DNA from: Candidatus Thorarchaeota archaeon
Lineage (GTDB): Archaea > Asgardarchaeota > Heimdallarchaeia > Heimdallarchaeales > Heimdallarchaeaceae
Direction of reading: 5' to 3'
NCBI GenBank assembly: GCA_048883065.1
Contig: JBHLQZ010000001.1
Span: 1 to 54,936 of the forward strand
Length of the DNA: 54,936 nucleotides
Part shown: in pieces, positions 1 to 54,936 of the stretch
How positions within the stretch are numbered: position 1 is the first letter of the stretch
Layout of the letters: each line of letters starts with the position of its first letter
Notes under the pieces: model-generated
Seen by the model: the letters and a program-made list of their open reading frames with translations, nothing else
What the model was told of the DNA's origin: nothing
Databases searched by the model: none
Translations under genes and position numbers: made by a program

Positions 1-1001
1 ATTTCATTAATACCAGATAGCAAAGCTTTCGATAAATCCATTTCATACTTTTCGATTGCATCCATTGCTATTTTTAATTCTCGCTTCCGACCTTTGTGTT
101 CCGTGTGTAGTCCCTTATAATCCTCTACTAATTTATTAGATAACCAGCAAAAATGATCCATTACTCCACTAATAGCAGCAAATGTGGCTTGATTCCTAGT
201 ACCCCACTCAAATTTTCCAGGAGGATTGTTAGGAGCAGGTTTAACTTTGAAGGGTTTGAGTGCATTAAGAAGTTCTTCTTTCCCATATAGAAAACTTCCA
301 TGGCAACTAAACAGTTTGTAACCTGAAAAAACTAGAAAATCACAGTCTATGTCTTGTACATCTGTTGGACCATGTGCTATGTGATGGACTGCATCTACTA
401 AGAAGTATGCACCTGCTTCTTTAGCTATTTTTCCAATTTCTTTCAATGGTGTTTTTGTTCCAAGCATATTCGATGCAGAAGTAACAGCTATAATCTTAGT
501 CTTAGAATCAATTGATTCTTGAAAATGATCCATATCAAGAGTACCCTCCTCCATGTTTAATCGTGCAAATCTAAGTTGTTGAATTTTACCGCGTTTCTCT
601 AGTTCTACCCATGGGCTTACGTTAGTGTAATGTTCATAATCGGTTGTTACAATATTCTCGCTACCATTGAACTCTCTACCAAGAGCATAGCTTAAATTAA
701 AAAACAAAGATGTCGCAGACTCTCCTGAGATAATGTTTGCTGGAGAAGGAGCATTCAGAAAATCAGCTACAGCTTGCCTTCCAGTATGAATAACAGCTTC
801 TGCTTGCTTTGATTCATCAAAAATTGCACCTACATTTGCACTACAATTAATACGAGCTTCAGCTTCAGCTCTTGCTGCTTTGTCAACAACAAGTGTAGCT
901 GTACCATTATCAAAGAAAGCTCTTTTCCTTTCATTTAAATCAGTCGTTGCTCTAGGAAACGCATCTCTAATTTGTTCTATTAATTTCTTATCGAATATCA
1001 T
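1..1001 (-). CDS. Class V PLP-dependent aminotransferase / cysteine desulfurase-like protein. Partial: the 3' end runs off the window. Not in the supplied ORF track.
   Basis: Manual minus-strand translation from ATG (complement of 999-1001) is open down to position 1: MIFDKKLIEQIRDAFPRATTDLNERKRAFFDNGTATLVV... It contains SASNMLGT...FLVDAVHH...FLVFSGYKLF, resembling the Asp/His and PLP-lysine blocks of class V fold-type I enzymes. Confidence 0.65.
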   Translation of the reverse strand, partial: MIFDKKLIEQIRDAFPRATTDLNERKRAFFDNGTATLVVDKAARAEAEARINCSANVGAIFDESKQAEAVIHTGRQAVADFLNAPSPANIISGESATSLFFNLSYALGREFNGSENIVTTDYEHYTNVSPWVELEKRGKIQQLRFARLNMEEGTLDMDHFQESIDSKTKIIAVTSASNMLGTKTPLKEIGKIAKEAGAYFLVDAVHHIAHGPTDVQDIDCDFLVFSGYKLFSCHGSFLYGKEELLNALKPFKVKPAPNNPPGKFEWGTRNQATFAAISGVMDHFCWLSNKLVEDYKGLHTEHKGRKRELKIAMDAIEKYEMDLSKALLSGINE

Positions 1002-1136
1002 CTGATTAATTGTGTTTCACACGTTGTTTAAAAGTTTCTTACATATTCTTATCGAAATTATCCAAGACCTAATTGAAAGGTATTGAGAAGAAATGAAAGT
1101 TTTTTATGAAGCTTATTAGAGAAATATTTGAGATAA

Positions 1137-2171
1137 ATGAATGAAAAACCAGCAATCAACATATTGTGTATCTGGCAACCAAATGAAAAATTAAAAAATT
1201 ATCTACTCAAAGGATTAAAAGCTTATCCTCAAGTTAATCTTATTATCCCTAAGGATACGTCAAATGAAACCTTCATACAACTAGCAAAAAAACATAAACC
1301 TGAAATTATAATGGGTTGGAGGCCAACTAAAGAACTACTAGAAACAGCAGAAAATCTTAAACTTTTCATAAATCCTGGAGCTGGAATTCAGCATTTAATA
1401 CCTCTTTTTAAAGAACTAACAAAAGAACGTGATATTACTTTAGTAAATGGGCATGGTAATTCTTATTTTACAGCCCAGCATGCAGTGGCTTTGCTATTAA
1501 CATTATCAAATAAGGTTATTACTCACCATAATTGGATGGTTCAAGGATTATGGAGGAGAGGTGATACTTATGCTACATCAATTCCCATAAGAGATAGAAA
1601 AATAGGTTTGTTAGGTTATGGAGCAGTTAATCAAAAGGTACACAAGCTTTTATCTGGGTTTGATGTAGAATTTTCAATTCTACGAAGAGAGTGGTCAAAG
1701 AAAGAAGAATCCCTCCCTACTCCAGTTAATAAATATACTATTAATGAACTGCATCTATTTCTAAAAGAAGTAGATATACTGATTGTTGCTATACCTTTGA
1801 CAGAAAAAACCGAGGGATTATTAGGAAAGGATGAACTTAAGCTCTTAGGGAAAGATGGTCTTTTAGTCAATATGGGGAGGGGATCTGTAATTGATGAAGA
1901 AAGTTTGTATTCTGTTTTACGAGATGAAATAATAGCTGGTGCAGCTATAGATGTTTGGTATAATTACCAACCAGAACCAACACCTGAAGGTTTGAAATAT
2001 CCTTCATCTTATCCTTTTCATACGTTGGAAAATGTCGTTTTGTCTCCTCATAGAGGAGCTTCGCCTATGAGTGATTTAAGAAGATGGGATGAACAGATTG
2101 AAATTATATCTCAATTTGCTAGGGGAGAAAAAAAATATTTAAACACAGTCAATATTAATGAAGGCTACTAG
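1137..2171 (+). CDS. D-isomer-specific 2-hydroxyacid dehydrogenase family (glyoxylate/hydroxypyruvate reductase or phosphoglycerate dehydrogenase-like)
   Basis: Rossmann motif GLLGYGAVNQKV (GxGxxG). The MGRGSVID and SPHRGAS blocks match the catalytic Arg/Glu/His region of the family. 344 aa. Confidence 0.8.
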   Translation: MNEKPAINILCIWQPNEKLKNYLLKGLKAYPQVNLIIPKDTSNETFIQLAKKHKPEIIMGWRPTKELLETAENLKLFINPGAGIQHLIPLFKELTKERDITLVNGHGNSYFTAQHAVALLLTLSNKVITHHNWMVQGLWRRGDTYATSIPIRDRKIGLLGYGAVNQKVHKLLSGFDVEFSILRREWSKKEESLPTPVNKYTINELHLFLKEVDILIVAIPLTEKTEGLLGKDELKLLGKDGLLVNMGRGSVIDEESLYSVLRDEIIAGAAIDVWYNYQPEPTPEGLKYPSSYPFHTLENVVLSPHRGASPMSDLRRWDEQIEIISQFARGEKKYLNTVNINEGY

Positions 2172-2175
2172 TTTT

Positions 2176-2760
2176 CTAATTTCTTGTATTTTTATTCTTT
2201 CTTTGTTTTCTTTTAAAAATTCTAACAAAAGGAAACCCTAAAGAATAAACCATAAATTCAAAGAAAAACGATCCTTTTTCAGGTGGAGTCCCTTTTAACC
2301 TACTTTCAAACGCATCTAATGTGTTTCCAAGAAGATTTCCCATAGTAATCATTTGGATAAATAGAAGTATGTCTTGTGATTTTTCTTTACCATAAAAATC
2401 CAATAATTTTTCTTTTGATTCATCTGAAGGTAAACCTCCTGTTTCCGCATAATGTAGAGCAAATGCAAGGGCAATTAATTCCTCAGAATCACAGGAACCA
2501 AAATCTTGAGCCATGATCTCATTTATTTCTTCTTCAGTGCATCCATATTTTAATGCTGTTTTAGTATGTCCCCACTCACAATATTTGCATTCGTTTACAG
2601 CAGTAACTGCTAGCATTATTCTCTCTCTAAATTGAGAGCTAATACGTTCAGATTTCATTGCGTCTCTAATTTTGGAGGATTTTGCAATCATTCTTACTAA
2701 ATCTCGCAAAAAACCACGAAATGTATAACTTCTCTTTTTGAAATATTGAGATGCATGCAT
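2176..2760 (-). CDS. Carboxymuconolactone decarboxylase (CMD) / AhpD-like peroxidase family protein
   Basis: CKYCEWGH fits the CxxCxxxH motif typical of AhpD/CMD-fold proteins. 194 aa. Lies 80 nt downstream of the ABC operon on the same strand. Confidence 0.65.
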   Translation of the reverse strand: MHASQYFKKRSYTFRGFLRDLVRMIAKSSKIRDAMKSERISSQFRERIMLAVTAVNECKYCEWGHTKTALKYGCTEEEINEIMAQDFGSCDSEELIALAFALHYAETGGLPSDESKEKLLDFYGKEKSQDILLFIQMITMGNLLGNTLDAFESRLKGTPPEKGSFFFEFMVYSLGFPFVRIFKRKQRKNKNTRN

Positions 2761-2840
2761 AAGTTGAAATTTGACTTCTAATTATATAATTTATTATTTG
2801 TTAAAAAATTAAAAGCAAACTAAAAAAAGAAAAAGAGTAA

Positions 2841-3887
2841 TTAAATTTCAGGGAAATGACAAGCAACATAATGGTTTGATTCAATCTCTTCAAGCATGGG
2901 TGTTTTTTTGCTACATATTTCTTGAGCTTTGTAGCATCTTGGGTGAAATGGACATCCTGAGGGTGGATTTATTGGACTTGGCACATCTCCTTCTAGAATG
3001 ATACGGTCCATCTTAATACGCGGATCAGGGCGAGGAATAGCAGATAGCAATGATACAGAATAAGGATGTGCTGTTCTGCGAAATAGTTCCCCTGTAGGAG
3101 TCATTTCCATAATCTTACCTAGATACATCACAGCTACTCTGTCTGAAACATGTTTAATTACACTAAGATCATGTGCAATAAACATGAATGTTAAGTTAAA
3201 GTCTAGTTGAAGATCATGTAGAAGATTCAAGATTTGTGCTTGAACTGATACATCCAATGCAGAAACTGGTTCATCAAGTAAGATAACCTCTGGATGTATT
3301 GCCAGAGCTCTAGCTATACCTATTCTTTGTCTTTGTCCACCACTAAACTCATGAGGATATCTCAAAGCGTGATAGTCCTCTAATCCTACTTTTGCTAAAA
3401 TCTCAAGTACCCTAGACTCTTTTTCCTCATAAGCCATATCAGGATAATGTATATCAAATGGCTCCTTAATGAGATCAAGAACCATTCTTCTTGGATTTAG
3501 GCTTGAATATGGGTCTTGAAAAACCATCTGTAGTTGGCGTTTGATAGAAAGCTCTTCTTCTCTAGTCATTGGTTGAAAAATATCAATTCCTTTGAAATAT
3601 ACAGAACCTTCTGTTGGTTCCTCAAGTTTGCTTATTACTCTTGCTGTAGTACTTTTACCACAACCAGACTCACCTACTAATCCTAGCGTTTCACCTTTAT
3701 TTAAAAACAGTTTAACTCCATCAACAGCTTTAATCTGCGCAACCACTCGAGAAAATAGCACAGATTGTTGACTTACAGGAAACCATTTTCTAAGATTAAT
3801 CAGATTTATTATTGGTTGGGTTTTAGAGTCCCAATCAGCAAAAAGATCAACTGTTTCATATTCTTCAAATGTTGTTACCATCTTCAT
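2841..3887 (-). CDS. Oligopeptide/dipeptide ABC transporter ATP-binding protein (OppF/DppF-like)
   Basis: Walker A GESGCGKST, signature FSGGQRQR, Walker B ILLDEP, and a C-terminal HPYS...CPFHPRC oligopeptide-type extension. Overlaps the upstream ATPase gene by 4 nt. Confidence 0.88.
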   Translation of the reverse strand: MKMVTTFEEYETVDLFADWDSKTQPIINLINLRKWFPVSQQSVLFSRVVAQIKAVDGVKLFLNKGETLGLVGESGCGKSTTARVISKLEEPTEGSVYFKGIDIFQPMTREEELSIKRQLQMVFQDPYSSLNPRRMVLDLIKEPFDIHYPDMAYEEKESRVLEILAKVGLEDYHALRYPHEFSGGQRQRIGIARALAIHPEVILLDEPVSALDVSVQAQILNLLHDLQLDFNLTFMFIAHDLSVIKHVSDRVAVMYLGKIMEMTPTGELFRRTAHPYSVSLLSAIPRPDPRIKMDRIILEGDVPSPINPPSGCPFHPRCYKAQEICSKKTPMLEEIESNHYVACHFPEI

Positions 3888-4915
3888 ACCTCCTCCTTAA
3901 CAGTTTCTTTCTCAGCAAAAAGATCTTTATCGACATGCAAATCAAGCTCTTCGAAATGATGACATGCAACACGTCGTTCTTTCCCAAAAGAAATTTCTGG
4001 GGGACGAATTCTTGAACAAACCTCTGTTGCATATTTGCACCGAGGATGAAAACGACAACCCGTTGGAGGATTAATTAATCTTGGTACTGTGCCTGGTATA
4101 GTTTCAAGACGTGTTTTGTCTTTTTCTAGTGAGGGGATACTATCAAACAATGCTCTTGTATAGGGATGTTTTGGATCTAGAAAAATGTCATCTGTAGAAC
4201 CAGATTCAACAACTCTACCTCCATAGAAGATATGCACTCGTTTAGTTATTTCTGCAACAACACCAAGATTATGAGTAATAAGCATCATCGCTAATCCCAA
4301 CCTTTGTTGCATTTCTTTTATGATTTCAAGGACTTGAGCTTGGATAGTTACATCAAGGGCTGTAGTTGGTTCATCCGCAATTAATAGACTAGGTTGTAGT
4401 GCTAGAGCTCTTGCAATGAGAATACGCTGTCTCATTCCACCACTGAATTGATGAGGGTAATCGATTATTCTTTTTTCAGCTTCTGGAATACCAACTTGTT
4501 CAAGGGCTTCTATAGCTAATTGTTTCGCTTCATCCTTCTTACATTTTCTATGAATAGCAATAACCTCTGTCATTTGATCTTCTACTCTGAAAATTGGATT
4601 AAGGCTAGTCATAGGGTCCTGAAAAATCATTGCAATTTCTCTTCCCCTGATTTTACGCATTTGTAAATCAGGAAGTTGAAGTAAATCAATTCCCTTATAC
4701 AGTATCTTACCTGAAATTGTTTTACCATTCTTATCTAGGATTTTTAAAATTGATTTACCTGTTACTGTTTTCCCACATCCAGATTCACCGACAATGCCAA
4801 CAGGCTCTCCAGGTCTAACATCAAAGGAAACACCATCAAGAGCCTCAACTATGCCTGATTCTGTATAAAAATACGTGTAAATATTTTGTACATCTAATAA
4901 TGGTTTCATTTTCAT
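3884..4915 (-). CDS. Oligopeptide/dipeptide ABC transporter ATP-binding protein (OppD/DppD-like)
   Basis: Walker [10 protein letters not shown], signature FSGGMRQR, Walker B LIADEP, and a C-terminal HPYTRAL...CRFHPRC block. Confidence 0.88.
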
Positions 4916-6141
4916 TACTCTCTTAATCTTGGATCCAACGCATCTCTTAATGCGTCTCCTAATAGGTTAAATGCTAAGACAACAAAGAATATTGCAAATC
5001 CTGGAAGTAGTGCTAATTCGGGATTCGTTTTTAAGTTCGTTTGAGCTTCATTTACCATTTGCCCCCACGATATCGTGGTTGGACTTCCTAATCCTAGGAA
5101 AGTTAAACCTGCTTCTGAAAGTATACCCCCAGCAATTCCTAGTGTTACTATAACTATAATCGGAGCTAGGATGTTAGGAAGTATATGTACTAAAATTATC
5201 CTCCTGTTACTTGCTCCTAATACTCTTGCAGCATTAACATAATCTAAATTATATATTTGCTTCGTATTCGCATTTACTAGCCTACATAGCCCTGCCCATC
5301 CAAAAACCCCTAGTACTATAATAATTACTACAGACTGTGGTATTTGTCTTAGAAAAGCCAATCTTCCCCTTCTTATAAAGGATACTGCAAGGATAGCTAT
5401 TACAAGAAATGGTAATGCAAGGAACATATCAGTTAATCTCATGATTATTTCCTCTGTCCATCCTCTGTAATATCCTGCTAGAGCTCCTAAAGCCACTCCA
5501 ATTATTGCAGATAAGAAACTGGAGAATAAACCTACAGTCAGAGAAACTTCACTTCCCGCAAGAATTCTTGAAAATTCATCTCTTCCTAGAACATCTGTTC
5601 CTCCAGGATATTTCAAATTAGGATTAGATAATGAACCACCACCATTCCAAGCATCAAAAAGTGGAGTTGTACCTACTGGGCTGAAAGGCATAAGAATTGG
5701 ATAGATAATAGCAATAATAGTTACCAAAATAACTATTGCTCCTGAAAGTACTGCGATTTTATTTTTCTTATATCTTCTCCAGACTAAAGTCCATTGTGAA
5801 GGACTTCGTTCTCTCAAAGTTCCGTCTTTCGCAATGATTATTTCTTGTTTTGTAGCGGTTTTTCTTATATAACTCCAGCCTATTCTTAATCCTATCCAAA
5901 CTGCTGAAAAAGCTAATGAATATATAATATTCAAGTAAATTGCTTGATTATTAGTAAAAACGAGTACTAAGAATAAACCAATTAGAATTACTAAGAATTC
6001 TATGATGAAATTGAAGTAGAAGTGTTTCCAACCCACGGCTAGTACTCCTGCCCAAGTCATTGATTTTGGGAGTCTTTTTTCTTTCATGTAACTGTCTAAT
6101 CTTCTTGTGAAAGTTCCTTTTTTTCTTGCTGTTCTTTCCAT
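4915..6141 (-). CDS. Opp/Dpp-type ABC permease (OppC/DppC-like) with an N-terminal extension of about 115 aa carrying extra TM segments
   Basis: The C-terminal ~290 aa has the typical binding-protein-dependent permease layout (EAA-like region LGASNRRIILVHILPN). The N-terminal hydrophobic extension precedes the canonical WRRYKKNKIAV start. Confidence 0.8.
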   Translation of the reverse strand: MERTARKKGTFTRRLDSYMKEKRLPKSMTWAGVLAVGWKHFYFNFIIEFLVILIGLFLVLVFTNNQAIYLNIIYSLAFSAVWIGLRIGWSYIRKTATKQEIIIAKDGTLRERSPSQWTLVWRRYKKNKIAVLSGAIVILVTIIAIIYPILMPFSPVGTTPLFDAWNGGGSLSNPNLKYPGGTDVLGRDEFSRILAGSEVSLTVGLFSSFLSAIIGVALGALAGYYRGWTEEIIMRLTDMFLALPFLVIAILAVSFIRRGRLAFLRQIPQSVVIIIVLGVFGWAGLCRLVNANTKQIYNLDYVNAARVLGASNRRIILVHILPNILAPIIVIVTLGIAGGILSEAGLTFLGLGSPTTISWGQMVNEAQTNLKTNPELALLPGFAIFFVVLAFNLLGDALRDALDPRLRE

Positions 6142-6157
6142 CTTTAGATCACCTTGC

Positions 6158-7918
6158 TTAAAGTTCTATTCGTGGGTCCACTGCCACATAAACAATATCA
6201 GTAACTAAGTTTCCAATCAGAATCAGTATCGTAAGGATTGCCGTCGTACCTAATATCATTGGGAAGTCAAGAAATCCAATTGCTACTACATACTTGTAAC
6301 CTAACCCCGGCCAAGTAAATAGAGTTTCAGTAATTGGAGCTCCTGCTAATGCAGTAGCCAAGAATAAACCAATATAAGTTACAACCGGAATAAGAGTGTT
6401 TCGAAAAGCATGCTTCCATGTTACAACTCTTTCAGATAAACCATTTGCCCTTGCAGCTAGAATGAAATCTTGTCTTAGAACTTCTAACATTGAAGATCTG
6501 ACTAATCTAGTATAGAGCGCCATAAAATTAAATGCTAAGGTAACAGTAGGTAGAACCATATGCATAATTGAGTCAAGTAATCTTTCTGAAACACTTGTCC
6601 ACCACGCGCTCATTTGTCCAGAAAAGAATAAATGCACCGTATCTGAACTAAACACTGGCGTAGGCGTTGGTACTCTATGCGCTTTAGCTGCAGGGAACCA
6701 ACCCAATCCATAACCACTGAAAACGTATATCAGTATTAAACCAAAGACAAATATAGGCATAGATTGAGCTAAAAGAGCAAAAGCACTTGCTGATGTATCT
6801 ATCCATGTGTTTTGATTTTTAGCTGCAACAACTCCTAATGGAATTGAAGTAACCAATGCAATAACATAAGCAGCTAATTGAAGTTTTAGTGTTTCCCAAA
6901 CTAAACCACCAATTATACTATTTATTGGTTGTCCAGAAGTGAAAGACTGCCCCATGTCACCTTGTATTAGGTTGTAAAACCACATTAAAAATTGAACATA
7001 TACTGGTTGATCTAAACCAAGCTTTCGCGTGAGATTAATTCTATCTTGTTCTGTTGCTCTCTGTTTTCCTAATAACATCAATGCTACAGGATCTCCCATA
7101 CCGCTAACCATTACAAACGTCATGATACATATTGCAATAAAGAGAGGAATAAGTGTTAAAAGACGACGAGTAATGTAAGTTGTTAATCTCAATCCAGCAA
7201 CAGTCTTAATCCACCTAACCACAGTGTTTTCGCCTAATCTTCTCCCCATTTCAGTTCCAGCTGTTTTTTGCCAGTCAACTGGAAGGAAAATCCCTGTGAC
7301 TAGCATAAGAATGCCTATTATATATATATAGAAACCAGGACTTATAGATCCAGCAAGTCCTATGTCGTAATATGAAGGAGTTGCATCATTTGGATTAAAA
7401 GTAATTGGATTAAGATTTATCGTAGACGCCGATTGCCCCGTCACTGCTGCTTGATATCTTTCTGCTGCAATAAATATCGTCCGATTCATACTAATGATTG
7501 AAGCTATTAGCCCACAAAGGAATAAAATTGCAGCTGCAATATCAGCAACTGTTCCTCTAGACTTAAATCCTCCACTTTGAAATACTTGCCCTAAAACTGT
7601 AGCTAAAATGGCAAAAATTAGTATAAACCATACTGCAGCGGAAAGAATCACTATGCTGCTTGGTACTTCTGATGATAGAAGATAAGCACTTGTTTTATTA
7701 GTTGCGCTGGAGAATGTCAAAACTTTATATTCAATTCTAAAGGATAACACTCTAACCAAGGTTCCGTTGTTTCCTACTAAATTGGCTGGATCGTTATGTG
7801 TTCCAGCTATTGATGCAGGTTGTGAATCAAAGGTAATTGTATATAATGGTATGAATGCAGAAACTATTAACAAGAGAAATCCAACAATTTTAAGTGAAAT
7901 TGCTACACTTTTATCCAT
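6158..7918 (-). CDS. Opp/Dpp-type ABC permease (OppB/DppB-like) fused to an N-terminal membrane domain of about 245 aa
   Basis: The canonical OppB core starts near YITRRLLTLIPLFIAICIMTFV (about aa 248) and includes ARANGLSERVVTWKHAFRN (EAA loop). The N-terminal part has about 4 predicted TM helices and two hydrophilic loops. Confidence 0.75.
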   Translation of the reverse strand: MDKSVAISLKIVGFLLLIVSAFIPLYTITFDSQPASIAGTHNDPANLVGNNGTLVRVLSFRIEYKVLTFSSATNKTSAYLLSSEVPSSIVILSAAVWFILIFAILATVLGQVFQSGGFKSRGTVADIAAAILFLCGLIASIISMNRTIFIAAERYQAAVTGQSASTINLNPITFNPNDATPSYYDIGLAGSISPGFYIYIIGILMLVTGIFLPVDWQKTAGTEMGRRLGENTVVRWIKTVAGLRLTTYITRRLLTLIPLFIAICIMTFVMVSGMGDPVALMLLGKQRATEQDRINLTRKLGLDQPVYVQFLMWFYNLIQGDMGQSFTSGQPINSIIGGLVWETLKLQLAAYVIALVTSIPLGVVAAKNQNTWIDTSASAFALLAQSMPIFVFGLILIYVFSGYGLGWFPAAKAHRVPTPTPVFSSDTVHLFFSGQMSAWWTSVSERLLDSIMHMVLPTVTLAFNFMALYTRLVRSSMLEVLRQDFILAARANGLSERVVTWKHAFRNTLIPVVTYIGLFLATALAGAPITETLFTWPGLGYKYVVAIGFLDFPMILGTTAILTILILIGNLVTDIVYVAVDPRIEL

Positions 7919-8275
7919 AATAAACCACTCGAGTGAATGTGAACAGATTTTTCTATTCTTTGTTTAACAAACAACTAAAGTTTTTATAAATGTTGTCTCG
8001 ATTTATAGAAAAGAGAAACAAGGATTGGAATCATATTTTACTCAAATTTATTAAATTACATATTCTGAAACCATGTGAAACAAAATCTCCTTCAAATAGA
8101 ATGAAAATATAGTTATTTCAATTCAATAATTGGAATGTAAATTCATATGGAAAAAATCAGTTAACAAAAAAAAAATCGAAAGAATTCTAAAACTATTGCG
8201 AGTTGATTTTTGCTAAACTAACGATAACAAAAAATATTTAAAGAAAATAAGGAAGAAAGAGACGACAAGATAAAT

Positions 8276-8354
8276 GGGGCAGTGATCTAGCTCGGTTTAT
8301 GATACCCGCTTGACGTGCGGGAGGTCGGTGGTTCAAATCCGCCCTGCCCCACCA
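8276..8354 (+). tRNA. tRNA-Val (anticodon GAC), CCA encoded
   Basis: Cloverleaf read by eye. Acceptor GGGGCAG/CTGCCCC. D-arm with GG. Anticodon stem CCCGC/GCGGG with loop TTGACGT (U33, GAC). T-arm GGTGG-TTCAAAT-CCGCC. Discriminator A followed by CCA. Confidence 0.85.
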
Positions 8355-8357
8355 CAA

Positions 8358-8363
8358 TTTTTT
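8358..8363 (+). terminator. Oligo-T tract (T6) directly after tRNA-Val; candidate archaeal terminator
   Basis: TTTTTT begins 4 nt after the encoded CCA. Archaeal RNA polymerase terminates at oligo-T tracts. Confidence 0.35.
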
Positions 8364-8413
8364 CAAATCTAACCAAGTTTATACATCTATTGATTCCTTC
8401 TTTCTCTTGAGAA

Positions 8414-9334
8414 TCAAGTGAATAATCCTTCAACACTTAGGTATCTTTGACCTGTATCTGCAAGAATAACTATAATGTTTTTATTCTTATCCCCTTCTCT
8501 TTTAACAATTTGTGCTGCTGCTTCACAAACTGCTCCTGAACTTATTCCTACCAATAAACCTTCCTTTATTGCTATTTTTTTACACATTTCAAATGCAGCA
8601 GATTGTTTTACCAAGAGTATTTCATCAATAATTTCTTTATCAAGTGTTTCTGGAACAAAACCAGGTGCTGTTCCCATCATTTTGTGAGGTTTAAAAATCC
8701 CTTTAGATATGTATGGTGATTCCTCTGGTTCAACTGCTATTAGTTTGATTTTAGGATTCTTTGATTTTAGGAATCTACCCGAACCACAAATTGTTCCTCC
8801 CGTACCTAATCCTGCAATCAAGATATCTATGTTTCCTTTGGTTTGTTCCCAAATTTCTGGACCAGTAGTCAAATAATGTGCATTTGGATTAGATGGATTA
8901 ACGTGTTGCCCAACGTAGAAAAAGTCTGGATTGTCTTTCAATATTTCTTTAAGTTTTTGCCTTGATCCTTCAGTACCTAAATTCGCAGGCGTTAGAATTA
9001 ATTCAGCTCCAAGAGCTTTGAGAATTTTACGACGTTCTATACTTTGTATTTCTGACATAACTAAAATAGCATTATACCCCCTTATTGCAGAAATGAACGC
9101 AACTGCCATACCTGTATTCCCACTTGTACACTCAATCACCGTATCACCTGGTTTGAGTAATTTTTGTTCTTCTGCATCTTTAAAGATCTGAAGTATAGGA
9201 CGATCCTTTAAGCTTAATGGATTCATGAATTCACATTTACCATAGATTTTTGAATTTGGAAAAATTCTTTTCAATCTTAATAAAGGTGTGTTACCAATTA
9301 ACTCTGTAATATCATTTAAAGCTTTCAACTGCAA
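8414..9334 (-). CDS. cysK: Cysteine synthase / O-acetyl(phospho)serine sulfhydrylase (PLP fold-type II)
   Basis: PLP-lysine block NPLSLKDR, substrate loop TSGNTG, and glycine-rich GLGTGGTICG. 306 aa. CysK versus CysM or a CBS-like enzyme cannot be distinguished by eye. Confidence 0.78.
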   Translation of the reverse strand: MQLKALNDITELIGNTPLLRLKRIFPNSKIYGKCEFMNPLSLKDRPILQIFKDAEEQKLLKPGDTVIECTSGNTGMAVAFISAIRGYNAILVMSEIQSIERRKILKALGAELILTPANLGTEGSRQKLKEILKDNPDFFYVGQHVNPSNPNAHYLTTGPEIWEQTKGNIDILIAGLGTGGTICGSGRFLKSKNPKIKLIAVEPEESPYISKGIFKPHKMMGTAPGFVPETLDKEIIDEILLVKQSAAFEMCKKIAIKEGLLVGISSGAVCEAAAQIVKREGDKNKNIIVILADTGQRYLSVEGLFT

Positions 9335-9410
9335 TTCCTCTGGTTGAAAGAATATATTTAACCATTAAATAAACTTTGTAAAATCTTTTTCCAAATCCTT
9401 TTATCTAAAG

Positions 9411-9418
9411 TTTATATA
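9411..9418 (+). promoter_or_regulatory. Candidate TATA box for the serine/threonine dehydratase gene
   Basis: TTTATATA is centred about 34 nt upstream of the ATG at 9449, consistent with a very short 5' UTR. AT-rich background makes this weak. Confidence 0.3.
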
Positions 9419-9448
9419 ATTGGAAAATCTTCTTTCATTTGGAAACTC

Positions 9449-10402
9449 ATGGGCGTCCTTCAAGAAGCTTTAGATGCAGAAAAAAGAATAAAGGGGCATG
9501 TTATTGAAACTCAACTTGAGCATTCTAAATTCCTTAGCGATTTAGGTAATTGTAATGTTTTCCTTAAATTAGAAAACATGCAAATTACTGGTTCTTTCAA
9601 ATTAAGAGGATCAATGAATAAAATCCTATCAACCATAGAAAATGAAAATGAAGCTGAGTTTGTTACAGCCTCTTCTGGTAATCATGGTCTAGCTTTCGCT
9701 TATGCTATTAATAAACTTGGGATAAAAGGAAGAATATTTTTACCTACAACCACTTCAAATGCAAAAAGAGAGCCAATAGAACAATATGATGTGGAGGTAA
9801 ATATCTATGGAGATGATTGTGTAAAAACAGAAATACATGCAAGAGAAATTGCTAAAAGAAGAGGTTTGGTTTTTGTTTCTCCTTATAATGATTCTAAAGT
9901 TATTGCCGGGCAATCAACAATAGCTATTGAACTTGAAAAACAATTAAACACAATAGATTACATACTTGTACCTGTTGGGGGTGGAGGATTGATTTCAGGT
10001 ATTGCTGGATATTTAAAAGAAAAAAAATCTTCCGTAATGATTATTGGTTGTCAACCCATCAATTCTGCTGTTATGTATGAATCAATCAAAGCAGGAAAAA
10101 TCTTAGATTTACCTTCTAAACCAACATTATCTGATGGAACAGCAGGAGGAATAGAAGAAAATTCTATAACTTTTGATTTGTGTAGACAATATGTCGACGA
10201 TTATATTCTTGTAACAGAAGACGAAATAAAAGAAGCAATTAAGTTAATTTTTAAAAAACACCACATGCAAATTGAAGGAGCTGCTGCTTTATCAGTAGCA
10301 TCTTTTATCAAAAACAGTAAGAAATTCGAAGGTAAAAATGTAGTTCTAATTTTAAGTGGTTCTAAAATTGAAGCTGCAGAATTTAAGAAAATCATAAGAT
10401 GA
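9449..10402 (+). CDS. Threonine/serine dehydratase (PLP fold-type II, catabolic-type, no ACT domain)
   Basis: PLP-lysine motif TGSFKLRG, SSGNHG, and glycine loop VGGGGLISG. 317 aa. Confidence 0.78.
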   Translation: MGVLQEALDAEKRIKGHVIETQLEHSKFLSDLGNCNVFLKLENMQITGSFKLRGSMNKILSTIENENEAEFVTASSGNHGLAFAYAINKLGIKGRIFLPTTTSNAKREPIEQYDVEVNIYGDDCVKTEIHAREIAKRRGLVFVSPYNDSKVIAGQSTIAIELEKQLNTIDYILVPVGGGGLISGIAGYLKEKKSSVMIIGCQPINSAVMYESIKAGKILDLPSKPTLSDGTAGGIEENSITFDLCRQYVDDYILVTEDEIKEAIKLIFKKHHMQIEGAAALSVASFIKNSKKFEGKNVVLILSGSKIEAAEFKKIIR

Positions 10403-10420
10403 AATTGTAGTATGATTATT

Positions 10421-10909
10421 TCAATATTCTAAGAGTTTTGATAACATTAACCTTTCTTTCTCTTGAATCATTTCAACTTCAACTAGTTGCCTTGCTTCTT
10501 GTTTCTGAAGAATTTCTGTTAACATATAATAATCCGAAGGAATGATGTTATCTCTTTTTTCGATAATTTCTTGTGCAGAAAACCATTTTAACTCTCCTTC
10601 ATCTGTTGATAAGATCATATCATTTTCTACGCTAACTTGGCATAAAATAATTATGAAATGTTTAATTTTGCCTTCCTTTTCAACTAATCTCTCATTAATA
10701 ACTCCCTTTACCCCTCCCCATCTAACATTTAAGCCAGTCTCTTCCTTTATTTCTCTAAGCATAGACTCTTTAATTTCCTCATTGTGCTCAATTTTTCCTC
10801 CAACTAAAGCCCATTTAGTCTTATACTCTCCTCTTTTTCGCTTTATCAAAAGCCATTTTGATTCGTATCTTATTCCTGCCACTACAATGTTAACAATGCC
10901 GTTTGTCAT
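10421..10909 (-). CDS. NUDIX hydrolase
   Basis: Nudix box GGKIEHNEEIKESMLREIKEETGL (Gx5Ex7REUxEExGU). Confidence 0.85.
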   Translation of the reverse strand: MTNGIVNIVVAGIRYESKWLLIKRKRGEYKTKWALVGGKIEHNEEIKESMLREIKEETGLNVRWGGVKGVINERLVEKEGKIKHFIIILCQVSVENDMILSTDEGELKWFSAQEIIEKRDNIIPSDYYMLTEILQKQEARQLVEVEMIQEKERLMLSKLLEY

Positions 10910-10963
10910 ATATTTTTGAATTTCACATCATATCAAAAAATTTTCCTTCAGATTCATAAAACA

Positions 10964-10980
10964 TTTAAACATTTATTATT
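10964..10980 (+). promoter_or_regulatory. Candidate BRE/TATA region for the five-gene operon
   Basis: TTTAAACATTTATTATT ends 21 nt upstream of the ATG at 11002. There is no SD-like motif before this first gene, consistent with a leaderless or near-leaderless transcript. Confidence 0.3.
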
Positions 10981-11001
10981 GAAACACATTGACGAAGCCT
11001 A

Positions 11002-11598
11002 ATGACAAACTTCATCCAAAATATTTCACAATCTATTCGTAGAAGACTAGGTTACCCAGAAGTAACAATACTGGTTATGGGAGATGATATACCAGCAACC
11101 AGAAACAGAGTTTTATTGTTACGTTCTTATACTTCTTTAAGAGAATTCATAATAGATAGTTACTTAACAGAATTGCCATACACAGAGAAATTTAAATTTA
11201 AACCAAAGCAATTCTTACCCTTTGAAGGACTTCTTTATTTGATAGATGCTACAAAAGAAGAGATGATTAAACATGAAAGAAATTATTTTTGGGAGAAGAT
11301 TATCTGGGCAGAAGAGACCAAGAACTTACCAATAGCTGTATGTGCTTACAACTCTGAGCTTCAAGGAGCTCTATCTAGAGGAGAACTAATTGAGAATTTA
11401 TCTCTGATTAGACTTACAGATCGTCTTTGGAATCTTTTTGAAATATCCAACGAAGAATCTATGCTTGAAGTGTTAAAGTGGATGAAACAAATAATTCATA
11501 TGGGTTATGTTAAGTCTTGGTCAGAAAAAGAAAAATTATTAGAAAAAATAAAACCAATTAAGATTCAAATTCCTTCAGAAGAAGAGAATGATAAATAA
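11002..11598 (+). CDS. Arf/Arl/Sar-like small GTPase fold with degenerate G1, G3 and G4 motifs (predicted pseudo-GTPase)
   Basis: By-eye alignment to Arf1. N-terminal helix plus VTILVMGDDIPATRN corresponds to RILMVGLDAAGKTT (P-loop GK lost). GLLYLIDATKEE corresponds to GLIFVVDSNDRE. IAVCAYNSEL corresponds to LLVFANKQDL (NKxD becomes YNSE). RLWNLFEIS...VLKWM corresponds to RNWYIQATC...GLDWL. No DxxGQ is present. Confidence 0.6.
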   Translation: MTNFIQNISQSIRRRLGYPEVTILVMGDDIPATRNRVLLLRSYTSLREFIIDSYLTELPYTEKFKFKPKQFLPFEGLLYLIDATKEEMIKHERNYFWEKIIWAEETKNLPIAVCAYNSELQGALSRGELIENLSLIRLTDRLWNLFEISNEESMLEVLKWMKQIIHMGYVKSWSEKEKLLEKIKPIKIQIPSEEENDK

Positions 11599-11613
11599 AA
11601 AGAGGTACCTCCC

Positions 11614-13161
11614 ATGGCTCAAACTATAGAGAAATTAATGAAAGATGGATATTCTGGATACTCAATTAGGTCAATCCTAATGAATCCAGAATTTAGAGAT
11701 AGAGTGTTAAAAGACGTTAGTGTAAGAGGTAATGAAGTAGGTAAAAATTTAGTAATGGATAAATTAGCAGTTGGTGGTAAAGTACTACTCACAGGACCTA
11801 CAGGAGAAGCAAAAACTCTTTTCGCCAGAGTGTTGCTTGATCATATTGTTAGGGAAATTAACAATTATAAATATCACATAGAAGGATGTCCTTTCTTAGA
11901 AGATGCTGGATATATTGCAGATGTTATAAACAACTTCCAATCCAATCCTTTTGCCGGTATTCGTGTGCTACAGTCTTTATGTCCATATTGTAGGCAAAAT
12001 ATCGAGAACATCCTCTCAGGTGATAATAATCCTGTGGATTTAGATAATACAAATAGTGTCTTACAAATAACCCCCAAAGATGTAATTAGTAAACTAGGAA
12101 AGCTCAAAGCACAAAAAACAATAGTTAGAAGAGCTCAACTTGATCCAAGAACAGATCCAGAAAGTTTATACATGCTTCTCGCAGGTGTTGAAAATCTTGA
12201 AGAACTATTTGGAAAAACTACTTCAACAACATATGCTGCAACTTCACATAAAGTTGGGGTTCTATCACATGGTTTTCTAGTTGTTAATGAAATTCAAAGG
12301 CTTCCATTAACTTTGTTAGAATCACTTATGGGTTTTCTAGAAGAACCTATGGGTATTAAGTACAACATACAAGGGGAACCAGTTTATATTGATGGTGCTG
12401 TTCTTTTCACATCTAATGCACCACTAACAGTATTTGGAGAAGAAAGTCAACCCATCATTAATCGTATTCCTGAAGTACTCTGGCCTGCTCGTTCAGTGGA
12501 AAGTAGAGAACAAATTATCAAGGATATGTTTGAAGAACAAATTATACTTTCAAGGAAGAAAATCACAGCAAATCCTTCAATTATACAATTGCATGAACTA
12601 GAAAAAGAAACAACTGACTTCGTTAGTCGTTTAGCAGTAGATTTTCTTGCATTCCTTGGAAATAATTCTTTACCTGGAACATTAAAAACAAAAGGATTAC
12701 GCTCAGAAAGTCGTGTTGCTAGGAACGATTTCTATTCCGGTTTAGATGAAATTCATGATCCTCAAAGAACTCCCCATATCGATCTTCGAACCATGAACAA
12801 TATTATTGGTGAGACAGTTCTCTTACAAGCAAGAGAAATAGAAGAAGATGTTAACGTTGTTACACTAGAAAGAATTAGAAACATAATGGGTGCATATGAC
12901 ATACCAGTTTCAATGATAAATGATGCTTTACAACAAATGAAAATTGTTCTAAGAACAGCAATAAAAGAATCTGAGGTTTCAATAAGCGTTCAAGATATCT
13001 CTGAAGATATCTCAAAAATGAAAGCTCTAAGCGATGAAGAATTAGCGCAGTTGATTGCTAAATTTGAAGGATTAGACAAATTCAAAGAAAATATTAGAGA
13101 AAAAATAATTGAAAAACTTAAACCGTCCTACGAACAGTTACTGAAAGTTGACTATATCTAA
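11614..13161 (+). CDS. AAA+ ATPase of the Mg-chelatase subunit I (ChlI/BchI) / MoxR type with non-canonical Walker A and B motifs
   Basis: GGKVLLTGPTGEAKTLFARVLL is Walker A with Ala replacing the second conserved Gly. HIEGCPF resembles the ChlI EGCP block. HGFLVVNEIQRL is Walker B with Asn in place of Asp. AVLFTSN and IINRIPE are sensor/Arg-like blocks. A GAGGT SD-like motif lies 7 nt upstream. Confidence 0.7.
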   Translation: MAQTIEKLMKDGYSGYSIRSILMNPEFRDRVLKDVSVRGNEVGKNLVMDKLAVGGKVLLTGPTGEAKTLFARVLLDHIVREINNYKYHIEGCPFLEDAGYIADVINNFQSNPFAGIRVLQSLCPYCRQNIENILSGDNNPVDLDNTNSVLQITPKDVISKLGKLKAQKTIVRRAQLDPRTDPESLYMLLAGVENLEELFGKTTSTTYAATSHKVGVLSHGFLVVNEIQRLPLTLLESLMGFLEEPMGIKYNIQGEPVYIDGAVLFTSNAPLTVFGEESQPIINRIPEVLWPARSVESREQIIKDMFEEQIILSRKKITANPSIIQLHELEKETTDFVSRLAVDFLAFLGNNSLPGTLKTKGLRSESRVARNDFYSGLDEIHDPQRTPHIDLRTMNNIIGETVLLQAREIEEDVNVVTLERIRNIMGAYDIPVSMINDALQQMKIVLRTAIKESEVSISVQDISEDISKMKALSDEELAQLIAKFEGLDKFKENIREKIIEKLKPSYEQLLKVDYI

Positions 13162-13196
13162 TAAGAGTCTTATAATAACCGTTTGGAGATGATAAA

Positions 13197-14582
13197 TTGC
13201 CACATAGAATATATTTCATTACAGAAGCTGAATTCACAGATCCATTACAACACTATGGTGATGTAGAATTTGTATTGGATTTTGAGGACGCTGCTCAAGT
13301 CTTACGGTTATGGAGAAATCCACATTTAGGTAGAAGCTCGCGTGAAGGAGCAGTTCTATCAATCGCAGCAAAAAACTCTGTTGCTATCGAAAATATACTT
13401 CAGAAAATCATGAATACTTATCTTACTCCTGAAGAAGAAGAGCGTTTAGTTAATGAACTGAAACTTCTAAGATTCATAGGAGATCATGTTCTCCCCGATG
13501 TTTTAGAAAGAGTTAATCGTAATGAACTCCAGACTCTCGAAGATATTCTAAAGTATATACAAGATTTATTACGTGAATTAAAATACGAAGGTTCAATCGA
13601 TTTGCAACAACTAGCTGATAAATTAAATCAACTAAAAGATATAGTAGATATAGAAATTACTGATGCTTTTGGAAGAAAAAAGAGGATTTCACGCGAAAGT
13701 GTCATGGATTTGCTTGGAAAAATATTAGGTCGATATTTGTTGAAACAAATTTCTGTTGCTCCAATTGATGAAATCCAAAAACGTCCAAGAGGAACTATTC
13801 GTTTAAAAGAAACCTACAGAAGCGCAATTCTTGGTTCTCAAACAATACCTCCAACCTCAGTCAAACAAGAAGACATTGTGAGAGTAAAGAAAGACAGACG
13901 ATCTTTGGTTTATCTTATTGTAGATATGAGTCAATCAATGAGAAAAACTGTTTTTGAAGGTAAAATGTCTAGATTAGATGGAGCTCTATTAACAAGTTTA
14001 AGTCTTTATTACTATTTTAAACTAATAAACAGAAGAAAAAGAAAGCGTCATGATATGTTCAAACTTGCAGTTGTACCTATAAGAAAAAATACAACAGTAG
14101 TTGATGACGATAAAAAAATGGAACATCTTCTGTTATCTGCAGAAGCTAAAGGAAAAACATACATGGTTCAAGCTGTTCAAGCTGCAATTGAACATGCGAA
14201 AAAGCAACATTTAGACAAAGACATAGATGTTCAATTCACTATAGTAACAGACGGTATGCCCAATGTTCCAACTTTACCATTTAACTACCGAAAAAGTGAT
14301 GCTTTAATTAGATATTTCTCTGAAATACAAACTAAAACTAAACCAGAAACAATAGAGTGTTTAGTTCAACTTAACGCTATTTTTACTAGTCTGAAAAAAG
14401 ATCGTTCAAGGAAATGGAACATATCTTATTTCTTAATGGGAACAGAGTCACTCCGCAACAAAGAGTTATACATTCATACAAAACAAATGCTGAAAGGTAT
14501 TACTAGACCAATTTTAATTGATCCAGCCCAAATCAAGAAATTAGGGGAACAAATTCTAAAGGAGAGTATATTGTATGCTTAA
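13197..14582 (+). CDS. von Willebrand factor A (VWA) domain protein with intact MIDAS and a helical N-terminal region of about 230 aa with no recognisable family
   Basis: LVYLIVDMSQSM is the MIDAS DxSxS. It is followed by GKTYMVQAV (Thr) and FTIVTDGMPN (Asp). TTG start, with GGAG 8 nt upstream. Confidence 0.75.
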   Translation: MPHRIYFITEAEFTDPLQHYGDVEFVLDFEDAAQVLRLWRNPHLGRSSREGAVLSIAAKNSVAIENILQKIMNTYLTPEEEERLVNELKLLRFIGDHVLPDVLERVNRNELQTLEDILKYIQDLLRELKYEGSIDLQQLADKLNQLKDIVDIEITDAFGRKKRISRESVMDLLGKILGRYLLKQISVAPIDEIQKRPRGTIRLKETYRSAILGSQTIPPTSVKQEDIVRVKKDRRSLVYLIVDMSQSMRKTVFEGKMSRLDGALLTSLSLYYYFKLINRRKRKRHDMFKLAVVPIRKNTTVVDDDKKMEHLLLSAEAKGKTYMVQAVQAAIEHAKKQHLDKDIDVQFTIVTDGMPNVPTLPFNYRKSDALIRYFSEIQTKTKPETIECLVQLNAIFTSLKKDRSRKWNISYFLMGTESLRNKELYIHTKQMLKGITRPILIDPAQIKKLGEQILKESILYA

Positions 14583-16149
14583 AGTTGAATTAGAAGAAAT
14601 TGTTGAGGTTTACCAAAAAGCTAAGGCAGATTTTAGGGTTTTAATGGGTTCTAATCCAGAAAATTATCGTGTTCTAATTTTTATAAATCCCGAACTCCAT
14701 GTTTCAGTTAACCGTGTTGTTGAAATAACTGGAACCCCTCAAGCAATACTTACATCTGAGCAAATTACAAACTTAAGATCAGCTAGAATAAATGATTTTC
14801 TTCCAACGGGAAAGGAAACCGTTTATAACTCGTTACCTACATTAATTTATCTTTCAGTGCCATCTTATGATTTAACAAAAGAACAAGAATTAACACTACG
14901 AATTATGCTAATTCATGCTTTTGCTCATGCTTATATGAACGAAAAAACGGAATCAAATTCTGCAAGAACTCTTTCAAAACTATATCAAATTGATGTAATT
15001 CTAAAAGAGTTGATGGTAAATAATGTTTTCAAATTAAATCAAACATCCGGAAACAAGCATAGTTGGGCTTGGCAATACTTCCAAGATTTAATTGGTGTGA
15101 TACGTTTATTTACTGAATCAAACGTAGAAGATTTTTACACTCCTCCTGAGGATGCAAGAAAATATACTTTATTCAATAATTTCTCGATAGAAGCTATAAA
15201 TTTAATAGGAGAAAGGGCTAAGCTCGCAAGGAAAAAACACCTTCATGAATTAATCGATGAAGGTTTTGCGCACTATATACAAATGAAAGCCTTAGATTAT
15301 TTACTTGAGAAAGAGGAATATAAACTACCTAAGAGAGATGAAGATAAGAAAATACAATATCCAAACGATTTGAAAGCATTTTTAGCTCCACCAATTGGAG
15401 AATTTAGTCTTGCTATAATGGAACGACTTCTAAGTAAACTTGGAAATGAAGAGGAAATGTTCAAGAAACTCTTTAGCTACAAATCAGATTATGAATTGTT
15501 AGAAGAATTCTCATGGGATGAAGTTAAAGATTTACTAGCAGTGAATAAGAATATACACTCTGAAAGTGTTGTTGAAACATGGCATTCTTCAAAAAGTAGA
15601 TGGACTGATATCTGGTCTGTTTATGCTTATGGTTGGAGATTAATAGAAGAATATACCAGAAAAGTATATAGAAAGAAATACTCAACTTTCGGACAAATCC
15701 TTGATGATAAACCAAGGATAACTTCCAAAGGCTATGTTAAGGTGGGAGAAAAGAAAGTATACGTTTTTGAAATTAATGACTATGGAATTGGAATTGATCA
15801 ATTAGTTATCCTCCATAATCATATGTCTCTTTATAGAGATGATTTTCGAACAATTTTACCTGCTTTTGCTGATGTGGTGATATTCAAGAAACTAGGTGGA
15901 ATACATGTAGCAACACTCTTTGCAGTTCATAAAACAAGGTATCAACCATTATCTCCTTATAATTTACCAATCGCAACAAGAGCTGTGCAAGTTACAAAGA
16001 AGAAAGATGCATACAAATTTGATTTAGACGATGAGAAAGATGAAAAGATAGATGTAAGTGAAATTGATTACACATATTTACACAAAGTAACACAGCCGCA
16101 GAGGGGAGCTTTGGCTTATTTAATCAAAGAGGGGGTATATGAATTATGA
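14575..16149 (+). CDS. Hypothetical 524-aa protein with an HAxxH motif; possible inactivated zincin-like domain
   Basis: Long uninterrupted ORF. Its start overlaps the VWA gene stop by 8 nt, with GGAG 10 nt upstream. Motifs are LIHAFAHAYMNE (HAxxH, aa 114-118) and LIDEGFAHYIQ (aa 227-237). I recognise no other family signature. Confidence 0.55.
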   Translation: MLKVELEEIVEVYQKAKADFRVLMGSNPENYRVLIFINPELHVSVNRVVEITGTPQAILTSEQITNLRSARINDFLPTGKETVYNSLPTLIYLSVPSYDLTKEQELTLRIMLIHAFAHAYMNEKTESNSARTLSKLYQIDVILKELMVNNVFKLNQTSGNKHSWAWQYFQDLIGVIRLFTESNVEDFYTPPEDARKYTLFNNFSIEAINLIGERAKLARKKHLHELIDEGFAHYIQMKALDYLLEKEEYKLPKRDEDKKIQYPNDLKAFLAPPIGEFSLAIMERLLSKLGNEEEMFKKLFSYKSDYELLEEFSWDEVKDLLAVNKNIHSESVVETWHSSKSRWTDIWSVYAYGWRLIEEYTRKVYRKKYSTFGQILDDKPRITSKGYVKVGEKKVYVFEINDYGIGIDQLVILHNHMSLYRDDFRTILPAFADVVIFKKLGGIHVATLFAVHKTRYQPLSPYNLPIATRAVQVTKKKDAYKFDLDDEKDEKIDVSEIDYTYLHKVTQPQRGALAYLIKEGVYEL

Positions 16150-16916
16150 TGGACTTCTTTAGAGGGATGGTTATTGGAAGAAAACTAAAAAGCGAGAAAC
16201 CATTAGATAGAGTACACTTCGCGCTTTTTCTACAGAAAAAACCTAAAACAAGGAATGTTAAGAAAATTCTTCCTCTAATAGAAGATGCTGATTGGAATGT
16301 TAGAAATGCAGCAACTTCAACATTAATTCATCTGATAAAACATTTTCCTGAAACAAAAGAGAAAGTGTTGGAAAACTTGCATAATTTGATTGAAAGAAGT
16401 TCTTTAGCGATCAAATTATCAACTTTAGAAGTTTTAGGGAAACTGAAAGATTATTCATCTAAACCTTATCTTGTTAAGGTTCTAGAAGAAAGCGATTATG
16501 ATCTACAATATGCAGCAATAAGAGCTATAGGATATCTAGATGATGTTGATGTATTGTACCCTCTCACAAACGTAGTTTATGCTAAAGATTACATAACTAG
16601 AAGGGCAGCTATTTTGTCAGTGATTAGAATTTCTAATTCTGTCAAAGCTGAGGAACAAATAGAAAAACTTACTCCACATATCCATATAATTATTGAATCT
16701 TATCTTGAGTTAGATCAATTAGGTGAAATCTTCTGCAAGATTCTAGATTACGGTGATTTCAACCAATTCCCAAATATGAAAGGATACAATGAATCAGAGA
16801 TAGTTAAATTAGAAGATTTAATAGAGCAAAAAGACTATAGAGTAGAAATGTATCAAAACTTCGCAAAATTGATTTTCCCCAAATACTTCCCAATTGTTGA
16901 GAATATAAATTCATGA
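16146..16916 (+). CDS. HEAT-repeat (PBS-lyase-type) alpha-solenoid protein
   Basis: Repeated D-x-D/N-W/x-x-V/I-R-x-x-A units about 31 aa apart: EDADWNVRNAATSTLIHL, SSLAIKLSTLEVLGKL, ESDYDLQYAAIRAIGYL and KDYITRRAAILSVIRI. ATGA overlap with the upstream gene. Confidence 0.72.
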   Translation: MMDFFRGMVIGRKLKSEKPLDRVHFALFLQKKPKTRNVKKILPLIEDADWNVRNAATSTLIHLIKHFPETKEKVLENLHNLIERSSLAIKLSTLEVLGKLKDYSSKPYLVKVLEESDYDLQYAAIRAIGYLDDVDVLYPLTNVVYAKDYITRRAAILSVIRISNSVKAEEQIEKLTPHIHIIIESYLELDQLGEIFCKILDYGDFNQFPNMKGYNESEIVKLEDLIEQKDYRVEMYQNFAKLIFPKYFPIVENINS

Positions 16917-16917
16917 A

Positions 16918-17187
16918 TTAATGTGTAAAGATTTTTTCACAATAATCTATGAAAGTTTTTTTAAATTTTTTACAAATTTCTTCTTGTTTCCACTTTTTAC
17001 ATATATATTTTTTAGTTTCTGATGAACATAAATGAAAACAAGTAGTTAAGAGTGCATAACCCATCATTCTCACTTGAATATCAGAACTTTCTAACATTAC
17101 TAATGCTCGTTTTTGATGTGGAATTTTAACATTGATTTTAAGTAATTGCGTCTCTCCTAAGCTTGTTGCGTTCAACATATTTTCCAT
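16918..17187 (-). CDS. Small hypothetical Cys-rich protein (89 aa)
   Basis: ORF only. Convergent with the HEAT gene, with stop codons 1 nt apart. Contains one HEAT-like unit, SSDIQVRMMGYALL. No start-site support. Confidence 0.35.
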   Translation of the reverse strand: MENMLNATSLGETQLLKINVKIPHQKRALVMLESSDIQVRMMGYALLTTCFHLCSSETKKYICKKWKQEEICKKFKKTFIDYCEKIFTH

Positions 17188-17261
17188 TATACTATAATGA
17201 TTTAGCTATTTAAAAACGACAAAAACCTGCTAATAGGTAAAATTAAAGCAAAATATCTTGA

Positions 17262-17483
17262 TTAGTTGTGGATTTTAGTTAATTTAACCTCTTCCTCAAC
17301 TTTGTAAATTGCACAAACTCTCTTTATCCCTTTTTCTTCGTGTGGTAGTATCTGGAGAGAATATACTTTTCCCTTTGGAGCGTTAAAATTTCTATAGATA
17401 GAGTCCACATAATCCTTAACATCTCTGTATTTCAATTCTTCATCAGGAATGTCAAAGTAATTAAGAAACTCCATATCCGACAA
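17262..17483 (-). CDS. Small hypothetical protein (73 aa)
   Basis: ORF only; no recognisable motif. Confidence 0.35.
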   Translation of the reverse strand: MSDMEFLNYFDIPDEELKYRDVKDYVDSIYRNFNAPKGKVYSLQILPHEEKGIKRVCAIYKVEEEVKLTKIHN

Positions 17484-17623
17484 AAATCATTCATCATTAT
17501 TAAAAACATGTATCACATTGCTATTACATTTTATCAAGTAACATAATTATCTGCATTTATAATATGAAATCTTTCTGAAGGATAAACATACTTTTTAATT
17601 GCCAGAAAATAGGTGAAATAATA

Positions 17624-19594
17624 ATGCCATTAGATATAGAGACTCCACTAGAACCGAAAGGGGATCAACCCAAAGCAATCCAACAGTTAGTAGATGGAAT
17701 AAAGAATAATAAATTTCAAACATTGCTTGGAGTAACAGGTAGTGGAAAAACCTACACCATGGCTAAAGTTATTGATGCTATAAAAAAATCCACATTAATA
17801 ATCGGACCAAATAAGACTCTTGTAGCTCAACTATTTGGTGAATTTAAAACACTGTTTCCTTCTGCTAGTGTAAATTATTATGTTAGTTTTTATGATTACT
17901 ATCAACCAGAAGCATATTTACCTTCCAAGGATTTGTATATAGAGAAAGATGTAGATATTAACGAAGAAATCGAGAGATTACGTCATACTTCGCTTGAAGC
18001 ATTAGCTACTAGAGATGATGTAATAGTTTGCGCTACTGTCTCTTGTATTTATGGTACTGGTCCTCCTGAAATATATCGCTCTAGAAGAATTGCATTGGCA
18101 CTTGGAGACACACTTGACAGGCAAGATTTAATGATGGAGCTAGTAAAAAACCAGTACGAAAGAAATGATGTTAATCTTGAACGTAAATGCTTCAGAGTTA
18201 GAGGGGATTCAGTAGACATCTTTCCTTTGTACGGGGATTATATTTATCGTATTGAATTCTTTGGTGATGAAATTGAACGTTTAACAGCTCGTCATCCTGT
18301 AACTGGAGAGAAAATAAAAGATTATGATTACCTTTCAATCTTTCCAGGTACTCAATATCTTGCAAACGATGCATTCTTCGAAACAGCTTTAGAGGATATA
18401 AAATTAGAACTAGACATGCGTTTAGCAGAACTAGAAAAAGAAGGCAAAGTAATAGAGAAACATAGGTTGAGACAAAGAACGTTATACGATTTAGAGCTTC
18501 TAAGAGAAACTGGAGGTTGTCCAGGCATTGAAAACTATTCACGTCATTTTGATAGAAGAAAAACAGGAGAGAAACCCTATTCCCTACTAGATCACTTCCC
18601 AGACGATTTCCTATTGTTTATCGATGAATCTCACCTAACAATCCCTCAGTTAAGAGGAATGTATGCAGGAGATTATTCCCGAAAAAATAATTTGGTTACT
18701 TATGGGTTCAGACTTCCTTCGGCTTTTGATAATCGTCCTTTCAAATTTGAAGAAACAGAAAAATATATGAAGAAAACGATATTCACAAGCGCAACTCCTG
18801 GTCCATATGAGTATAATGTATCTACTCAGATTGTTGAGCAGATAATTAGACCTACTGGATTAATAGATCCTAAGATTGAAGTAAGAGGTACAGATAATCA
18901 AATCACGGATTTACTGAGTGAAATAAATCAAAGAACAAGCAAAGGAGAAAGAGTTTTGGTAACAACCTTAACTAAACAAAGCGCAGAGATGCTATCAGAT
19001 TATCTTCTTGATATGAAGGTTAAATCTGTTTATTTACATCATGAAGTAGATACTTTAGAAAGAATTGATATTTTAAGAGATCTTAGATTAGGTAAATATG
19101 ATGTTGTGGTTGGAATAAATCTTCTTCGCGAAGGTTTGGATTTACCTGAAGTTGCGCTTGTAGCAGTATTGGATGCTGACAAAGAAGGCTTTCTCCGTTC
19201 CAAAACATCACTTATCCAGTTAATGGGAAGAGCAAGCAGAAATGTTCATGGTAGTGTCATTCTATATGCTGATAATCTTACAGATTCAATGATGCAAGCT
19301 ATTACAGAAAACAATAGAAGAAGACAAATACAAAAAGAGTATAATGAAAAGTATGGCATTACACCTAAAACAATTAGTAAAGAAGTTAAATCAATCGTTG
19401 AAACATTGATGCAAGTAACACCAAAAGAGGAAGAAAAAATAGAAATTCCAGAGGATTTAACTAGTGATGATATCGTATATGTAATTGAAGATCTAAAAAT
19501 AAAAATGGCAGAAGCTGCAGGAACACTTGATTTCGAAAAGGCAGCAATTTACCGAGATAAAATAAAAGAACTTGAAAAAATGGTGTCGAATTAA
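17624..19594 (+). CDS. uvrB: Excinuclease ABC subunit B
   Basis: Walker A GVTGSGKTYTMA, DESH box FIDESHLTIPQ, helicase motifs LREGLDLPEV and GRASRN, and a C-terminal UVR motif FEKAAIYRDKIKELE. GGTGA SD-like motif 8 nt upstream. Confidence 0.95.
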   Translation: MPLDIETPLEPKGDQPKAIQQLVDGIKNNKFQTLLGVTGSGKTYTMAKVIDAIKKSTLIIGPNKTLVAQLFGEFKTLFPSASVNYYVSFYDYYQPEAYLPSKDLYIEKDVDINEEIERLRHTSLEALATRDDVIVCATVSCIYGTGPPEIYRSRRIALALGDTLDRQDLMMELVKNQYERNDVNLERKCFRVRGDSVDIFPLYGDYIYRIEFFGDEIERLTARHPVTGEKIKDYDYLSIFPGTQYLANDAFFETALEDIKLELDMRLAELEKEGKVIEKHRLRQRTLYDLELLRETGGCPGIENYSRHFDRRKTGEKPYSLLDHFPDDFLLFIDESHLTIPQLRGMYAGDYSRKNNLVTYGFRLPSAFDNRPFKFEETEKYMKKTIFTSATPGPYEYNVSTQIVEQIIRPTGLIDPKIEVRGTDNQITDLLSEINQRTSKGERVLVTTLTKQSAEMLSDYLLDMKVKSVYLHHEVDTLERIDILRDLRLGKYDVVVGINLLREGLDLPEVALVAVLDADKEGFLRSKTSLIQLMGRASRNVHGSVILYADNLTDSMMQAITENNRRRQIQKEYNEKYGITPKTISKEVKSIVETLMQVTPKEEEKIEIPEDLTSDDIVYVIEDLKIKMAEAAGTLDFEKAAIYRDKIKELEKMVSN

Positions 19595-21387
19595 TGAGTC
19601 TTTTTTCAGACTTAGAGGAATTACCAGATGATCCAGGTGTTTATTTAGTAAAAGACAAAGAAGACAAGGTAATATATATTGGAAAAGCAAAGAGTCTAAA
19701 AAAAAGAGTAAAACAGCATTTTCAAGCTGTCTCACTACCAAGGGAAGAAAAACTTCAAGAATTAGCTACTCGGATAGATTGGATTTTAACGAGAAACGAA
19801 TCAGAAGCTCTAATTCTAGAAGAGAAACTTGTGAAACAACTATCACCTAAATTGAATAGCATGTTAAAAGATGACAAATCAAATCTTCTAATTTGTATAA
19901 CTTTGGTTGAAAAATATCCTCAACTTCTGATAGTTAGAGAAACAGATTCAAGGAATGAAAAAAACATCTATTTTGGACCTTTTCCAAGTAACATAATGCT
20001 TAGACAAACAGTCAAACTTGTTTTAAGATTGTTTCCTATATGTAACTGCGGAAAAAACGTTGAGAATTTAAGAATAAAAAAATCCTCAATTAGATGCATG
20101 AGAGAAAGATTAGATAGATGTTTGGCTCCTTGTAAAAACGATATTTCCCCAAACGAATACATCAAAACTGTGAAAAATGTCATCTCATTCTTAAATGGAG
20201 ATGTAGCTGATCTTTTAGATAATCTTGAAAAAGAAATGTGGTCTGCGTCTGAAGAAGCTAATTTTGAAAGAGCTAAAAATATTCGAGATCTTATTCAGTC
20301 TGTAAGGACAATACTTAATCTGCAAGAGGATTTACATTCTAAAATCAAGAATATTGATGTTCTAGCATTTGAAGAAGAAGAACCAAACTTAGCATTTTGT
20401 AAGCTAGAAATACGCAATCATAGAGTTCAGAATGTTAAAAATTATATCACAACAAGAAGTGAAAAAATCCTTTTTAAGACTTTAAGTGAGGTTTTAGTAT
20501 TCATATATGGAACAAGTGAATCAATTAAAAGCATTTTAATCAATGATGATTTTACAAAACGTTTTAATCCTAATATTGATATAAAAATAGTTTTCCCTAA
20601 AGATGATACAAGCAACCAATTAGTTGAAATTGCAAAGAAAAACGCAAGAACAGAGCTCTTAAAGTTTCTAAGAGATATTCAATATGAAAAAGATTCAAGT
20701 TTAGTTCTCAAAGAAATGAAAGAACTCTTTCAGTTAATTGAAGAACCTAAAATAATACACGGTTTTGATATATCAACTCTGAAAGGCCAACTTTCAGTTG
20801 GTTCTTGTGTTACTTTCGTTGATGGTCAACCTAAGAAAAACCTGTATAGGCGATTTCGTATCAGAGGTTCTTATACAGATCCTGATGATTATGCAATGAT
20901 GGAGGAAGTAATAAAAAGAAAATATAGTTCTGGTGTTCTGAAATCTGATCCTTTACCTAACCTTCTAATAATTGATGGAGGTAAGGGACAATTGAATACT
21001 GCTTTAAAAGTATTGAAAAAAATAAGCCTTAGTATTCCTGTAATAAGTATAGCTAAGAAGAAAGAGGAGATATATGTAGAGTGGTCAGATTTACCAATAA
21101 CTCTCGATCAAGATTCTTTTGTACTAAAATTAGTTCAAAATGTAAGAGATGAAGCACATAGATTCGCAATTAGTTATCACAAAACTCTAAGAGCAAGAAC
21201 AGTTACAAGCTCTAATTTTGAAAAAATTAAGGGAATAGGGAAAGCTAAAGTCTTTCTCTTGTTCCAAGAGTATCAAAACATAAAAAACATTGCTTCTGCA
21301 AATATCGAAGAAATAATGAAACTTATTTCAGTTAATGAAAAAATTGCCAAAGAAGTTATTGAAACTGCAAAGAGAAGTAGTAAATAG
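19594..21387 (+). CDS. uvrC: Excinuclease ABC subunit C
   Basis: GIY-YIG block PGVYLVKDKEDKVIYIGKAKSLKKRV, UVR motif FERAKNIRDLIQ, C-terminal endonuclease block EAHRFAISYH, and HhH IKGIGKAK. TAATG overlap with the uvrB stop. Confidence 0.92.
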   Translation: MSLFSDLEELPDDPGVYLVKDKEDKVIYIGKAKSLKKRVKQHFQAVSLPREEKLQELATRIDWILTRNESEALILEEKLVKQLSPKLNSMLKDDKSNLLICITLVEKYPQLLIVRETDSRNEKNIYFGPFPSNIMLRQTVKLVLRLFPICNCGKNVENLRIKKSSIRCMRERLDRCLAPCKNDISPNEYIKTVKNVISFLNGDVADLLDNLEKEMWSASEEANFERAKNIRDLIQSVRTILNLQEDLHSKIKNIDVLAFEEEEPNLAFCKLEIRNHRVQNVKNYITTRSEKILFKTLSEVLVFIYGTSESIKSILINDDFTKRFNPNIDIKIVFPKDDTSNQLVEIAKKNARTELLKFLRDIQYEKDSSLVLKEMKELFQLIEEPKIIHGFDISTLKGQLSVGSCVTFVDGQPKKNLYRRFRIRGSYTDPDDYAMMEEVIKRKYSSGVLKSDPLPNLLIIDGGKGQLNTALKVLKKISLSIPVISIAKKKEEIYVEWSDLPITLDQDSFVLKLVQNVRDEAHRFAISYHKTLRARTVTSSNFEKIKGIGKAKVFLLFQEYQNIKNIASANIEEIMKLISVNEKIAKEVIETAKRSSK

Positions 21388-21455
21388 TTGTTTCTTCGAA
21401 AAAAATAAAACAATATGTATAAAAGTAGTTATCACATAAATAAATTGGTGATATA

Positions 21456-22325
21456 ATGAAAAAAGCATTTTTAGCAAACGGGGTTCTATTAATCATATTA
21501 TCCCTAACATTCATTACTCCCACAAATGCTGCAACAATTTGGGGTATTGAAGCAGACGTAGAATATGAATTTGAATTAAAATCATTTAAAATAGGAATTA
21601 CGGATTATTCAGCAATTTTGAAAGAGAATGTGTCTTTTATTGTAGAATTTACTAGTCTGACAGATATTGGGTATAGTTATGATGTTTACAATTCTACAGG
21701 CTTAATGACTACAAATACTACAAATTTCTTAGAGACTGAAGTTGAATTAGTAACTGTAACTTTACCAGATGGATTACCAATAGCTTTACCTTTAGCAATA
21801 GGTACAATTCCTGATTATCTAGACTACTTCGGTGATTTCGTGAATGCAACATCTTCAATGTCTATTTTTGAGGATTTAGTTGTGAATGTCACAGAATTTC
21901 TGAATATCACTTATATGTATTCATACTCTCAATTGAATGAAAATTATTTGATACTTAAAACTGATCTATTCGCACCTACCGTTAATGAGACAGTTCTTGA
22001 AGCACTAACTGGTGAAACTGGTGGTTTTATGCCACTCCCTACAAATATTACTGACCTAAAGCTAAACGCTACAATAGCATATAATGCAACATCAGGATTA
22101 TTTAAACAACTATCAATTAAGATCCGTTCATTGTCTCATATTGGTGACTTTACAGAGGATTTTAATGTAGATGTAGTTTATGGTCTTCATGTAGAGGAAG
22201 TAGTTATCCCAACACCAACACCTACTCCAACACCAACAGACGATACATCTTATTCTTGGTTTATTCCAACAGTATTAGTATTAACTCTACTTACGAGTAT
22301 CAAGCTAAAAAGAAAGAAACAATAA
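21456..22325 (+). CDS. Secreted, C-terminally membrane-anchored surface protein rich in N-glycosylation sequons
   Basis: N-terminal signal-like segment LANGVLLIILSLTFITPTNA. About 11 NxS/T sequons. A (PT)5 linker, then a C-terminal TM helix plus the basic tail KLKRKKQ. Confidence 0.6.
   Translation: MKKAFLANGVLLIILSLTFITPTNAATIWGIEADVEYEFELKSFKIGITDYSAILKENVSFIVEFTSLTDIGYSYDVYNSTGLMTTNTTNFLETEVELVTVTLPDGLPIALPLAIGTIPDYLDYFGDFVNATSSMSIFEDLVVNVTEFLNITYMYSYSQLNENYLILKTDLFAPTVNETVLEALTGETGGFMPLPTNITDLKLNATIAYNATSGLFKQLSIKIRSLSHIGDFTEDFNVDVVYGLHVEEVVIPTPTPTPTPTDDTSYSWFIPTVLVLTLLTSIKLKRKKQ
22208..22237 (+). repeat. In-frame (CCA/CCT ACA/ACT)5 repeat encoding PTPTPTPTPT
   Basis: ccaacaccaacacctactccaacaccaaca, read directly. 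Confidence 0.9.
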
Positions 22326-22333
22326 TTCCTCTC

Positions 22334-22341
22334 TTTTTTTT
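22334..22341 (+). terminator. Oligo-T tract (T8) 9 nt after the stop codon
   Basis: ctcTTTTTTTTc lies downstream of the TAA at 22323-22325. Confidence 0.35.
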
Positions 22342-22393
22342 CTTTAAGTACAAATGTTTTTTAAGTAATTTATTGAGTTCTTAATGAAAAAAA

Positions 22394-23509
22394 GTGAGTC
22401 TTAAAAGAGAAGAATATGTAATCTTGAAACACATTCTGAAAGAACCAGTTATACCTTACAGTAAACTTGCAGAAAAAAGTGATTTATCACCTCCTACTGT
22501 TAAAAAAAGGATTGAAATTCTTCTCAAAGATAAAGTTATAAAAAGTTTTCATGCGGAATATCATTCTGAATCACTGGGTCTTGAAAGCCATATCTTTCTT
22601 TTACGAGTTGATTCAATAGATAAATACAGAATAGTAGAAAGAATTCTAGATTATCATCCATATCTAGTTGTAAGACAAAGATGTTATGGGGGGATAACTG
22701 GGATTTTCTTAAAAGTACACATTCCTTCTGGATCCATAAATAAATTCCTAAGTTTTCTAAATTATTTGAAAGATAATGATTTGATTGTTGAAATAGTACA
22801 TTCAACAACCATTGGAAGAGGTATTAAAACAAGAATAGATTTATCATATTGGGATCCTCAGAACAGAAGATGGACGTTTAAGTGGGATATATGGAAAAAA
22901 AACATAGATAGTGTGGATTATATCCCGCAATTTGATTACTTCCAAAGAATATCAAGAGAAAAACCTAAGAATGTTCTAAAAAACTTGAACTATATTGATT
23001 TTCAAATACTAGAACAATTAGTAAGGGATCCTACTCAGAAATATGTTAACCTTTCAAAACAACTCCATATTCCCCAATACACAATTTCTAGGCACAAAAA
23101 ATTCCTTAGTAAATACGTCATTCGAAACTATTTAGTAGATTTTGACAAATCATTCTTTGGTCTTGAAGACGAACTAGTATTCAAAGCAATTTGCAGTCAA
23201 AGAGCTATGTCTAAAATAATTTATCTCCTTCAAAATCTGGATTTACCTTTTGAGTCTGATTTTCGTGATACAGAAAAAGGTTTTCTCTGGAAGATTTTAT
23301 TACCACCAAAAGATAAATTGGAATTAATTAATCTCTTATGGTCTTTATTTCCTGATCTTCAAATAATGATGCTAGACCCTCAAACAACAGTAACTAAACT
23401 GTTCAATCCTGATAATTATTCTTTTGTTGACCAATCTTGGAAAGATTCTGAAGAATATATGGTTAACCAAGTTCTAGAAAAAGCAAGAGTAGAATTAATA
23501 ATTGCATGA
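22394..23509 (+). CDS. Transcriptional regulator with two Lrp/AsnC-type winged-helix HTH modules
   Basis: N-terminal YVILKHILKEPVIPYSKLAEKSDLSPPTVKKRIEILLKDKVI and a second module near aa 200, IDFQILEQLVRDPTQKYVNLSKQLHIPQYTISRHKKFL. GTG start. Confidence 0.6.
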   Translation: MSLKREEYVILKHILKEPVIPYSKLAEKSDLSPPTVKKRIEILLKDKVIKSFHAEYHSESLGLESHIFLLRVDSIDKYRIVERILDYHPYLVVRQRCYGGITGIFLKVHIPSGSINKFLSFLNYLKDNDLIVEIVHSTTIGRGIKTRIDLSYWDPQNRRWTFKWDIWKKNIDSVDYIPQFDYFQRISREKPKNVLKNLNYIDFQILEQLVRDPTQKYVNLSKQLHIPQYTISRHKKFLSKYVIRNYLVDFDKSFFGLEDELVFKAICSQRAMSKIIYLLQNLDLPFESDFRDTEKGFLWKILLPPKDKLELINLLWSLFPDLQIMMLDPQTTVTKLFNPDNYSFVDQSWKDSEEYMVNQVLEKARVELIIA

Positions 23510-23553
23510 CAATCCATCGCGTCTATTATTAATCAGCAAATATCTTCATGCTT

Positions 23554-26463
23554 TTAAACTATAGCACGAAGTTCATTTATTATTTCATGTTTCATCTGTT
23601 TTCTTAAGATTGGTATGAGTCCTATCATGGCAGCAGCAAATAACGTAACAAACATTATAATAAACGGAACGACATCAATGAATATCGCTAAAGAGACTAC
23701 TTCTCTTGAGATAATTAAAGGTTTAATGAATACTAGCAGCACTGTTGTTAGTATCAATCCTAAAATGAATCCAATTATTACTGTAGTAGTCATAAATATT
23801 AATATTTCAGATATTATCATTTTTCTTATATCTTGTTGTTTTCCACCTAAAGCTAGCATTACAGCATTCTCTCGTCTACGCTGTTCCAATATAAAATCTG
23901 TTGAAATTATGATATAAACTACCCCTATAACGTTGAGAAATATTGCCCCTAACAATAAAGAAACTGCTACTGGAGGAATATAATCAACAAGGAAATATCC
24001 TATATACTCAGGATTAATAGGTGTTGGATTTATCACTACTAAAGGATTAATCTCTTTTATTTGCTCAATAATTTGTTCCACGTCAGCATTCTCTTTAATT
24101 GAAGCAAAAAATAGAGTACTATTCTTCTGTTCAATCATCTGAAGAAAGTAATTTTCATTGATTAGCGCCCATTCGTTTGTGATTCTATTCATTTTTGGAT
24201 CATGACCATGAGCTACACCCAATCCTGGAGCAGAGCTTATTATTGATGTCAATCTAAAATCAACATAAAATGGTCCTCCTCTAAAAGATGTAATGGATAA
24301 TATTTGACCAAGAGAGAATTCAAGTCTGTCAACCACAAAGTCACTTAATATAACGCCCTCCTCCTCATTTGCAAGGGCTGTTAATCCTTCTTCTGCCGTC
24401 ATTCCAACAAAACTATTATCTAACCACATACCAATCCGTAAGTATTTGAGGGGATCAATTCCGAATACTTCCACATCTTGAAATCCAACCGTTGCTTTAG
24501 CTGTATAAAAACCAATTGATTCATTTATGCCTTCTATATTAGTTAATAAATTCTCAAAATCTGTTATGTTAACTGGAATCACGGTATCAATTCTTAAATC
24601 AGCTCCTTCTCGATACTCATTTTCTAAAATATTATTTTTTATTGTTGAAGAACGGATCGTAAGGAAAGAGGTTAATAGACAGATTATTAAGATTAAGAAG
24701 AAAGTAGTATCAGTAAAGCTTTTCCTATATCTTCTAATGTTTTTAATAATGAAGAATTTGCTATTTTTAAATATTAAAGAAAGGATAACTTCACTCTTCT
24801 TTAAGAGATAATTTATGCCTAAAGAGACAAAATAGCAAGTAAAGAATATTATTCCAACAAAAAGATAAAGAGAATTAGAACTAGCAGTAATTAATGAAAG
24901 GTTAAAAGTAAAACTTTCTTGTTCAAGTTTTAAATAGTCTAATAGAAGAAATATAAAACCTGCAATAGTAAGAGCAAATGCTGCGATTTTAAGACCCATA
25001 GTTAAAAATTGTTGACCTTTACGAGTGACTAACAACGATTCTTGAATGTCTTTTCTTACAAATGTAATTACATTTAGAAGTGTCCAACCAAGATATATTC
25101 CGAGGACTAATATCGAGAAGATTTCAATGTCATAGAAGGACATTTCAAGCTCACTCAGATATCTCACAAAAAGCGATGTGTTAAAAACACTATTATGTCC
25201 TACAGACGGAATTATCGCCGCTATCAGGATTCCCGTTCCAATACTGATAACTAGTGAGACAATACTAATAAAAAGAAATTCCCCAAAGAAAATTCCTATA
25301 ATTTGACTACTAACAGCTCCTTTTGATCTAAGAAAAGCTATTTCTTCTCTTCTCCTTCTAACTGTCATATGAGATGATAATATCGTAAGAACAACAGCTG
25401 TAGCTATTGTTGGTATAAATAGTGTAGTTGAAGCAAATGATCTTTTATACTCTTCTGTCATAGTTTGGATCTCTTGAGATAAAATATAGCAAAACGCATG
25501 AAAGAATCTAATTTCGATTCTTTCTCTTAGTGCAAGTAGATTATCAGGCATTGAAGTTATACCATCAATTCTAAGTTGTTGAGGATCTGTTTTTACTAGA
25601 AGTCTTGGAAGAATTCCCCATCCATCCATAATGAACAAGTCTAACGAAGTTAAATCTTCAATTGGGAAAAAGATAGAATCAACTATCGTTCCTCCTGAAC
25701 CTGATGTTCCCCCTCCTAGTAATCTGTCAATTACTGTGTTGTGTCCAACATATTTATAGATACCAGCAACTGTATAATTGTAAAATTTCGTTTCATCTAT
25801 ATCATAATGAAGCATGTAAATCTCTCCCTCATCAGTATTGGGAATTCTTCTTGTAATTGCTACATCAATCTTATAACCTGGTACTACGGTTTCGTTGAAA
25901 ATTGACTCTAACTGTTTTGCTTGAGTATAACTTATTAAAATCTCTCCTGAATTCAACTCACTTTTTCCTTCTATCTCTAGATTTAACTTTATTCTATTTA
26001 GAGAACGGGATGACACTACAAAACCAGCAGATAAGGACAAGGGATTAGTCATGTTGTCTTGATCATCTTCTGGGTACCATCTATACGTATCATTCTTATC
26101 ATCAAAATTGAATAAAGCAACTGACGGGTATAACCAATCTACTTGCTCTACCACTTGATCTTGTGAAACATATGTGTAAACTTCATCCATTGAGTGTGTT
26201 AAGAAAGATGTTACATACATCTCGTAATCTAAAGTTTCAATATAATCATCTGCAATAATTTTCTCTGAAGTGTGAGTCCATATAGATGATGTATAAAGAA
26301 TTGAAAGCGAGAAAATCAAACCTAGAATTACAATTATAGTGCTTCTCTTTCTATTACTTATATTCTTTAGAATTAAGCGAATATTGAATGAAAAAACATA
26401 GAGAACTTTTCTAAAAAATGGTTCATCGTTTTCAGTGTCTTTAATAATGTCGGGATCTGTCAT
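23554..26463 (-). CDS. ABC transporter permease with two FtsX/MacB-type modules (969 aa)
   Basis: The pattern N-terminal TM, large hydrophilic domain and 3-TM FtsX-like block (REEIAFLRSKGAVSSQI; RRENAVMLALGGKQQDI) occurs twice. 4-nt overlap with the upstream ATPase gene. Confidence 0.8.
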   Translation of the reverse strand: MTDPDIIKDTENDEPFFRKVLYVFSFNIRLILKNISNRKRSTIIVILGLIFSLSILYTSSIWTHTSEKIIADDYIETLDYEMYVTSFLTHSMDEVYTYVSQDQVVEQVDWLYPSVALFNFDDKNDTYRWYPEDDQDNMTNPLSLSAGFVVSSRSLNRIKLNLEIEGKSELNSGEILISYTQAKQLESIFNETVVPGYKIDVAITRRIPNTDEGEIYMLHYDIDETKFYNYTVAGIYKYVGHNTVIDRLLGGGTSGSGGTIVDSIFFPIEDLTSLDLFIMDGWGILPRLLVKTDPQQLRIDGITSMPDNLLALRERIEIRFFHAFCYILSQEIQTMTEEYKRSFASTTLFIPTIATAVVLTILSSHMTVRRRREEIAFLRSKGAVSSQIIGIFFGEFLFISIVSLVISIGTGILIAAIIPSVGHNSVFNTSLFVRYLSELEMSFYDIEIFSILVLGIYLGWTLLNVITFVRKDIQESLLVTRKGQQFLTMGLKIAAFALTIAGFIFLLLDYLKLEQESFTFNLSLITASSNSLYLFVGIIFFTCYFVSLGINYLLKKSEVILSLIFKNSKFFIIKNIRRYRKSFTDTTFFLILIICLLTSFLTIRSSTIKNNILENEYREGADLRIDTVIPVNITDFENLLTNIEGINESIGFYTAKATVGFQDVEVFGIDPLKYLRIGMWLDNSFVGMTAEEGLTALANEEEGVILSDFVVDRLEFSLGQILSITSFRGGPFYVDFRLTSIISSAPGLGVAHGHDPKMNRITNEWALINENYFLQMIEQKNSTLFFASIKENADVEQIIEQIKEINPLVVINPTPINPEYIGYFLVDYIPPVAVSLLLGAIFLNVIGVVYIIISTDFILEQRRRENAVMLALGGKQQDIRKMIISEILIFMTTTVIIGFILGLILTTVLLVFIKPLIISREVVSLAIFIDVVPFIIMFVTLFAAAMIGLIPILRKQMKHEIINELRAIV

Positions 26464-27212
26464 TTTACATCACGGTTTGCTTTGTATTCAAAGATAATAT
26501 TATCGTAATCAATTTCTTTTATATTGGTTGCTTCTATTTCCGAGATAATTCCTTTCTGGATAATTAACAATCTTGTAGCAATTCTCGCTAAGTATGGATC
26601 ATGAGTAGTATAAATCATAGTCATCTTGTTTTTCTTAGAAAGATCTAGAAGTAAGTTCATAATAATGTCTCCAGATTTACTGTCTAAGGTCCCAGTAGGT
26701 TCATCAGCTATTAGAATTGATGGAGAATTAGCTACAGCTCTTGCTACACATACTCTTTGTTTTTCTCCAGAACTAAGCTCTTCTGGATGATTCAGTGCTT
26801 TAGTTCCCAAACCAACTTTATTTAAGAGTTCAAGTGCTATTTCTTTAGCTTCCTCCTCTCCTTTTTTCATAAGTAGTATGGGTACCATAACATTTTCTAG
26901 AGCTGTCAAATGTTCCATAAGGTGAAAATCTTGAAAAATAAAACCTATTTCTCTGAGTCTATAATCATATAAATCAGTTGTATCCCATTTACTTATATCT
27001 TCTCCTCCATAGGATATTTTTCCTGATGTAGGTTTATCTATGCCTGCTAATAAATTAAGAGTTGTAGTTTTACCTGAGCCAGAAGTTCCTAAAAGGCATA
27101 CAATCTCCCCTTTTTCAATCTGGAAACTTGTTCCACGTAGAACAGTTAAATCTTCTGCTTTAGAAGTAAAAACTTTAAACAGATTGTCAATAGATATGAA
27201 AGTCTCGCCCAT
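26460..27212 (-). CDS. ABC transporter ATP-binding protein (MacB/LolD-type)
   Basis: Walker A GTSGSGKTT, signature LSSGEKQR, Walker B LIADEPTG, H-loop THD. Confidence 0.9.
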   Translation of the reverse strand: MGETFISIDNLFKVFTSKAEDLTVLRGTSFQIEKGEIVCLLGTSGSGKTTTLNLLAGIDKPTSGKISYGGEDISKWDTTDLYDYRLREIGFIFQDFHLMEHLTALENVMVPILLMKKGEEEAKEIALELLNKVGLGTKALNHPEELSSGEKQRVCVARAVANSPSILIADEPTGTLDSKSGDIIMNLLLDLSKKNKMTMIYTTHDPYLARIATRLLIIQKGIISEIEATNIKEIDYDNIIFEYKANRDVK

Positions 27213-27257
27213 GTAACCAACAATTACTTTTTCTAAACACTTAAATTATTTTGGATT

Positions 27258-27425
27258 TTAAGCTAATAGCTCAATTAGATACCAAATAACCACGACTATG
27301 AAAATAAACAAAATACCTAAAAATATTTTTCCTCGATCTCTTCCTCTAACTTCTTCTGTGTCTGAATTCAGAGTATCATCTAAATTCTCATCATTTATTT
27401 CTGTTTTTTCACTCTCTGGTTCCAT
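27258..27425 (-). CDS. Possible 55-aa small membrane protein (below the ORF-track cutoff)
   Basis: Manual translation gives MEPESEKTEINDENLDDTLNSDTEEVRGRDRGKIFLGILFIFIVVVIWYLIELLA: an acidic N-terminus plus a single TM helix. Lies 45 nt upstream of the ABC ATPase on the same strand. Confidence 0.3.
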   Translation of the reverse strand: MEPESEKTEINDENLDDTLNSDTEEVRGRDRGKIFLGILFIFIVVVIWYLIELLA

Positions 27426-27518
27426 TAATTTTCCTCTGTTATTCTGGTTATTTATTATGTATCAGAGTTAATGATATTTGTTTCTTTTCTTCTTTATATT
27501 TTTAACTCATTTAAAGAA

Positions 27519-28001
27519 TTAAGCATTCCTCTTATTTTCAGGAGATTTAATAATTGAACTTGATACAAATATATCCGTACCAGCGATTAAAGCTAATAAT
27601 GTTGCATGACTAGGGATTACTTGAAATCGTTGTATTTCTGAAAAACCTTCAAGTCGAATTTCTACAGTTGCTTGATATGCATTTGAATATGGTATTACGG
27701 AATCAATAATGATTCTGTCAATAACACATATTTCGGGAATCAATTCAGCAATTGTAAGTCGAGAATCTGCCCCTTCTACAGCATTAATTTTTCTAGCAAT
27801 TTCTATAGCAATTGAAACAGGAATGTTAGTCATTAAGAAATTCTCCCCATTTTCTAATTCAAAATTCAAAAGAGGTATCTCTGGAAAATAACCTCTACTT
27901 TCTTCATCTTCAGAAATTGGGATGTCTGGAGTAGCTGTCAGAACTTCCACTTTAATTACTTTGAAAAGTTCAAAATCTTCAGAATGGGAGTTTTTCTCCA
28001 T
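27519..28001 (-). CDS. Divergent bifunctional-nuclease (BFN/DUF151)-like protein
   Basis: Block order resembles DUF151: NIPVSIAIEIA, SRLTIAELI, AYQATVEI, FQVIPSHATLLALIAGTDIFV. The usually conserved RP..HDL and DARPSDA residues are substituted. Confidence 0.45.
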   Translation of the reverse strand: MEKNSHSEDFELFKVIKVEVLTATPDIPISEDEESRGYFPEIPLLNFELENGENFLMTNIPVSIAIEIARKINAVEGADSRLTIAELIPEICVIDRIIIDSVIPYSNAYQATVEIRLEGFSEIQRFQVIPSHATLLALIAGTDIFVSSSIIKSPENKRNA

Positions 28002-28145
28002 GTGAAAACAGACTTTTCTATATACAAAAACGTTGAGTTAGTTTCCAGTATCGGAAATGGTCATTATAAGATAAGAAAGGAAAATGATTTATTATCTTAC
28101 ATCTTCCTAAGTTAAACAAAGTAGCATGAATAACAGGTTGCACTA

Positions 28146-28799
28146 ATGAAAATAAGGAAAATTCCTGAGAAAAAGTCCAAAGCTAATATAGAAACAATTC
28201 TCAAGTTATCTGTATCGGCATCATTAGCAAGTTTAGGAATTATTCTGTCTGCTATAGTGGTGTATATCCCCAATATTGAATTTATATCGGTGACAATCTT
28301 CCTAATTGCTCTCCTTTTCGGTCATTATTATGGAATAATAACAGCTGTTGCAATAACAATAGTGTATGAGTTTTTCGTTACTTCTATTTATGGCTCTGCA
28401 GGACTCTTAATTTTCTTCAAACTTTTTTGTTATGTATGTCTAGCTTTAATTGCTGGGTTAGGAAGAAAGTCCTTTCTAAAACTTTCATTTTGGGAGCTTG
28501 GAATTTTTGGCTCATTGTTTGCATTAATTTATGATATTGTTACAACTTTAGGAGCTCAATTAATAATTCTTCAATCAGAAATAACTCCCTATTACATATT
28601 TCTAGTTCTCATCACAGGAATACCATTTACAATTATCCACTTCTTGGGTAATTTTGCTCTGTTTAGTTTAACCAGAAATGCTATCAAATGGATCATTTCA
28701 GCTTTTAAACATAGAGGAATAAAATTGCTGATGATTCCAGCTTTTATGGAAATTAAAAAAGAGTCAACATCTCAACAAAAGGTAATTCAACATGAATAA
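28146..28799 (+). CDS. ECF-transporter S-component-like polytopic membrane protein
   Basis: About 6 TM helices in 217 aa, with topology and size typical of ECF substrate-capture proteins. Overlaps the DUF4430 gene by 8 nt. Confidence 0.45.
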   Translation: MKIRKIPEKKSKANIETILKLSVSASLASLGIILSAIVVYIPNIEFISVTIFLIALLFGHYYGIITAVAITIVYEFFVTSIYGSAGLLIFFKLFCYVCLALIAGLGRKSFLKLSFWELGIFGSLFALIYDIVTTLGAQLIILQSEITPYYIFLVLITGIPFTIIHFLGNFALFSLTRNAIKWIISAFKHRGIKLLMIPAFMEIKKESTSQQKVIQHE

Positions 28800-29214
28800 A
28801 ACACGAATCTTTCTTCTAAGTTTTGCCATTCTCAGTGTTATTCTCCTAAGTACAGGTTTATTTTTCTATGTGAAGTATGGAACAAAAACCAACAACGACG
28901 ATAATATTACGGTTTTGGCAATTATTGATTATGGAACGCTGAAACCAGATGATTATGAGGATTATAATGTCTCCACTACTAAAGGAAATTCAGCTCTACA
29001 GGTTTTCAATGAAATTGCTACATTGAGTTTAGTTAATTACTCATTTGGTGTGTATGTTAAAGGAGTAAATGGTTATACTGAGCAATTTCCAAATTACTGG
29101 GCTTTTTACTACTATAATCATGAACATCAAGCATGGAGTTATTCAGAAGTAGGTATCAGTAATTACTATGTAGAGGATGGAGATCGAATAAAATTAATGT
29201 ATACAAGTCAGTAA
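28792..29214 (+). CDS. DUF4430-domain protein (transcobalamin beta-domain-like), membrane-anchored
   Basis: N-terminal TM, then NSALQVFNEIA...FGVYVKGVNGY...YWAFYYYN...YYVEDGDRIKLMYT, matching the DUF4430 pattern (W.y.vNg...y.l.dGD.i.w.y). Confidence 0.55.
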   Translation: MNKTRIFLLSFAILSVILLSTGLFFYVKYGTKTNNDDNITVLAIIDYGTLKPDDYEDYNVSTTKGNSALQVFNEIATLSLVNYSFGVYVKGVNGYTEQFPNYWAFYYYNHEHQAWSYSEVGISNYYVEDGDRIKLMYTSQ

Positions 29215-29271
29215 AGGAAAAAACACTTACTAAAAATACAACAAGATGAAGATAAAACAAGGTGAAAACGA

Positions 29272-30171
29272 ATGACTGTTGAATCTCGACGATTCATATT
29301 AATTACCTTTCTAACCAAACGATCTATCGAATATGCTATATTGCCTGTTTTATTGTTTAGTTACTTAATTGGGGGATTTTATCAAAACTCTGATTTAAAA
29401 ATGAACTTGTTTCTTCCTGAAAACGGAGGAGGTTCAATACAGTTTGCTGAAGGTTTTATGCTTGTCTCTATCGCTGCAATAAGTGGTGCATTAATTGTTT
29501 TAGCTATAAAACTCAATCTGCTTAAAATCATAAAGATATTTTTCTCGTTTGGTCTTTTTGTTTCTTCAACAAGTGTTTTCTGGTTGCACGCATACTTCAT
29601 TAAGGTATACAAAACTGATGTAGCAAATTCTTCTGGGATTTTTTGGGTTGAAATAGTGTTCGGTATTTTCGGTAGTATTATAGGGATAATCGCTTGTTTG
29701 GTTTTTATTTTTGAGAAAGGAAAACAATTTCTAAGAAACACTATTATTTTGATATTAGGCTTTGCTATTGGATCAATTTTTGGTATAATTATGCACTATA
29801 TAACTTTTTTAACTCTAATTATTCTTATTTCACTTTTTGATATTTATTCTGTTTTTAGAGGACCAATTAGTAAGATATTCCAAAAAACTAATATCTCAAT
29901 TAAACCGGAAGAATCTGTATTTCATGAAAAGATAGTGGCTATAGGAATTGGTGATTTCATTTTTTATTCCTCTGTAGTAACTTTTTTTACAAGGGAACTT
30001 GGTCTGGCTTTAGGCTTTGGTTCTATAATTTGTCTTTTAGTTGGAGTAAAAGTAACAGAAAAAATGTTGCTAAAATATGGAAAATTTCCTGGACTTCCAC
30101 TTCCTGTATTTTTTACTTTAGCACTTGTTGGACTTGGTTGGTTAGTAAATTTGTATTTATTAACATTCTGA
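29272..30171 (+). CDS. Presenilin / signal-peptide-peptidase family (A22) intramembrane aspartyl protease homologue
   Basis: ISLFDIYSVFRGP is the YD-type first Asp. AIGIGDFIFYSSVV is the GxGD motif, nearly identical to presenilin GLGDFIFYS. KFPGLPLPVFF is PAL-like. The protein is polytopic, and the D190-D228-P273 spacing fits the family. Confidence 0.78.
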   Translation: MTVESRRFILITFLTKRSIEYAILPVLLFSYLIGGFYQNSDLKMNLFLPENGGGSIQFAEGFMLVSIAAISGALIVLAIKLNLLKIIKIFFSFGLFVSSTSVFWLHAYFIKVYKTDVANSSGIFWVEIVFGIFGSIIGIIACLVFIFEKGKQFLRNTIILILGFAIGSIFGIIMHYITFLTLIILISLFDIYSVFRGPISKIFQKTNISIKPEESVFHEKIVAIGIGDFIFYSSVVTFFTRELGLALGFGSIICLLVGVKVTEKMLLKYGKFPGLPLPVFFTLALVGLGWLVNLYLLTF

Positions 30172-30257
30172 TTTTATTGAAAGAAATCAAGTTTTCAGTA
30201 ACAAAAATCAAAAGGTTTAAAATGAGTGTCAAGGGGTATTGATTCGGTCGAAAAACA

Positions 30258-30671
30258 GTGTCATCGAGAAAATTTAGATACAGAGGATATTCATTAGATG
30301 AACTAAAACAGATGAGTATGGATGAGGTATTAGACTTACTACCTTCTCGAAGAAGAAGAAGTTTATCTCGCCAAGAATTTTGGACTCCAAGGAGAAAAAA
30401 ACTTCTGGAAGATATAAGAAGAGCTATTGAAGCTCAGGAAAAGGGAGAAAGAAATGTAGTAAGAACCCACGTTAGGGATATGCCAATCTTACCAGAAATG
30501 GTTGGAGCTATAGTTGGAGTGTATAATGGTAAAGAGTTTATAGAAGTCGAAATTCAACCCCAAATGATTGGACATCTGTTAGGAGAGTTCAGTCCCTCTA
30601 CTAAAATAGTTAGACATGGAGCACCTGGAATTGGGGCAACTAGATCTTCTCTTTATGTACCCTTAAAATAA
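30258..30671 (+). CDS. rps19: 30S ribosomal protein uS19 (S19P / eukaryotic S15 type)
   Basis: [13 protein letters not shown]...LPSRRRRSL...[36 protein letters not shown]......[16 protein letters not shown] is the archaeal uS19 pattern. GTG start. Confidence 0.92.
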
Positions 30672-30674
30672 CAA

Positions 30675-30680
30675 TTTTTT
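30675..30680 (+). terminator. Oligo-T tract (T6) 4 nt after the uS19 stop
   Basis: taaCAATTTTTTc. Confidence 0.3.
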
Positions 30681-30730
30681 CATCTTTTCTACTGAAATTT
30701 TTTAAACTAGTTAATTTCGTATTAAAAAGT

Positions 30731-31102
30731 ATGAGTCAACCGAATCAAGCAGAACCTCCTAAAGAAGTTAAAGAATCAAAAGCATTTCAAAGACTGGAAA
30801 AGAATTTGACTATTGATCTGCTTTGGATTTGGGTTTTAAAACTGCTAAAAGAAGGTCCGAAATACGCATATGAGTTGAAACAAGAGATACAAACCCGCTT
30901 TGGTTTTAGTCCTGCTACAGTTACAAACTATACTATATTATATCTATTAGAAAAAGAGGGTATTGTAACAAAAACAGAGTTAAGGAATGAGCATGAAAGA
31001 ATAGATCGAAAGTATTATGAAATCACAGAATTTGGGGAAAAACTCATGGAAGAAGCCAATCTATATCTCAATAACACAATAAAAAAACTCTTTCAAGAAT
31101 GA
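30731..31102 (+). CDS. PadR-family winged-helix transcriptional regulator
   Basis: LLWIWVLKLLKEGPKYAYELKQEI...SPATVTNYTILYLLEKEGIVT...RKYYEITEFGEKLMEE is the typical PadR pattern. Confidence 0.75.
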   Translation: MSQPNQAEPPKEVKESKAFQRLEKNLTIDLLWIWVLKLLKEGPKYAYELKQEIQTRFGFSPATVTNYTILYLLEKEGIVTKTELRNEHERIDRKYYEITEFGEKLMEEANLYLNNTIKKLFQE

Positions 31103-31199
31103 TTACTAAAACTATTTGTTTCTCACTCCTTTTTCAACAAATTTAAAAATTCTCATCTGACTTGGGAGATAGGTGTAGTTTTATGAAGGTGAAAATTTA

Positions 31200-31475
31200 A
31201 TGCCTAAAAAACGTAAAAGTGGTGGGAGATCGGGAGGAAAACGTGGCAGGGCACCAATGAAACATTGTCATGGCTGCGGCGCTCTCATTCCAGCTGATAA
31301 GGCTAAAAAATACACAATTTATAGCAGTCCAGTAGACTATAGATTAGCAAAGGAACTTAGAGATGAAGGAGCCCATATCCCTAGACAAAAGAAAATAGTT
31401 TATTATTGTGTATCTTGTTCTGTTCACAAAGGTAGGACACATATTAGACCAAAAGATGAAAGAAGAACAGGTTAA
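31200..31475 (+). CDS. rps26e: 30S ribosomal protein eS26
   Basis: Basic N-terminus PKKRKSGGRSGGKRGR, zinc-ribbon pairs CHGCG and CVSCSVH, and the IRPKDERR tail. 91 aa. Confidence 0.9.
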   Translation: MPKKRKSGGRSGGKRGRAPMKHCHGCGALIPADKAKKYTIYSSPVDYRLAKELRDEGAHIPRQKKIVYYCVSCSVHKGRTHIRPKDERRTG

Positions 31476-31484
31476 ATCCACTTC

Positions 31485-31496
31485 TTTTTTATTTTT
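31485..31496 (+). terminator. Two oligo-T tracts (T6, T5) after eS26
   Basis: cTTTTTTaTTTTTa lies 10 nt after the TAA. Confidence 0.3.
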
Positions 31497-31514
31497 ATTT
31501 TAGGAAGGAAAAAA

Positions 31515-32093
31515 ATGAATCTAACTTTCTTGATTCCATCACATACAATAAGAACAGACACAAAAAAATCAGTAAAATCTGTTATTGGAGGTCAAGAAAG
31601 AGTTGATGTTTTATCCAGATGTCTTTTGAATCTTTCTAGATGGAGAGGAAGACTAGACTCAGAAATTACTTTAATTCTCTTTCTTTCAAAACCAAATGAA
31701 CAAAAAGCATTCTTTATACCAATTTCATCACTTGAATTAAACTTAAAGAGTGAATTAGATTCAACTCTGAAATTGATTGAGATTCTATCTGCACCTAATG
31801 GGACAAATGTTTATGTAGAAAATATCAACTTTAATGATTTAATAAAAAAAATTACAAAAGAATCGAAATTATATTATCTTACTCCTGAAGGCTCTAAATT
31901 GTCTAAAATGAAGAAAATAAAAAATCAAAAGGAGAACTCATGCTTTGTTTTAGGAAGCCAATATGATTTAACAGAAGAACAAGAAGCATTGTTATCAAGA
32001 ATGGGTGCTATACCAATTAGTATAGGTAAAAAAAATTATTTGGCTTCTCATGTTATAACAATAGTTTGTCACCACTTATTCTTGATAAAATAA
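31515..32093 (+). CDS. trmY: SPOUT-type tRNA (pseudouridine54-N1)-methyltransferase TrmY-like
   Basis: GGQERVDVLSRCLLNL resembles GRxDvv.Rc. The C-terminal CFVLGSQYDLTEEQEALL...PISIGKKNYLASHVITIVCHHL matches the FvLGdh.gl...iSLGp..lhA.hci knot region. 192 aa. Confidence 0.6.
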   Translation: MNLTFLIPSHTIRTDTKKSVKSVIGGQERVDVLSRCLLNLSRWRGRLDSEITLILFLSKPNEQKAFFIPISSLELNLKSELDSTLKLIEILSAPNGTNVYVENINFNDLIKKITKESKLYYLTPEGSKLSKMKKIKNQKENSCFVLGSQYDLTEEQEALLSRMGAIPISIGKKNYLASHVITIVCHHLFLIK

Positions 32094-32160
32094 TCTGAAA
32101 AACTTAAAATAATCTATTTTTCAATAAAACTTTAATTCTTTAGACAAATCTCTACTTAGC

Positions 32161-32406
32161 ATGACAGAGGAAGAAAAACCTGTTATTTCAAAATTTATGA
32201 TTATTCTTGCATTCGTTTCCCCATTTCTTTTTAGTATTTGTGGAATGTTAATTGCTTATTTCACAACTAGAAAATCTTCTTCTACTGTTCAAAAAATTGC
32301 TTTAGTTGTTGCTACATCTATTGGTCTCTTTTTAGCAATTGGAACAATATTTGCTTTACAAAAAATAATCAATAGAAGAACGAAAACAGCAAGATTAGAA
32401 GAATGA
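32161..32406 (+). CDS. Small membrane protein (81 aa, 2 TM)
   Basis: Two hydrophobic helices separated by the basic loop TTRKSSSTVQK. No family recognised. Confidence 0.45.
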   Translation: MTEEEKPVISKFMIILAFVSPFLFSICGMLIAYFTTRKSSSTVQKIALVVATSIGLFLAIGTIFALQKIINRRTKTARLEE

Positions 32407-32490
32407 AATTTTATTCTAATATGTTGTTTAAGCATAAATTTTTTAAGAACTCAATGAAAAACTCAAAACAGAAGTGGTTAAGGGATTTTA

Positions 32491-33816
32491 ATGGAAGCAA
32501 AAAGAAGAAAAATAATAATTATGGGTGCTGCTGGAAGAGACTTTCATAATTTTAATACATATTACAAAGAAAATGAAATGTATGAAGTTATAGCATTCAC
32601 AGCAACCCAAATACCTGATATTGTAGATCGTAAATATCCTCCTGAATTATCTGGTCCTCTTTACCCAAACGGTGTTCCAATTTATGATGAAAGTGAATTG
32701 ACTGAATTAATCAAGAAACATGATATTGATGAGGTTATTTTTTCATATTCTGATGTATCTCATGAATATGTCATGCATAAAGCTTCTTTGGTGAATGCTT
32801 GTGGTCCAGCTTTTGTTTTATTAGGAACAAAAGGTACCATGATAAAATCAACCAAACCTATCATCAGTGTTTGTGCAGTTAGAACTGGAAGCGGTAAATC
32901 TCAAACTTCTCGTAAGATTGTACAAATACTTCAACAAGCTGGTAAAAAGATAGTTGCTATACGTCATCCTATGCCTTATGGAGACTTAGCAAAACAGGCA
33001 GTTCAAAGATTTGCTGATTATTCTGATTTAGATTTATATGATACAACAATTGAGGAAAGAGAAGAATATGAACCATACATTGATAAAGGATTGGTGATTT
33101 ACTCTGGAGTGGATTATGAAGCAATTTTAAGAGAAGCTGAAAAAGAAGCAGATGTGATTCTTTGGGATGGCGGAAACAATGATTTTTCTTTTTATCAACC
33201 TGATTTACAAATTGTTGTAGCCGATCCTCATAGAGTGGGACATGAGCTGACTTATCATCCTGGAGAAACAAATCTAAATCTTGCAGACGTTGTAATTGTA
33301 AACAAAATTACAACCACAGATTACAAGAATGTACTGCAACTCGAAGAAAACATAAGGATGGTTAATCCAACTGCCACTATTGTTGAGGCTTCTTCACCTA
33401 TATTTGTTGATAAACCTGAGTTAGTAAAAGGAAAAAGAGTCTTGGTAATCGAAGATGGTCCAACTTTAACTCATGGAGAAATGAAATATGGTGCTGGTGT
33501 TGTTGCTGCACGACGTTTTGGGGCTAAGGAGTTGGTAGATCCTCGTCCTTATCTTGTAGGTAGTATGAAAGAAACTTTCGAGCACTATCCTGATATTGGC
33601 ACTCTTCTTCCAGCTATGGGATATTTTGATCAACAACTAAAAGATTTGGAAGCTACAATAAATAAAACTGAATGTGATGTTGTGGTTTCAGCAACACCAA
33701 TAGATATAACACGTTTAGTTCAAGTAGATAAACCAATTATAAGAGTTAAGTATGAGCTTGAAGAAATTGGTTATCCTAAGTTAGTGGATATACTCAAGGA
33801 ATATGGCTTCTTATAA
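32491..33816 (+). CDS. COG2403-family P-loop protein (annotated in databases as predicted GTPase / cyclic 2,3-diphosphoglycerate synthetase-like)
   Basis: IIIMGAAGRDFHNFN, P-loop VRTGSGKSQT, and IRHPMPYGDL...TIEEREEYEP...WDGGNND...VINK, as I recall for this family. 441 aa. Confidence 0.6.
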   Translation: MEAKRRKIIIMGAAGRDFHNFNTYYKENEMYEVIAFTATQIPDIVDRKYPPELSGPLYPNGVPIYDESELTELIKKHDIDEVIFSYSDVSHEYVMHKASLVNACGPAFVLLGTKGTMIKSTKPIISVCAVRTGSGKSQTSRKIVQILQQAGKKIVAIRHPMPYGDLAKQAVQRFADYSDLDLYDTTIEEREEYEPYIDKGLVIYSGVDYEAILREAEKEADVILWDGGNNDFSFYQPDLQIVVADPHRVGHELTYHPGETNLNLADVVIVNKITTTDYKNVLQLEENIRMVNPTATIVEASSPIFVDKPELVKGKRVLVIEDGPTLTHGEMKYGAGVVAARRFGAKELVDPRPYLVGSMKETFEHYPDIGTLLPAMGYFDQQLKDLEATINKTECDVVVSATPIDITRLVQVDKPIIRVKYELEEIGYPKLVDILKEYGFL

Positions 33817-33827
33817 TTCTTTACACC

Positions 33828-33835
33828 TTTTTTTT
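33828..33835 (+). terminator. Oligo-T tract (T8) 12 nt after the stop
   Basis: acaccTTTTTTTTc. Confidence 0.35.
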
Positions 33836-33905
33836 CTTTACTTTAAATAAAATCGCAATCAAATGAATTTTATATCGCTTTCTTTTTCTCTCTAATAGAT
33901 ATTCT

Positions 33906-34715
33906 ATGACAAATACTGATAATTTCAATGATAATGATATCATTATTAACGATTCTTATGTATTGGTTGTACTAGATGAAAGAAAGAGATGGATAACAAA
34001 AGCAGTAAAAGGGAAACAATTTCAAACACATAAAGGTTACTTCGAATTTGATGATATCATAGGAAAACCATATGGGATAAAAATTCTTACAAGTAAAAAC
34101 ACACCGTTATATATATTCAAACCAATACCTAGTGACCTTCTATCTCAAGTTCCTCATAGTTCTCAAATTATTTACCCTAAAGATGCGGGTCTAATTCTAC
34201 TTTATGGAGGAATAAGCCCTGGTTCCAAAGTAATTGAAGCTGGGACTGGTAGTGGTGCTTTGACTTCAATTCTTGCAAATTACGTTCGACCAAATGGACA
34301 TGTATATACTTATGAAATCAGAGAAGATGCATATAAAACTTCTATGAAAAACATTGGAAATTTAGAATTAGAAAAATATGTTACTATCAAAAAACAAGAT
34401 GCATCATTAGGTTTTGAAGAAAAAAACGCAGATTCTGTAGTTTTGGATTTAGGAGATCCTTGGCAAATTGTACCTCACGCTTACGATTCTTTAAGGTCGA
34501 GTGGTTCTCTATCAATTTTCTTACCTACTTATAATCAAGTGGAAAAAACAATCAAAAAACTCAGAGAATCTTATTTTGGTGACATTATTGGAGTTGAGCT
34601 TATTGAACGTGAAATTCAACTTAAACCTGAAGCTATTAGACCAAAAACAAGAATGATAGGTCACACAGGTTTTATTATATTTGCGAGAAAAATGACTAGA
34701 GTAGAAGTACAATGA
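33906..34715 (+). CDS. trmI: tRNA (adenine57/58-N1)-methyltransferase TrmI (Gcd14 family)
   Basis: IIYPKDAGLILLYGGISPGSKVIEAGTGSGALTSILA is the SAM motif I. Also VVLDLGDPW and the C-terminal GHTGFIIFARK. Confidence 0.82.
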   Translation: MTNTDNFNDNDIIINDSYVLVVLDERKRWITKAVKGKQFQTHKGYFEFDDIIGKPYGIKILTSKNTPLYIFKPIPSDLLSQVPHSSQIIYPKDAGLILLYGGISPGSKVIEAGTGSGALTSILANYVRPNGHVYTYEIREDAYKTSMKNIGNLELEKYVTIKKQDASLGFEEKNADSVVLDLGDPWQIVPHAYDSLRSSGSLSIFLPTYNQVEKTIKKLRESYFGDIIGVELIEREIQLKPEAIRPKTRMIGHTGFIIFARKMTRVEVQ

Positions 34716-35176
34716 GAGTAATTTTCAGATGCAAAAACTGTGAAGTTATTAATGATATTCCAACCGAATATCAATTTAGATTCTGTAGAAATTGTGGAAA
34801 GATAGTAACCTATGCCCCAGGAGAAGCAATAATATCTGAAGAAAACGGTAATAATATTTTTTTCAACTCTAAACAACTCTCTAACTCCCTTGCTGTAGAT
34901 TTCTTTAACCTAGCGGATAAAGCTGAAAATTCTATATCTAAATTAGTAAACGAACATGAAAAAAAACAGACATCTTTGTTAGATTTGCAAGCTGCAAATA
35001 TGAGTGACACCATACTTTTAATTCTCAAACAGAGTAAAACAAATGAACTTGATGAGATTATTAGACATTGCTCAAATTTCAATATTAATATCTTAGAATT
35101 AGAAAAAATAGTGATTAAATTAAGAAAAGAAGGAATTATATTTTTGCCAAAAGGGTGGTTGATAAATCTAATATAG
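34712..35176 (+). CDS. Zinc-ribbon protein with a C-terminal winged-helix-like region (hypothetical)
   Basis: CKNCEVIN...FCRNCG (CxxC-x16-CxxC). ATGA overlap with the trmI stop. Confidence 0.5.
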   Translation: MRVIFRCKNCEVINDIPTEYQFRFCRNCGKIVTYAPGEAIISEENGNNIFFNSKQLSNSLAVDFFNLADKAENSISKLVNEHEKKQTSLLDLQAANMSDTILLILKQSKTNELDEIIRHCSNFNINILELEKIVIKLRKEGIIFLPKGWLINLI

Positions 35177-35183
35177 CATTATG

Positions 35184-35825
35184 TCAGTGCTTTCTTTTTG
35201 TGAATCTTTCTTTCAACCAGCCGTAAAGAATAATCACAACTACAATCGCAACGATAACACCAAAAGTAACACCTATACCTACTATTATACCTGAAGGACT
35301 AGTAATATCTATCACTGTAACTATGATATTTTCAGCTGCAGTAAAATTCCATGCTGGTGCTCCAAATTCAGTATCAGCATCATAAACATCTTCTACAACG
35401 AAATATACCGAAACATTATATGTTGATTCTGGATTTGTTATTTCATCTCTTAGTGTTCCAGTAAATGATTCTCTAGGACCTAAATTTCTATGATCTGCAT
35501 CTATACTTACTGAATAGTGTCTATTGAAACGATTGTTACCTTCCAGATGAATAAATTCTGCATTAAATGATAAAATAGTCGCATTTAAGTCACCATAATT
35601 TAAGACAGTACCATAAAAACTAATTGTTTCACCTCTAACAATATAGGTTGATGAGATATTACCATTAAAAGCTTGTATAACATTACTTTGTTCTATGTGA
35701 TTATCAGCAGGAACTGGTGTACTATTTTCTGCTATTGATGCATTTGTAAACGGAATAAGTAAAAATAAAAATAAAACTGTCAATAATCCAGTTTTCTTTG
35801 CGATCCCACTATTCATAATGATCAT
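35184..35825 (-). CDS. Secreted, C-terminally anchored surface protein (Ig-like/CARDB-like ectodomain suspected)
   Basis: Signal-like LLTVLFLFLLIPFTNASIA, several NxS/T sequons, and a C-terminal TM plus the basic tail KERFTKRKH. 4-nt overlap with the upstream gene. Confidence 0.55.
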   Translation of the reverse strand: MIIMNSGIAKKTGLLTVLFLFLLIPFTNASIAENSTPVPADNHIEQSNVIQAFNGNISSTYIVRGETISFYGTVLNYGDLNATILSFNAEFIHLEGNNRFNRHYSVSIDADHRNLGPRESFTGTLRDEITNPESTYNVSVYFVVEDVYDADTEFGAPAWNFTAAENIIVTVIDITSPSGIIVGIGVTFGVIVAIVVVIILYGWLKERFTKRKH

Positions 35826-36469
35826 TCCTGTTCTTGTGTAAGCATTAATGAAAGTTCTCTTTTCAGACTAACTGAGAGTCTTTCAATTCTCTTCTCATAA
35901 GTGTTATTAACACTGATTTTTCCATCAGGTGTTTCAAGTTTTATTCCTCCCAAACAATCTATTGGTTTTTTAGATAATAGATATTTTGTTTCTATATTAT
36001 TTTCATTTTTCAATCTATTCGAAACATTATCTAGAAATTGCTTAGTTAATATTTTTTTGTCTTGATTACGGTGATGAACAATTATTTCTGGTTGTTTTAA
36101 AGTCACTCCTCCTTCAAAAAGTAGTTTTTCCAAACTTTTTTCATATTCTTTTGTTTCAGTAAGCGATTTAATTTTTTCAACAGCTTTTTCAAAGAAATTA
36201 TCAACTAATTCATCTCTAAATTTAGTTATCTTTAGTCTAAGTTCAAGTTCCTGTTTTGCTTTCTCTTTTGAAAATTCTGCTTCAGCATTTTTTTTCGCAT
36301 CTTCTAAAATGCCTTCTGTAATATTTTTAAGCTTCTCTTCAGCTTCTGCATTGATTTCATCAATAGCTCTTTTTTGTTCTTCTAGAATTTTCTTAAGTAA
36401 TTTTTCTGTATTTTCTTCTATCTTTTTTGTGATTTCAGGATTGAATTCTTTATCGTTCATTGGAAACAT
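35822..36469 (-). CDS. A/V-type ATPase subunit E-like protein, encoded away from any ATPase operon
   Basis: Long charged N-terminal helix (KKILEEQKRAIDEINAEAEEKLKNI...AKQELELRLKITKFRDELVDNFFEKAVEKI) and a C-terminal globular block CLGGIKLETPDGKISVNNTYEKRIERL, as in the V_ATPase_E family. Confidence 0.6.
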   Translation of the reverse strand: MFPMNDKEFNPEITKKIEENTEKLLKKILEEQKRAIDEINAEAEEKLKNITEGILEDAKKNAEAEFSKEKAKQELELRLKITKFRDELVDNFFEKAVEKIKSLTETKEYEKSLEKLLFEGGVTLKQPEIIVHHRNQDKKILTKQFLDNVSNRLKNENNIETKYLLSKKPIDCLGGIKLETPDGKISVNNTYEKRIERLSVSLKRELSLMLTQEQE

Positions 36470-36555
36470 CTCTGAAACTTAAGAGAATTTGTTTAGGATT
36501 TAATAAGTTGGCTTATAAAAATTATGGTTATGAATTTAGATGTAGTTCTGTAAAT

Positions 36556-37590
36556 CTATTCAAATAATGTTTCGTCTTCAGCATATCTATAAGCTAGTAT
36601 AAAGAGAACAAAAAACACACAAGCTGACAATGCTACGACAGCAGTAATAGCAGCTTCTGGTTTTGCAACGTATCTTACAATGAAATTGACTGCAATGAAG
36701 ACTAACACCATAATCCTCCCTCCTCCTCCAATGTCCTTTGAGAGTTTCTTTCTCCATCTAATTAATGTCTCAATCCCACTTAGAACAACTGCAATGATGT
36801 TAATTATGAACATAGCAGTCCCAGCTGAACTCCATTTATCTACAGTAGCAAAAAGTGCTAGAATACCTCCAAATAAAATAACTTTAATTAGCAACCCCAC
36901 TCTATCTGTAACTTCCTTGGTGTAGGAAACTTGTGATGCTCCTTCTCGAAGAAGGATAAAAAAATTACCTATTGCAATAGCACAAGCTAAACACAAAACT
37001 ACTCCATAAAAAATAGGTGCTAGGTTTGTCCAAGTTGTCCATATTGGTCCAATTACTGCAGTAGATTCACTATAAAATGCAATAGTTACCATCAAAGGAA
37101 TTGCTGCTAGAAATAAACCTGGAATAACTATAAGGAGGGGGGGTACATTTTTCTTGACGCCAAAAGCATAAAGAAGAAGTTTAACTGCGAAGAACGCCCC
37201 AAATACTGCAACAATAGGTGACCCAAAAGGCAATATAAAGAAAAACAAACAAAATATTGCATTCACGAAATAGAAAATCTTAGTATCAATTCTTACTTTT
37301 CCCATAGCTCTCCACATTAACTCATAAGAATTTGCAATTTTCGTGGCTCTTACTAATGATGCAAGTGTAAAAGGCAAAGCAAAAATCAGAGGTGCTACAA
37401 TCTTTAGAATAACCATATCTCCTGTTACCCCAAATGGACTAATCGATGTTTCCTCCCTCCAGAAGAAGAAACCAGCAAGACTATCTGGATAAGGTCCTAA
37501 CCATGCCCATAGGTAGAAATACGCTGGAAAAATAAACACTTGTAAGAGTACTATAAATCTGTTGATCATTAATCCTCTTAGTTCCACCAA
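36556..37590 (-). CDS. Polytopic integral membrane protein (about 10 TM), function unknown
   Basis: Hydrophobicity pattern only. Confidence 0.55.
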   Translation of the reverse strand: MVELRGLMINRFIVLLQVFIFPAYFYLWAWLGPYPDSLAGFFFWREETSISPFGVTGDMVILKIVAPLIFALPFTLASLVRATKIANSYELMWRAMGKVRIDTKIFYFVNAIFCLFFFILPFGSPIVAVFGAFFAVKLLLYAFGVKKNVPPLLIVIPGLFLAAIPLMVTIAFYSESTAVIGPIWTTWTNLAPIFYGVVLCLACAIAIGNFFILLREGASQVSYTKEVTDRVGLLIKVILFGGILALFATVDKWSSAGTAMFIINIIAVVLSGIETLIRWRKKLSKDIGGGGRIMVLVFIAVNFIVRYVAKPEAAITAVVALSACVFFVLFILAYRYAEDETLFE

Positions 37591-37700
37591 TAGTTACACC
37601 TAGCTCGAAATATGGTAATCGTATTAAAAAAACCTTTTCTTTTTCATTTCACTTAAACTAAAGTTTATTAAACTAAAACTCTCTATTTTTCTTGAGGGTT

Positions 37701-38945
37701 ATGACAGAAGGTCATATTTCAATAGATGAATTACTTAAAAAACACAATCTTCAACCTCATGATTTGGAATATATTCTTAATTTCATGAAAAAAGAAGATA
37801 TTTCTCCACAATTAGCAATGAGAAGAATAAAGCTTTTTGAAAAGCTGCAAGAAAAAATGGAACAAGCTCAATCTGATGATAAAGTTCAAGAGTTAACTTC
37901 CGAATTAGATCATCTTTCTAAGGTTGTAGAGGATTTACAAAAAGAAAAAAATGAACTTGATAAAGAAATTGAAGAGACAAGATTGGAACAAGATTTGTTT
38001 AATGCAGAGCGAGAAGAACTTAAAATGCAAATGCATGCTCTTATGGATTCTATAGAAACAATAGAAACTGAAGCTGAAAAAGGAGAAGAGCAATTAGAAG
38101 TTGAAAATAAAGAGCTAAAGAGAAAAGTTAGTGTAATGACTGCAGGATGTCAAACCCTTAAGGATAATATCTTAAAACTTGGTTCAGAAAATCCTTCTTT
38201 GCGATCATTAGTTCATAATCTTGAAAGAAGTTTAAACTCAATAATTGATGTAAAGCAGTTTCCAACAGACGTTGTTTTCACTGCACCTAAAGAATTAGCT
38301 GCATCGATAACAACTCCTGAATCCACACCTCCACCTGCAAAAACGGAAGAACCAGCAACTGCAACAATCTCTCCAGATCAAATACAATTTGTAACACCAT
38401 CAAAAGTACCAGAATCTACTCCATCAGTTGGATCAAGACCAATTGAATCCAAACCAGTAACTTCTAAACGTGAATCTATACCTCCTCCAGAATCAACTAA
38501 AGTAGAAGAGAAACCTGCTGTTTCTTCCCGTCCCGTAATTAAAGAAAAAATCTTTGAGGAACCACCAGAAGTAGAAGAACCAGCAACAGAACCTGCACCT
38601 CAACCTGCACCTGAACCAGTGCCAGTATCAGAACCCAAAACACCTATAGAACATAAACCTAAACCTAAGCCTAAACCTAAACCTAAACCTGAGGTTGATG
38701 GTAAGCAAGTTTCAGCAAAGATTGAGAAGATTCTTAAATTATTCATTTCTTATGCACAACAAGCAGACACAGATGAAAACTGGAAAGCTAGAATTGCTGC
38801 AATTTGTGATATGGATGAGGCATACATTGAATTGGGTGGATTAGCAATGTCCCAAATTTATGCTTATCAAACACAATCATTAAAGAAAAAGAAAGAATTT
38901 GAGAGATTAATAAGATCCTGGATAGAAAACGGATTACCAAGATAG
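37701..38945 (+). CDS. Coiled-coil plus proline-rich low-complexity protein with a small C-terminal globular domain
   Basis: Heptad-rich region at aa 50-190, a P/E/T/S-rich region including (KP)6, and an ordered C-terminus of about 85 aa. I prefer the ATG at 37701 over the TTG at 37692 used by the ORF track. Confidence 0.6.
   Translation: MTEGHISIDELLKKHNLQPHDLEYILNFMKKEDISPQLAMRRIKLFEKLQEKMEQAQSDDKVQELTSELDHLSKVVEDLQKEKNELDKEIEETRLEQDLFNAEREELKMQMHALMDSIETIETEAEKGEEQLEVENKELKRKVSVMTAGCQTLKDNILKLGSENPSLRSLVHNLERSLNSIIDVKQFPTDVVFTAPKELAASITTPESTPPPAKTEEPATATISPDQIQFVTPSKVPESTPSVGSRPIESKPVTSKRESIPPPESTKVEEKPAVSSRPVIKEKIFEEPPEVEEPATEPAPQPAPEPVPVSEPKTPIEHKPKPKPKPKPKPEVDGKQVSAKIEKILKLFISYAQQADTDENWKARIAAICDMDEAYIELGGLAMSQIYAYQTQSLKKKKEFERLIRSWIENGLPR
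38655..38690 (+). repeat. Hexanucleotide tandem repeat (AARCCT)6 encoding KPKPKPKPKPKP
   Basis: aaacct aaacct aagcct aaacct aaacct aaacct, read directly. Confidence 0.95.
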
Positions 38946-39033
38946 TTTTTATTTTATTTCATAATTTCGTTTTTCACATAGATATATGATTTAACAGAAA
39001 GAATAAAAAGCGAAGAGATGAAAGAAACCACAA

Positions 39034-39126
39034 GGGCCAGTAGTCTAGTATGGATAAGGCATCGCCCTTCGGTAGTTTACTGGAGAAAGGCGAAGGTCGT
39101 AGGTTCAAATCCTACCTGGTCCGCCA
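39034..39126 (+). tRNA. tRNA-Arg (anticodon UCG) with a 15-nt intron at the canonical 37/38 position (39073-39087); CCA encoded
   Basis: Acceptor GGGCCAG/CTGGTCC. D-arm GTCT-AGTATGGATA-AGGC. Anticodon stem TCGCC/GGCGA. T-arm GTAGG-TTCAAAT-CCTAC. The loop plus intron folds as bulge(3)-helix(4 bp CUUC/GGAG)-bulge(3), with both splice sites inside the bulges. Confidence 0.8.
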
Positions 39127-39182
39127 AACTAATTCCCAGAGCAGATATAGAAAATTCTCAAAACAATAATAGTGTGTGCAAT

Positions 39183-39923
39183 ATGAGAAACAAAAAAACC
39201 TTAATGCTAACCATCTTAATTATACTCTACTCCTTTCTTACTTTACTTGCTTCAAATGGTTTCTCACACAAGCTGAATTTAAATGTTGAAGATTGGTTAA
39301 AATATAGGATTCTAGCTTCTAGCGATACTGAAAATATGTTTGTTGGAAACTGGCCCCCAAGCTACTATTATGGAAATTGGTCAGTCATACCCGAAGATTG
39401 GATTATGTTTAATGTATCTTCCGTTATCTCTTCCGAAATCAATGGCACATTATTTCTTGGAAACACAATAAATAACACTATATTTTACAATGTAAGAAAT
39501 ATAGATGTTGCATTTGCTTTAAGTTTGAGTATATACCCTTGGAATGGAGGTTTTTTTGCTAATGAATCGGATTGGGACAATATTGAATTACAAGTCCAAG
39601 AGACAAACACAACTATAAACAATCTATCTAATTTTGAACATACACTTAATGGAACAACACATTCGTACGAAGTTAAGATTTTCAATACAAAAGATTACTA
39701 TGGTCAAAATTCCTCATTCTATTATCATTCAGATACCGGAATACTTCTCAAAGCCTATACTTCTTATGGCTTATATGAATTGAACATAACTTTGGTTTCT
39801 ACTAGCATAGAAATTAATCCCACAATGCAGACAACTGGATATGGCTTTAATTTAGCTATTGTGTCTATTGCTCTCATCCCTGTAATTCTTCTATTTAGAA
39901 GGAAATACTTCGATCGTAAATAG
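39183..39923 (+). CDS. Secreted, C-terminally anchored glycoprotein-like surface protein
   Basis: Start moved to the ATG at 39183 (MRNKKTLMLTILIILYSFLTLLASNG) because the upstream part of track ORF 39018-39923 is the tRNA-Arg gene. About 10 NxS/T sequons. C-terminal TM plus the basic tail RRKYFDRK. Confidence 0.55.
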   Translation: MRNKKTLMLTILIILYSFLTLLASNGFSHKLNLNVEDWLKYRILASSDTENMFVGNWPPSYYYGNWSVIPEDWIMFNVSSVISSEINGTLFLGNTINNTIFYNVRNIDVAFALSLSIYPWNGGFFANESDWDNIELQVQETNTTINNLSNFEHTLNGTTHSYEVKIFNTKDYYGQNSSFYYHSDTGILLKAYTSYGLYELNITLVSTSIEINPTMQTTGYGFNLAIVSIALIPVILLFRRKYFDRK

Positions 39924-40016
39924 TGATATTTACATCATTAATTTCCAATTACAATTAACGAAAAGGTTTTCATTTACTAGCCACAACAGATATTAAATAA
40001 TAACCAATATTAAGAA

Positions 40017-40850
40017 ATGAGTAGTATGAGTGAGAACACACAGAAATGCCCTAGTTGTACTGAATCTGTACCATTGGAATACTCAGTATGTCCATTCTGT
40101 GGTTTTGGGTTACTAGAATATGAATTAAAGAAGTTCGCTTTTAGACCATCACTGAAAGAAGTTTTTATTAGGTTATATCTCTTCTTTAGAAAACCATTCA
40201 AAACTAGTGAAGAACTAGGGGTAGCTACTGAAACAAAGGGAGCAAATATTATATTGCTACTCTTTTCTCTATTTCTGTCACTCCGTTTTTATTTTGTAAT
40301 GGTTAAAGCTGGTATCACTTTTTCTTCTCTAATAATAGGTAATCCCGATCCAGAAGCTTGGAGTATGGAGGTTTCTTTGAATCTAATTTTCTTCTTTGTA
40401 AGTTTGTTATTAATGCCGTTCGTAATATGGATTATGTACAAACTATTGTTCTCAATAGGAACTTGGATAATGGCTAAGTTTGCAGCTATGTTGGGGTCAG
40501 AAGCAACAACAAAACAATATCGTACCATTATAGGTTATTCAATTGCTCCTATAGTTGTAGGTGAGTTTTTGGGAATGTTTTTTACTCTAATGGGGACACC
40601 TGGAGATATTGGTGCTCCTGGAGCAGTTGGTTTTGATACTTTCAGACTCTTTGTTGAAGACCTGTATAATTCTACACCAATGTTAATATTCAAGATTTTA
40701 ATGATTATACTTTGGGTAGTTGTAATAATATACTCCTCAATTGCCTTAAGAGTAGTTGGAAAAATGGCTTGGGTTAATGCATTTGCATCTATAACTATAC
40801 CTGTTGCATTGTTTGTTTACTTCTTCTACTTCATAGGTTTATTTGGATAG
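40017..40850 (+). CDS. N-terminal zinc-ribbon fused to a Yip1-like 5-TM membrane domain
   Basis: CPSCTESVPLEYSVCPFCG, followed by five hydrophobic helices in a YIP1/DUF1282-like arrangement. Confidence 0.5.
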   Translation: MSSMSENTQKCPSCTESVPLEYSVCPFCGFGLLEYELKKFAFRPSLKEVFIRLYLFFRKPFKTSEELGVATETKGANIILLLFSLFLSLRFYFVMVKAGITFSSLIIGNPDPEAWSMEVSLNLIFFFVSLLLMPFVIWIMYKLLFSIGTWIMAKFAAMLGSEATTKQYRTIIGYSIAPIVVGEFLGMFFTLMGTPGDIGAPGAVGFDTFRLFVEDLYNSTPMLIFKILMIILWVVVIIYSSIALRVVGKMAWVNAFASITIPVALFVYFFYFIGLFG

Positions 40851-40923
40851 TAAAATTCCTTTTATTAACATTCGATATCTTTAGTAAGTAGATATACTAA
40901 CAGATTTCTGAGGATTATACATA

Positions 40924-41916
40924 ATGAAATATGCTGAAAAAACACTCAAGGATGTTGGAGAAAGAGAATTCTTATCTCTAATATCTAACTTAGTTGATAC
41001 ATCAATTTTGGATTTTAACGATGACGCTTCTGCTGTCGTTCTACCTTCTGAGAAACTTCTCGTTATTAATTCAGATATGTTGGTTCAACAAACAGATGTT
41101 CTTCCTGGTATGTCGTTCAAAGAAATAGGAATGAAAGTTATTACTATGTCAGTTAGCGATCTTATTGCTAAAGGAGCAAAGCCCTTAGGATGTTTACTAA
41201 GTGTGGGATTTCCTTCAAATCTTCTAATTTTAGATGCTAAAACAATAATTGAAGGAGCGAAAGAACAATGCATTGCTTATGAATGTAAATTACTTGGGGG
41301 AGACACTAATGAATCATCTGAAATTATTATTGATGCAATATCTTTTGGTATATGTGATAAGAGTGAAATCATTTCTAGGAAAGGAGTGCAAGAAGGAGAT
41401 TTAATATATACTACAGGATTATTTGGACTGACTTCAATAGGCTTCAAGATTTTACTTGAAGAGTTAAAAGTTGAGGATTCTTTGAGGGAGAAAGCCTTAA
41501 CCTCCGTCTATAAACCGGTTGCTAGAACAGATCTTCTCAAACTATTCAAAAAAACGAATATAAAAATCTGTATGGATTCATCTGATGGTTTATCTTATAC
41601 CTTATCTGATTTGTCTTCTATCAATGATATCGGTATAAGTATTTCAGCGGTTCCAATCCATCCTCTTGTTTTGGAATGTGCAGAAGATAACAATTTGAAT
41701 CCCTTAGAACTTGTTTTTAATGGTGGTGAAGAGTTTGAATTAGTTTTTGCAGTTGCACCTACTGATAAAGTTTCATTAGAAAAAATGACGAAAAAACTTG
41801 GTCTAACTGTCTATCAAATTGGCGAATTTTCAACTAAGAATGAAAGAATAAAAATCAGTGACAACAAGTTTAGTGAATTTCCATTATCAATAAGAGGTTT
41901 CCAACACTTTGTGTAA
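40924..41916 (+). CDS. thiL: Thiamine-monophosphate kinase (AIR-synthase-related fold)
   Basis: FNDDASAVVL, SVSDLIAKGAKP, LLGGDTN and the CMDSSDGL blocks. 330 aa. Confidence 0.8.
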   Translation: MKYAEKTLKDVGEREFLSLISNLVDTSILDFNDDASAVVLPSEKLLVINSDMLVQQTDVLPGMSFKEIGMKVITMSVSDLIAKGAKPLGCLLSVGFPSNLLILDAKTIIEGAKEQCIAYECKLLGGDTNESSEIIIDAISFGICDKSEIISRKGVQEGDLIYTTGLFGLTSIGFKILLEELKVEDSLREKALTSVYKPVARTDLLKLFKKTNIKICMDSSDGLSYTLSDLSSINDIGISISAVPIHPLVLECAEDNNLNPLELVFNGGEEFELVFAVAPTDKVSLEKMTKKLGLTVYQIGEFSTKNERIKISDNKFSEFPLSIRGFQHFV

Positions 41917-41968
41917 TATTCATTGAAAAATCCTTAATAAGAGGATATTGTTCTGTTCCTTGATTATT

Positions 41969-43222
41969 ATGGCAAAGATTACTAAAATTATTCCACGTGA
42001 AATAATAGATTCAAGAGGTAATCCTACAATTGAAGTAGATGTGTATTGTGATGATGGTTCTTTTGGCAGAGGTATGGTTCCTTCTGGTGCTAGTACTGGA
42101 GAACATGAAGCTTTAGAACTTCGTGATAAAGATGAAAGATTTCTCGGAAAAGGTGTATTAAAAGCTGTTGAAAACATAAAGCAATTTATAACTCCAAAGA
42201 TTATAGGTCATGAAGTAACAGATCAAGATTCTATTGACAAACTTATGTTTGAATTGGATGGCACAGAAAATAAATCCAAACTAGGAGCTAATGCTATGTT
42301 AGGTGTCTCACTTGCTGTTTGTAAAGCAGCTGCTAATAGCTTAAAACTTCCAGTTTATGCTTATCTTAATAGAGACGCAAACACTTTACCAGTTCCTATG
42401 TTTAATGTTATAAATGGTGGTAAACATGCAGGAGGGAATCTAAAAATTCAAGAATTTATGTTAATTCCGCATGGTTTTACAAAATATAGTGATGGTTTTA
42501 GAGCTTCTTGTGAAGTTTATCAAGTTCTTAGAAACAATCTTAAGAAGTTTGGACCATCAGCAATAAATTTGGGAGATGAAGGTGGATTTGGGAGTCCAGT
42601 GGATACAGCACCTGAAGCATTGCAAATGCTTGTAGATTCAATCAAAGATGCAGGTTATAAACCAGGTGTTGAGATATCTATAGGATTAGATTCCGCAGCT
42701 TCAGAATTCTATGAAAATGGTGCCTATGAAGTTGATGGTAAAAAATTATCTGGAGATGAATTAGTAGATTACTATGTTGGTTTAGTAGAGAAATACCCTA
42801 TTATCTCCCTTGAAGATCCCTTTGATGAAAATGATTTTGATTCTTTTGCACAACTTCTAGCTAAGTTACCCAATGCTTCAATAGTGGCTGATGATTTAAC
42901 TGTTACAAACCCAACTCGAATTCAGATGGCTATAGATAAAAAAGCGGCAAATTATTTATTGTTAAAAGTAAATCAAATTGGTACATTAACTGAAGCAATA
43001 CAAGCTGCTGAACTCGCAAGAAGCAATGGTTGGGGGATAAATATCTCTCACAGATCTGGAGAAACAGAAGATACATTCATTGCTGATTTGGCTGTAGCTT
43101 TAGGTGCTGAGAGAATAAAAACTGGTGCTCCAGCAAGAGGAGAACGTACTGCAAAATATAATCAACTTCTACGAATTGAAGAACAATTGGGAAGTAAAGC
43201 AAACTATCTTGGAACCAGATAA
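41969..43222 (+). CDS. eno: Enolase (phosphopyruvate hydratase)
   Basis: MAKITKIIPREIIDSRGNPTIEVDV, GASTGEHEALELRD, NVINGGKHAG, LLLKVNQIGT and SHRSGETED. I chose the ATG at 41969 rather than the TTG at 41948. Confidence 0.95.
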   Translation: MAKITKIIPREIIDSRGNPTIEVDVYCDDGSFGRGMVPSGASTGEHEALELRDKDERFLGKGVLKAVENIKQFITPKIIGHEVTDQDSIDKLMFELDGTENKSKLGANAMLGVSLAVCKAAANSLKLPVYAYLNRDANTLPVPMFNVINGGKHAGGNLKIQEFMLIPHGFTKYSDGFRASCEVYQVLRNNLKKFGPSAINLGDEGGFGSPVDTAPEALQMLVDSIKDAGYKPGVEISIGLDSAASEFYENGAYEVDGKKLSGDELVDYYVGLVEKYPIISLEDPFDENDFDSFAQLLAKLPNASIVADDLTVTNPTRIQMAIDKKAANYLLLKVNQIGTLTEAIQAAELARSNGWGINISHRSGETEDTFIADLAVALGAERIKTGAPARGERTAKYNQLLRIEEQLGSKANYLGTR

Positions 43223-43237
43223 TTGGTTTCCATCTTA

Positions 43238-43251
43238 TTTTTTCTTTTTTT
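43238..43251 (+). terminator. Oligo-T tracts (T6, T7) after enolase
   Basis: aTTTTTTcTTTTTTTa lies 16 nt after the stop. Confidence 0.35.
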
Positions 43252-43296
43252 AGGCAACCTTTTTGAATATTATTTATTTTCTGAAAATGAAAATAA

Positions 43297-44814
43297 ATGA
43301 AAAACGATTATGAAAAATTATTGGAAAGATATCAAGAAATACGATTATTAGGTTCGATAAATGGAGTTCTTTATTGGGATATGAATACTTACATGCCCCC
43401 TGCAGCAGTAGAATATAGGGCAAAGCAGTTTCAATACATTAGTCAAAAAATTCATAGTTTAATAACTCATCCTGAAATAGGAACTTTGTTAGAAAAATGT
43501 GAAAAGGATTCTTCCCTTAATGATTTAGAGAGAAGAAATGTTGATTTGTTTAGAAGGATCTATGATGATAGGACAATACTTCCATCAGAGTTAGTAGGAA
43601 AACTTGCAGCTCAATCAAACAAAACCTTAGAAATATGGAAAAAAGCTAAAGCAAAGTCTGATTTTCAAATGGTTTTTCCTGATTTAGAGAAATTATTTAC
43701 TCTTAACATGGAATCTTCCTCTCTCCTAGCTAAATCAAAGAATATGAGTGATTCATTCGATGCATTGATAGATAGTAGAGACAAAGGTTTTGGTGTTAAG
43801 AATCTCACCAAACTTTTTGATGAAATGAAATCTTTCTTAGTTCCTTTTATTAAGAAATGTGAAGAATCTGAAGTTAAACCAGATAGATCAATTCTAAGTA
43901 GAAATGTACCTCGTTCATTTCAAGTTCAAATGATAGAAAATCTAGCAAAATTTCTTGAATATGATTTCTTCTCAGAGAACGCTGTAGGCAACATTGCTGA
44001 AGTGGAACATCCTCTAACAATTGGTGGTGGTTTTAAAGACGTAAGAGTCACAGTTAAGTATCATAAGGATAATGTATTAGCAGCTTTTCTTGCTGGCGCT
44101 CATGAGTGTGGTCATGCAATTCATGCCTTACAAGGAAAAGAGGAATGGTTTAATCAACCTATCTATAGTATGTCATCACCAAGTTTTGGTGAATCACAAT
44201 CAAGATTTTTAGAGAATATCGTAGCGAGTTCAAAAGAATTCTGGACATATTACTATCCACAATTTAATAAAGATACAAATGGTGTTTTTAATGATATTTC
44301 TCTCAATGATTTCTATTTCACTTTAAATTCCGTTAGTCCTGGTTTTATTAGAATTCAAGCTGATGAAGTTACCTACATCATGCATATCATAATTCGTTTT
44401 GAAATAGAAAGAGATTGGTTCGCTGGAAAAATAGAGACTAAGGATTTGCCACAAGTATGGAATGAGAAATACAAAGAATATCTAGGTGTAGATGTTCCAA
44501 ATGATACATTAGGAGTAATGCAAGATTTACACTGGTATTCACAATATTATGGTTACTTCTTCGGTTATGGTATAGGTGATTTGATTTCTTCACAGCTAAC
44601 TGAAAAACTGTCTAAAGATTCACCTGATTGGCGAAATTCTTTACAGAATGGCAAATTCACTCCAATTCGTCAATGGCTTGCAAAAAAGGTTCACGCTAAA
44701 GGTGGAACATTAGATTGCCTTGAGATGGTCAAAGATATAACCGGTGAAGAGCTCACAACAAAATACCACATAAACTATCTAAAAGAGAAATTTTCATCTC
44801 TTTATGCTATCTGA
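43297..44814 (+). CDS. Carboxypeptidase Taq-type metallopeptidase (M32)
   Basis: HExxH as AHECGHAIH, plus GESQSRFLEN, IRIQADEVTY, GVMQDLHW and GYGIGD, the characteristic M32 blocks. Confidence 0.9.
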   Translation: MKNDYEKLLERYQEIRLLGSINGVLYWDMNTYMPPAAVEYRAKQFQYISQKIHSLITHPEIGTLLEKCEKDSSLNDLERRNVDLFRRIYDDRTILPSELVGKLAAQSNKTLEIWKKAKAKSDFQMVFPDLEKLFTLNMESSSLLAKSKNMSDSFDALIDSRDKGFGVKNLTKLFDEMKSFLVPFIKKCEESEVKPDRSILSRNVPRSFQVQMIENLAKFLEYDFFSENAVGNIAEVEHPLTIGGGFKDVRVTVKYHKDNVLAAFLAGAHECGHAIHALQGKEEWFNQPIYSMSSPSFGESQSRFLENIVASSKEFWTYYYPQFNKDTNGVFNDISLNDFYFTLNSVSPGFIRIQADEVTYIMHIIIRFEIERDWFAGKIETKDLPQVWNEKYKEYLGVDVPNDTLGVMQDLHWYSQYYGYFFGYGIGDLISSQLTEKLSKDSPDWRNSLQNGKFTPIRQWLAKKVHAKGGTLDCLEMVKDITGEELTTKYHINYLKEKFSSLYAI

Positions 44815-44841
44815 TTCATACAAAAAAAGAGTTAAAGAAGG

Positions 44842-45744
44842 TTATAATTTCAAATCTTCTTCTCCAATTTTTACAGGTTCTTTTTCTAGACTTACTCCTT
44901 CGCTTAAAAGCAAATCTTCAACATAGTATACTTTACCGTTAACAGAAGTATTTGGTCCAAGCTTCACAACTCTACCCTTAATATTTTTTTCAACTGCAAT
45001 ATCTTGAACATCAATTTCATTTTGTGCAACAATACTTCCTATAACACGAACTAGTTTTTTCCTTTTTCTGAAAAACCAAGATTCAAAAACTGTTCTTCTT
45101 CCTTCAACAATAAGATTTTCACAAAGGATGTTTTTTTCTATTGTTGCTTTACCTGCAATTTTTATTGTGTTTTGCGATAATAAGTTTCCATAAATACCAG
45201 AAGCTCCACTTAAACTAATACCTTTGTCAGCTTGAGTGTTTTTATCCGTCCTATATGAACCTGAAGCTGAAAGTTTTCCTTTTATTACTAATTCTCCATA
45301 AATTTTAGAAGAACCACTAAATGTTGCGTTACCGTCTCCTTCAATGTTTTTATCACACTTAAAAGCTCCTGAGCATCTAATATCTCCACGAGCTACAATA
45401 TTTCCAAAAGATTTTACTGATCCAGAACACTTGAGTGATTTACATTCAACATCTCCATTAATTTTGCCTGAACCAGAAATACGTATATCTCTCATTACTT
45501 TCCCTCCAGCAATAGTTGCTGATCCTGCAATTGTTACAGCATCACTAGAAATTGTTTTTGAGCCGGAAACTCGCATTTCGGGTGCTTCTTTAAGAAGTTC
45601 TATATCCTCTCTAATTTTTTCTAACTTTGAATTATAACGTTCCTTCAATTCTACATAACTTGATTTATCAATCTCACCATTATCATATCGTTTTTCTAGA
45701 AGATCTAATAGCTCTCTATACATTTTAATTTCATTCTGGCTCAT
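44842..45744 (-). CDS. SHOCT-like N-terminal domain fused to a bactofilin-like (polymer-forming) beta-helix
   Basis: N-terminal YRELLDLLEKRYDNGEIDKSSYVELKERY is SHOCT-like. About six repeats of ~18 residues each start with S/C-G-S/A (RISGSGKINGDVECKSLK / CSGSVKSFGNIVARGDIR / CSGAFKCDKNIEGDGNATF / SGSSKIYGELVIKGKLSA / SGSYRTDKNTQADKGISL / SGASGIYGNLLSQNTIKI). Confidence 0.65.
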   Translation of the reverse strand: MSQNEIKMYRELLDLLEKRYDNGEIDKSSYVELKERYNSKLEKIREDIELLKEAPEMRVSGSKTISSDAVTIAGSATIAGGKVMRDIRISGSGKINGDVECKSLKCSGSVKSFGNIVARGDIRCSGAFKCDKNIEGDGNATFSGSSKIYGELVIKGKLSASGSYRTDKNTQADKGISLSGASGIYGNLLSQNTIKIAGKATIEKNILCENLIVEGRRTVFESWFFRKRKKLVRVIGSIVAQNEIDVQDIAVEKNIKGRVVKLGPNTSVNGKVYYVEDLLLSEGVSLEKEPVKIGEEDLKL

Positions 45745-45893
45745 ATTACCATCTCATAATTACATTAAATACCGCTTTATATATTCTTTTTTTTAATTAA
45801 TTAGGTAAGACTTTAAAGGCTCTAGTTTTAAGCTTTAACCTTTCAGTTTAAACCGACAATGATTTAAGTAAGCAATATAATTTTTAATAGTAA

Positions 45894-46325
45894 ATGAGTT
45901 CAAAAAAAGAAGAGCTTCAAGTAGTTGATGTTATTTATTCTATTTTTAGGGATGCATCCCGTAGAAAGATTTTAACATTATTGAGTAATATGAAACTTAC
46001 TGCGGATGAACTAACAAAAGAATTACAAATTTCAAGACCAGCAGTGGAGAAGCATCTAAAACAAATGTTGGATATAGGTTTGATTGAAAGAAAAGCTGAT
46101 ACTTATCCAACTCTAAAGTACATTTACACTATACCTGAACCTGGCGTTGACTTGATTTCTAATGTTAAGGATTCAATAGATCAGTTCATAACATCTTTAA
46201 AAGAAGAATATACTAGAAAGTTGGAAAATGAAGAACAAATGTACCTACTAGGAATGTCTTCTAAAGAGAGATATGAAGCGATTAAAGAATCTTACACTTC
46301 AATTCTAGAGAAATTAAAGCAATAA
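45894..46325 (+). CDS. ArsR-family winged-helix regulator with a C-terminal coiled tail
   Basis: IFRDASRRKILTLLSNMKLTADELTKELQISRPAVEKHLKQMLDIGLIERK. Confidence 0.7.
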   Translation: MSSKKEELQVVDVIYSIFRDASRRKILTLLSNMKLTADELTKELQISRPAVEKHLKQMLDIGLIERKADTYPTLKYIYTIPEPGVDLISNVKDSIDQFITSLKEEYTRKLENEEQMYLLGMSSKERYEAIKESYTSILEKLKQ

Positions 46326-46346
46326 AGCGTTTTTGGATAGAATATT

Positions 46347-46838
46347 ATGCAAATTAAAACTAGAAAATTTTTATCGAAGAAAGAAAAAAAACAGTTACTA
46401 GTGAAATTAAATCAAGTTTATGGTGAAAGTGCTTATAATCTATTTCAAGTTAATTCCAACGTAGAAGAAGTAAAAACAGATAAAGGTATTTTCCTAATAA
46501 AAGAAGGAAAAGCTTCATTTTTTTTGTATGAAGAAATGTACATTCCGACAATTCATTATTTGAGGGGAGCAGGTTCTATTTTACCCAAAGTTATAGTTGA
46601 TATTGGGGCTATTCGATTTATAACAAATGGAGCTGATGTCATGGCACCAGGGATTGTTCATTTTGATAATAATATTAAACCAAATACAATAGTGTCAATT
46701 CATGAAGAAAAAGCTGAGTCCATTTTAGGTGTTGGTTTATCACTTCTCAGCTCTCAAGATTTCAAAAAAACTAAGAAAGGTAAAGTTGTAAAACTTCTTC
46801 ATTATCTTAAAGACGATATTTGGAATTTTCGCTTTTGA
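46347..46838 (+). CDS. PUA-domain RNA-binding protein (MCT-1/Tma20-like)
   Basis: N-terminal pre-PUA region followed by VIVDIGAIRFITNGADVMAPGIV...GVGLSLLSS...KGKVVKLLHYLKD. Confidence 0.65.
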   Translation: MQIKTRKFLSKKEKKQLLVKLNQVYGESAYNLFQVNSNVEEVKTDKGIFLIKEGKASFFLYEEMYIPTIHYLRGAGSILPKVIVDIGAIRFITNGADVMAPGIVHFDNNIKPNTIVSIHEEKAESILGVGLSLLSSQDFKKTKKGKVVKLLHYLKDDIWNFRF

Positions 46839-46841
46839 TTC

Positions 46842-48761
46842 TTATCTTAATCTTATTGTTGTACCATTTGGAGGTGCAAGACTTTCCCTTTTTGTAGTTT
46901 TGTAGACCCAAGATGCAAATTTTGTAACTTTGCTCTCCTCGCCATGTATTACTACCACTCTTTCAGGTTTTGGTGTTACTTTGTTTATATAATTCTCTAA
47001 CTCCTTTCTATCGCTATGTCCTGTAAAGCCAGTGATACTATGAACACCCATAGCAATATGGTACATTACTGTTTTTCCTTCTTCAACCATTTGAATTTCA
47101 GTTATACCTTTTTGGATTTTACTTCCTAAAGTGCCTTTTCCTTGATAACTCACGAAAATCAAAGAGTTATTTGGATCTTGACATAATGCTTTGAAATAAA
47201 GAACACTAGGTCCTCCATTAAGCATTCCACTGGTTGCAACTATTATTGCTGGGTCTCCTTGAATTATCAAATCCCTTTCTTCAGGTGATGCAACTTGATT
47301 TATTTGTTCTGCAAGAAAAGGATTCTCCCCTTCGTGAAAAATTCTCTCTCTCAGATTCTTTGATAAGAATTCAGGATGAGCAGTAGTTATTGCAGAAGCT
47401 TCTCTAATCATACCATCTGTATATATTGGAATGTTTGGTATTCTACCATCTCTCATCATCGCTTCTAAAATTACTAATATCTCTTGAGCTCTTCCTACGG
47501 CTAATACTGGAATAAGAACTTTACCTCCTTTTTGTATCGTGTCAAATACTATGTTTCTTAGTAAATCTTCACATTCGGTTCTGGAAGGAAGAATGTCTTG
47601 AGGTTTTCCATATGTAGATTCAATGAAAAGAGTTTCTAATCTAGGAAATCTTGAGTTAGCAGGATCTAAAAGATTTGATTTTGCATATTTTATGTCTTGA
47701 GCAAACGCGAGATTATAGATCCCTTCACCTATATGTAAGTGTGGAATTGCACTTCCAACTATATGCCCTGCGTTATGAAAAGTTAATCTTATGTCTGGTG
47801 AGATATCTGTGACTTCACCGTAATCTAAAACAATTGTGTGCAATACAGATTCACGAATATCATCTTGTTCATAAGGAAGAGTTTTTCCTTCTTTATTAGC
47901 TACATCTAAATAATCAATTTGAAGCATCGTCATTAAATCTCTTGTTGGTCGTGTAGCATAAATTGCGCCTTTGTAGCCATATTTAAAGAGATATGGAATA
48001 AAACCCGAATGATCTAAATGTGCATGGGAAACCACGACTGCATCTAATTCCTCTATGTCGAATTCTGGTAAATCAAATCTTGGAAAAGTATTGTTTGGTG
48101 TATTACTTCCTACATTGATTCCACAATCTACAAGTACTTTACTCTCTCCAGTTTGAACTAGTGCAGCACTCCTACCTACTTCAGCAAAACCTCCCAAAGC
48201 TGTTACTCTTATTGTGTCATCTCTGTAAATAACAGGCCTATGAATACGCTTTCCTATAATGCGAAGGATATCTTGCCTTTTCTTTGAATGTTTCTGATAT
48301 AGATGTCTAATAGTTTTTATCACTTTTGACTCAATAGGTGGTGTTCTCATTACTCGCGGTCGCCAAAGAGTCTTTGAAATTATGGTTCTTAACATATCAC
48401 CAGATTTTCCAATAATGACTCCTGGTTTTAGTGCTTCAATTACAACCTCACCAACTAGCTCATCAAAATCTATTGATGTAATCTCTCCTTCCTTACCTAC
48501 TAGTTCGTTTATTAGATACATTGTTTGATCTTTTGGTAGTCTTACATCTGGATCTGATCTAATTACAATCCTTTTTCTTAACTTCTTTGCAAGTTCTTTA
48601 ATTATTGTTTCATCATCAACTAAAACTTTTGGATTTCGGGAGTAAACAGCAACTTCAGGTCCTTCAAATTCAATTCTACTTATCTCAGAATTATCAGGTA
48701 ATTCCTCTTGTATGTCTGTAGAAATCTGTTCTAATACTTCTTTATAGCTCAATATGTCCAA
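46842..48761 (-). CDS. fttA: Archaeal CPSF1-type beta-CASP ribonuclease with N-terminal KH domains (aCPSF1 / termination factor FttA)
   Basis: N-terminal KH-like region (VIIGKSGDMLRTI), metallo-beta-lactamase motif VVSHAHLDHSG, beta-CASP blocks and the C-terminal VVIHGE. 639 aa. Confidence 0.9.
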   Translation of the reverse strand: MDILSYKEVLEQISTDIQEELPDNSEISRIEFEGPEVAVYSRNPKVLVDDETIIKELAKKLRKRIVIRSDPDVRLPKDQTMYLINELVGKEGEITSIDFDELVGEVVIEALKPGVIIGKSGDMLRTIISKTLWRPRVMRTPPIESKVIKTIRHLYQKHSKKRQDILRIIGKRIHRPVIYRDDTIRVTALGGFAEVGRSAALVQTGESKVLVDCGINVGSNTPNNTFPRFDLPEFDIEELDAVVVSHAHLDHSGFIPYLFKYGYKGAIYATRPTRDLMTMLQIDYLDVANKEGKTLPYEQDDIRESVLHTIVLDYGEVTDISPDIRLTFHNAGHIVGSAIPHLHIGEGIYNLAFAQDIKYAKSNLLDPANSRFPRLETLFIESTYGKPQDILPSRTECEDLLRNIVFDTIQKGGKVLIPVLAVGRAQEILVILEAMMRDGRIPNIPIYTDGMIREASAITTAHPEFLSKNLRERIFHEGENPFLAEQINQVASPEERDLIIQGDPAIIVATSGMLNGGPSVLYFKALCQDPNNSLIFVSYQGKGTLGSKIQKGITEIQMVEEGKTVMYHIAMGVHSITGFTGHSDRKELENYINKVTPKPERVVVIHGEESKVTKFASWVYKTTKRESLAPPNGTTIRLR

Positions 48762-48937
48762 CCCTTATTTTTATCATAGAACAAATATGCAACAGAATGA
48801 AGTCTCATATTTGTAAATAACGTTGATAAAACTAAATTAACGCTTCAAACTATACTTAAATATTTTTTGATATCTCTTGTTTTCACTAAATAATCAATTT
48901 CAGTATTAAATGCTTATATTTGGAGTTACTATGATCA

Positions 48938-49486
48938 TCAATCTCCATATCTTAGGTACCATCCTCTATCTCTTGGCTTGTGTTTTAATTCCTTAATTAA
49001 GATAGTATCCTTTTTTACATCTTGTATGTTTTTCGAGTTAATTCTCGAGACACCAACTCCATAATGAAGTTTACTTTTACCTACAACTATTAACAAATCT
49101 CCCTCTTCAAATGTCGTTTCGAAACTTTTTATGTTTTCTACGAAAATAGGCTTTCCATAAAGAAATTGTTCTGTTTTAATTTCTATGATTTTATCAGTAA
49201 ATGGCATTATTAAGTGAGCACCTTCAATTTCTAACTGAAATTTATTTTGAAAAATACTTCCTAATGGAATTCCCGATGAATAAATGGGTTTATCTACATT
49301 CTGAAGTAATTTACTTGTTTCTTCAGGAACTGCATATATCTCTATTATTTTTCCTTCCTTTGTCCATAAATGGTAATTGTCTAGTGGGTTAGTGGATTTT
49401 TTGTCAAGAAAATAATCAAAAGTTTCCTTAACAAGAATTTGTTCTTCATTAGTTGCTTTACGAAAAACTGGATTGATTTTTTTCAT
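48938..49486 (-). CDS. Nip7 homologue (UPF0113, PUA-domain ribosome-biogenesis-type RNA-binding protein)
   Basis: By-eye alignment to yeast Nip7: RKATNEEQILVKETF / RQLTEEETKVVFEKL; SGIPLGSIFQNKFQLEI / LGICLGKFTKTGKFRLHI; FLYGKPIF / FLYGNHVL; HYGVGVSR / PLGFGVSA; RDRGWYLRYGD / ADIGEYLRDED. Confidence 0.68.
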   Translation of the reverse strand: MKKINPVFRKATNEEQILVKETFDYFLDKKSTNPLDNYHLWTKEGKIIEIYAVPEETSKLLQNVDKPIYSSGIPLGSIFQNKFQLEIEGAHLIMPFTDKIIEIKTEQFLYGKPIFVENIKSFETTFEEGDLLIVVGKSKLHYGVGVSRINSKNIQDVKKDTILIKELKHKPRDRGWYLRYGD

Positions 49487-50448
49487 CTATTTTTCACCAT
49501 TTTTGCTATGAAGAATCCTTCTCCAGAAGTCTTGTGAGGATAGAGTCTTCTTGTTTTCAATACATCTTTGTGGAATTCATATTGTTGGAATTTTTCTAAC
49601 CCATTGTCTCCTTCGATATCAATCTCAACCAATTCAAGATCATAATTTTCTAAAACTCTAGAAATAACATATTCATTTTCTTCAGGTTCAAGCGAACAAG
49701 TACAATAAACAAGCTCTCCATTTGGTTTTAGTACTTCTAAGGAACTAGATAAAAGAGAGGTTTGATAATCATGATAATTCATTATGTCGTCTAGTGTTTT
49801 AGAAGACTTTCTTGTATAATCCGAGCTTATTACTCCAGATCCTGAACAAGGGGCATCTAAAAGAATTTTATCAAACTCTAAACCAAGTGTTGTTACTTCC
49901 CTTGTATCCATTTGAAAAATGGTAGTATTTTTAACTCCCATACGAGAGAGATTTGCTTTGAGACTTCTACATCTTTTCAAACTTAATTCCAAAGCAACTA
50001 TATTTCCTTCATTTTCCATCAATTGGGCTAGATGAGTGGTTTTTCCACCTGGTGCTGCTGCAAAATCACCTACAAGTTCATGTTTCTTGGGATTGAGTAT
50101 TAGAGAAGGGTACATTGAGTTTTTTCCTTGTAAGAAATAATATCCATTTAGATATTCAGGGGTTGCTCCAATGGGTATCAGTGAACTTGTAACTTCCTTT
50201 CCTTCTTCAATTCTAGGTATGTTTGTTAATTCTACTCCCTTATTTTTCAGTAATTTTGATGTCTTAAAATACGATGACCTTAAAGAATTCAACCTAATTG
50301 TTTTAGGTAATTTAGTTTCATAGAAATGAAGCAAATTAGTGGTTTCTTCCTCTCCAAGGATCTCAACATATCTTTCAATCATATAGGAAAGATAACCATA
50401 TTTTTCGCCAATACTATAAACACTAGCACTGGGCTGACTTGGCTTCAT
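49483..50448 (-). CDS. NOL1/NOP2/Sun (NSUN) family RNA cytosine-C5 methyltransferase
   Basis: SAM motif DFAAAPGGKTTHLA, motif IV LLDAPCSGSGV, motif VI YCTCSLEPEENE. 4-nt overlap with the downstream Nip7 gene. Confidence 0.87.
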   Translation of the reverse strand: MKPSQPSASVYSIGEKYGYLSYMIERYVEILGEEETTNLLHFYETKLPKTIRLNSLRSSYFKTSKLLKNKGVELTNIPRIEEGKEVTSSLIPIGATPEYLNGYYFLQGKNSMYPSLILNPKKHELVGDFAAAPGGKTTHLAQLMENEGNIVALELSLKRCRSLKANLSRMGVKNTTIFQMDTREVTTLGLEFDKILLDAPCSGSGVISSDYTRKSSKTLDDIMNYHDYQTSLLSSSLEVLKPNGELVYCTCSLEPEENEYVISRVLENYDLELVEIDIEGDNGLEKFQQYEFHKDVLKTRRLYPHKTSGEGFFIAKMVKNR

Positions 50449-50584
50449 TCTAAAATGTAATAATATACAATAATAATAATCATTGTGCTATCTTCATCTT
50501 TGAATAAGAATTAACTATGATTTATGATGAGAGAAGATAGAATCCCTTTAATATAAGCTAGTTTAGGATACAAAGGATATTGAA

Positions 50585-51652
50585 ATGTATGGTGTAATAA
50601 ACGAGTTTAAACATATAGAAATGCCACAGATGTTATCTCTTGGTACTAATATGTTTCTAAGCCTCCCTGAAATTATTGAAAGACTGACATTAGGAAAAAA
50701 GTGTCTTTTAATTACAGACAAATTTGTGGAAAACAAATATGGAAAACAAATCAAAGCAATATTGGAAGAAGGAAAAATTGAAACTGTTATATCAATTATT
50801 GAGGATAGTACTTTAGATGAAGTTGATAAACAATTGTCCATTTTAGAAGAAATAAGTTATGATTTTGTTATTGGTTTAGGTGGGGGAAAACCAATTGATG
50901 TAGCAAAATTAACGTCTTTTAAAGCTAATCAAAGATTTATCTCAATTCCAACAATTGCAAGTCATGATGGGATTGCAAGCTCGAGGGCATCTTTGAAAGG
51001 GATAGATGAAAGGCATTCAATACAAGCTAGACCTCCAATTGCAGTCGTAGCTGACACACAGATTCTTGATAACTCACCTTATCGTTATACTTGTGCAGGA
51101 TGTGGAGATATTCTCGCTAAAAAAACATCTCTTAAAGATTGGATGCTTTCACACAGAATTAGAAATGAACCAATATCACCAACTTCAGTCGCTCTTTCTG
51201 AAATGACAGTTAAGCTGATTTCTGAAAATGCTGATTTAATCAAAAGCCATTCTGAAGGTTATAGTCGTATTGTCATGAATTCATTAATTGGTAGTTCCTT
51301 AGCAATGTGTGTAGCAGGATCTTCTAGGCCTGGGAGTGGTTCAGAACATATGTTTAGTCACGCTCTAGATTCTATAGCAGAAACACCAGCTTTACATGGG
51401 GAACAATGTGCGATAGGTACTATATTAATGGCTTTTCTTCATGAGCTTGATTGGGAGAGTATTCGATCAGTAATGAATACTATAGGAATACCAACCACAG
51501 CAAAGGAAGCCGGATTAAAAGATGAAGAAATTATAGAAGCATTAAAAATAGCACACACAATAAGACCAGAAAGGTTCACTATTCTAGGAAAAGACGGATT
51601 AACACATGAAGCTGCAGTAAACGTAGCGGTAAAAACCAATGTAATAAATTAA
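50585..51652 (+). CDS. egsA: sn-Glycerol-1-phosphate dehydrogenase (archaeal lipid backbone synthesis)
   Basis: GLGGGKPIDVAKL, IPTIASHDGIAS, CGDILAK and GSGSEHMFSHAL...HGEQCA, the metal-binding His residues of the iron-ADH/G1PDH family. 355 aa. Confidence 0.85.
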   Translation: MYGVINEFKHIEMPQMLSLGTNMFLSLPEIIERLTLGKKCLLITDKFVENKYGKQIKAILEEGKIETVISIIEDSTLDEVDKQLSILEEISYDFVIGLGGGKPIDVAKLTSFKANQRFISIPTIASHDGIASSRASLKGIDERHSIQARPPIAVVADTQILDNSPYRYTCAGCGDILAKKTSLKDWMLSHRIRNEPISPTSVALSEMTVKLISENADLIKSHSEGYSRIVMNSLIGSSLAMCVAGSSRPGSGSEHMFSHALDSIAETPALHGEQCAIGTILMAFLHELDWESIRSVMNTIGIPTTAKEAGLKDEEIIEALKIAHTIRPERFTILGKDGLTHEAAVNVAVKTNVIN

Positions 51653-51700
51653 GTTATGTTTCCTAATATTAAAAAACAATTTCTGTAAAAATCCTTTGAA

Positions 51701-52132
51701 ATGATAATAACCTTGCTAGAGAAAAGTATTGCAAAAATCGGTTACACGTTCACACACATGGGAGGAACTGAAGTGTGTTCGAAATGTTCTCTAAGGAAAG
51801 TTTGTGTTGAAGCTCTTGAGAAAAATGTTTCCTATGAGGTACAGAAGATAGGCACAAAGGAGCATCGATGCTTAGTAGATGATCAAATAATGATTTTATG
51901 TGAGGTTGAAGAAACTAACAGTATCATCACCGTTGAAAACCAAAAATATCTGGAAAACATTATCATTAATAGAAAGCCACTAAATTGCAACGAAATATTT
52001 TGTGAAAATTATGAACACTGCATTAATCCTAGTTTTCATGAGCAATCAAAAGTAAAAATTCTAAAGATTTTGAATAAAGTAAATTGTCCTTTGGATTATA
52101 ATCTTGTTTTAGTGGAAGCTAAGAAAGCATAA
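51701..52132 (+). CDS. UPF0179-like Cys-rich protein
   Basis: IITLLEKSIAKIGYTFTHMGGTEVCSKCSLRKVCVEALEKNVSYEVQKIGTKEHRC resembles the UPF0179 N-terminal pattern as I recall it. 143 aa. Confidence 0.5.
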   Translation: MIITLLEKSIAKIGYTFTHMGGTEVCSKCSLRKVCVEALEKNVSYEVQKIGTKEHRCLVDDQIMILCEVEETNSIITVENQKYLENIIINRKPLNCNEIFCENYEHCINPSFHEQSKVKILKILNKVNCPLDYNLVLVEAKKA

Positions 52133-52148
52133 AGAAAAATAAATGCTT

Positions 52149-52853
52149 TTATTTCTTCTCTATTTCATAATCTTCAATAAATGTAACTTTGTTGTATTTA
52201 GTTGTTATCTCGCCCAAATCTCTTGTTACACCATTCCTAATAAATTGTATATATTCCATGAATCTAGTGTTTTTAGGCAGTTCTACAATAATAGTCTTAT
52301 CCTTAATTTCAATCTTTGTTGATGAGAAATCAACACCAGGGAGTCTTTTTTCTAACAAACAAATGAATTGTTCTTTGATGTCAGTTATTTTTTTAATAAC
52401 TTCAACGTCATAGATCAAATCATTTCCTGCTAAATCGTGATTAAAATCAACTTTCACTCTACTACTTGATACTTTAAGGATCCTCCCCATTTGTCCTCCA
52501 ATTTCAACTTTGGTATCTTCTTTTGGTTTTATTTGATGTCGTTGAAACTCTCTTCTTTGAATTAATCTTATTTTTGATCTATCTCGTAGACCAAATCCTT
52601 TCTTTGCTTCAACTTCAATAGTTTTGCTTTGCCCTTCTTTCATTCCTGCAATCTGATCTTCCAATCCCTCAGGAAGCCATTTTTTTCCAATTATCAGAGT
52701 GAAAGGTCTGTATATTACTTTCTCATCAAAAATACCTTCTTTTTTTGCTATACTCTCAGAAGTAGTGTCAAACACAACCTTGTCTTCTTTTGTTTTTCCA
52801 GTATAATTTATTTTTACCATGTCGCCTACATGAAGAGAAGCCATAAGATTCAA
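52149..52853 (-). CDS. Long-type archaeal FKBP peptidyl-prolyl cis-trans isomerase (SlyD-like, with IF insert and C-terminal domain)
   Basis: GDMVKINYTGKTKEDKVVFDTT...LIIGKKWLPEGLEDQIAGMKEGQSKTIEV...FNHDLAGNDLIYDVEV. Confidence 0.85.
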   Translation of the reverse strand: MNLMASLHVGDMVKINYTGKTKEDKVVFDTTSESIAKKEGIFDEKVIYRPFTLIIGKKWLPEGLEDQIAGMKEGQSKTIEVEAKKGFGLRDRSKIRLIQRREFQRHQIKPKEDTKVEIGGQMGRILKVSSSRVKVDFNHDLAGNDLIYDVEVIKKITDIKEQFICLLEKRLPGVDFSSTKIEIKDKTIIVELPKNTRFMEYIQFIRNGVTRDLGEITTKYNKVTFIEDYEIEKK

Positions 52854-52893
52854 CCTTTATTTTTTTTACACAAGTAAAAGATAAACATTAGCC

Positions 52894-53592
52894 TTATTTA
52901 AAATTCTGGTTTTCACTATGATTTCTATTTTGTAATTGCTCTAGCAATGAGTTAAAATTTGATTTTTTTCTACATTCTTCTATGTTTTCGGCGAATTCTT
53001 TTAATATCTTACATTTTTCCATTGCTAACTTCTTTGTTGAAGGAAAATGCATGAGTTCTGGTAATTTGAATAGTTTTTCATCAAAATGCTTTAGAGCTTT
53101 TTCTAGATCATATTTTCTTTCAGTACTGTAACTTATAGTACGATATAATCCCATCGCTCCTAACGCATCAAGCGCATCCGCATCTTTTAGGATTTTACCT
53201 TCTTTTGATGTTGGTTTGATATTTTTGCTGAATCTGTGGGAGAGAATAATATTACACACTTCTGGTATCATATCACTGAGGGAATGTTCTTTTAGAAATT
53301 CCGATGCAATTTCAGCGCTTAGTTCTGCATGACATCTTTCAGTTACTTCTTCTAGGGGTCTGCCAGTGTCATGAAAGAGTGCAGCAATAATTAGAATATC
53401 CAATTTCGCATTAAGTTCAAATCCAAGATTCATACAAGTGTGAGTAACGCGAATTGTATGTTCAAGAGAATGTGATTTTTTACTTCCAGATACTAGAAAT
53501 TGTTGTAAAATAAACTGATAGACTTTTACTAAGATACTATTAAATTCTTGATAATTTGAAAAAAATTGTAAATACTCCTCTAGATTTTTCAT
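52894..53592 (-). CDS. HD-domain phosphohydrolase
   Basis: HSLEHTIRV...AALFHDTGR...DADALDALG. Confidence 0.8.
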   Translation of the reverse strand: MKNLEEYLQFFSNYQEFNSILVKVYQFILQQFLVSGSKKSHSLEHTIRVTHTCMNLGFELNAKLDILIIAALFHDTGRPLEEVTERCHAELSAEIASEFLKEHSLSDMIPEVCNIILSHRFSKNIKPTSKEGKILKDADALDALGAMGLYRTISYSTERKYDLEKALKHFDEKLFKLPELMHFPSTKKLAMEKCKILKEFAENIEECRKKSNFNSLLEQLQNRNHSENQNFK

Positions 53593-53595
53593 CTA

Positions 53596-54246
53596 TTACT
53601 TCATCTCATAAATATTATATATTTCTCCTTTAACCTTAAATTCCTCATCTATTTCTATAATCGCAAAATTCCCTCTGGTGATTGGTCCTGGATTGATGAT
53701 TTTGCATTTCTTATAAGTAGAGATTGTAGGAGATTCATGTATATGTCCAGAAATAACTAAAAATATATTAGGAAATTTTTCAATGGTTTTTGTTATTTCA
53801 CGAGAACCTCCATGTCTGTTAAAAGAAACTAAGTCAGCTTTTGTTCCATAAGGTGGGGCATGAGTTAGTAAACAGACTCTTTTTTTAATTCTTTTCAGCT
53901 CAAAGAGAAGTTTATAATTAACTTGAGGTTTGTGTGATCCAAAGCCTACTACTGCAAAAGAACCAATTTCTTCTACAGAAGATTCTATATGTTTTGCAGA
54001 GGTATTTAGTGCTTCTAAATTGATGTCTGGATCACAGTTACCAAGTACAAAAAAAGTCTGAAAATCAAAATTAGTGATTACCTCTAATGCTTCTCTCATA
54101 TCTTCAATTGAGCCAAAATTAGTTATGTCTCCTGCTATTAAACAAATCTTAGGGGGATTAAGTAAATTTTGAACAATGTTTAGGATGTTTATCAACGTGA
54201 TATTTTGACTATGAATGTCGGAAAGAATCAATATTTTTGTACTCAT
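53596..54246 (-). CDS. Calcineurin-like metallophosphoesterase (YfcE/MJ0936-type)
   Basis: LSDIHS, AGDITNFG, LGNCD, LTHAPP and SGHIHE motifs in canonical order. Confidence 0.85.
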   Translation of the reverse strand: MSTKILILSDIHSQNITLINILNIVQNLLNPPKICLIAGDITNFGSIEDMREALEVITNFDFQTFFVLGNCDPDINLEALNTSAKHIESSVEEIGSFAVVGFGSHKPQVNYKLLFELKRIKKRVCLLTHAPPYGTKADLVSFNRHGGSREITKTIEKFPNIFLVISGHIHESPTISTYKKCKIINPGPITRGNFAIIEIDEEFKVKGEIYNIYEMK

Positions 54247-54253
54247 ATAAACA

Positions 54254-54871
54254 CTAGCCTATAACATATAATTCCAAGAAAGTAAAAATCCCTGAATACA
54301 AGAAATCTTCTAATTGTGTATTAAATTTCCATATTTCAAAAACGATTTTTACACCACCTTCTCCTGAAAGTAAAGAATCAAATTGATCTGAAAAATACAA
54401 AGTTACATTTGTTGGACTCCAAATATAATTTCCTGTAAAAACATTAATTTCCTGTTTCTCTTGTTTAGTTGCTGGAAAGAGAATTTTTTCATAAGTGTGA
54501 TTTAAATACATTAAATAGCAATCAGTTGTAGCCAAAGGAGATTCAGGTTTTACCGCTTGAGATAATTTTGTTATCTTAATTTGAAGTTGATAATATGTTA
54601 TTTTGTTTTCAAAATTTTTGATCATAAAATAAATAGTGAAATTAATGTGTCTATGAAGAAAATAAGGTTGTTTGGCAGTTTCATATACGCTTTCTACTTG
54701 ATTGTATTGTAATAATGCTATTTCAGAGAATCCTTCTCTTGGATATGAAAAAAATGTAGTACTAAATATTGTAATAATAACGATAATAATTATGAAAACA
54801 ACTAAAAGCGAAATGAATCTCTTTACATTAGATTTTTTAGAAATTATTTTACTAAGCTTTTTTTTCACCAT
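54254..54871 (-). CDS. N-terminally membrane-anchored hypothetical protein
   Basis: Basic N-terminus, one TM helix (LLVVFIIIIVIITIFSTTFF), then a beta-rich ectodomain. GGAG lies about 10 nt upstream of the ATG. No family recognised. Confidence 0.5.
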   Translation of the reverse strand: MVKKKLSKIISKKSNVKRFISLLVVFIIIIVIITIFSTTFFSYPREGFSEIALLQYNQVESVYETAKQPYFLHRHINFTIYFMIKNFENKITYYQLQIKITKLSQAVKPESPLATTDCYLMYLNHTYEKILFPATKQEKQEINVFTGNYIWSPTNVTLYFSDQFDSLLSGEGGVKIVFEIWKFNTQLEDFLYSGIFTFLELYVIG

Positions 54872-54936
54872 TGTTTAGTACTCCTTCATTTTCATATATT
54901 ATTTCTAATCTCTCATAATTTTCAACCTTCTTCATT

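Follow-up and report, generated by a model that had tools for sequence, protein, structure and literature searches.

A conserved five-gene operon of Heimdallarchaeia that looks like an undescribed protein-remodelling machine

The question raised by this locus is whether five co-directional genes (g1 to g5, 11002–16916) of the window, that is, the whole 54,936-nucleotide stretch of archaeal DNA analysed, form one system and, if so, of what kind. The original prediction had proposed that they do, as a single conserved and hitherto undescribed system with an AAA+/VWA pair at its base. The features of the locus are the following:

10964–10969, + strand: TATA-like element TTTAAA, −38 to −33 from the g1 ATG, candidate archaeal operon promoter
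10989–11001, + strand: short leader lacking an SD motif, directly 5′ of the g1 start, conserved
11002–11598, + strand: g1, Arf-family pseudoGTPase, 198 aa
11614–13161, + strand: g2, divergent AAA+ ATPase, MoxR/ChlI/sigma-54-activator-like, 515 aa
13197–14582, + strand: g3, helical N-terminal domain and C-terminal VWA domain with a complete MIDAS, 461 aa, TTG start
14575–16149, + strand: g4, Heimdallarchaeia-specific protein without recognisable family or fold, 524 aa
16146–16916, + strand: g5, HEAT-repeat protein, 256 aa

Layout and conservation of the locus

The five ORFs were exactly reproduced with the spacings originally given, gaps of 15 nt and 35 nt followed by overlaps of 8 nt and 4 nt, and the neighbours were also those described: an opposite-strand NUDIX gene, two small convergent ORFs, and then uvrB and uvrC. 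The SD-like motifs GAGGT, GGAG, GGAG and GAGGGGG were found 7–10 nt upstream of g2, g3, g4 and g5, respectively, and none was found upstream of g1, again as predicted. Such a motif is carried by 16 of the 46 window ORFs of at least 150 aa and by 10% of random 17-mers, so its presence before all four internal genes is above background but not extraordinary. The short spacing, the SD motifs and the conservation of the genes point to a single transcript for g1–g5, in which g3 and g4, since they overlap, are probably translationally coupled.

Upstream of g1, the AT-rich box originally put forward (10972–10980) proved to be variable among relatives. The conserved TATA-like element is instead the one at 10964–10969, a position at which 19 Heimdallarchaeaceae loci hold TTTAAA, CTTAAA or GATAAA in the alignment of upstream regions. 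The leader that precedes the start codon reads TTGACGAAGCCTA in the window and TTAGCGAAGCCCA in relatives, and suggests that g1 is nearly leaderless or has a very short 5′ UTR.

Gene order, a check proposed with the original prediction, was the same at every spanning locus (38 species-representative loci and further assemblies), with intergenic spacings of −44 to +74 nt over about 45 loci. The loci with intact order fall in at least three deep clades of Heimdallarchaeia with unrelated flanks: NUDIX and uvrBC in one, an actin-like gene and MMPL in another, and FKBP and SHMT in a third. A split variant was found in a fourth clade, where the AAA+ gene and the VWA-g4-HEAT genes are adjacent yet divergently transcribed; four of the five genes lie together without an adjacent g1, and the AAA+ gene is followed by the gene for a conserved four-TM protein. 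The five proteins have diverged in concert, as their pairwise identities are correlated (r = 0.97–0.99), with minimum identities across clades of 29–50%. Strong purifying selection was observed for g1–g4 (dN/dS 0.04–0.09). Both complete Heimdallarchaeum genomes (n = 2) carry one locus apiece.

No relatives of g2 or g4 were found outside Heimdallarchaeia or in viral contigs, and the five-gene operon is conserved in Heimdallarchaeia only. Orthologues of g2 without adjacent g1, g3, g4 and g5, and with other small genes alongside, were detected in Hodarchaeales-like contigs and in one 2.85-Mb genome, so that either the ATPase is not strictly tied to the other four genes or these are dispersed in those genomes. 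The module is best read as a vertically inherited housekeeping one, not as a defence or mobile element.

The five encoded proteins

Among the five proteins, conservation is highest in g2, with at least 50% identity across clades. Its Walker A motif GPTGEAKT has invariant G61, E65 and K67, and TSN268 at the sensor 1 position and R284 at the Arg-finger position are invariant as well. An insert of about 80 residues with three conserved cysteines (C92, C123 and C126, at least 90%) follows the Walker A helix. In the Walker B motif (VVNEIQR, N225 and E226) the Glu is retained and the Asp position is occupied by an Asn that is invariant in 28 sequences. Replacement of the Walker B Asp by Asn usually slows or abolishes AAA+ hydrolysis, and the invariant Asn implies that g2 may be a switch or pseudo-ATPase instead of a motor.

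The Pfam model Sigma54_activat scored 21.2 bits with g2 against a cut-off of 20.2, covering 48 residues. Among 18 g2 members, weak Pfam matches were obtained for Sigma54_activat (18/18), AAA_5 (17/18) and Mg_chelatase (9/18), the scores of g2 for the last two falling below the cut-offs. E. coli RavA (GPPGIAKS) and YifB were aligned to g2 by hhalign over the P-loop region alone, with 40–65% probability. The profile search of the PDB with g2 gave no matches, and neither did the NCBIfam chelatase models. In the AF2 model, residues 177–286, which are the ATPase core, have a pLDDT of about 30, and the Foldseek matches of g2 are therefore meaningless. The ChlI/MoxR-like AAA+ originally proposed is best read as a very divergent AAA+ protein, and its membership of the MoxR/ChlI-like group is weakly established, from partial family matches near or below threshold and from a reading of the motifs.

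The MIDAS of g3 (D243-x-S245-x-S247, T321 and D352) is complete and invariant in 16 orthologues, in agreement with the VWA(MIDAS) call made at the outset. The window protein scored 18 bits with VWA_2, under the cut-off of 27, and among the orthologues VWA_2 matched 14/16 at E ≤ 1 (best 8.3e-5) and VWA_CoxE 7/16. The TTG start is supported by the conserved N-terminus MPHRI. No AAA+ domain was found in g3.

An Arf-like fold with degenerate nucleotide-binding motifs had been predicted for g1, and both parts were borne out. Pfam Arf matched it at 28.6 bits (cut-off 22.3), the match being confined to the C-terminal half, and 14 of 15 orthologues were also matched (best E = 4.7e-11); the PDB sequence search returned Arl3, Arl8 and Arl1 at about 1e-5 over residues 71–165. 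The motif states were read from an alignment with authentic Asgard Arf/Ras proteins. Where the P-loop GxxxxGK[S/T] would be expected, the three g1 clades read GDDIPATRN, GEKTETRDY and GKAKPLLDR, with G27 alone invariant, and neighbouring genuine GTPases read GxxGVGKT or GLENAGKT. The switch II motif DxxGQ is absent from the g1 alignment, where a gap of about 27 residues shortens the interswitch region, and NKxD is reduced to N117 (YNSE, YNAE, PNSK). Like eukaryotic and Asgard Arf/Arl GTPases, g1 retains the C-terminal half including the LxLxxLxxRxW region (here SLIRLTDRLW), but unlike them it lacks the P-loop, DxxGQ and most of NKxD. Such a protein would not cycle nucleotide and therefore would not act as an Arf-type switch. 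It is under purifying selection, with a dN/dS of 0.086. Heimdallarchaeaceae g1 proteins have a basic amphipathic N-terminal helix where the Arf membrane helix sits, and those of a second clade have a polybasic C-terminal tail (+5 to +12).

PMC11914678 characterises Asgard Arfs that are nucleotide switches; the words operon, AAA, HEAT, Willebrand and pseudo, as well as those beginning with neighbo-, are all absent from its text. An earlier description of an archaeal operon-embedded Arf-family pseudoGTPase was not found in the full-text literature searched, and g1 appears to be the first.

Only 21 representatives of g4, all told, were found among 1.84 billion proteins. No consistent Pfam family was detected across 31 members and no PDB sequence matched. 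The AF2 model is confident (pLDDT 82.7, pTM 0.83), and Foldseek gave nothing at E ≤ 0.001 in the PDB or BFVD, the best PDB match being to DHH-family proteins at E = 0.066. Five histidines (H114, H118, H337, H414 and H416) are invariant in three main clades, and LILHNH (413–416) and H337 are conserved in at least 90% overall. The HAxxH motif (H114 and H118; HAFAH, lacking Glu) is substituted in divergent orthologues by Q..Y, Y..K, Q..K and others. The original description of g4 as an orphan with an HAxxH motif therefore stands as to the missing family and the invariance in the main clades, whereas its zincin-like reading is unsupported because the motif is lost in the divergent orthologues. HAFAH also lacks the catalytic Glu of a zincin metallopeptidase, both histidines are lost in those orthologues, and no zincin appeared among the Foldseek PDB matches of a model with that pTM.

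The HEAT-repeat call for g5 was upheld by Pfam HEAT_2, with 86 bits and E = 2e-24 over four stretches; HEAT scored 28.5 bits. In the repeat core WNVRNA, V52 to A55 are invariant and W50 and N51 are conserved in at least 90%. The protein is a generic prokaryotic HEAT_2 protein (PBS-lyase-type), its adaptin match comprising one repeat.

Comparison with known AAA+/VWA systems

Profile searches against Pfam, NCBIfam, PADLOC, PHROGs and PDB sequences placed the genes in no characterised pathway, and no paper describing the five-gene module was found in the literature searched. Together with the gene-order results, these searches support the central claim of one conserved, undescribed system on an AAA+/VWA pair.

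In RavA-ViaA, NorQ-NorD, CbbQ-CbbO and CoxD-CoxE, an AAA+ protein of the MoxR/ChlI/sigma-54-activator kind and a VWA/MIDAS protein are encoded by adjacent genes, as they appear to be in the module. In ViaA, NorD and CbbO, as in g3, the N-terminal domain is helical and the VWA domain is C-terminal, and the Walker A variant GxxGxAK[ST], with Ala before Lys, is common to RavA and g2. The module differs from these MoxR/VWA pairs in that no cox, nor, cbb, frd or ldc target gene lies nearby: a RuBisCO gene was found near one locus only (L047), and the client enzymes of CoxDE, NorQD or CbbQO are in no flanks consistently. It also adds three conserved subunits (the pseudo-Arf, g4 and the HEAT protein), its Walker B is Asn-Glu and not Asp-Glu, g2 bears the Cys insert, and g2 and g3 are both divergent, with family scores near or below thresholds.

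The chelatases ChlI-ChlD and CobS-CobT also join an AAA+ protein to a VWA/MIDAS partner, and g2 gives weak Mg_chelatase matches; by contrast, g3 lacks the ChlD-type N-terminal AAA+ domain and no tetrapyrrole genes are adjacent. A Mg or Co chelatase (ChlIDH, CobNST) was rejected, no ChlH/CobN gene being found in any clade up to 10 kb from the module. Midasin (Rea1) is a single giant chain of six AAA+ modules with its own MIDAS domain, and its likeness to the module, together with the Rix1 complex, is thematic only (AAA+, MIDAS and HEAT-type partners in one process). No homology of the module proteins to Rix1, Ipi or Rsa4 components was detected, and the parallels drawn with midasin and with Arf adaptors are pure speculation.

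Proposed machine and rival readings

The best reading of the module is an AAA+/VWA remodelling complex of the known MoxR type with three lineage-specific subunits. We regard it as moderately probable that g1–g5 form a co-transcribed, vertically inherited housekeeping module for a multi-subunit protein-remodelling or assembly machine. From the sequences we infer a physical complex, at the core of which g2 would form a MoxR-type AAA+ ring with g3 as its VWA adaptor. If the pair worked like RavA-ViaA, NorQ-NorD, CbbQ-CbbO and CoxD-CoxE, g3 would dock on the ring through its N-terminal domain and hold a client by an acidic side chain bound to the MIDAS metal; the client would then be remodelled as g2 moves, driven by nucleotide. 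The proteins g4, g5 and g1 would be stoichiometric partners, serving as a specificity scaffold or as the client itself. One clade has g1 proteins with a basic N-terminal helix and another has g1 proteins with a polybasic C-terminal tail, so g1 may attach the complex to anionic surfaces, for example membranes.

No known archaea are closer to eukaryotes than Heimdallarchaeia, and machines that are specific to this lineage and universally kept in it are therefore prime candidates for explaining its unusual cell biology. AAA+/MIDAS motors are of a type known for remodelling large assemblies. The module is a compact, expressible five-protein target, and its reconstitution bears on the use to which an AAA+/VWA pair puts an Arf fold and a solenoid, and on whether small-GTPase folds already served as static scaffolds before eukaryogenesis.

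Several other readings were weighed against such a remodelling machine. One is metallocentre maturation, in which g2 and g3, like CoxD-CoxE, NorQ-NorD or ChlI-ChlD, would load metal into a histidine site of g4. The VWA_CoxE matches of g3, the weak Mg_chelatase matches and YifB-like P-loop region of g2, the conserved g4 histidines and the probable coupling of g3 and g4 are all in its favour. It is nevertheless unlikely: in no clade is the module flanked by a gene for a ChlH/CobN-sized subunit or for a known metalloenzyme, divergent g4 orthologues lack H114 and H118, g4 is structurally unlike any known metalloprotein by Foldseek, and the pseudo-Arf and the HEAT protein are left without a role. 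We consider rather improbable a trafficking-like membrane machine, an analogue of Arf-adaptor coats in which g1 would anchor a HEAT/g4 scaffold that the AAA+/VWA pair assembles or recycles. It would account for the Arf descent of g1, for its basic segments, and for the four-TM protein gene of the fourth clade, where g1 is not adjacent. The Roadblock/LC7 family partners small GTPases, and a Roadblock/LC7 gene lies 3′ of g5 in 13/13 second-clade loci; the flanks of that clade are syntenic as a whole, however, so this adjacency could be passive. Moreover, g1 cannot cycle nucleotide, g5 is a generic HEAT_2 protein, a basic segment is as likely to bind nucleic acid as a membrane, and homology to coat, adaptor or tether subunits is lacking. 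A bolder version, which we hold to be a long shot, would make the module a Heimdallarchaeia-specific membrane/cytoskeleton organiser with an Arf-descendant tether, an alpha-solenoid/g4 scaffold and a MIDAS-bearing AAA+ assembling or stripping that scaffold, an independent counterpart of Arf-adaptor coats or midasin-type release factors with a g4 fold new to solved structures.

It is very unlikely that the module is a vWA-MoxR-type system for antiviral defence or conflict whose sensor or effector parts are g1, g4 and g5. Bacterial systems of this type, with repeat-protein effectors, are known (Kaur et al. 2020, PMC7159879); like the module, they bring together in one neighbourhood the genes of a MoxR-like ATPase, of a vWA protein and of repeat or scaffold proteins. 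PADLOC-DB 2.0 gave weak partial matches at most, to TRIP13 (3.6e-5 over 70 residues at the g2 N-terminus) and to generic HEAT (HEAT-ARM, g5), and the PHROG search of the module proteins gave nothing convincing. The published systems, however, are mobile and patchy and carry effector domains (PMC7159879), whereas the module is vertical, lineage-wide and single-copy throughout several deep clades, co-diverges with the lineage under strong purifying selection and has housekeeping neighbours instead of a defence island. No viral or mobile relatives were found, nor any effector domain of the nuclease, protease, TIR or pore-forming kind. That five unrelated genes are adjacent by coincidence, as the g2 orthologues lacking the other four in some lineages might suggest, is scarcely credible, because order, orientation and very short spacing are held across clades at minimum identities of 29–50% amid unrelated flanks, and the rearranged fourth clade still holds four of the five genes together.

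Organization and conservation of the five-gene module

The five ORFs, designated g1 to g5, were located exactly where the original prediction had placed them, and the spacings were verified: 15 nt separate g1 from g2 and 35 nt g2 from g3, whereas g4 overlaps g3 by 8 nt and g5 by 4 nt.

Predicted genes of the module (window 11002-16916)
11002-11598, + strand: g1, Arf-like pseudoGTPase, 198 aa
11614-13161, + strand: g2, AAA+ protein, 515 aa
13197-14582, + strand: g3, VWA protein, 461 aa, TTG start
14575-16149, + strand: g4, protein without known family, 524 aa
16146-16916, + strand: g5, HEAT protein, 256 aa

The translation signals also agreed with that prediction: SD-like motifs (GAGGT, GGAG, GGAG, and GAGGGGG) were found 7-10 nt 5' of g2, g3, g4, and g5, respectively, and inspection of the sequence directly 5' of g1 revealed none. 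Such motifs precede 16 of the 46 long ORFs of the window and are found in 10% of random 17-mers. Their presence at all four internal genes is consistent with SD-dependent internal initiation, by itself not being decisive. In the alignment of upstream regions, a TTTAAA/CTTAAA/GATAAA element common to Heimdallarchaeaceae was observed at -38 to -33 of g1 (window 10964-10969), together with a conserved leader of ~13 nt up to its ATG. The archaeal TATA box is centered ~26 nt upstream of the transcription start site and, given this distance and the position of the conserved element, the leader of g1 would be very short and devoid of an SD motif. The description of g1 as a leaderless first gene is therefore roughly right. 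The AT-rich TATA-like box named with it (10972-10980) was the wrong one, not being conserved among Heimdallarchaeaceae. Scans for bacterial promoters and terminators gave no enrichment, these bacterial models not being relevant to an archaeon.

The neighbors were those listed initially, namely a divergent NUDIX gene and, on the other side, two small convergent ORFs followed by uvrB and uvrC. The G+C content of the window is 30-37%, and all of its nearest relatives bear the label Heimdallarchaeaceae or Heimdallarchaeota. The small ORFs converging on the operon, 16918-17187 (-) of 89 aa and 17262-17483 (-) of 73 aa, had no family match and recur, at 36-61% identity, in the majority of the closer loci of Heimdallarchaeaceae, the identity rising to 86-91% in the closest relatives; because of this conservation they are considered real genes.

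When 1.84 billion representative proteins were searched with a profile, only 21 relatives of g4 were detected; among 5.8 billion proteins searched through a word index, 39 clusters were detected for g4 and 108 for g2. All the clusters with a named source were Heimdallarchaeial, generically Asgard, or carried another archaeal bin name, and no g2 match fell between E = 1e-112 and the cut-off of 0.01. Additionally, scanning a single genome for each GTDB species returned 38 loci. The comparison of gene order proposed originally was performed on these relatives, and the order and orientation of g1-g5 were the same, with similarly tiny spacings, wherever a locus was long enough to contain the whole module. 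The flanks differ from clade to clade. In the Heimdallarchaeaceae they are NUDIX and uvrBC; in a second clade (~37% identity to the window copy for g4 and ~54% for g2), an actin-like gene, a DEAD/DUF5814 helicase, and MMPL; and in Kariarchaeaceae-like contigs, FKBP and other genes. In the fourth clade, which diverges the most, the AAA+ gene and VWA-g4-HEAT are transcribed in divergent directions. The pairwise identities of the five proteins correlate at 0.97-0.99 over 34 loci (the window and 33 others), and the dN/dS of g1-g4 between the window and its closest relative was 0.04-0.09. A viral origin was rejected, since no relative of g2 or g4 was found in the IMG/VR viral contigs and the PHROG search gave no match. 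These results show that g1-g5 form a single-copy unit of five genes that is inherited vertically and is under strong constraint. The module bears the signature of a housekeeping complex, unlike that of a defense island or a mobile element.

Sequence features of the five proteins

Protein g1 scored above the Pfam Arf threshold (28.6 vs. 22.3 bits) through its C-terminal half alone, 14 of 15 orthologues also matched Arf, and its best solved relatives among PDB sequences were Arl3, Arl8, and Arl1 (E ~1e-5). The state of its motifs was read from an alignment with genuine Arf/Ras genes of related contigs: the P-loop is lost, G27 being the sole invariant residue there, DxxGQ is absent, with a gap of ~27 residues, NKxD is reduced to its Asn, and the Arf-typical C-terminal block (SLIRLTDRLW in the window) is strongly conserved. 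The dN/dS of 0.086 against a 94%-identical orthologue indicates purifying selection, so that g1 is best read as a functional pseudoGTPase and not as a decaying gene. For the N-terminal helix in Heimdallarchaeaceae, the hydrophobic moment is 0.45-0.81 and the net charge +2 to +7, and the C-terminal tail in the second clade carries a net charge of +5 to +12; these charged ends are compatible with tethering to a membrane and also to nucleic acid. A four-TM gene in the fourth clade and a Roadblock/LC7 gene in the second point the same way. Genuine Arf-family genes were also seen near the module. One of them, at 531-1469 of L001, the locus of Ca. Heimdallarchaeum endolithica, lies ~5 kb upstream of the module and encodes a 312-aa GTPase whose C-terminal extension is long; the C-terminal Arf block of this GTPase (ETLELPRLSN) was the most g1-like among the three real GTPases aligned. 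The fourth-clade loci L047 and L049 have genuine Arf/Ras genes within 5-10 kb of the module.

Protein g2 is predicted to be a very divergent AAA+ protein. Invariant in 28 g2 sequences were the Walker A GPTGEAKT, the Walker B VVNEIQR, in which Asn takes the place of the usual Asp, and, at the sensor-1 and Arg-finger positions, TSN268 and R284, respectively; an insert after the Walker A helix contains three Cys, each at least 90% conserved. Judged by AAA+ proteins in general, such an Asn in Walker B suggests a slow, switch-like ATP turnover. The Pfam matches were all partial (of 18 members, all matched Sigma54_activat, 17 AAA_5, and 9 Mg_chelatase). The Ala-Lys Walker A is also present in E. coli RavA, aligned by hhalign over that segment, and YifB was aligned at the P-loop and the preceding VRGN...K segment. 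Read by eye, NEIQRLP...LLESLMGFLEE...FTSN...INRIP presumably corresponds to the MoxR pattern DEINRAP...LLEAMEE...TQNP...LDRF. The AF2 model left residues 177-286, the ATPase core, unmodelled, and the Foldseek search was for this reason uninformative, its matches being noise. The NCBIfam scan of the 28 g2 orthologues was also uninformative, and no usable match came from searching PDB sequences with profiles of g2, g3, and g4.

In g3 the N-terminal half is helical and the VWA domain is C-terminal, which is also the domain layout of ViaA, NorD, and CbbO. The MIDAS residues D243, S245, S247, T321, and D352 are all invariant, and the orthologues matched VWA_2 (14/16) and VWA_CoxE (7/16) in Pfam; the VWA alignment of g3 with E. 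coli ViaA by hhalign was non-significant. Protein g5 is a clear HEAT_2 protein in Pfam.

As for g4, no family common to 31 members was found in Pfam and no match among PDB sequences. Its AF2 model was confident (pLDDT 82.7, pTM 0.83), and Foldseek against PDB and BFVD detected nothing at E <= 0.001. The HAxxH motif, originally described as zincin-like, is invariant across the three main clades and replaced in more divergent orthologues, which leaves a zincin reading unsupported; no zincin was present among the fold matches, and a zincin protease was rejected. The motif LILHNH is kept in most of these more divergent orthologues, with single-residue substitutions in three. DHH-family proteins were the seven best PDB matches of the model, along with several lower-ranked PDB and several BFVD ones; a DHH/RecJ/Cdc45-like identity was not adopted, these matches being non-significant (E of at least 0.066, TM ~0.1) and taken as noise. 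The sole high-probability match was the BFVD viral protein A0A3Q8HYQ4, of 617 aa (probability 0.99, E = 2.9e-3, TM 0.30-0.34).

Predicted mode of action and comparison with known systems

Since the AAA+ and the VWA/MIDAS proteins are the sole parts with a well-understood working principle, a MoxR-type remodeller was chosen as the model. The predicted ATPase ring of g2 would hold the VWA adaptor g3, the MIDAS of g3 would take hold of an acidic residue in a client protein, and the nucleotide-driven motion of g2 would remodel this client. Proteins g4 and g5 would most likely be built-in partners or the client itself, because their genes overlap each other and that of g3, and the three proteins are probably produced at a fixed ratio.

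The closest known kind is that of the MoxR-class AAA+/VWA pairs RavA-ViaA, NorQ-NorD, CbbQ-CbbO, and CoxD-CoxE, which have the AAA+/VWA pairing and the MIDAS in common with the module. Unlike these pairs, the module has no linked client enzyme, its AAA+ protein has the Walker B Asn and the Cys-bearing insert, and three conserved subunits are added, one of them an Arf-derived pseudoGTPase and another, g4, without detectable relatives. The original view that this composition fits no described system was reinforced: neither a ChlH/CobN subunit nor a ChlD-type fusion is present, so that the module is no chelatase, its architecture is unlike that of midasin, none of the PADLOC systems was matched, and no description was found in full-text searches of the published literature. 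The database names of the orthologues are merely "hypothetical," "ADP-ribosylation factor-like," "VWFA domain," or "HEAT repeat." The module is thus a real and conserved unit, restricted to those archaea that are closest to eukaryotes; no homology link to any eukaryotic system was demonstrated.

Variant loci and clade-specific neighbors

In each of the 13 second-clade loci that reach beyond g5, the gene directly after it, on the same strand, is a Roadblock/LC7 gene:

L003:12515-12916, L005:12530-12934, and 11 more second-clade loci: Roadblock/LC7 gene (Pfam Robl_LC7, E = 4.8e-5)

It is named "roadblock/LC7 domain-containing protein" by NCBI, lies ~140-410 nt (usually ~170 nt) from g5, and has 73-85% identity, above that of g1, g4, and g5 in this clade. 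It is absent from the same position in the clade of the window.

In the fourth clade, a conserved protein of 171-178 aa with four hydrophobic helices follows the AAA+ gene (L047:11593-12108 (+) and L049:1693-2229 (-)), and no Arf-like pseudoGTPase adjoins the module genes of these two loci. The 171-aa protein, a four-TM protein, and a 391-aa HEAT-containing protein of the same clade were each considered as a hidden g1 homologue or fusion and rejected, hhalign being negative for both.

Hodarchaeales-like orthologues of g2, with 42-45% identity, were found within L046:9365-12464, L051:5835-7990, and L052:5973-9062, flanked by conserved proteins of 192 aa and ~205 aa, with SRP54 and RIO1 upstream; no VWA, g4, or HEAT gene was found near them within these contigs. 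The 192-aa protein was rejected as a g1 equivalent, as it was not matched by a g1 profile built without it and, with two winged-helix-like halves, rather resembles a tandem winged-helix protein, judged from sub-threshold Pfam matches. One 2.85-Mb genome also has a g2 orthologue without g1, g3, g4, or g5 nearby.

Moreover, a Cas12f1-like TnpB gene (483 aa) is located between the module and uvrB in Ca. Heimdallarchaeum endolithica (L001:13494-14945), and a similar TnpB-like gene flanks the module of L049. Elsewhere in the window, a 90-nt tRNA was detected at 39034-39123 (+) (Rfam, 53.5 bits). It probably contains an intron, since ARAGORN assigns it no anticodon, and the start of the mechanical ORF 39018-39923 is probably over-extended, because its 5' end overlaps this tRNA.

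Follow-up and report, generated by a model that had tools for sequence, protein, structure and literature searches.

An old family of Arf-like proteins lacking the G motifs heads an AAA+/VWA/HEAT gene cluster in Heimdallarchaeia: a candidate nucleotide-free adaptor

MoxR-type AAA+ ATPases are known to occur in pairs with VWA proteins, examples being RavA-ViaA, CbbQ-CbbO, NorQ-NorD and BchI-BchD, with midasin as the representative in eukaryotes. The logic expected of such pairs is that the VWA protein recruits another protein and the AAA+ ATPase remodels it (PMC3495828). A literature search for a MoxR/VWA system with a subunit of small-GTPase fold found none, and no literature linking Asgard, MoxR and von Willebrand was found either. 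To our knowledge, no MoxR/VWA system with such a subunit has been described.

Small GTPases of the Arf family provide a further point of comparison. The G boxes of published Asgard Arfs are reported to be well conserved (PMC11914678) and those Asgard Arfs that have been crystallised bind both GTP and GDP. The two main studies on Asgard Arfs describe proteins that conserve the G boxes and bind nucleotide, and their text does not mention AAA+, VWA or operons. The Vargova preprint left unannotated 'divergent' sequences for later study, and six accessions or locus tags of the family reported here were not found in its supplements. Text searches of the Asgard Arf literature are thus consistent with the view of a first-pass annotation of this DNA that an operon joining a degenerate Arf to an AAA+/VWA pair had not been described.

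GTPase folds devoid of G motifs are known in eukaryotes as class i pseudoGTPases, including the N-terminal domain of AAGAB, CENP-M and the pG1 and pG2 domains of p190RhoGAP, where the fold serves as a protein-binding module. The class i domain of AAGAB binds AP sigma subunits away from the switches, through a surface overlapping the helix 4-strand 6-helix 5 region of Arf1 (PMC12490416), and CENP-M is reported to be unable to bind GTP (PMC4080450). The locus reported here belongs with these known kinds (Arf family, pseudoGTPases and AAA+/VWA pairs) and does not form a new category.

The window, that is, the whole stretch of 54,936 nucleotides analysed, comes from a member of the Heimdallarchaeaceae and carries five closely spaced or overlapping genes on the plus strand, of which the Arf-like gene, referred to below as pseudo-Arf, is the first (Table 1), as expected from its earlier placement at the head of an operon. 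A gap of 15 nt containing GAGGT separates it from the AAA+ gene and one of 35 nt separates the AAA+ and VWA genes, while the VWA and 524-aa genes overlap by 8 nt and the 524-aa and HEAT genes by 4 nt. The AAA+/VWA pair that had been recognised downstream is indeed present, but the unit does not end with this pair, since it comprises five genes including those for the 524-aa protein and the HEAT protein. The cluster is flanked upstream by a divergently transcribed NUDIX gene and downstream by uvrB and uvrC.

Table 1. Positions in the window of the pseudo-Arf gene, its sequence elements and the neighbouring genes of the cluster
Feature	Position	Strand	Remarks
Archaeal BRE/TATA-like element CATAAAACA TTTAAACA	10955..10971	+	31-47 nt upstream of pseudo-Arf ATG
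Pseudo-Arf ORF	11002..11598	+	ATG at 11002, stop ending 11598; 198 aa; first gene of cluster
N-terminal amphipathic helix, residues 2-16 TNFIQNISQSIRRRL	11005..11049	+	Predicted helix
P-loop remnant, residues 27-36 GDDIPATRNR (GLDAAGKTT in Arf)	11080..11109	+	No Lys or Ser/Thr at G1 positions
G4 remnant, residues 114-122 CAYNSELQG (FANKQDLPN in Arf)	11341..11367	+	Placed by HMM alignments
Helix 4-strand 6 patch, residues 124-147 (L..GELIENLSLIRLTDRLWNLFE)	11371..11442	+	Candidate partner-binding face; SLIRLTDR
Divergent AAA+-type ATPase	11614..13161	+	515 aa; Walker A GPTGEAKT, Walker B VVNE
VWA-domain protein, intact MIDAS	13197..14582	+	461 aa; weak Pfam VWA_2 match
524-aa conserved protein of unknown fold	14575..16149	+	Same position in about 40 loci
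HEAT-repeat protein	16146..16916	+	256 aa; Pfam HEAT_2 E 2.1e-24

In an alignment of the upstream regions of 13 Heimdallarchaeaceae loci, the core xTAAA and the CATAA before it are conserved amid diverging flanks, and the BRE-like part of the element is a purine run. A TATA-like box is conserved ahead of pseudo-Arf only and not ahead of the other genes of the cluster. Judging from this sequence pattern, the element is probably the promoter of the cluster's first gene. A scan for sigma-70 promoters, which uses a bacterial consensus on an archaeal host, returned 34 sites against 32.4 expected.

The gene order of Arf-like protein, AAA+, VWA, 524-aa protein and HEAT protein recurs in about 40 loci, and the cluster is maintained where the right-hand flank differs. 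Pseudo-Arf lies directly upstream in 44 of 56 AAA+ loci; conversely, among 31 pseudo-Arf loci in GTDB species representatives, the AAA+ gene follows in all 29 that have enough contig. This near-obligate linkage supports the functional tie to the AAA+/VWA pair that had been proposed from the single locus. The two complete Ca. Heimdallarchaeum chromosomes were each matched at one pseudo-Arf locus. Five loci (L040, L045, L048, L049 and L057) have the AAA+, VWA, 524-aa and HEAT genes with no pseudo-Arf immediately upstream, so pseudo-Arf need not occupy that place for the machine to exist; in L043 pseudo-Arf is found on the opposite strand, 1.8 kb away, and in L005 and L006 the AAA+ gene stands alone. 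Members of clade 4 of the family have as neighbour the gene for a WD40 protein of 1187 aa, and no AAA+ gene lies close by.

The partner proteins resemble the MoxR/VWA pairs in that the genes for the AAA+ and MIDAS-bearing VWA proteins are adjacent and accompanied by accessory proteins. The AAA+ protein, however, is divergent. Its Walker B motif reads N225-E226, with an invariant Asn in place of Asp, and an insert of about 150 residues with three invariant Cys lies between the Walker motifs, both being features that set it apart from MoxR; K67, E226, N268, R284 and R293 are invariant. Its Pfam assignment is marginal (Sigma54_activat scoring 21.2 where the cutoff is 20.2, and AAA_5 below cutoff), and comparison with PDB sequences, both with the single sequence and with a profile, gave no meaningful match. 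A total of 107 homologues was found across Heimdallarchaeia and some other Asgard lineages. The VWA protein matches Pfam VWA_2 only weakly and below cutoff, yet 11 diverse orthologues all have D243xS245xS247, T321 and D352-G353, which form a complete MIDAS, and its gene adjoins the AAA+ gene in all loci with room for it.

The 524-aa protein has no match in Pfam, NCBIfam or PDB, and its possible identity as a metallopeptidase was rejected on the ground that the HAFAH motif is not conserved. The HEAT gene is the last conserved gene of the cluster and its product belongs to the common prokaryotic PBS/AlphaRep type; a specific relationship to adaptins was rejected, as Adaptin_N falls below cutoff and the PDB sequence matches are mostly AlphaRep-type designed HEAT repeats. 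The cluster was also considered as a defence system or part of a defence island and this was rejected too, since PADLOC gave only a weak TRIP13 match over the N-terminal region with Walker A, and the stable synteny speaks against it.

For pseudo-Arf itself, the best matches in both sequence and fold are the Asgard ArfR/AArf proteins (HodArfR1, 8ouk and 8oul; GerdArfR1, 8oum and 8oun) and eukaryotic Arf and Arl proteins. Pfam PF00025 recognises the ORF with 28.6 bits (E 1.2e-6; gathering cutoff 22.3 bits), over residues 74-163 only. All 60 matches listed from a phmmer search of PDB sequences are Arf, Arl or ArfR chains, and a profile built from three pseudo-Arf clades found Arl3 in the PDB at an E-value of 9.7e-8. 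Comparison by hhalign of the cross-clade profile with canonical Arfs, represented by a small alignment of human sequences and one Heimdall GTPase from L003, gave a probability of 97.9 and an E-value of 5.4e-13, with residues 67-166 corresponding to ARF1 78-178. The shared features lie in the C-terminal half and include the GxxxxxD strand 4, the LSL.RL.DR.W signature and the helix 5 Trp, whereas for the N-terminal half no Arf similarity was detectable by profile or HMM comparison.

Structure prediction extends the similarity beyond this half. An AlphaFold model from an alignment of 63 sequences, drawn from clades 1 and 3 only, reached a pLDDT of 83.6 and a pTM of 0.80; a model from 40 close homologues alone (pLDDT 44.9) was discarded. 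In a Foldseek search of the PDB, the best 50 matches of the model were all Arf, Arl, Sar or ArfR structures with TM-scores of 0.53-0.74, the top one being HodArfR1-GDP (8oul; E 8.9e-9, TM 0.62/0.66). As the model matches HodArfR1-GDP over about 190 aligned columns, the whole chain is Arf-like in predicted structure. The annotation had aligned the protein by eye with Arf1 along its full length; this stands on significant sequence similarity for the C-terminal half, but for the N-terminal half through the predicted structure only. Profile and fold comparison, named beforehand as the place where an Arf assignment could fail, gave significant matches that were exclusively Arf-family in the lists inspected. 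Pseudo-Arf descends from an Arf-family GTPase and retains an Arf-like alpha/beta core, to which, going by the model, the N-terminal half probably also belongs.

The model consists of a strand at residues 21-28, a helix at 31-42, a single strand at 49-56, an ordered loop at 57-75 and a strand at 76-82, followed by the remaining elements. It has five strands as against six in Arf, a single strand taking the place of the beta2-beta3 hairpin, and it lacks the switch-II helix. The stretch from the P-loop and helix 1 to strand 4 falls short of ARF1 by about 14 residues, and from the chain lengths we infer a deletion of switch I and strand beta2 together with the G2 Thr. Pseudo-Arf thus differs from Arf and ArfR proteins in having lost the G motifs, switch I, one interswitch strand and the switch-II helix, and from the Asgard ArfR proteins also in being fixed in an AAA+/VWA/HEAT cluster.

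A similarity with Asgard ArfR, found in the same host lineage, is the N-terminal amphipathic helix. The segment at residues 2-16, already described in the first pass as resembling such a helix, is predicted to be helical and has the highest hydrophobic moment (0.59) of the 183 15-mers of the protein, to be compared with 0.52 for ARF1 residues 2-13; its confidence in the model is modest (pLDDT 58-70). Residue 2 is Thr and not Gly, as had been read, and without Gly2 there is no myristoylation-type site. A comparable N-terminal segment occurs in clade 1 and clade 3, whereas clade 2 does not have it and carries a polybasic C-terminal tail instead. More speculatively, this amphipathic and basic helix may tether the complex to a membrane.

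The correspondences with Arf motifs that had been drawn by eye were upheld by the HMM alignments, namely the pairing of GLLYLIDATKEE with GLIFVVDSNDRE, of CAYNSEL with ANKQDL, and of RLWNLFE...LKWM with RNWYIQ...LDWL, and GDDIPATRN occupies the place of GLDAAGKTT. The reported degeneracy of G1, G3 and G4 holds for the family at large: DxxGQ is missing from pseudo-Arf as from all 112 family members, and none of the three motifs is in register in any of the 112 relatives, the few regular-expression matches to G1, DxxGQ or [NT]KxD being all out of register. The G2 switch-I Thr and the G5 motif (C/S)A(T/K) are also missing, with FEISNEE at the G5 position, and the position of the guanine-specifying Asp varies between E, N, D and H. 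Within the P-loop remnant, G27 is nearly invariant across clades and R34-N35-R36 is invariant within clade 1 only. Some clade 3 members retain a truncated 'VGKT', which resembles a P-loop with four to five residues deleted.

With no P-loop Lys or Ser/Thr, no DxxGQ, NKxD or G5, and with switch I and the interswitch strand deleted, the protein would not be expected to operate a GTP/GDP switch, and canonical guanine-nucleotide binding has probably been lost. At the level of sequence, the nucleotide independence suggested earlier is supported: all five G elements are missing or deleted, this is so in every clade, and the old pocket and switch segments contain no cross-clade conserved position (0 of 65) in a gene under strong purifying selection.

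The close family forms 43 clusters, all at least 56 % identical, with a mean column identity of 72-74 %, and dN/dS is 0.085-0.086 in comparison with two unsaturated orthologues (dS 0.30 and 0.43). Tracking the better-conserved AAA+ neighbour led to two further clades in the same operon position, one likewise from Heimdall (ILFIGEKSETRDY / ASYNAEKAIAL) and the other Kariarchaeaceae-like (HYLRVGNTSPLLD / IIPNTSKYGSL). When 1.84 billion representative proteins were searched exhaustively with hmmsearch, only 22 family clusters reached an E-value of 1e-10 or better, below which scores fall from 71.8 to 49.6 bits; the weaker matches are mostly (and in all inspected cases) canonical Arf/Arl proteins, matched on the C-terminal half only. 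This search contributed two more clades (P0196/P0197 and P0199/P0202) and recovered the canonical Arfs and clade 2, both of which had been missed by a profile word-index search at E-values up to 10. The reading frame is intact in 112 sequences from at least five clades. As the G motifs are missing in every clade, their loss must be old. The earlier description of the gene as an operonic 'dead copy' therefore falls short, for this is an old, multi-clade family under selection and no recent degenerate paralogue. Some family members already bear the name 'ADP-ribosylation factor-like protein' at NCBI.

The distribution of conserved residues gives some indication of what selection preserves. When a position is counted as conserved if each of the three operon-linked clades has the same residue there in at least 80 % of its members, 14 positions are obtained: L24, G27, W97, E98, L124, E131, S134, L135, R137, T139, D140, R141, E147 and W160. 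Nine of these (L124, E131, S134, L135, R137, T139, D140, R141 and E147) fall within the 26 residues of the helix 4-strand 6 segment 123-148, and none among the 65 residues of the P-loop/helix 1, switch I, switch II and G4 segments. The old nucleotide pocket has thus been able to diverge from clade to clade, whereas the opposite face stays fixed. The helix 4-strand 6 patch is a candidate binding face on this pattern; SLIRLTDR is, however, partly a structural signature of the Arf family (LGL..L..R.W), and its conservation need not mark an interface. Within clade 1, ATRNR, D52, K90 and R93 are invariant, so that the ATRNR loop presumably does something there, possibly in a clade-specific role.

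The combination of an Arf shape without GTP-binding motifs and a near-constant first place in the cluster makes a permanent binding subunit the most likely role, and a nucleotide-free subunit that binds a cluster partner is what the missing switch parts, the constraint on the distal face and the near-obligate linkage together point to. On balance, and with moderate confidence, we favour the reading that pseudo-Arf is a constitutive adaptor subunit of a five-protein machine, a class-i-type pseudoGTPase that would work without nucleotide. It would dock on a partner from the cluster through helix 3, the helix 4-strand 6 loop (ExxSLIRLTDR) and helix 5, and in clade 1 the amphipathic, basic N-terminal helix would bring the complex to a membrane or target; the choice of partner and the membrane association are both presumptive. 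Conservation in pseudo-Arf lies in the region that corresponds to the binding surface of AAGAB. With a GTPase fold, lost G motifs and evidence of selection, pseudo-Arf can be grouped with the class i pseudoGTPases, its failure to bind nucleotide being presumed from the missing motifs. No specific relationship to the eukaryotic members was found among the 50 best fold matches and the 60 best listed sequence matches, and unlike them pseudo-Arf comes from archaea, is encoded in an operon and has an AAA+/MIDAS pair for partners.

The same linkage with the AAA+ gene could be read the other way round, with pseudo-Arf as the client of the machine, captured through the VWA MIDAS and an acidic residue (D140, E131 or E147) and remodelled or released by the AAA+ ATPase, in the manner of MoxR/VWA pairs and their targets. 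The MIDAS is fully conserved, invariant acidic residues are available within the conserved patch, and vWA proteins have been proposed as substrate recruiters for this AAA+ clade (PMC3495828). A dedicated single-copy client beside its chaperone would, however, have no obvious output function, and in several lineages the cluster persists without pseudo-Arf directly upstream. We consider a client role unlikely, though deserving of some weight.

Alternatively, the clade 1 residues might form a rebuilt pocket (for example R34, N35, R36, K90 and R93) with which the protein binds a nucleotide or phosphate ligand and still switches. The invariance of ATRNR, D52, K90 and R93 within clade 1 is in line with such a pocket, and catalytic residues can migrate in pseudoenzymes, as noted in reviews (PMC10211241). 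These residues are nevertheless not common to the clades (0 of 65 positions), the G4 and G5 elements of guanine specificity are gone in every clade, and in the model switch I with the G2 Thr appears to be deleted and the switch-II helix to be missing. A switching protein of this sort is distinctly improbable; if nucleotide were bound in a new way instead, this would itself be of interest.

It is also conceivable that the operon is secondary and that pseudo-Arf acts as a decoy or regulator of canonical Asgard Arfs, pairing with an active ArfR or sequestering effectors. The best Foldseek matches include Arl13B, an atypical member that acts on Arl3, and some genomes (L003 and L029) encode canonical Arf-like GTPases within a few kb of pseudo-Arf. 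The position of these GTPases is, however, not conserved, the linkage being to the AAA+ gene and not to a GTPase, and pseudo-Arf is least conserved on just those switch surfaces through which such pairings are made, all of which makes this reading very doubtful. Finally, a decaying pseudogene or an annotation artefact, as the loss of all catalytic motifs might suggest, is scarcely credible and was refuted by a dN/dS of about 0.085, by the confident AlphaFold model and by the exhaustive family search, with its intact frames across clades.

Returning to the adaptor reading, a more specific version of it can be offered only tentatively, as we regard it as unlikely: an old Arf-derived pseudoGTPase would be the targeting subunit of a MoxR-like AAA+/MIDAS/HEAT remodelling machine in Heimdallarchaeia. 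If this is true, the association of a nucleotide-free Arf fold with a HEAT solenoid and an AAA+ motor would predate eukaryotes, and binding through the distal helix 4-strand 6-helix 5 region, of which AAGAB and the second Arf1-AP1 contact are examples, would be an ancestral use of the Arf fold. The family offers a test case for the distal Arf-fold face as an old protein-binding surface.

Asgard Arfs are now studied as precursors of eukaryotic membrane traffic, and surveys stress their conserved G boxes. In this lineage, an Arf fold without a switch also became fixed long ago and linked to an ATP-driven machine. As a prokaryotic pseudoGTPase defined by an operon, in which the genome names the partners, it is directly testable, and it provides a handle on an uncharacterised yet widely conserved AAA+/VWA/HEAT module of the Heimdallarchaeia, the closest archaeal relatives of eukaryotes.

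In the window the pseudo-Arf gene shares a 92-nt intergenic region with a NUDIX hydrolase gene (coordinates are given in the table, where L-numbers denote loci from other genomes). This position of the NUDIX gene is kept in the four Heimdallarchaeaceae loci inspected (L001-L004), where pseudo-Arf identity to the window protein is 72 % and 56 %. The Ca. Heimdallarchaeum genomes additionally encode, ~5 kb upstream of the cluster, a canonical Arf-like GTPase which keeps GLENAGKT, DVGGQ and NKAD and carries a C-terminal extension of ~130 aa. A ParB/sulfiredoxin-like neighbour is common to pseudo-Arfs of two different clades, and at L043 its gene lies between a minus-strand pseudo-Arf gene and an AAA+ gene.

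Coordinates of the features discussed
Feature	Location	Remarks
NUDIX hydrolase gene	window 10421-10909	minus strand; divergent from pseudo-Arf
AAA+ protein	window 11614-13161	
tRNA	window 39034-39126	Rfam 53.5 bits
Canonical Arf-like GTPase	L003 4123-5061; L004 280-1218; L029 488-1423; L030 457-1392	Ca. Heimdallarchaeum genomes
ParB/sulfiredoxin-like protein	L043 6186-6917; L095 1164-1919	DGHHR motif; adjoins pseudo-Arf genes
Clade 2 pseudo-Arfs	L008 7402-7923; head genes of L050-L058	polybasic C-terminal tail
Fourth pseudo-Arf clade (P0196), context	L094 4348-8612	downstream of multi-WD40 gene
Zinc-ribbon-like head protein	L048 6342-6926; L049 6356-6937; L057 2454-3257	clusters without pseudo-Arf
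Distant AAA+ homologues	L005 8001-9560; L006 8001-9551; L007 5069-9530	36-54 % identity to window AAA+ protein

The AAA+ partner in the window has an invariant Asn-Glu (N225-E226) in place of Asp-Glu at Walker B. An insert of ~150 residues separates Walker A from Walker B and carries three invariant cysteines (C92, C123 and C126, in the pattern GCPF...SLCPxC), which possibly form a metal site.

Elsewhere in the window, Rfam matched a 90-nt tRNA, over which a mechanical ORF (39018-39923) runs. ARAGORN could call no anticodon for it, and it is most likely an intron-containing archaeal tRNA.

Members of clade 2, the second Heimdall clade, are missing the N-terminal helix and end in a polybasic tail, KPKVLKKKSSSTKTKKTEKKK, that could provide an alternative route to membrane or nucleic acid. 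The fourth-clade member P0196 follows a gene for a 1187-aa multi-WD40 protein at L094, with no AAA+ or VWA gene nearby; linkage of the family to the AAA+ cluster is therefore not universal across lineages. Three clusters lacking the pseudo-Arf are headed by a ~194-aa protein (267 aa as called at L057) with a zinc-ribbon-like CxxC...CxxC N-terminus, which may stand in for the pseudo-Arf. Finally, the more distant AAA+ homologues are either solitary or stand in divergent orientation to the VWA and 524-aa genes, with no HEAT or pseudo-Arf gene beside them, a pattern suggesting that it was within Heimdallarchaeia that the five genes came together.
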